DNA of 60,676 bases, counting the filler, from Platydemus manokwari (lineage: Eukaryota): NCBI GenBank assembly GCA_037951405.1. It is 5 parts of 5 records of this genome, joined end to end, with 100 filler letters (N's around TTAATTAATTAA, not from the genome) between each part and the next. Parts side by side here need not be neighbours in the genome. Positions count along the whole stretch, not along the records: positions 28,188 to 40,724 come from JBBMOY010094454.1; 4 more parts are not named here. The stretch is one strand, 5' to 3'. Position numbers and translations under genes: made by a program. This document shows positions 1 to 60,676 of the stretch, in pieces. A model generated the notes under the pieces. That model saw only the letters and a list, made by a program, of their open reading frames with translations. It was not told the origin of the DNA and did not search any database. How positions within the stretch are numbered: the first letter of the stretch is position 1; each line of letters opens with the position of its first letter.

Positions 1-12775: not shown

Positions 12776-13829
12776 CAAATCTCATATGAATGATATGGAT
12801 GATACTAATAGAACAAAAAGTACGAATGGTACGAGCACGAAATGTACGAAAAGTAAGAAATTATGTGTGGACATCATCATTACTAGCAAAAGGTAAGATG
12901 ATCAAAATAAATTTCTTAAAAATACACCTTTTAACCATCAATTATGAATATATGAAACTATAATCAGTTTCCTCAATTGAAATTTACTTTTTATAATTCT
13001 CATCAGTGAACATATAATAACTGTTCTGTTTTATTCTCAAAAACAATTTTTATCAAAGTTGCGAAAAACACAAATTAAATCCTAATATATGTGGCTTTCG
13101 TCAGTTTTGACATTTTATCGTGCAGCCTTAAATTGTTTATATAAATATATGCAAAACAAAACAATCAAAAGTTGAATAATCAAAGATAAATATAGAACTA
13201 ATTTAATTTATAATGGGAAACATGGTTAATGTAGTTTGGAACTTATGCTCACCGACATTAGTGAGAAAAGAACGTCAATTGAGATTAAATTCAGAAAGAA
13301 ATCAAACTATATAATAAATAACAATTAATTTAGAAATACATAATCATTTGATTTTTTTAATTTCTAGTATTCCATCGGTAAGTTTTTTATGTTAATTGTG
13401 TGCAATGCAATTTCTATGGCTAAATAGCCGATAGAAGTTTACTTTCATTTGTTTAAGCATTCATTGAATTTATATAATAAAATTGTACCAAACATTTGCT
13501 TTGTATATAAAAATTTATTTTATTTATTTATAATTTTCAATAAATAATTACTCATTAATGGCATTTGAAACACTTAATATATTATTTTTCATGAATTATA
13601 ACATGACCCATTACTCGGTATATTTACATGTAAATCAATATTGACAGATATGTTTGTATGACCAAGTTGGAGAGATGTTTCGTGAGCGTTATTCTGCAAA
13701 ATCATACGTGGAAAATTGTTCAATACGTTTCGAAAATTCGATTCATGATTTTCCTGCACTCAAGATTATTAGAAGGAAATACTTTAAATATTTTACACTT
13801 TCGTAATAATTTTAAATTAATAATCTTAT

Positions 13830-14475
13830 AAATAAAACAACTGAAAAATTAGTTTTAAACCAATTTGATAAAAATAGCTATGTTATAGAAGGAACCATGT
13901 TAGATTGGTTTGTTCAACATGGGATGAAAATAAAACAAATACATAAAAAGTTAAAGTTTAAAAAATCTAAATGGTTGAAACCATCTATAAAATATAATAT
14001 AATGAAAAATAATGAAGCATGAACGAAAGGAGATACTTTTGGAGATTTCTTTTATAAATTTTTAAATAATTCAATTTATGAAAAGACATTAGAAAATATT
14101 CGAAATAGACAAAACATATAAATTGTAACATTACCAGAAAGATTTTGACTATTAGCTTCTAAACCCTCATATGAAAGATCTAAATCATTTAGTAGCGATG
14201 TCGTAGCTTGTCACATGAAACAACTCTCAATATGTTTTAATAAATTTAATTATATTGGTTTTACAGTTTTAGAATATTTTAAATATCTAATGTATAAGTT
14301 TGTGTATGATTGTTTACATGTTTATTGTAAAGGGAGGTATTGAATTCTCTATGATGATTGTGATTCTCTATTTAATGAATTTAAGTTAGATAAGGATGAA
14401 ACATTGAGGACTTAACTAGTAAAATAATAGATTATATCGAAGCTGATATTCTAATCAAATTAAAGGATGAAAACC
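13830..14475 (+). pseudogene. Protein-primed family B DNA polymerase (Polinton/adintovirus type), catalytic-region fragment
   Basis: One frame with four stops: GMKIKQIH..KWLKP..FYKFLNNSIYEKTLENIRNR (motif B, KxxxNSxYGK-like), YIGFTVLEYFKYLMYKF, ILYDDCDSL (degenerate YxDTDS motif C). Confidence 0.92.
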
Positions 14476-14539
14476 AAATTCTGTATTTATACAACTTGAT
14501 TGTATTAAATCAAAATTATATGCATATCTATTGAAAGAT

Positions 14540-14731
14540 GGATGATACGAGTGTAAACCCATAGGTCAATGTAAGTGTGATAATGTCTATTGTATATAAA
14601 ATATAAAATATTGTGGTAAAAATATTTATAAATGTAATTGCGAAATAATAAAACATTGTAAGTGTAAGAATGCAACAAAGTTGATATCCACCGAAGTTGG
14701 TGATTCATGTGAATGTGTAATTTTTTATTAA
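14540..14731 (+). pseudogene. Small cysteine-rich ORF remnant inside the Polinton cluster
   Basis: YECKPIGQCKCDNVYCI*NIKYCGKNIYKCNCEIIKHCKCKNATKLISTEVGDSCECVIFY*; four CxC pairs, one internal stop. Confidence 0.45.
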
Positions 14732-14749
14732 AGATTTAAAAGAATAAAT

Positions 14750-15457
14750 TCATGTTTAGATACAAATATTAAAGAGTTTGATTCTTCCCTAACTCCTCAC
14801 GATACTTTTCTTTAATGGAATTCTTCAATTCTTTTTATGCTCCTCTGCTTTTCGTCGTATTTTATTTTCTAATTTTATATTATTATCCTTAATCTTTAAA
14901 CTTTTTTCACTTAAATCTTTTATAATATCTTTAGTTTTATTAATTTCTTCATCGATTGATATATTATCCTCTAAAGCTTTTAATTGAAAGAAATATAATT
15001 TATCAATACCATATTTAATCGCTTCACAAATTTCCTTATAAATCTTTTTCTTTTCACTACTAAATCCAATATTAAATGATTCTCCAAAAACAGAATTTAT
15101 TGTTGTAAATAAACAAACTCCAGCTCCACAATTTAAACAATTGATGGTAAAATTCCAAAACCTGAAAGAACTGGTAAAATGGTTGATATTATAGTTAAAG
15201 CTCCACCAAATGTTAAAATACTTTAGACTATCAACTTTAGTCCATTTATTTTTTAGCTTATTATAATGACTTTATAATTCTTTTAAAAGTCTTTTTTCAT
15301 TTAAGAAGTTCTCAATTCTAAGTTTATTAATAATTACTTTTAATATATCATTTTTATAAGTTAAATACAATGAAGCATTTATATTATTATTTGGATTATT
15401 TTCGATGAAATCACTGTTAAGAGATGGATAAAGTTTTTGATCATCATTTCCTTCCAT
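14750..15457 (-). pseudogene. Polinton/adintovirus membrane protein remnant (LYP motif, Gly-rich hydrophobic hairpin, helical C-terminus)
   Basis: MEGNDDQKLYPSL..., then past a stop/frameshift SILTFGGALTIISTILPVLSGFGILPS and LKALEDNISIDEEINK. The architecture resembles a recurrent Polinton accessory membrane protein (recalled, not searched). Confidence 0.6.
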
Positions 15458-15594
15458 TTTCTGAAATTAAATATGAAATTTGAATGAAGTTCCTTCAAAT
15501 GATTTTTTAGAGATAAGAATTATACTAACGCTAATGGAATTTTCTTTCAATAGAATTTTTAATAAAGCTTTCAGTATACTTCAGTAGAATTTTT

Positions 15595-16173
15595 TCAATA
15601 ATACAACATATCATGATAATTTTCTCCAAATAATTCTATGATTTCAGTTTTTTCTTTACCAGATATAAGATTATTAATCAGTATAGATTCCAAGAGATTA
15701 CTCCTTGATAGTCTATTAGGAAATATATTACCAATAAATAAATTATTTTTATATGGTTTATCAAATTCTTTAAGTAATTTACCATTTAAGTAAATACAAT
15801 ATTTTCCATTTTCTGATTTTTTATTAAATTCATAAATTAATAATCTAGGTTTTTTAGTCATTACATCCCATTTCTTTCGCAAATAAGGAAAAGAACATTT
15901 ATCAACACAAATATACTCTGTTCCATAATTATTATCCAAGAATACAGTTCCATCTATTGTTCCAATACAACTTCCTCTTCCACTAACATACTGAATAAGA
16001 AAGATAAAACTCAAGCTCAGATTATTTCCCACCAAACTCTTCTTAGGAAATTTAGATTTATAAGCAAACATGTTACCAAAACCAATATTATTCTTTTTAT
16101 TATTATAATATTCCTTAAAACTATACCATGAAAATAAATCGTGTTTCTCAGCCACTTTTATATATTTATCCAA
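15595..16173 (-). CDS. Intact 192-aa ORF, probable LamG/concanavalin-like beta-sandwich (candidate viral fibre/receptor-binding head)
   Basis: From the ORF track. C-terminal pattern CIYLNGKLL...LFIG...LESILINNLISGKEKTEII resembles LamG-type domains. It lies directly downstream of a coiled-coil ORF within the Polinton cluster. Confidence 0.5.
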   Translation of the reverse strand: MDKYIKVAEKHDLFSWYSFKEYYNNKKNNIGFGNMFAYKSKFPKKSLVGNNLSLSFIFLIQYVSGRGSCIGTIDGTVFLDNNYGTEYICVDKCSFPYLRKKWDVMTKKPRLLIYEFNKKSENGKYCIYLNGKLLKEFDKPYKNNLFIGNIFPNRLSRSNLLESILINNLISGKEKTEIIELFGENYHDMLYY

Positions 16174-16253
16174 ATTTTTTGGCAGTTAAAATTAGATTTT
16201 GACCTCTCAAAAATCTACTAGGATTTACACATTTTGATTCCAGTATTTTATTT

Positions 16254-16560
16254 TCATATTTTTTGTCTATCATCCTTCTCATTAATTGGTTCTCTTAGAT
16301 CATTAATAGCTTCTTTTAATTTTTTAACATCATTAGTATTTTTAAAGAGATTATTCCACTTTTTTTCTAATTCTCCTCCAGATTGAAGAACTAATTTTTT
16401 CTTCATTATTTCTATAGATTCTATTTCTGTTTTTCCTTCTATGAATTTCAAACTTTTAAATTTTTCCGAGATTAATTTTATTTCCTTTTCATTTATTTTT
16501 TTATTATCATTTACCAATGTAATTAACGATTTACATAAAGAGTCAAGTTTATTAATACTC
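16254..16560 (-). pseudogene. Lys/Glu-rich coiled-coil ORF fragment (Polinton-associated), runs into assembly gap
   Basis: ORF 16254-16517 has heptad-like K/E/I/L content. Same strand as, and directly upstream of, the LamG-like ORF. Confidence 0.4.
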
Positions 16561-16899
16561 TGNNNNNNNNNNNNNNNNNNNNNNNNNNNNNNNNNNNNNN
16601 NNNNNNTTAATTAATTAANNNNNNNNNNNNNNNNNNNNNNNNNNNNNNNNNNNNNNNNNNNNAAGTAGGTCAAAGGACCCCCTTTCTTAACTTAAACCAA
16701 TAATTTTTTAAAATTTATCACAATTTTATGAGATAAAATTTTACTAAATTGAAACAAAAGTATATCATGATGTATTTAGAATTTTCCTAGAACTTTTGTC
16801 TTTTATATTTTCCAATTTTTAAATTATTGGTTTTTTATTATTTCTGTCATTGATAAAGATACAAAACAAAATAAAGAGAACATCATTTGATTTAAATTA

Positions 16900-18480
16900 G
16901 GTTTTCATCATTATTTATAAGCAAGATAGTTTAATAATGCTGACCAAAACTTTTATTTGGAAAGAATTAATAATTTACATTGTTCAAACTCTAAAGAAAT
17001 AAACGTACCAAAAGAAATACTCTCAATTTTTTGCACGAATGAAAATATTAAGCAACGACTAGACGATAAGGATTTATTAAACACAAAGATCAGGGATTAT
17101 TGACATTTATTTACGAACAAAAGCAATTCAATATTAAAAATGTACCAGTTATCTTCGTTCCAAAAATTTAAGTTGAATTAGATTGATCAAAATATAATCA
17201 CGGATATCAGACTAAGTATTCAATACATTTTTTATATTTAGACAACAAAATAAGAATTACATCCACTAAATAACAAATTTCATTTTATATAGAGTAAGAA
17301 GTAAAAACAAGAAATTTGGAATCCTTTATTAACTTTTTTCAACTTTAATAATTCCAAAACATTTACCAGAAAATAGACATGCCAATCATCCAATGAAAAG
17401 TAAAAAAACAAACAAATATTTATTTGGATCAAATTTTAAGAACTACGCATGCATACAGGTTTCATTTTAACCAATGAAATCGAATCTATCAATTCAAATT
17501 ACCCACAATGGATGAGGAGACATAAAAGTGCAGTTTTAGTCAGTATTTGAGAGACTTTTGTCCTGATTAATTCTAAGATACACATTTTGTACTGCTATTA
17601 CAAAATAATTTAATAATGAACATTAGCTGTTTTTATTCCGGTATAATTATTCACTGTAAGCATCGAACATTTGCATTTCACCGCCATTGGGCGATCATTT
17701 GGTAAGAAGCTGCAAGTTTCTTGTTTTAGTTCAGTTATACACGACTTTAAATCAATTGTGTTCTAGCTAAACTTTATTGATTTTTAAATTCTTGTTTATT
17801 GACTCTGTCAATTATTTGTTGACTACATTCTGCAAATTCAAACCGCGTGTAAGCGACAGTCCTCAATAAACAACAAATTCTCGAAAACAATTATTAAAGA
17901 ATTTTTAAATTGATTTAACTATAGGTAGATATTAATGAAATTATTGACAAGTATCAATCAATAACAATGTTGAGTAGAGATGAACTCTATGCACCTTGAA
18001 ACCTTTATTTTAGCACTTTAAACATTTACATAGCTACACAATCATACAGGCATATCAACCAACCAATCACAGCTGACTTAAATGAAAATTATAATTCGAA
18101 AAAGGTACATAGCCACACAGTAATACATGCATAGGGATTAATCAATCCCAAGTGCACAAAATCAATAAATCAAATAGAAATTTTAGAAATAATAGATCAA
18201 ACCAAAACTTACTAGAAACATGATTCAAAAATTACACAAAAATCTCAAGTATAAATATTGATGTAAATATACCCAACTGCCAGTTAGGTCAAGTGTGATT
18301 TCGTTGTTATTTTTGATTATGAAATGCTTTGTTGAGTTTAGTCATTTTTGGTACGTACTGATTAGTAGGTTGTTGAGAAATACAGATTGCAACCTTCAAT
18401 TCTTTTGGAACCCTACAACATCAATAATTATTGAGATCTATGCAATAATATTTATGCAGAATTTGTACTCTTTGTAGGCA
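16900..18480 (+). mobile_element. Highly decayed Penelope-like retroelement (RT C-terminal region and 3' end)
   Basis: Fragments NVPKEIL (~17002), HANHPMKSKK (~17378) and NEIESINSNYPQW (~17473) match the PLE RT thumb pattern S/NxHPxxxK...NxYP. 17950-18295 is clearly homologous to the reverse complement of 57085-57430. Confidence 0.55.
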
Positions 18481-20079
18481 GCGCGGTTACTATAAAGTTC
18501 ATCATGCGCAATAATGAACGATAAAAGATGGAAACATAAATAGCCATTTTATTAAAATAAAATTCCAAAACTAAAACGTTAAACAGATAATTTTGACAAT
18601 CTCATCTTTGAAATTATAAATTTATGTAATTAAATATTTCAGAATTGATCAAGTTATAATAAATAATTAATTAAAAAGGCCACAACTATAATGTTTATTT
18701 TATACCACAAAATATGGCAATTATAATACCTTATAAATTAAATATTATATTGATTTTACCTTGCTCTTTCCTTAATGTATTTCTTAATTGAATTGATCAT
18801 TTGAAATTAATCAGGAAATTTTATTAAATTTACATGATTTATCATTTATCATCGTTATAAATCAAATAAACATACGAAATTTAATTTGTTGTCTGAAATT
18901 TTAAAATTCTCAGAAGTATGTTTATTTTTAAAATGAAAATTATGATCTGGATATACATTAATAAAGGACTAATGTTAAGAAAAGTTAAGAATTACATCTT
19001 CGTTCAAATTTTTATTCAAGCTCTCACGGGGATTTTAAATTAGTTGACCTCATTGAATAGTGCTTTATGTCTTTAATATGTAAAGAATATTAATTTGAAT
19101 TCCTTTGTTATTTGGTGACTCAGAGTTTAGATTTGTCTTTTAATTATGTAGTTGCACCTTTATCAAAAAATCATATTATTATATTCTAAATTTCAAAGTT
19201 GATTTTATTCAACAAACAACGATGGATAAATACACTTTCACAAATGTTCAATATAATTCTATCCGGATGAGTTTTAATTGCGAATTTAAAATTCTTTTAA
19301 TCAAGAAACATTGAAAATAATGATTTTTTAACGCACGTGAATCCATAAAAATGGTACTGATCCAATTAATTTACAAATCACCGAATTTCCCAAATTTAAA
19401 ACACTAAACTCAAACAAAACTAAAATATCCAATAAAAATATTCAACATAAAATTTTATCGTGAATGAAATGGTTTGGAGATTTAATAATAATAATAGTAA
19501 ATTAAAATTTGCCAACTTTGAATCCATCATTCTTAGTTTGGCATTGCGAATACAATGTTTCACTAACTAAATACATACCATTTGTGGCTCTTCTTTCCAA
19601 TATTAAGGTTCGAAATTCTACTCACATAAATTAGTCATCGGAATCTAGAACTACAGATTATTTTTATCAGACGTATTCAAGAACTTCTATGTCTATTGAT
19701 TCTTTATATCAATGAAACTCACTAGACAAACTCGTTAAGAGCCAGAAGTTAATTTTATATTCACAATAAACCTTATCGAGATTTTTCAAGAAATGTGATT
19801 CATTTTTTGTAACAATATTTTATGTTAAATACTAAATCTAAATATTCAATATTGTAATTTCAATATAACAGTTTGTACACTTCAATTAATGTCATCAGAA
19901 AGTTCATAAAAACAACAGGAATTACCGACCATAAAGGACTGGCCATCGGAATAATCACACAAAGAATTACAATAGATACAGATTTTACCGCACTTAAAAG
20001 ACAGACTTAACTCTTTCTACATAATAGTCGTGAGTGTTGATCTCGTGTCTTTCATGTTTACTTTTCATTTAAAAAAAAC

Positions 20080-20300
20080 CGTCTGAATACTTGTATATTG
20101 ACAGATTTTCTTTAATCTTCCATGTCATTGGTGTATCTCGATGTTCGATGGCTGTTCATGATGTGTCCAAATTGACAATGGAATTATATTTTTGAGTTGA
20201 TGTTTTGAAGGCATCTGATTGGTGGTCTCATCGCGACTGTGCGTATCGATTCTTTGAAACTTATTTCATGGTCTCAGTAGATATCATCATTGTTTTTGTT
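20080..20300 (-). mobile_element. Possible decayed GIY-YIG endonuclease tail of a Penelope-like element
   Basis: Minus-strand fragments SFKESIR and TPMTWKIKENLSIY resemble FKxR..H and IxWKIL..Y of PLE endonucleases. Heavily degraded. Confidence 0.25.
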
Positions 20301-23300
20301 GCATACTTCTCAAAAATAATCTAATCTATAATTAAGACGACTAGATGTTTCACTTCTAAAGCTTTATTTCCAAATATTTTTACGGCATCTTTCACATGGC
20401 ATCTTTAAGGCATATTTCGATTATTTATATTTCCAACTTATTTCATTTTACTGAAGAAATCTAAAATTCTAGGTTCTTGTAAGAGTTACATTTTAATCAT
20501 CTGGGTCATATTGAGTCTAATTTTCATCTTGAATATAGAGAATTCTTCAACATGACTGATAATAAAAACATAAACTGATAATAGTTCTAAATTTCATTGG
20601 CTAGGTATAGTTCTTAGTTGTGTAATGAATAATTCCAGATTTATGCGATAAATTCATGCATGTTGATATCGACATTTTTCATTCGATTTATTAGTGAAAT
20701 TTCTTATCGGCTCTGAATTCTATCAATATTACAACTTGACCGAACTTCTAAATAAATAACAATTTGAATTGCATTAAGAAGAAATTATATGACTAATACA
20801 TTTAATTAATACCGTAATTTGATAAATTATTATTAAAATGTAATGATAATTGATATGTTTTATTTTCTAATTAATCTATCAAGTTTTTACTCGAAAACTA
20901 GTGGTCAGAATCGGTACCATTAAATTACTACAATCAGTATTATATAGAAATTTGTCCAGGCTCTGATTCCACATTCTTCTTTTAAACAACGTAAGGACTA
21001 TATCTTAAGAATGAGTGATAATGTTCACATACAACAGATAAACGTTTTAATGATATTAATCTGTAATAATATCATTTCCTCAAACAAATCAAAGATAAAA
21101 AACGAATAGACAAAATTACATTAAGTAGGTTACACACGACCGTAATTAAAGGATACACGTATTGTATAGAGAAATTTGCTAAGAAATTATTTTCAATTAG
21201 TGAAGTGAAGTGAAAATTTCATAACACATTTACGAAAAATACAATTTTAATATAAATTATTACAGGAATTCAATCTCTAAATATTATCTCAAATTAAATT
21301 ATGTCATCACACTTTTAGATGCTGAGTTTATTCATTATGGAAAGTGCATTAATAGTTAAAATTTCAAATAATCGTTTCTTAAAATTTTTCATTATTCAAT
21401 AACTGTATTTCATTGAAATCGATAATTCCTTCAACTCTTTTGAGAATAATCTCTAATAGAATAATGCATCAGAAAATAATTTATTAAATTTTATTACAAA
21501 TAATTTTCTGTGAAAAATTGCTTGAAAATGAAAATTACTCAATATCATTTAAGTGATTTCGAAACTTGAATTACAGAGAAATGAAAGTAAACGTATCATG
21601 AAATACCAGGAACAAATTAAAAAAATAATTATTAATATGAACTTTTGCTATATTTGAAATGATGTATTGGTTTTAATAAATGCAAGTTGAATGTTTTATT
21701 TATGATTATTCGGATTTCTTTAAGCTATATAGTTAATCATAAATTTAATTTTATAAGCAATTAATGCGTTTTAATTTTTCGTCAGAACAGGAAATTTCCA
21801 TAGGTCCCTTTCAGTGATTGATTTATTAAAGTAATTTGGCAATTTTTATATTTCCCTTCAAAATTGCGTTCTCTTCTGATCTGAATTTAGGTATTTCGAT
21901 AGTCGAATCACTGATTTATTGATTCCCTTTAGAATGTGTTTTTAATAATTATTTATGTGACTTCAGTTCCTTTCTCTCTTTTTATTGTTTATTTCCCGTG
22001 AAACTTTTGAATTCATTATTAAAAAAATTTAATAATTTAATACCATGTATATGTTTAGTTAAATCGTGAACTGATATTTTCAAGGCCAAATTCTGGAAAG
22101 TTAAAACTAAGTTGTTCAAAACTTCATTAAAATAGGTAGTTATTAAAATGGTTTGAATAAAAGTACCTTTAGTCCTCAATGACTAAAATAGATATGTTAT
22201 TCTAAAAAATCTCTATAACATATTTCAAAGTAATTTTTATTTTAACATTATAATGTTTTTAAATAACAAAAATTTTTCAAATACCATGTAACTTTTACAT
22301 AAAAATTTAAAATGAATTTCAATTTTAAACCAAAGTTAGATATCTAATATATTTGTGAAAAACTTTTTATAAAACAAAATTATAGTATGATTAACTATAT
22401 AAGTATAAAAATAGAAAATTATATCATATGTTTAGAAATTATTTACAAAGATGTGTTGGTTATTTCATAAAGCATTTGAAATGTTTTTAGAATATGTTTA
22501 ATTCCTATTGTTTTAAAAATTGGAAATTTTTATTTGAGGCAATTTTATCAGAGATCCAGTGCAATACTGTGGTTAAGTTTGAGACGTCTTGTAGCCTGTA
22601 TTTGACTAGATCATATATTAGATGTTTGATCATGAAAGTTCTGAATTCCTGATCCGGACTTGTCAGGAATCTGAATGGCAGGCGATGCTTATAGATAACT
22701 TAAATGAAAATAAGGTCCTGTAATATATTTTCCAGGTTTACTAGGGATTAGATTATGTTGTACCGAAGATGCATACACTCAGATGAAGTGAAAGATTACG
22801 GATTCATACATTGTAAACCATTGAGATAATTCATTCTATCTATATATAATATTGCAAAATATTGGAATTAGAGTTAATGAATGTGTTGTTGTCATTTTCA
22901 ACAACAAATTGAGGTATCCACTTTCAAAGAAAAATTGGGATTGCTCTATGTTAAAATCTCTTCTAGCAAGGTAATGAATCTTCAAGGACTAGATCATGTA
23001 TGTAAAGTTGAAGAAGATAGATTACACTTCGGGTGGTCAACTGCTTAGTTGATTCAAGCATCTTAATACCTAACAAGAAGTAATAAAGTATTAAGTATTC
23101 TTAGATAGGGGTAAGTAATATCTTTTTCACTGCAAGCATTTGAAATCAAACCCTGCGGATAATAAGGAATACCTATAATGAACGTTCCACGAACTAATCT
23201 GAAATCGATAAATAATATTCAACCTGGAATGAAACAGTGGAAATATACATCAACATCATTTATTAACTCATTATTTTACAATAAAATGTTAATAGAAAGT

Positions 23301-24759
23301 TTTTGTTATTATTAATTGGTATATGCGACAGATTTCTTAACTTTTTAAATGCTACCGTCCACTAATCGATAATTATATATAATCATCTAATTAACTTTCG
23401 TGATGTCTATTTAGTTAGTGTTGGGTAGAATATTTATTATGTAAATCGTTCTTAATTCTTAGATATTTTATTAGTTAATATAATTCACCTAACCATTATT
23501 TTATGTGCTAATTTTTCATTTTAAAATATTTCAAAAATATAACCTTTAAATTAATAATGTAATGCATCCCATAAGTTATGAATGATAATATATCACTTTA
23601 TTCAATTTTGAAATCACTAATTTATTTTTCTTCGGATCTTCATTTGCTTCGTTCGAATTCTTCTTCAAATTACACGCAACAACTAGTGTTAAATGCAGTA
23701 ATAATAGTTTGTTAAAAGCAGGAAACAACAAGTACCGAATTTCAAATGAGGTTGATTTTTCAAATATTAATCTTATTCTATTTAATGTGCCTAAATTTTT
23801 GAGTGATGAAAATTCTGAAATTTTTTCTTATTGTTTTACAAATATTTACAAGTAACTATTTGATTCTATAATTTGTAAGGTTTTAATGAATTCTTGAAAA
23901 ATTAGAGCTTGAAAAAAATTACCCTTATTTGCATAGCATCTTCAATTTAATCGGTATTGTTTTTATCACAACTAAAGTATGTATTTTATTAAAAATAAGT
24001 GTTATAACAAACATTACTTTTCCCTTATATAATGAAAATAAAATCCTTTTCAGGTAAAAATTGGTTCAAGAAAAAAGTAGACCCAATAAATTTATGTATA
24101 ATTTGAACTCGAGTAAACAATTGTCTATACTAAGCACGAAAACAAGCACTTGAAACGATAGGCTCCAAAGGAGACACAAACAATCAAAATCAGAATTGAA
24201 TATAAAAGATTTATTTACCCTTGAGAATTTATTGTTAAGATTTGACTAATAATTTTTAGGATAATAGAATCTTTACTAAACATTTACCGACGCTGAAACA
24301 TTCAAAAAAGTTAGTTAAAATAATTTTGAAATAATTCAGAAAAATAATTCTTGAATTTTTAAAGTTAAGTTGATACTCAAGAATTTTAAATTAAATAGCT
24401 GAAAATTAAAAACTTGATTTATAAGTAGATGTGTTCTCAAACGCATTGGAACAATGAAGAAACTGAGCCAAATAACCAGTTAATAAGAATTCTTAATAAA
24501 GAGGGGCATAGAATGTGACAAGATTTAGGAAACTTTTTAATGAAGATATTAGTTTAATATTCATGTGATCATTTTGTGAGGATTTTGAAGATTTTTTCAA
24601 AAAAATAAGTACTTTAATAAATATACTTCTGTGAGTTGATGTTCTTAATTATTTTTCAATCGTATTTAAGGTAATAGTAGCAGCTAACACATTTCAAAGA
24701 CAAATAGGAAAGCAAATAATTGTAATTGATAAACATTCATAGAAAAAGTTATGGGTCTG

Positions 24760-25470
24760 AGACTATCAAAGGATATTACATCTTATCGTTTCCTCTGAAG
24801 TATTTATGGCAGTACTTGCAACTTATTAAACCCATAAGATTCCTTGAGGTGTCATGTTATTGATAAGTAAGGAAAAAGAGATATTTTGATTCTTTTAGAA
24901 CTATAGATCTGAAAAGATGCGTAAACCAAGAAAATCAAACGAATTAGTTAATATAAAATTTTATAATATAAAATTTTCGTACACCATTAGATCTTGTATT
25001 TAAAGAATAACATTGCGTGTAAGATGTCTTTCATCAACTGATAATCGATGATCACCTATTTTAGGATATATATATAGTGCTATTCATAAGTTGCCGTCTC
25101 TAAAACTAAAATAAAAAAGAATATTTAAAAAGGTTTTATTTTTTCTTTCTTGAGATATATGTGAACAGAATATTGTGAAGTCATACGATTTTGCAGTTTC
25201 TCATTGATTTGTGCCATCATTTTCATTTACAAATTTTACCACATTTTCCTTCAAGATTTCATTAGACGGTCTTCTTTATCGCAACCTAGTGGATAAGTTT
25301 CCAGTTTCTTCAAACGGTGATGCACGATTGAAATGTTGTTAAAATTCTTGTCAATATTTGGCACTACTCTGGTACATTATTGCATGGCTAATTATAAATA
25401 CTCTGTCCACAAGCGAAAATTGACATCACCAGCTTCTTTGGCCATATTGTAAAAACGCAACTGATTAATA
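24760..25470 (-). mobile_element. Possible Tc1/mariner-like transposase remnant
   Basis: Minus strand RRPSNEILKENVVKFVNENDGTNQ*ETAKSY...HIYLKKEKIKP resembles the GRP linker plus second HTH of Tc1/mariner transposases. The catalytic domain is not recognisable. Confidence 0.35.
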
Positions 25471-26624
25471 AGAAATAAGAAATGATCAGTGAATAATAAT
25501 TAATATCAATGAGTAAAAATATGTGAGTATAAATTATATTGTGTTCTGTTGTTTTATTTTAGTTTTAGAGAAGGACTTATGAATCGCACGATATAATGAA
25601 TCAATTAAGCATAAAATAAATTTATTATAATAAATTTTAATTTGAGTGGAACACATATAGCCATTTAGTTTAATTAATATAAAGGAATTTCCTATAATAA
25701 TCATATTCGCATTATTATTATCTACTGATTTCGAGAATTTTAATTACCATATTATAAAATTTTAAATTCAAATAACGTTGAATAGTTTATTGATTAATAA
25801 TAATCATTATCATTTCTTATAAATAATTCATGTTTAGTCTATGGGTCATTATAAAATTTTATGAAATTGTCCATTGTTCTCTAGATGACTTTTTAATTCA
25901 ATGAATTTCATTTATCGATTTATCTTGAAACGATTGGTGCCTGATGAACAAATGGAAACAATCAATTCATACTTTATACGATTACTTCTCTCTCAAAAAG
26001 ATTGGATTTAGTTTTCATCAACGGTTAAAGAATTCAATTATTGAAGTAGTAAAGTCTGAGATTTCAGTTGTATTGATTTTGAATAACATTTCGAAATCCA
26101 AACAGAATTCTAAACGGCAGAAGAAATTGAGTTGATAAAACACATAATTATGAAGTTTAAATTTGAAATAATTTTTATGGGTATTTTAAATTTTTGATAT
26201 TGAAATCTTAAATGTTAATTTAAAAATATAGTGAAACTATTATTTATTTTTAATGCGTATTTAAGAGTCTTGATTTGAAAAGATTTTTTGATAGGTTTAT
26301 TATTTCGACTTGTTTCATCAGAACACAACAAAATATATAGTCGAGTTAATTGATGAAATTAAGAAATTAATTTATATCATCAATTTATCAGCGATGCCAA
26401 ATTTAATGAATTGCAACGGAAAAATATGTTTTCTTCATTTAGTTATCATCATTTTTACATGAAGAGGTTGACAATTTTTGTTTTAATTTTAGTTATTATT
26501 AGTCAACAGATAATGGATTTCATTTTATGCTTATTTTTTATAAATTGTTGTAAATCACTTGATGATTTTATATATAAAAATGAAACAATTAGCAGACCTT
26601 ATTAAAATAGCATTCGAATTAAGT

Positions 26625-27152
26625 TTTTTATAATAATTAAATTATTATTATTATTATTAACTATTATTATTAACATTATCATTCTTATTATTATCAATAT
26701 TATTATCATTATTATTAACATTATCATTCTTATTATTATCAATATTATTATCATTATTATTGTTGTTATTATTATTGTTATTACTATTATTATTAACATT
26801 ATTATTATTATTATTGTGAGAATATCAAATTGAATTTAATTTTATATTAAATTTAATTTGGTATTAAATTTTATATATTTGTTTAAATAATTGTTTTTGA
26901 ATAGAATTGAATATCGAGTCTTTTCAGTTCGTTTTCAATGCGTTTTTTTATAAAATAGTAGCGGCTTACAATTATTATCACTAGTATTATCATTATTATT
27001 GTTATTAATATAATTAACATTATTATTATTATCATTATTACCGTTATTATTGTTATCATTAGCAGTATTATTATTATTGTCATTATTATTTTTATTATTA
27101 TTGGTATTATTATTATTATTGTTTTTGTCACTATTAGTATGATTATTATTTT
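26625..27152. repeat. Two imperfect (ATT)n microsatellite tracts (26625-26815, 26970-27152)
   Basis: Direct inspection. Includes an exact 39-nt duplication (ATTATTATTAACATTATCATTCTTATTATTATCAATATT-type unit). Confidence 0.95.
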
Positions 27153-28446
27153 AAATAATTTGTAGTGGCTATGTGTTGTAAATCCTAAATTATCGATTTT
27201 TACTGTTTTTTACATTAAAATAATAGTTATTGATTATATTGATTTATATATTTGCATATCTTTAAAAAAATTTCTGACGGAAAGTCTGTTTAATCGCCAG
27301 TACAATGTTATTAATCTGAAATTTACGATATATGTAAGAAAATAATAATTCAATCGAATCGATATTATTCTTGCATTATTAACAACTATTACCATTTCCC
27401 TGACAATTTCGGTAGATGTTATAAATTTGACGTTTTACAGTTTTAAAAGGAATGAAATTTGTATTTCACATAGCCTTAACTGGATTAAGGAAATCCGTTT
27501 AATGTTTTTTGATGTGAATAAATAGATGGCAACGGTAACTATGTGAATGGAATTGTCACCGAGTGGATTAGATGTGATGGCAAGTATAATGGCATAATAT
27601 TTTCTATTCAATATTTGATTCGATGCCAACTGATACTTTAAGTATTTATAAGTAGCTAATATGATTTATTTTCCTTGTAAACCCACATAGGTCCGGAATC
27701 AAACATTGATTGAAATTTTTTGGTTAATTTCAGCATTATAAATGTATTTGTTTTTCAAATTGAGCTACCTACAGATTCATTTGAAATCAGGTATAAATAA
27801 AATAATACAATCCGAGTTGGATTGAATATTTAATGAGTGTTAAAACAAATTTTTGAGCCGCAAAAATATTTAATATTCCGTGATATGGCAAGAAATATAG
27901 AAAAGATCAAATGATGTCTTTTAATTGAGTTGGGTTTTTTTAAAACAATTTCATTAATAATTTGTGCCAAAGAATTTTATTGACAAAGTAATATGAGCTT
28001 TTAAAGATTTATATAATATTTTTATCCATAAATACTCTGATGAACATATTCCTAATCTGTCATCATAGATCAATGAACACTTCAACCNNNNNNNNNNNNN
28101 NNNNNNNNNNNNNNNNNNNNNNNNNNNNNNNTTAATTAATTAANNNNNNNNNNNNNNNNNNNNNNNNNNNNNNNNNNNNNNNNNNNNCGAATTAGTAATA
28201 TGCAAAATGATGATTTCTGAATTAAATACCAAATCATCGAACATATTGTTGTTCTCAAATATCAAAAGTAATTCAAAAAATATAGTGAAAGTGAGGAAAA
28301 TTGTGAAATCCTTTGTTATCGAATAAATAACCACGTAAGAAAATCAATTTTTCGTGTAAAAATAATAATAAAAATAAATAATTTATTCACCTCAGGTAAG
28401 AATTCAGCAGTTTCAAAGAAGCTGTTTCAAATGAAGAGATTGAGAA

Positions 28447-28720
28447 ATGGCTTTGGAAAATTTCTCACATACCAAAACAGTGTACGAAAAAGTTCAGGAT
28501 TTGGCAGCAAACAATACGAGACCAACAAGATCAATGAAGACTATTGCTCCTAAATTTTACAACGATTGTAGAGGAGAACCCACACCACGTGGTGATTATT
28601 TAAAACCAGGAATTTGGTTTCGCTGTGGTGAGCTTGGATATCGGAAGTTTGAATGTCCACCGCAGAATAGATGTTTAATATGCGGAAAAGAAGGACATTC
28701 GTTCAGAGAATGATATTTAG
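28447..28720 (+). mobile_element. Retroelement gag fragment with two degenerate CCHC zinc knuckles
   Basis: WFRCGELGYRKFEC and CLICGKEGHSFRE* (final Cys codon is TGA). No pol follows. Confidence 0.75.
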
Positions 28721-30610
28721 CCAGGGAGCCTTTTTATAATAGTTCGAGGAAAAAAGTACACATCCATAACAAGGAAAATGAAGCAGTTATTCAAACCCAA
28801 AGTCAAGCAAGTGATTGTGTTAGCTCACTCTCCATGGAAGAGAAAAAACTATATTCTTTTGCTTCAAATCGACACCACTTTATTCATTTGTTCCAAAGTA
28901 TCATTTAGCTTTTGGGTTTTTTGTTTTTAATAATAATTAATAGTCTTACTTGATAATAAAAATTTGTTTTTTCTTTTGTTATATATGGTTCATTATGATT
29001 TTCCAAAAATTAAAAATAATCAATCAATATATGTACTTTTAATTTCTAGATTTATTCTATCGTTTTTTTCTATATATAATATAATAATAATGATAATAAT
29101 AATGTCAGGTGAATCACGAATGCATTCATCGTGTCAAAATTTCTTTTTGCAATTATAACCCTAAGTTTCATTTTCTTTCCTTTCCATTCGATAATCACTT
29201 CTGCATACCCCAGATGACGTTCGGCATCCGTTGGAAACACTCAACTAAGCGTAATCAAGCTATCTTGAAATTTGAGCTTCAAACAAATATAACTTGTTTG
29301 TTTATTTTACCACGTTACTGATACTAATTAATATTTAATGTAATTGTTTTCGAAATACCTTTGACTATTTTAATCGAAACATTAATAATACTCAAACATT
29401 AATACTCAAATTAATTATTCTGAGATCATGGAATGATATCAGTGGTGATAAATATTAAGAAAAATATCACATAATTCTGCGAATTATGGATTTTTGTCAA
29501 AGTGTAAAGAAGGAAATGGATAATATGTAGTGATTATAATAAATTAAATAAACTAACAATAATTAAATAGAAATCATTACTTAAATAATAAATAACGAAA
29601 GCGTTCATAAGTAAATTCTAAATAAAAATGAAGAAATAGTAAAATAAAGAGTAAAAAAACAAAAAAGTGATTTGGGAAAGAATCATGAAAATTCACAGAT
29701 TATATTTTTAGCAAGCGAATAGATGGAAAATTCTCAACATTAATACACAATGGAAGTAAGCGTTCATGAATTGGTACTATAAAGTTGACAGCCACAATGT
29801 AATGTTTTATCTACAATTTTAATATTGGATTTATGGATTATTTTTGAGAGCAAATATGTTGAAGGATCTTATTAGCGAACTACCAGAATTTCTAATGACC
29901 AATAACTGCGCAGATTATAGTAAATGATTTATTTATTTTGGATTCATTTTAAAAAAATAAAAGCCTTTACGTTAACAAAGTTCTTTGATTGCTTATTAAA
30001 ATTTTATAGTTTTTTCTTAATCATTAATAATTGGGGGTTTCATATTTTAATTAAATAAATCTTCTGCATCTATTCATCGTCCGATTTCCCGGATGTTTTC
30101 AGTGACGCACTGTAGTTCTGAGTTGTACATTTTGACAAAGTTTTTTTTAATCTTTATATCTTGTTATATTTTCATATTTCTCAAATAAATTATATTCAAA
30201 CCCATTATGTGAGTTGTGATTTAACATAAGCTTAAATATTGCATATACGTTAAGTAATATCGTTGTTATTTGCTAGCTATATTGATATTTATAGGTAATC
30301 AGTCTCAGTAAAGCTATTTATCTAACTTTCTAACTTCGAGCACATTATCACCTTTAGATTTTTCAGTTATAATTTCCAACAGAGTTGTCATCAAAGAAGC
30401 TTTTTAATCCTCGTAAAGCCAGTATTTTAAAAATTATTCGCTCATATCCTCAAGCATATTTAATAGAATGAAAATTTGTAACAAGTTTTTAATAGTATTT
30501 ATTAAATACGATTTTTGTACATTGATTTCTAACCAGATTCTGGTTATATTTTTAAAATAATTTACTTTGTGTAAATTTTCTACAATTTTTTATCTGAATT
30601 TCATATAACT

Positions 30611-33315
30611 CTAAAAGTCTAATAGCATTTTCTGACTGGCAAATTTGAAATTGTTCGAACTGTTTAATGGATTATTATTCTCTTCTATTGTACTTGATTT
30701 TTCGCTTTTTTCCATGATATCACCAATGTCTGTTTTGTCGATATCCAAAGAATCTTTGGATACCTCTTCATAATCTTTTACCAAGGCTGTAATATTAAAT
30801 AAGGATTCAGTGAATTCCATTTCTTCCATACCTTCACCAACAAACCAATGAAGAAAGCTGCGTTTGGCGTATAGTAAATAAAATTTATGTGAAATCCTTT
30901 GAAATGCTTGTCCAATTGCTGAAGAATTTGTCAGCATAGCCAGATTTTTATCTGAGGGTGCTATACGGCTACTCGGAATACGAACAGGTGTACTTGCATT
31001 GACGCCAACTTTAAATCCTGTTGGGCACCATTCAACGAAATCTAATTTTTTCTCTTTTTTAATACGAGATAATGCTGCATAGACCTGATATGGTGATATT
31101 GATCCCCTGTAAAATAATGCGCAAGACATGAAACGACCAGTTCCTGGATCAATCCTAACCATTTGATTGTCTCTTTCGAAAACACTTCCTGTTAAATTAT
31201 CAACTGAGATAACTTCATGGTTGTATCTCTCAATGTTAGCTAATGGTGAAAAATTGCACAGAGGAAAGTGAATTCTTGGGTAAGGAACTAAATTGACTTG
31301 TAAAACGGATATATCACAGTTTAAGGTATTTTCAAATCTCAAAGAGGCTGTCAGAGATGATACTACTTGTGCTATCAGCCTGTTAATCAGTATGTATGAT
31401 GGAGACTGAAAATACAAATACTTTGTTGCAATATCAAAAAGAGCTTCATTATCGAAAAGCAAACTTAAGTCGGTATCTTCGATGCAAAAGTGTTCTGCTA
31501 ACACTGAGTTGTATGGTTCAACAGTGGACGTACTAACAGCAGGAGATGGATAAACTGGTATTTCTATTTTAGGTGTTTTCGGATACTCAGCTAAAGAATC
31601 GAATAGTGCTGAAGTTAATCCAGATCCAGTCCCACCTCCCAAAGATCTATAGATCATAATTCCATTCAAATGTTCACAGTCTTCAAACATTCTTCTCGAG
31701 ACTTGAGATATTTTGCTCAACAATAATTTCCCGACAGTGAAAAATCCTCTTGCAAAATTGCTGGCAGCATCCTCAATTCCTGTGACAAATCTATCGGGAT
31801 GAAATAGACATCGATAGTTTCCCAATTTAATTTCGTCTGAAATAAAATTTCAACTCTTATGATTTGAAAATAATTAAACAATAGTAATATTAAAATATTT
31901 TATCTTTCAACAAGTGTTATTATTAATTAACCCAAAAAATGTTTTTCATTTTACCTTATCTTCCATAATAACATTATTTTGCAATATAAATTTCTCATCC
32001 ATACGCTAATTCTGTGACCTATTTAGAGCAAAGAATGAATATAGGTTTTCAATCACAATAAACAGTTCCAAAATTACTCTTCATTATGTTTGGATATTAA
32101 AACTGTGATTTTCATCAAACCTTTATTGACTCTAATAATACAACTCGTAACCAAAATAACAGACACACTAAATCTCTTTACTATTTTTAACTAACAATTA
32201 ACCATTTTTGCAATGTAATTGATACTCAGAAGTTTGTATGCGTTACTTGTGTTTGACTTTTATTCGATGTTTGCCTTTCGAAATTCGAATGGGTTTCATT
32301 GATATATCATCAGCGAGGTTGGTCTGATTTTACCAAATTTAAATCATTTTTATGCTGCTTCTGATTGATGATCGTGCCTGTATGATGACTAGGTTTGTAT
32401 TTATGCAAATGTCAACACAGGTTCCAATAGGCCAAGAGTCATTATTTACATAGAAACCTCCGTACTCGGTAGTTGTAAAATAAGTTAGAAAATAGTTGTT
32501 GATTTCCTACAAGTACTAATAATTGCTCTTTTAATCAATTTAATAATTTTAAATGAAAAAGTAAAAAATATTAAACTGACACATTAATGATTTTATAATA
32601 ATAATAACACGCGGTTGATGTAGAAAAGTATTTATTAGCATGGTATCTACAATATATTTCATTTTAGATTTAAAAATACAAAAATATAAAAAAATTTGGT
32701 AAAAATATAATTTAAATGAAGAAACTTTCTTGGGAGTAATTTTATTAAATTGTTTATCTGTTCAAGGAAAAAGCTTTTCATTGAAATGAGTGTTTATTGT
32801 TATTAAATAATTAATTGTGAATATCAAGTAATTAAATATCGGAAGAGTTCCTATAAGCAATCATCATGTTTTATTCGACAAAACAAATTTAAACAATGAA
32901 TTGTAGTAATTCCGCATACATAATATAAATATTCCTTATACATGTTGGATTAATGTAATATAATAACAAAATCCAACTTTTCACAAGCCAAGCTTCATAT
33001 TTAGATTAAATAATCTTATTAAATCAAAAATTAGTCAAACCAACCTACAACTGTTGGTTCAAGGTCTATAAAAAGACTCCTTGGCGTTAACCTGCTATTA
33101 GGATTGAAACTGAAATACGATTCAATACATTCATGGTAGTTTGGATTTCCATTGTCTCGGAAACCAGATTCAGAAATTGTATGCTCAGCACAGAATAATT
33201 CCCAAACAGCAGATCCTATTTGAACTCCGGCCTGACCAATATGGAAATTTATAATTTCTTTCTAAGATTGGAATTAGTTATGCGTTATCAAAATATATTT
33301 ATATGAAATAACCAT
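30611..33315 (-). CDS. TUBA: Divergent alpha-tubulin, 481 aa, three exons
   Basis: Exons 33315-33313 (ATG), 33261-33045 (KEIINFHIGQAGVQIGSAVWELFCAEH...FIDLEPTVV) and 31836-30611. GT-AG introns of 51 and 1208 nt keep frame (1446 nt total). Motifs [49 protein letters not shown]. An intron right after the ATG is typical of alpha-tubulins. Confidence 0.96.
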
Positions 33316-36300
33316 TTCAACAACTTTCTTTAAGAATTGATTTTAATAAGAATCAGTCAATATTGAAATAATATTTATTCTTCAATATAAATTTTTTATA
33401 TGCTTAATACTCAACCATTTTGATATATTTAAAGATAGTTATTGGTCATTAGATGTTCTTATTTTCCCATTAGTTATGCTGAGTTTTTGAGCTTATGTAT
33501 TTATCCAACACTTGATTTCGAATAATATTAATCTGACTTAAAATCAAATTAACCCTCTATTAATCAGTCTAATAAGTAAATCAAAAGACAAATATTTATA
33601 TAGAATAATCCACTATTGAACTAACGACAAATACAAAATATTCAATAATTTACAACAAATCAAAAAATCAAACATAAATTAATTTAATAAATAATCAGAC
33701 AAGCACAACTTAGTTAAATTACAGATCTTCATGCAGATATTTTGAAGCAATCTAATTTACGGACGAGAGTGGAAAATTCGAATTTATTCATTTCCTAAAT
33801 ATATATAATTATATTTTAAAAAGAGTGAATTTTATAATATGAATTTTGATACTCTTCCACTATCTAATACTACCAACAATTTCGTAGACGGCTTTTACAA
33901 ATTCTTCTTGATTTAGCGGTTCGGTTTCTTAATATTCTAATCACCAAATTCAGTTTTAAGATTTTTCAGTCAAGAGTTTTGTGAACAAAAGTTCCAATCT
34001 TTCGAGCTTATTTATGCTAATTCAATAAGAGAAATTTAAAATATTTTTATTTTTAACAATTAATTTTATTTTTAATTAAAAAATTCATTCTCTTTATTTT
34101 TACTAGATTCTATAATTTTTGGATTTCTGTACATTCTAATAATCCCACTGAATTAATTTTCTTAATTCAATAATTAACTACTATAGTGATTTCTTGGAAT
34201 TATTTTATTGGGTTAGTTAAGCAACTTTAATTTTTATGGATGATTTTTTCTATTACTATTTCACACGTGCTTTAATAATTATTTTGTGATGTTTTTCAAT
34301 TTTTATTTAGTTATTAATTTCATTATTAACAAAATTATTGTCAAAAATATTATTAAATTAATACATATGCATTAGAAAGGAAGGGCTTGCGATATAAAAA
34401 AATATATAAGAAAAAAATTGTAGATAAGTAGATTAACCAAAATCAAATAATTAAATTTAACCAACATCATAGTCCTCGTTTATGTTGTTGGTTCGGAATT
34501 GTTGGTTTGATTTTTATTTTCTCGTACCGGATGGCTTTTACGGTCTAGTTCCCTCGCTTTATCATATCTTCTCAATTGCCTTCGTCGTCTAGCTCTATTT
34601 TTTCTATTCTTTCTTGGGTACTTGATGTGTCTTCTAAACAGTAATAAAATATTACAAATTATTACTTTTATTTTATAATTTGACATGCAAAAAATTATAT
34701 ATAATGTCTGCCTAAAGTTTCAAAAATTAAAGTTAAGTAAACCTTAGTTAAATGAATTTCCTTTTACATCTGCGTTTGGCAACCTATATGAAGATAAGTA
34801 GAACGACATAGATAATAGAATTATTGTGTATTTTAATATTATATCAGTCTCTTCTACTTCCTACTAGGTTTCTTATAATTCTTATCAGTCTCGATATTCG
34901 ATGCGTCACGGAAAATGATAACAATGATTTTAATCAAATTAATATTACGAATCCTACATGCACTTTGACAATTAAACAACAGAATACAATTGTTGAATAA
35001 AATATTTATTAACAATGAATAACAAATTAAATTTATTCTGACCAATACTTTTATACACTTAAACGTTGAATAATAGTCATATTATATTCAGTGAAGCTAT
35101 ATTATCAATAAAATCCTTCGCGACTATTGAAGAAATATATTTGACAAGAACAAGCTCTATAGATGCGGGGAATAAACGGTATATATTAGAGATGTTTTTT
35201 ATAAGTACAGTATCTTAATGTTGGATCTTCCAGTAGAATATTGGGTATGTAATATTCTAATGGGCATCTTTGAGTCATTCATAATTTTTATACGATTATC
35301 AAATAATGCCTTACACACATATATGTGTCTATGAATTTATTGTGGCAGAAAAATATTCTCTGCAATAAATTTATTATATAGAAAAATATTATGTTATTAA
35401 AATTATTATTGCTAGAATTCATTAAAAGCGATAACTAGGAATTTAACAAGCAATTTATCAGAATATTGATTTAATGGATAGGTTTATTATATGGTAAATT
35501 AAATAGGTTTTATTAATTAATATAAATGCTTGGTTTATTTTAGATTTAATTTATATTTTATTTTATTAACCGCCAGGCTTCTAGAATTTATTCAGAAATA
35601 CCCAATATTATTAATCTTGCAAAAATACATTTTTACACCTAATGGTATTTTTATGCATTGATACACAAATCGATACACAACTATTGTCAGATTGTAATTT
35701 AAAATTGTTAATTGCCCCAAACTCCAAAAAATTAGTTACCTTCTTATATTTGTAAATTAAAATGTTTTTGTATGAAATCAAACTAATTATTTTAGAAGAA
35801 TTTTGACTTAAAAGTATAATTTAAATTAAAAATTCTAACAAATCATAAAATAGGCTTCCAATTTTATAAGGTAGTGAACCCAATTCCAATAAGAAGCATT
35901 TGGTGCAACCGGAGATAAAAATAATTTTGATTAAAGTTGAGCAGTGTCCTCAATAGATATTCTCTGAACCCATTTTCAGATGAAGATAAGTAATTGAAAA
36001 TTAATTCATTAGAAGTGTATCCTTTCAAGAACATCCTTTCTGCAGTAAACACATTTCATTTCATATTCAAAACTTCTTTTAATATTTAAACGTTTTCATT
36101 AGACAGCGCATTTACTGACTTTGGCTTAAGTCACACCGTCATTTATTTTTGAGCTTAAAGAAGGTAAATAGATAGCTAGACACTAATAATAGATTTATAT
36201 CAATGAATCTTAATGGGTCAAATGCCTATGGTATGGTAAAGTAAAGATTTGTTGATTAACTAACTCTTAATAGTTCAGCTAGTTATAATGTAAATGTTTT

Positions 36301-36786
36301 CAAATACTGAATTTTTAAAAATATGTTGAAATAAATTTAGAATCTAGTGTACATCTGATCTTTAAGTTAGCCTCATATTTTAACATACACGTACAATTAG
36401 TCTTGAGAATGATGAACACACAATAAAAACCACTTTCATCAAAATACAGTTGTATAACGTGAAAGTAAAATTAGAAACTTGATATTGTCAGGTGCTTGAA
36501 TTAGAATTAAAAATATACAATGAAAAATTAATTTATAATAATATAAATAAATTACACATTAATTAAAATACAAAAAAAATTTATTGGCACTTATTATAGC
36601 AAAAATAAAGAACATTAAACCATGTCTAACATATGCATGACACATCATTACAGACATTAAATTGCACCAATAGTTTCTGACCAATTCACAAAAACGGAAA
36701 AATTAAAAATCCAAGACTGTATTTATTAAAACAAACTTATTTACACTGATTAAATATTTTATTGTTCAAACAAATATTATGATTTG

Positions 36787-37005
36787 TCAACCACTGTCCA
36801 GAGTGTTCACAAAGCGTGTCACCACGCTGAATCGTTTCTTGGAATATTTTTTTTCCTACAAAAAAATTGAAACAAAATATTCTTACAACATAAATCGCTT
36901 AAAAATCTACTATTTTCTCAGCAACAGACTGCAATATTTTACAAATATCATTTTCCGATTGTGATCGTTTTCTTACAAATGGTTTTGGAACTTTCAACAA
37001 TTCCA
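36787..37005 (-). CDS. Two putative terminal exons of a small basic protein of unknown family
   Basis: Exon 37005-36911 (ELLKVPKPFVRKRSQSENDICKILQSVAEKI), 55-nt GT-AG intron, exon 36855-36787 (EKKYSKKRFSVVTRFVNTLDSG*), and AATAAA about 25 nt downstream. A possible further exon lies near 37305-37340. Confidence 0.4.
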
Positions 37006-38967
37006 CTAAGAGAAATCGATAATATTAACGAGAAAAATTTATGAAGTTAAATTATGAATGCAAATATTTAGGAAAAATACAACGAACCTATTAAAGTTTG
37101 ATATTTGTTTACATAAAAAATCGATATGAAAAATCCTAAAAATGCATATTTTTATATACTTAGAAATTTCGATTGTTTCAACGGGAATCATACATATTAA
37201 TCATATAGTATTTGTGCATTTATATTAATATTTAGCATAAAAACATAAAAAGTAGGTTGATAATTTCTACTTTGATGTGTTTAAGTGAACTGATTATCTT
37301 ATACGACGAGATTCCTTCTTAGAAACATTGGAGAACTTTCTAGCTTGAATTTATAAAGGGTAAATGTTTTTGTAATTACATTATTTCGGTTAAAATGGAA
37401 CTCATCTTTTATCCAAAGTGACAAAAAATTAATGAATAATTTCGGAATAACACGAAAAAAGAATATATCGATCCGAATTTTAAATTTCCTGCTCTTATAT
37501 TTTCACTTATTTTACACAAATTTACACACTATCATTATATGGTAACAAGCGATTACGATTGAAACATATATGATTAGAGCTGTTTTTTTACACAATTAAC
37601 TGCCGTCGTTTCTCAGTATTTGAAATTTTGTATCAATGCTTTAGTCAATTCTATCCAATGCATTCACTGTGTCGATGAATTTTCATTTGACAGAAATTTC
37701 TTGAAGAAAACTTTAAAAAGTTATTATTTTATGCTATTTAATTGAAAACCGTTTTACAAGACATGATAATGATTTTTTTTATGATGGATTTCTAACATGT
37801 TTGAATTTTAAGAAAATATTTTCTTATCAAAACAACAATAATTATCAAATTATTTTATTATAAATATTATTTGAGATTGATTTTAATAATTTATGGTATA
37901 TTTTAGCTCTTCTGGTTAGGCGGATTAAATTGTAAAAAACATGTTAAAGAAATTAAGATCTAAAATTAAATCGATGGTTCAGCTAATCTGAATATTTGCG
38001 TAATCCGTAGACAGTTTAAAGTCTCGTTGATACATTTCATCGAAATAAACAAGTATTAGTAATTCAATAAATCAATTCTTGTAAACTGATTAAAATAATC
38101 AATGATAAAGGAAATTTCTGTCCAAATTATTAAATCACAGCACATGTATTCGCTTAATAAGGATCAACATAAATTAGGTTTATGCTACAATAATTTTATC
38201 ATTGAAGTACACTGGTCAAGCTATTGATTATTAAAACAAGTAGCTACTCGATAGACTTAATTACCCATTAGTAGTTTATAGGAAATCGAATTTACCAGAT
38301 TATAATTTGCTCAACAATTGATTCAAACTCATGAGGATTTCAATCAGCATAATTATTAATTATTACTGATCATATAGTTATTGCATTTTGGATCCATATC
38401 ACCATATCTCACACCTATAAAATTAAATCCTGTCAAATACTAATATGAACTTAAAAATATTAAATATTTTTTTTTGTAAAATTCATAACAAAAATGAAAT
38501 CAAAAGGATTGTTGCTGTGGAAAATTATAAATATTTTCTTAATCAAAATCGTGAAATACATTAAGCCAGCCGAAAAAATCAATACTGTATTCTTAAATAA
38601 AACAATGCATCTATTAAATTAAACCATTTAGATCGAGTAAAACATTGCATAAAAATTTAAGGCAATTATAGATATAAGTAACAAATTATCATTAAAAATA
38701 ATCTTATCTTGCATTATTTTTATTCCTTTAATATTACGGAAACAGAATAATAAATATTCAACCATTACATCTTATACTATATTTTATTATTATCAACAAT
38801 AATATCATAGTAATAACCAAATCAACAAAATATAATAAATAGCTTAAAATCATTATAAATAAATTCGAAAAATAGCGGATTAATAATTATCAAACCTAAT
38901 TTAATAAATTGAAAATTATGTTAACCATAGAAAATTGCAAATGTTCAAATAAAGAAAACAACACTTA

Positions 38968-39952
38968 CAAGATTTCCGTTGTGTATTCATTGAGAAATAA
39001 TTGTTTATTGTGCGGTTTCCAAATCATATGCTAATCAGTGTTGTCTCAACTATGTCACATGCAGATTTGTTGGCTTGATTATTAATGTTGAAAGTAGTTT
39101 AATAAAATACTCGCAACATTCATTTGACCTAATTCAAAAAATCTATGCTAAACCAAATAAATAAACAAAGTGGCTAACGATTATAGTTCTTATTTATCTA
39201 AACTGTGCAAGATAATTTTTCTGAATCCACTTATTCATTAACCGGAAAACTAAAGAATAAATTTCACATTCAAGTGATGCTCTAGAGATATTTTTAAAAA
39301 TTTTCCTTGAACTGAAATTCCAATACTATTCTGGAAGCGATTTTAAATTCAAAGTTAAATTACTTATTATTAATCTTATTCGTGAGTCATGTGCTGCTTA
39401 GTAATTTACTATTTTACTGATTGAGTGTGATATTTTATTAATTGAATTAGTATTTTTTAATATTTTTAGGTTTTAAAAAACCATAGAAACAGTTGAAAAA
39501 ATTTAAGATTTTAAATTTGATCCACTCATAATCTAATAACTTAGCTAATAAAAATGAAACTGATTTGTAAAATTCCGAATTTCTGTTTCCAAGCTGAATA
39601 TAATAAAGGAAGAAATCTATGGCACTCTTGTTTTGAATTATGAAAGTGTAAAGATGTAAAGATGTGTCAGAAGGTTTTTGAATCTTTAAATTATCTGGCC
39701 AGGTAAGGTTGTAGCTACGATTTAACTCGGATATTGTGAAATAATATTTAGCATACATATGCTAATTATAATATAAATTTGATTAATTGAGATAATTTAC
39801 AAAACTAATAGATAGTGTATAATTCTATTGTAAAACCCAGTAACATCAAGATAAAAGTATAAGGGGGCTGCCTAGGTGCTGGGACAAGTCTATCTTGATT
39901 GATTCGCTTATAAGATTTTTAAAGATCACAAGGTTAGAACTAGGTGTGAGCC
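38968..39952 (-). pseudogene. Multi-exon gene or pseudogene of unknown family
   Basis: Open exon-like blocks 39952-39809 (LTPSSNLVIFKNLISESIKIDLSQHLGSPLYFYLDVTGFYNR) and 39764-~39485 (ORF 39447-39758) can be joined by a 44-nt GT-AG intron. Downstream blocks contain stops. Confidence 0.35.
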
Positions 39953-41519
39953 TGCAGTTAATTATTACGACAGTAATGAAAAATTTACTCATTTACATAA
40001 AATATTTTCAGAAATAAATTTCACAATGTAAATTGATAAATAAATAATAAATTTATACAAATAAATGTATTTCAAAATGTTCGTGCTTGAAAGCTTATTC
40101 AAAATTTCTATGATTCATTAATAAATTTAACAGCACTCATATTCCACTCAACTATTAGTGGACAGGTAAATTGTTTTTACTCCTAAGAAAATTTTTATTT
40201 TATCGATATATAAATATAGCTTATTAACGTCATCGTTATAAATGATAAATTCTAGGTTGATTGCTTTTCTCATTTATATATTCACTAGGAAAGCGGATGG
40301 ACCGAGGCAAGAATTCAATTAGACGATGAAAGAAATTGGAATAGTTTAGTATACATATAATTACCCATTATCGTAATTACTTATAGCAATTATTATTAAC
40401 CTAATTGCATGTCTCAAATTTCTCATATTACAGAAGAATTTATGAAATTTTACAATACATAAATAAATACTCAAACATTAAATTTCAAATAAGTGTTAAA
40501 ATATTATTAAAAAATATTAATCACAATATAAATGAATACGATTACATTACACCAGCATTAAGTTTATATCAAACATAAAAAATTGGTGAAAATCAAATTA
40601 ATGATGATCAATTATTAGAAACAATCAATAATTTTCCTCAGAAATTTAAATAAAAAACGCAAAATTAGAAAATCCAAAAAACATTTGAACATGGAACATT
40701 TAAATATCACTTCGGATAATATTCNNNNNNNNNNNNNNNNNNNNNNNNNNNNNNNNNNNNNNNNNNNNTTAATTAATTAANNNNNNNNNNNNNNNNNNNN
40801 NNNNNNNNNNNNNNNNNNNNNNNNTATTCTTCACATTCATCAAACAGATTTCTCAAATATTATATTTTTAAAATTCATATCGAATATTAGAGATCATAAA
40901 AATTTCTCATAGTTTTCGCTTTGTTCGATTTGAATAATAACGGCAATATATTGATTTGCTATGTCAAATACAGTGATTTCATATTGATTAATAATAAATT
41001 GAGAATAAAGGCTGTAATTGATAAATTTGAAAACAATAATTAAATATTTATAATAAATTTCAGCAATTTAGAAATTATTGTGTGTATTATAATTATAATA
41101 ATATATAATTAAATCAATAATGTTCTTATAATCAATTATTGTGCATGAGATATCAGTTTCAAGGTCATTTTTAATTTGCTTAAACAAAAGTAATAATTAT
41201 TTTATTCCATGCAATATCCATTGTTTTATTTAGGCTACAAATCGTTAAACTATTTGGTCATCACCATTTTATTGTTTAAAATATTCGTTGCGATAAATCC
41301 ATTTCTAATTTATTAAATAAAATTTTATTTATTTTTTTAATTTTTTGTAACATTAACTCTTTTGAATTTCGACTTGAATAAATTTGTCGTACAAATTGTT
41401 ATAAATAACTCGTTATTAATAATGGACAATAGGGTGTTAATACACTGATCTCTGCTTCACTTAGTCGATATTATATTTATGTATGTTTGTTTAAAAAATG
41501 TTGAGTTTAAATTCTAAAA

Positions 41520-42410
41520 CATATGCCATTGAGGATAATTATTGAATGCTTCAGATCATAAAGAGCATCCTGATTGTTTATTGGCTGGTTAGTTAAGGTT
41601 ATGTAATCTAAATTTAAATGATTTTATATATTTATCATTTCCAATAATTTGAATTGTTTTTAATAAAGCAAATTTCGGGATCTTTAAATCCAATCATAAT
41701 ATATCTCGGATAATTCTTTAATAAAGCTACTTGCCATGAATAAGGTTGTGACTCTCTAATATCAATTAGAATTGAAAGTCTATTTAATAAATTAATTTAA
41801 ATTGGTTTATCAGTTTGTATTCTCTCCAATAATTCATGTTCACTCTCTGGATTTAAGAATAATTCTGGCATGCAAAATTCTAATAATTTCGTAAAATATT
41901 TTCTTATCATCTATTTTTCTGTTTAAGTTTTATTTAATAATCATCAAATATCATGACCTAATAGAACCTTCTAAAAATCCAAATGTGTTTTCATGGAAAT
42001 CGTCCTGTGTACTGACTTTTTAAATTATAAAAATCTTTTTTCCTTTTGGATCCTTTATTGTCTTTATTTTGATCTTCATTTGTTTTATCCGGAATCCAGG
42101 ATATTAACTGTACAGTTCTTTCATCAGATTGATCTGTTAATATAAAATTTAACATACCAGATATTTCTCGAAAAACTTTGACTTGTTCCAAATGTTAATC
42201 TCATGGAGTTTAATAAATTATGAATGTCAATATCATATCTTAATAAACTATTGCAAATATCTACAGGATTTGATGTTCGTTGAGATTCGAAAATAATATC
42301 AAAGGCATTATTTCAATTTTTTGTGGTTGATGATGGATTAATAATATATAAATCTTCTTTTTTAATTTCCTGTTTAAATTTATAATGATTTGCATCTAAT
42401 TTTGATACCG
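41520..42410 (-). pseudogene. Polinton/adintovirus major capsid protein (double jelly-roll), fragmented
   Basis: Ordered fragments FKQEIKKEDLYIINPS..FDIIFESQ, ISGMLNFIL..SWIPDKT, KH(I)(F)GFLEG, MPELFLNPESEHELL and YSWQVALLKNYPRYIMIGFK. These match the recalled Polinton MCP landmarks LKHIFGF, W.MP.V.P and W......PR.IIVGFQ. Confidence 0.75.
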
Positions 42411-42469
42411 ATTTTAAACTAAAATTAAATCGAAATTCTTTTAAAAGTACTTTATGAGTATTTTGTCTT

Positions 42470-43196
42470 TTCTATCTTTATTCATATACCCCAATTTATA
42501 TTATTTTATTAAAATACTATTTATTGAATTATAAACATTATAATTGCCGATTTTTTCCAGCTAATAATTTTCTTAATTCATAAAATAATACTATGGAGTT
42601 TACTATTGGTGGAGACTTTTGTCGATTCAGCTGGGGTGATAACTTTAACAGATTATTATTTAATTTTGTTCCTGATACCGATGTACTGGACTGATTTCCA
42701 GTCGTTCTCAATGAAAATTTTTTTAATATTTGAAATATTCAAAATCCTTATATTTAGGCATCTTTGTTACATTTGTTTAATCTAACATTTATAAATAATT
42801 TTTAATATCATTTTTATTTCCAAAAATAATATTTAATAAATTATCTGTAATCTCAATGTTAGTTCCATCTCCAGTTTATGTAAAATAATTTTTATCATCT
42901 ATTTTTGTAATCAAGAGTTATGTAAGAAAATATTTCAAATTTGAAAATCTTGGTTATTTATATCTATTATTTTTAAATTTTCTCAAAATTAAGGATGCAG
43001 ATAATGCTCTATTATTTGGTCTAAATATTTCTGGTTCAATATTGCCAGGTTTCGCGTCGTTTTCTTCTATATATTTCATTACTTCAACCTTTTTTATCCC
43101 AACGAGATGACGAATGATGGATATTGAATTCATTTCTCCCATCATGTTTGGTGTAATCGATGAGACTGAGTAGTATACTGATGTTGTGATTGACAT
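42470..43196 (-). pseudogene. Polinton accessory protein remnant (PZ-like) upstream of the capsid gene
   Basis: C-terminal YELRKLLAGK(fs)GNYNV..NSINSIL resembles the L.LL.ASK.AGN...NEI..I motif of Polinton accessory proteins. ORF 42954-43196 forms the N-terminus. Confidence 0.5.
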
Positions 43197-45669
43197 TTTT
43201 TAAATTGATCCACAACTTGTTGTCTAGTATGTTTTGGCTTTCGGTCCTAATTTTTAATAATTAATTACATCTGATTCTAAAAAAATTATTAAATATAGTG
43301 TTTGTTTTGCAATATTTAGTAAATAACAGATAATAATTTGCTGTGCATTTTATTTTGGTTAATAAAATTAATTTGTATTAACTTTGATATTTATAATATT
43401 TAAAATTATAAATATAATACACTTTAAATCAACAAAACCTTTATCGTTAATTATTTTTGAATGATGTTCCTAATATCCTAACCGCTCATATATTTTTGTG
43501 CCTTTATAAATTATTAAAAATCAATTTTATAATTTTCTCTGTTTTACACTTTCAATAAAATTATCAAATTAAAAAGTAAAATAAATTTGCAATGTCAAAT
43601 CGCCAATTCACCGTGTTTAAGTATTTGTTATTTCTGGTATCTTGAAGCTATTGATATGAATTGTAAATGTCATTACGATAATAAAATATAAAATCACTGG
43701 AGAGTAATATATGCATTGTTTTTTGTTTCAATAATTCAAATTTCAGAGTTATTTCTCAGTTTTAATTTTGTGTAACTCATCTAATATTCATCACATCAAT
43801 CTATGCTGTTTCATTAGATAATAAAATATTAGCAAAATATAACTTTTAAAAATTTTGAAAAAATCTTAAGATCTTAGGAATCGAACCTCAACTATTTTAC
43901 CAGGTTTTTTAATGCTACTATGAGATATAAATTATTATTTTAACTAATTTTAATATTATCAATACCATTCATAACCATTGTTTGAATATAAAAAATGATA
44001 TTGTATTGAAACTATTTCATACACATCAAATTTTATTACATTATTACGAGTGTCTCAAGGAGGGCATAACGGTATTGAATAAAGCTTCATTATTGGATAT
44101 TTTAACATTTTATTATATTCAAAAATAATATTTATAATATATTTTTATTTAATACAACCTGAATAAATATCGAAATAATGATGCCAGAAATTATTTAGGT
44201 CATATGTTTTGAAAACTAATTTTCTAGTCTCCATGGCTGGCAATATTGATCTTAATATTAATTTCAATCTCAATCTTAAATAGTTAAATTATTTACAAAT
44301 CACTTCATTAAAATGTATTTTAAATAACTTAAAAATTTCAAAATATTATTTTCATATCAAATTTTCATTATTAAAATTATTGTTGAGCTAACATTAAATT
44401 TTTTACTTCAAACGTTCCTAACCAATATGATAAGGTACCGAACATGTGAAATAAATCATTTCAATAATTCTAGTAAAGGTGAGAATACTCTTTTCAGTCG
44501 CTAATAAAAAATAAATAATAAATTTTGAAAATTTTAAAAATATGATAACGAAGTGATTTAGATTTAATCAATCAGTTAGGAAGATACAAAACCTATCAAC
44601 ATTGGTCACCACACCAACGAGATGAAAGCTCTTTGGCCAAACAACTATATCATAAATATATGTAGAATAAACAATTTTTAATAGTACACTAATTGTACAG
44701 ATATAGGCAGATATAATGCTATTAAAATATACTTATATATAAGTTGTCATTGATTTATAGACAAGACATAGTTTGTTTATTCCTATGAAGGATTACAAGA
44801 CAAGAAACATGATATGTAGCATATCAAAGTTAGTTTGAATAAAATAAAAGAACTTGGTTCGATGATGAAATTGAAATAACAAGAATTTTTTAAAACGTAT
44901 TTTGAGGATAATGATCAGCCTTAATATCACACTGAAATTGAGGATGAATCTGATTTTAATGAAAGGTGTATTAGAACTTTAAAAAGTATGTTGTTGGAAA
45001 TCAAAACTGAAATGAATATTAGAATTTTTTATTTAGTAGAGCTGTATAATGACAAAATATGTGTTTAACTGCGGTTGTTACAAAATATAGATGTCATTAA
45101 AGCAATAAACGATGTGAATCATGACAGGATACGATTTCCGGTTAAAACTCGAGTAAACATTTAATGAAGGAAAGAAAATAAATGGTACTGTGAATTATTT
45201 CCTCGCGAGGAAAATATGTTTTAATTATATTGAATCTAGTAATAAAATATTTTCGAAACTTTGAAAATGAATGTCGGGTACTTGATGGATGAAATTACAG
45301 TGAACTAAGGGTGTTTAAGAAATAAATCTGATATTTTTTATTTGTGACAGAATAAACAATTATTAAAAAGTTGCTTTTAATATTTCTTTTAAGAAATCAA
45401 TCGATTCTAAATAAAAAAAATTATTAAACTTATTAAAAATAAAATAAAACACAAAGAATCTTTCATTTTTTGACCTCTTAAATTTTAACAAGCACTTCAC
45501 ACGTCAATAATATAATCAGGTCTTGATTTAATTTAGATTTCAAGAATTAGTTGAATCAATGTTATCACCGATGTGCCATTTATTAAACAAATACAAACAA
45601 ATTAGAACAAAATAGAAAATCCTTTTAAATAAAAAAGGATTTATGAAAATGGTTTAAAATAATAATCTT

Positions 45670-45694
45670 GAATAATAATAATAATAATAATAAT

Positions 45695-45745
<51 letters not shown>

Positions 45746-45765
45746 TTTTATTATTATTATTATTC
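45670..45765. repeat. (AAT)n microsatellite followed by a short inverted (ATT)n tract
   Basis: Direct inspection. Confidence 0.95.
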
Positions 45766-46179
45766 ATATAATTCATAATGATAATGAGGATTCGATATTA
45801 GGTGAAATGATGTTAGAAATGCTATTCCACAACCGAAACATAATCATTATAATAGATTTAATATTTTTACGCAAATATTGAACCTGCAATGAAAGATACG
45901 AAACTTAAAATCGACTAAGCGATAAGCAATGTGGGGTCTCCAATAATAAAAATAGATAAAACATAAATCTATATAAATTGAAATTCTCTCGCTCTACATA
46001 GTGTAATCACAAAGTTGCGCACTTGTAAATGAATTTTATAATTATTAAATTAATAATAAAATATTTATAAAGCATTTGTTTCGATTTAAAAGTAAATAAT
46101 TTATAAACTGGAATAGAGAGACAAAATTATTTCGAAATCATTTTATTAATCACCAATCAAAAATTGTATAAACATTCAT

Positions 46180-46399
46180 TTAAGGTCCTGTGTCATAATG
46201 GGTTCGACCATCATTGCCTTGATACTCTCTGAAAGAATTCTGTGTATCCTCATGATTTTCAGGTGCATAAGTCAATCCCGAAACCATCTCAAAGGCAATG
46301 TTAAAAGCCATTAGAATAATGCAGATCAAAAATAGATATCTTGAATATCATTCAATAATTAATTAAATATTTAATCAATATATTTTACCTCAGTTTCAT
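46180..46399 (-). CDS. 56-aa secreted micropeptide precursor, two exons
   Basis: Exon 46399-46389 (ATG AAA CTG AG), 49-nt GTAAAA...CAAG intron, exon 46339-46180. Protein MKLRYLFLICIILMAFNIAFEMVSG-LTYAPENHEDTQNSFREYQGNDGRTHYDTGP*. TATATAAA at ~46463-46456 and AATAAA at ~46147-46142. Confidence 0.75.
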
Positions 46400-47641
46400 T
46401 GATATTCCGGTATTGGGTTATGGCGGTTATATCATAATATGATTATATCAGGTCATTTATATATGAAGAATAGTTTGTATTGAATAATTTGAATAAAAGT
46501 CTGCAGTGCTGAAGTTGTTTTTGAGATTAATCGAGTTTCGAATAAATCATGTATCGATATATTGAATAAAATATTGATTAATGTGTGTATGATTGAAATT
46601 CATGAATATTACAAAATCCCATGATTTCGTTAAGGCAATTCGTGACATGAATAAATTCAAATGTAATCCACATACAGATATCACATATTTGCATTTATAA
46701 TTATCTAAAATATAGGTCATTACGTGGACATTTCTTTGTCAAATTCATATTTAATATCACTATTGTTTTTATATATTCATATAATATCGTAAACATATTT
46801 TTCTGAACAAAATCTAGGATCAATAAATTATTTTCATCACACATCTCACTGACAAATTTAAAATTCACTTTCAACTTATTGTTCACAACTCAATTTACAC
46901 TACACGTAAAATTTCAATTGATCTCTATTTTTGCTTTATCAAACATTTTTGGATATTGTAAACTTCAGATTGATTGTTATCAGGCTGATTGAATCAAATT
47001 TATTGATTAATATATCTGAGTGCACCCTAAAAAATATTGAAAACATTTATTTGAAATTAACGAAATTTCATTTTTAGTATTGAAGTGTTATTTAAAAAGT
47101 TTATGGACTCGTTTTATTTTCTCATAAGTGGGATGAAGATCGAAAAAAATGTGATTAGCTATTGATATTGAATAGATGAAGGATCATTCTCTATGTGTAA
47201 ATGCCAGTTATTTTATAATTACGCAACATCTACATGTATAACTTATATAGAGAATTATATTAATATCAATCCATTTATTATTTTATCCCAAAGCAAGGCT
47301 CATTTATAAATTTGTCCAAATGACTGACATAAATAAATAAATAATAATTGGTTGTTATTCAGATCATGATGATTCTTGATAGCATAGAAACATTTATATT
47401 TTGAAAGTCTAATGCAAAATGGGATTCAAATTGTATATTTAAAATTAAATCTATTTTTTATACATCAAATCAAATCTTAAAGTATGCATAAAAGCTCTTA
47501 AAATTATCGCTTAATTTGTTGTTATACATGTTTGTATTTGGGTGTCAATTAAATTTGAAATAACGAATGGTAATTCGTGAAGTTTGCTACTAATGCTGTT
47601 TAGACGGTTTTTATTATCGTTGTAAAAATAGATTTTATACC

Positions 47642-50600
47642 TGTTGGGGTTTCAACAAAATTGACAATATTAACAATGACAATATGGTATTGAATGTATA
47701 AAGTATAATATCGATATATATAAATGGTATATAATTTTTATAATTAGTTGTAATAAATATTGTAATGATTTAAAACTATTGGAAAAATGTAGTGTTTATT
47801 AAATTTATTAAAGTTGTAAACCCCCGGGCGAGAAAAAAATTTAGTTTTAAAATCTGTGAAAGTGAAATAATTATTAACAACGTTGGTAATCTGAGTGAGA
47901 AAATTATTGAAAGCTTGAAAGCGTAAATAGTCAACAACTAGTGTTTGATTGAGGATAAAATTTGCTTCAAAATATTAACAACTTTAGTGACCCGAGTAAA
48001 TAAACGATAACTGATAATTCAAGTTAAACTGATATTAATTGGTGCAATAGTCAGATTGATAATACTGGTGCTCAAAATAGTTTTGAATAAGAAATTGAAG
48101 TTAATAAAAATTGCGAAATCAAAAATTGAGAAATTAAGATTACAAATTGGTAAATTAGTAAAGTTAGAAATAGTTAGGATACGAATTGATAGAATAAGTG
48201 AAACTGATAAATTTAATAGAATTAATAAAATTGAATTAAGCAAAAGAGCTATAGATAAATTCGATTGAATTGATAAAATTGAATTAAACCGAGGATCTAT
48301 CATTGGTAAATTGAAATTGAAATTAAGCGATAAAGCTTTTGATAAATTTGATAATTTAAGCGCGTTTTATTGCGTGAACCGGAGAGCTAGTTTAGCGACG
48401 CATTATAAGTAACTTCGGTATATAATAAGAAGAAAAACAGGTTAAGGTTTAAACTTTAAAGCAACAAAGTTAACAATTTGAAAGGTCTACACCCTGCTCT
48501 AAGTGACATTATTTAGTATTAAGATTGATAACCTAACAGGTCTAGTTTCGTAATAAGCATTGATTGTTCCACAAAAAGTTTGAAATCTGCGAAAAAACAT
48601 TAATAGACTTAAGGAGTTTGATTTCAATTGAAGCATAGAGTAAAATTTTGTCTGGTCTATAGGATTTTTAAGCGCTATTAAATTGATTACGGATTGAGCG
48701 ATTTGATAAATTGATAAATTGACACATTGAGCGATAAATTGATAAAAGCTGCAGTAAGTGCATATGAATAAAAGAAATTCAATACAATCCGATAGATGAT
48801 TACGTAGTGCAAGCAAAAGCAATTTATTAGAAAATGTAGAGTTAGTGAATAAACATTTAGGAAGAAGAAAAACTAATAGTGAAGATTACAGTAGTGATAG
48901 CGAATTTGAAAATAGTAGTAAAGAGAATCATAGCATTAATAATTTTGAGTCGATAGAACCCGGTAGCAGTAATTTACTTGAAACCAGTGATTCAAACTCA
49001 ACAATAATATTATAAAATAGTATAGAAGAATTAAGCACCATTGAAAGAGTCAGTGAAATAATTAATAAGTATAGCAGTAAAGAGATAAGCACCCAAAGAG
49101 ATAGTGAAATAGTTGATACGAATAATAATAAAGAGATAGGCACTCAAATTAAAATAAATAATGAAACACCTTTAGACAAAAATGTGTCTATACCAATTAA
49201 CCCCTATGATGTAGGACAAGAAGGGTTTTTTGATGATTTCTTCAATGAATATGATAGATTAACTGAGGCATATAGCTGGACACAGGTTGAAAATTTTCAA
49301 AGACTGTCATTGTATTTAAAATCATACGCGTTACAAACATTTCAAGGTTTAGATTTTAGCGAAGTTAAAAATTATAAGGACCTAGTTAAGGAGTTAAAAA
49401 GCAAATTGGTTATGGAGGATGACGTGCATGAATTCTATGTAAACAATTTAATGATAGATATCAAATGTCTGGTGAAAATGTAGGAGAATATTCTATGGCA
49501 TTAAAAGAACTTGTAATTAAGGCTTATGGCAAATATGTATCTGTAGAGGGCCAAGAACAAATGGTTATAGACCAATTTAAGAGGGGGATAATACCCATAT
49601 TAAGAAGTCCAATAGCGTTGGCAGAATATAAAAATTTTGATGAATTAGTTCAAAAAGCTAGGAGAGTTGAAATAATTTATGGATCAAATAGTTTGTCAAA
49701 TCATAATATAGGTTATGGAATACCTGGGAATTACCCGTTAATTATAGCAGTAACATTTAAAGAGGATAAAAAAGAGACACCCACTATAAGTAAAAATAAT
49801 TTAGTGACTAAAGATAATGAGAAAAATCCAGATATGAATGTAACATGGGGACAGTTATATAAGGTGTTGAAACAATTTCAAATCAAGGATGATAATGTCA
49901 TGCAAAGCAAAACATATGATAATGGAAATTACTTTGATAGAAATAGGAGTTATGATAATTACAATTATGGCCAATGAGGATTTGGCAAGGATAATAGAAA
50001 TAATCTTAGCAATAGAGGGAATTTCAATAATAAGGGATTTGATAATAGGAATAACGATAGAGGATTTAATAGGCAAAGTATATTTAATCAAGGTAGGGGA
50101 TACGATAACAATTACAATAATAGAACAAACAATAGAAGTAGAACCCCATGGGATAGGAATGAAAATAATAGAGGGTTTAATAACAATAATAAAGACAATA
50201 ACAATAGATCAAATAATAGAAGTAGAAGCCCATACGATAGGAATAATAAAAATAATTGGCAAAATAGGTAATTTAATAATAATCCAAATAATAACAATGG
50301 ATCTGTGGACATGATGACAAATACAAACAATGAAAAACAATTAGTTCCATATGATAGAAATAGGAGTCAATCAATAGATAGATCATCGAATAGTGATAAT
50401 AGGACACAAATGTTTAACTACACAAGAGATAGCGTAAATATTCATGGAGATGTCCAATGTGAATACTGCAAACAGACCGGACACATGATTGCATCATGTA
50501 AACTAAGAAGAGACCAATATGATAAACAAAAAGCAGCAGTAATGAAACATAAAGAGGAAATTAAAAGGGGAACACAGGAACAAGAAGAATTACATCAGGA

Positions 50601-50832
50601 GATAATGAGAAGAAGACAAGCAGAAGAACGCAAAAAGGTATGGGAAGAAGAACAGGAAAAATAGCTAAATTAGAAAGAGAAAAGAAAATTAATAAAGAAA
50701 AAGAATTAGACTCAGAAATTTATTTATGGATTATTTATGGAAAAAAGCAGAACAAGAATATCAAAAAGAATTGAATAAGTTAGCTAAGGAAAAAGAAGAA
50801 TTACAAAAGAAATTAGAGGAATTAAAATATAA
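47642..50832 (+). mobile_element. Ty3/Gypsy LTR retrotransposon 5' part: candidate LTR 47642-47980, PBS, long leader, disrupted gag; truncated by gap
   Basis: TGTT...AACA termini, then TAGTGACCCGA (47985-47995) resembling a tRNA-Trp PBS (TGGTGACCCCGA). gag from ATG 48764: capsid-like FFNEYDRLTEAYSW..LSLYLKSYALQTF and DQFKRGI, an N/R/D-rich tract, knuckle CEYCKQTGHMIASC (50458-50499), then a coiled coil. A few stops and frameshifts. Confidence 0.88.
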
Positions 50833-50932
50833 NNNNNNNNNNNNNNNNNNNNNNNNNNNNNNNNNNNNNNNNNNNNTTAATTAATTAANNNNNNNNNNNN
50901 NNNNNNNNNNNNNNNNNNNNNNNNNNNNNNNN

Positions 50933-51069
50933 AGGATAAAATATGAATTGCACATTATATTCGAGATATAATCCAACATTTTTACATAAAAATAAATACT
51001 TTTATACATCAATATCAACAAAATTATCATGCAAAAGTAAATAAAGTAAATTTTCCCAGAACCCCAACA
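50933..51069 (-). mobile_element. LTR terminus related to the 47642 LTR, in opposite orientation
   Basis: The reverse complement begins TGTTGGGGTT and stays alignable to 47642-47710 (…ATTGATGTATAAAAGTAT vs …ATTGAATGTATAAAGTAT). Confidence 0.6.
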
Positions 51070-51145
51070 ATTAGTTAATTTGAATTTTCCTCATATGTAT
51101 AATGATTCATTTTTTGTTCGAAGCCATTGATCATTTACTATTCAG

Positions 51146-60676: not shown

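Follow-up and report, generated by a model that had tools for sequence, protein, structure and literature searches.

Alpha-tubulins without the catalytic Glu254 in Platydemus manokwari and other flatworms: a clade of isotypes with a proposed role in stable microtubules

In alpha-tubulin, Glu254 is regarded as an invariant residue on which dynamic instability depends, and mutants of it serve in the laboratory to make GTP-locked microtubules. It is established that beta-tubulin carries a non-acidic residue, Lys254, at the equivalent T7/H8 site (Nogales et al. 1998), and that the GTP bound to alpha-tubulin is never hydrolysed as a consequence. Human tubulin with the E254A change retains its GTP, nucleates strongly and is stable, hydrolysis is slower with E254D, and the equivalent mutation in yeast is lethal (PMC7018511). 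There is a precedent in nature: alpha3-tubulin of Toxoplasma gondii, together with its homologues in coccidians, has been described by bioinformatics as an isotype without the canonical GTPase-activating residues. In it, D251 is replaced by Thr and E254 by Gln or His, with a Glu one position earlier, the N-terminus reads MPREI, the C-terminal tail is unusually long, and a stabilisation of the polymer has been proposed (PMC10056924). Here we describe an alpha-tubulin gene of the flatworm Platydemus manokwari, found in a 60,676-nucleotide window (five joined parts of assembly GCA_037951405.1, filler included), and the clade to which its product belongs.

The earlier note on this DNA had read an intact alpha-tubulin with E254 replaced by Val, in a gene that is open and has proper splice sites, and our analysis bears this out: the minus-strand translation is as quoted there, the alignment to PDB alpha-tubulins needs no gaps around the E254 position, and the gene, intact and of alpha-tubulin type, consists of three exons with 481 codons for a protein of 481 amino acids, both introns having GT..AG boundaries if the putative exon 1 is accepted. 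Its features are as follows.

33416..33418, minus strand: putative exon 1, the start ATG alone and then GT (ATG followed by gttgagt)
33313-33315, minus strand: alternative exon 1, ATG followed by gt, the second of two such ATG-GT sites upstream of exon 2
33045..33261, minus strand: exon 2, residues 2-73 and the first base of codon 74, KEIINFHIGQAG...DLEPTVV
33226-33237 and 33055-33066, minus strand: structural GTP-site motifs of exon 2, GQAG and DLEP, respectively
33263-33262 and 33044-33043, minus strand: boundaries of exon 2, acceptor AG and donor GT, respectively
31837..33044, minus strand: intron 2, 1208 nt, phase 1, GT..AG
30611..31836, minus strand: exon 3, residues 74-481 and the stop codon
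31619..31639, minus strand: tubulin signature GGGTGSG, residues 140-146
31265..31339, minus strand: T7 loop and helix H8, with N249 and D251 present
31304..31306, minus strand: GTT codon, Val251 of the model and canonical Glu254
30764..30826, minus strand: helix H12 with its clade-specific surface, EEMEFTESLFNITALVKDYEE
30614..30763, minus strand: C-terminal tail of 50 residues (10 acidic, 6 basic), ending ...LLDF, no -EEY
30498..30503, minus strand: candidate polyadenylation signal AATAAA, about 110 nt beyond the stop, as a sequence match

An in-frame TAG stands immediately upstream of exon 2, and the start codon must thus be spliced on; the N-terminus then reads M-KEII, and those of the relatives follow an M-R/K-E/D-I/V pattern. 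Joining exons 2 and 3 restores ...EPTVV-DEIKLG..., matching the canonical ...EPTVIDEVRTG. Exon 3, underlain by an open reading frame of 404 amino acids, encodes the larger share of the GTPase domain and, beyond it, the intermediate domain, C-terminal helices and tail. A Pfam search of the other reading frames on the same piece gave no match, and the piece has no notable tandem repeats.

Judged by its sequence, the protein is clearly of alpha type and not of beta type, and its tubulin fold is not in doubt. Both Pfam domains pass their curated cut-offs (PF00091, 6.8e-29; PF03953, 1.2e-35), the 60 best phmmer matches in the PDB are all alpha chains (E about 1e-126), and the S9-S10 loop has the alpha length, with an ungapped PDB alignment over residues 355-375. 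With canonical alpha-tubulin (TUBA1A/1B; PDB 3J8X, 1JFF) it shares the Pfam domains, GGGTGSG, the N-site, D251, the S9-S10 length and the polymerisation loops. The picture of a single substitution in an otherwise normal alpha-tubulin does not hold, however: identity to canonical alpha-tubulins is about 49%, Glu254 is Val, there is neither K40 (the H1-S2 loop holds no Lys at all) nor an acidic -EEY tail, and about 17 sites that are invariant in canonical alpha-tubulins carry replacements fixed across a whole clade, every one of them present in the P. manokwari protein.

At the site itself, the phmmer alignment sets 'ncdisvlqvn' against the canonical 'nvdltefqtn', such that D251 is retained and E254 has become Val. 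The earlier note had argued that GTT, two changes away from GAA or GAG, was unlikely to be a miscall, and this proved sound. A Logan contig of 2677 nt spans 30823-33499 without a single difference from the assembly; it comes from the sole public run containing this DNA, possibly the same sample as the assembly, and so excludes an assembly slip and does not represent an independent individual. Given also the two base changes that an error would require, and the relatives, all of which have Val or another non-acidic residue here, we reject the GTT codon as a miscall or chance event and consider a sequencing or assembly error practically negligible as an explanation. In the P. manokwari protein, which reads D-I-S-V-L-Q at this point, there is no carboxylate at or beside position 254.

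The alignment of orthologues, a check that the earlier note had suggested, extends the observation well beyond one species. In a maximum-likelihood tree, the alpha-tubulins without Glu254 form a single clade (support 100/100) whose stem measures 1.5 changes per site, nested among animal alpha-tubulins in a tree built without a beta or gamma outgroup. None of the 25 clade members in the tree has Glu at position 254, nor has any of 32 further members of the tubulin cluster; most have Val, a few Thr, Ala or Ile, and none Asp or Glu. Glu254 is present, by contrast, in every one of the roughly 100 canonical alpha-tubulins that the hit list also contains. The named members are all Platyhelminthes (cestodes, trematodes and one monogenean), and within the clade the cestodes, and the monogenean plus the trematodes, branch according to the species tree. 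Read from this tree, the clade dates from before the divergence of tapeworms, flukes and monogeneans, and Glu254 was replaced by a non-acidic residue in its ancestor, with no acidic residue regained in any member since. The P. manokwari protein belongs to a four-member subgroup (99/91-96) that is sister to the neodermatan orthologues (95/89 for the joint group). Those orthologues, among them Fasciola hepatica D915_006002 and other flatworm entries named 'Tubulin alpha chain', share with it both the Val (in DLNVIQTN) and the substitutions fixed in the clade; they are about 57-60% identical to the P. manokwari protein, and their tails are very short, of 5-16 residues in most and 44 in Echinococcus, against 50 in P. 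manokwari. Free-living relatives have more than one copy, with three paralogues in SRR33002330 and two in ERZ3792534. Two relatives, P0006 and P0037, are full reading frames without introns, on contigs 1.6-2.0 kb long that are probably transcripts.

The searches for a wider distribution should be read with their scope in mind. A profile built from the clade alignment brought in no new members: canonical alpha-tubulins score against it as high as clade members, and the results were dominated by these and by tandem-fused tubulin models. Searching with the deep member P0066, we scored the 8000 candidates with most shared words and listed the best 120; these were three further relatives followed by the flatworm clade, and among them was no named member from Schistosoma, Macrostomum or a non-flatworm, which does not demonstrate absence from those groups. 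A common origin with the apicomplexan alpha3-tubulin seems unlikely. The P. manokwari protein keeps D251, has no nearby acid and starts M-KEII, and alpha3 is set apart on all three counts by its published description.

Two close clade members differ by a dN of 0.117 and a dS of 1.30, giving a dN/dS of about 0.09, and the clade as a whole is, on these sequences, maintained under purifying selection. The dN/dS proposed in the earlier note could be had for this one pair of relatives; between P. manokwari and its nearest relative dN is 0.27 and dS has reached saturation, as it has in the comparisons with all the other relatives at hand. Could the P. manokwari copy be a recently relaxed or decaying paralogue within an otherwise functional family? 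Its end branch of 0.83 is the longest in the four-member subgroup (that of P0005 is 0.31), which could reflect some relaxation of constraint, and it has changes of its own, including T257V beside the catalytic position. Even so, the 481 codons are open in DNA of 26% G+C, in which stops are frequent, both introns keep their GT..AG boundaries, and changes affect 6 of the 129 near-invariant sites, are mostly conservative and fall within the range of other members, leaving decay a very improbable account.

The pattern of kept and changed residues bears on what the protein does. Of the nucleotide-contacting N-site, G10, Q11, G13, Q15, D69, E71, D98, N102, GGGTG, E183, N206, Y224 and N228 are kept, and the sole change, N101 to Ser, is common to the nearest relatives; the polymerisation loops are also kept in the clade, including the EK..HE pattern of the M-loop. 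The clade-fixed replacements are Y103F, H107F, Y108F, F149L, L152A, T191E, H197D, L227I, G246N, E254V, T382S, E386Q, D396Y, M398L, R422L, D424N and E429V. Beyond T7/H8, they also touch T3/H3, H4, H5, H11' and H12, and in H12 the P. manokwari protein has lost R422, E423, D424 and E429 of canonical alpha-tubulin; on its outer face, H12 bears very little resemblance to that of any canonical alpha-tubulin, and the same is true of the tail. These changes, together with the long stem branch and the relaxation of N249 within the clade (the residue is present in P. manokwari), are what one might expect if the protein had left the lattice and instead sequestered beta-tubulin, capped microtubule ends or built a non-microtubule structure such as the central core of the 9+'1' axoneme. 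Against this, the M-loop pattern and the N-site residues are those of polymerising alpha-tubulins, and it would be unexpected for a non-polymerising protein to keep all of them; we consider a role outside the lattice unlikely, though the least so of the alternatives.

We suspect, rather, that the clade represents an ancient, selectively maintained isotype of alpha-tubulin, deficient in hydrolysis and used for stable microtubules of sperm, a reading that we regard as probable on balance. As the structural GTP residues and the longitudinal and lateral contact loops are kept, the protein would pair with a beta-tubulin and polymerise, and its T7/H8 face would then be unable to activate the hydrolysis of GTP on the beta-tubulin beneath, mirroring at the other interface the logic of Lys254 in beta-tubulin. 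With GTP retained at these interfaces, nucleation would be easy and the microtubules would be intrinsically stable and non-dynamic. This step draws on the E254A and E254D mutants: the likeness of the clade to the engineered TUBA1B E254A/E254D and to the yeast tub1 equivalent lies in the carboxylate lost at 254, and the GTP lattice, nucleation and stability of the engineered mutants (PMC7018511; PMC11893814) are what we would predict for the clade by analogy, keeping in mind that those are single-residue changes made in the laboratory, whereas the flatworm clade is natural, phylum-wide and has many co-evolved changes. Hydrolysis might instead be retained, with another residue or the partner beta-tubulin compensating, in which case we would be dealing with a divergent tissue-specific isotype of normal dynamics. 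The presence of D251 in P. manokwari and in all but one of 21 scored relatives would fit such a compensation, but positions 252-256 hold no acidic residue in any clade member, position 254 tolerates Val, Ala, Thr and Ile but never Asp or Glu, and hydrolysis is slowed by E254D and abolished by E254A (PMC7018511). We therefore hold retained hydrolysis to be improbable, slightly more so than a role outside the lattice.

For the hydrolysis-deficient isotype, the place of action is suggested by the liver fluke. In F. hepatica, a published spatial transcriptome lists the orthologue (THD23391.1 = A0A4E0RB94 = D915_006002) among the markers of the testis (AUC 0.916, log2FC 1.52), with its transcript also found in 54% of the non-testis spots (PMC11484910 Supplementary Data 2). 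This enrichment points to a role in spermiogenesis, by extension from the fluke, and given the several paralogues in free-living relatives, the pattern need not transfer to the P. manokwari copy, for which the look at RNA data proposed in the earlier note turned up no RNA run. A published testis-specific 'tubulin alpha' of F. hepatica, D915_001685, is a different gene and not the orthologue, its UniProt entry being A0A4E0S3J4 and not A0A4E0RB94. The earlier note had ventured that the gene may encode a natural isotype incapable of hydrolysis, serving specialised microtubules of high stability, in sperm for example. This has gained partial support, from the clade-wide lack of Glu254 under purifying selection and from the fluke testis marker; the presumed loss of GTPase activity is argued by analogy with the E254A/E254D mutagenesis (PMC7018511).

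Digenean sperm contain cortical microtubule bundles and 9+'1' axonemes (e.g., PMC4230190), and in flatworm sperm either could be the candidate structure. With its altered H12 and neither K40 nor an acidic -EEY tail, the polymer would probably lie outside the usual code of motors, microtubule-associated proteins and modifications. Stable microtubules are usually acetylated at K40 and glutamylated, and that these marks are impossible on the clade protein counts against the stable-microtubule reading. In a more far-reaching version, which we offer tentatively and think rather doubtful, this is a dedicated hydrolysis-dead family of early flatworm origin, with paralogous subfamilies in free-living species, that together with testis beta-tubulins builds the cortical microtubules of sperm, locked for good in the GTP state and 'silent' to motors and modifications.

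If the proposed hydrolysis deficiency is real, the clade would be an organism-scale natural counterpart of E254A microtubules and a natural experiment on the in vivo use of a GTP-state lattice, showing which surfaces must co-evolve with it (H12, the tail and the K40 loop) and how cells control a strongly nucleating tubulin. The clade is by name known only in flatworms so far and its members differ at many invariant sites from the alpha-tubulin of the host, making them a possible marker of, or entry point to, the male fertility of the parasites. We found no remark in the literature on the missing catalytic Glu in these flatworm proteins; clade members already have database entries, labelled no more informatively than 'Tubulin alpha chain'.

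The replacement of the catalytic glutamate that the earlier note had reported is confirmed. Across the T7/H8 region, the window's translation is identical to the peptide quoted there, and in an ungapped alignment to solved alpha-tubulins (E ~1e-126) the codon aligned with Glu254 is GTT, at 31306-31304 on the minus strand, encoding valine, with N249 and D251 retained. The gene is also as open as had been claimed: the model of 481 residues runs uninterrupted, with no stops or frameshifts, across a GT..AG intron. Regarding the possibility of a Glu codon in the reads, a 2677-nt Logan contig spanning 30823-33499 shows zero differences from the window. It derives from the single public run with this DNA, which may be the assembly's own sample; the identity thus excludes an assembly slip but adds no independent individual.

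The piece at 28188-40724 has a G+C content of 26% and a single recognisable gene, on the minus strand, with the following parts:

33418-33416 and 33315-33313, minus strand: two ATG/GT candidates for the exon 1 start
33261-33045, minus strand: N-terminal part, KEIINFHIGQAGVQIG...DLEPTVV, upstream of the 404-codon open reading frame
31837-33044, minus strand: phase-1 GT..AG intron of 1208 nt
30611-31825, minus strand: 404-codon open reading frame, corresponding to alpha-tubulin from residue ~75 up to the C-terminus

The intron joins both coding parts to give ...EPTVV-DEIKLGNYR..., and, given an in-frame TAG directly before exon 2, the ATG has to come from a separate upstream exon. The arrangement is similar to that of many alpha-tubulin genes, in which the first exon ends with ATG; here, exon 1 and the splicing are predicted from homology. 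The intron's position, in the codon after EPTVV, appears common to the relatives from the DNA sample SRR33002330, whose genomic reading frames start at the window's intron point (...FFL/DDIRTG in the related protein P0007, the slash marking the point).

Relatives were searched in a collection of 5.8 billion proteins, and the closest ones formed two sets: sequences from Logan, ENA and MetaClust, with 58-68% identity to the window protein, and flatworm proteins labelled merely "Tubulin alpha chain", with 52-60%. The proteins of the second set come from cestodes (Echinococcus, Taenia, Hydatigera, Hymenolepis, Rodentolepis, Schistocephalus, Spirometra, Sparganum and Dibothriocephalus), trematodes (Fasciola, Fasciolopsis, Echinostoma, Paragonimus, Clonorchis, Opisthorchis and Calicophoron) and the monogenean Protopolystoma. 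In all of them, the Glu254 column is non-acidic, being mostly Val, in a few Ala or Ile, and Thr in one diphyllobothriid paralogue and two deep members; the approximately 100 canonical alpha-tubulins among the same hits, which come from animals, fungi, plants and protists, all read D-x-x-E-F-Q-T-N. Judged from these alignments, the missing Glu254 is a trait of the whole family and not private to the window. The diphyllobothriid paralogue with Thr (P0055 and P0231-P0234, from Schistocephalus, Spirometra and Sparganum) also has the signature SGGTG instead of GGGTG (G142S), and in Sparganum both diphyllobothriid paralogues lie on one contig.

Maximum-likelihood analysis of 49 rows under LG+C20 places the non-Glu proteins in a single clade with support of 100/100 and a stem of 1.5 changes per site, its sister (93/91) being the sole canonical flatworm alpha-tubulin in the tree. 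The neodermatan members mirror the species tree, separating cestodes from the monogenean and trematodes. The window groups with seven sequences of the Logan, ENA and MetaClust type (99/91), this group is sister to the neodermatan one (jointly 95/89), and three deeper subfamilies branch outside both. From this placement, the window may derive from a flatworm outside the Neodermata. Three Glu254-less paralogues occur in SRR33002330 (L001, L003 and L006) and two in the assembly ERZ3792534 (L004 and L005), deeply diverged from one another; the family has thus diversified in some species, probably free-living ones. Third-position G+C in L001, L003 and L006 is 0.64, 0.40 and 0.37, a spread that may mean that the paralogues use codons very differently, or that the sample contains several organisms. 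Segments of about 30 bases at 30821-30850 and 31008-31036, encoding the conserved GEGMEE and WCPTGFK, are identical in several other contigs of the sequencing run X1, after which the sequences diverge; from these partial matches, the same genome probably holds further tubulin paralogues.

The clade has kept the N-site GTP contacts (GQAG, Q15, D69, E71, D98, N102, GGGTG, E183, N206 and N228) as well as D251, the M-loop EK..HE pattern, a 19-residue stretch and a 16-residue H11'-H12 stretch. At canonically invariant sites, it has fixed Y103F, H107F, Y108F, F149L, L152A, T191E, H197D, L227I, G246N, E254V, T382S, E386Q, D396Y, M398L, R422L, D424N and E429V, and N249 is relaxed. Its H12, EExEFxEALxNIxxLVKDYEE, differs from the universal 21-residue canonical H12, and the outer surface facing motors and MAPs has three acidic and one basic residue fewer. 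K40 is absent and no tail in the clade ends in -EEY; most neodermatan tails are very short and not acidic, whereas those elsewhere are long and of mixed charge, with 50 residues in the window. Some clade members (P0061, P0064, P0253, P0009 and P0024) extend 180-240 residues beyond DYEE, far exceeding any canonical tubulin tail, and the first two share a conserved ending, ...SLMESLIRLTS. On sequence grounds, such a pattern fits a protein predicted to retain folding, structural GTP binding and polymerisation, with the single residue that triggers hydrolysis in the neighbouring subunit lost and the outside altered.

Decay of the window gene is argued against by a 481-codon reading frame in such A+T-rich DNA. 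The window deviates at 6 of 129 near-invariant columns, mostly conservatively (F52Y, V62T, R79K, Q133N, T257V and K304R), which is inside the range of other Glu254-less members. The dN/dS comparison proposed in the earlier note worked for two close relatives (dN 0.117, dS 1.30, omega ~0.09) but not for the window itself, where dN against the nearest relative is 0.27 and dS is saturated. The sole hint of relaxed constraint on the window copy is its end branch, the longest in its subgroup (0.83 vs 0.31).

Alpha-bound GTP is never hydrolysed because beta-tubulin has Lys at the equivalent position. The GTPase site of the beta-tubulin below is completed by alpha-Glu254 (Nogales et al. 1998, as cited in PMC7018511). 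Polymer made from human E254A tubulin retains its GTP, forms by strong nucleation and lasts all day; with E254D, hydrolysis is slower and catastrophes almost disappear, and the equivalent mutation of E254 in yeast is lethal (PMC7018511). A Glu254-less isotype would, by analogy, form inter-dimer interfaces in the GTP state, and these could yield easily nucleating, intrinsically stable microtubules.

The orthologue in F. hepatica (THD23391.1, UniProt A0A4E0RB94, D915_006002) is a testis marker in the spatial transcriptome of the adult fluke (PMC11484910 Supplementary Data 2, row 228), with AUC 0.916, log2FC 1.52 and detection in 98.9% of testis spots vs 54% of other spots. The paper discusses alpha-tubulins 1-5 and the testis tubulin D915_001685, but not D915_006002; D915_001685 (A0A4E0S3J4), a "tubulin alpha" outside the alpha1-5 set, is the top testis marker. 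Flatworm sperm contain parallel cortical microtubule bundles and 9+'1' axonemes (e.g., PMC4230190), and both are candidate structures for the Glu254-less tubulin. Given the several paralogues in free-living species, extending this testis expression to the window copy is uncertain.

The window protein is an alpha-tubulin, judged by its domains, its signature motif, the lengths of its loops and its closest relatives, but lacks the defining catalytic Glu, the canonical tail and K40. Toxoplasma alpha3-tubulin and its coccidian homologues have been described bioinformatically as lacking D251 and E254 and having long tails (PMC10056924); there, however, neither residue is kept and a Glu stands one position earlier, whereas the window keeps D251 and has no acid nearby. 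In the full-text literature, with most subscription journals outside its coverage, we found no description of this flatworm clade or mention that it lacks the Glu. The Glu254-less proteins make up a conserved natural alpha-tubulin clade, probably phylum-wide, with Toxoplasma alpha3 as a known natural precedent.

Elsewhere in the piece, an 88-aa reading frame at 28447-28713 on the plus strand, with zero Pfam matches at E <= 0.01, contains two CCHC-like zinc-knuckle motifs (...RCGELGYRKFECP...CLICGKEGHSFRE) and looks like a retroelement gag remnant.
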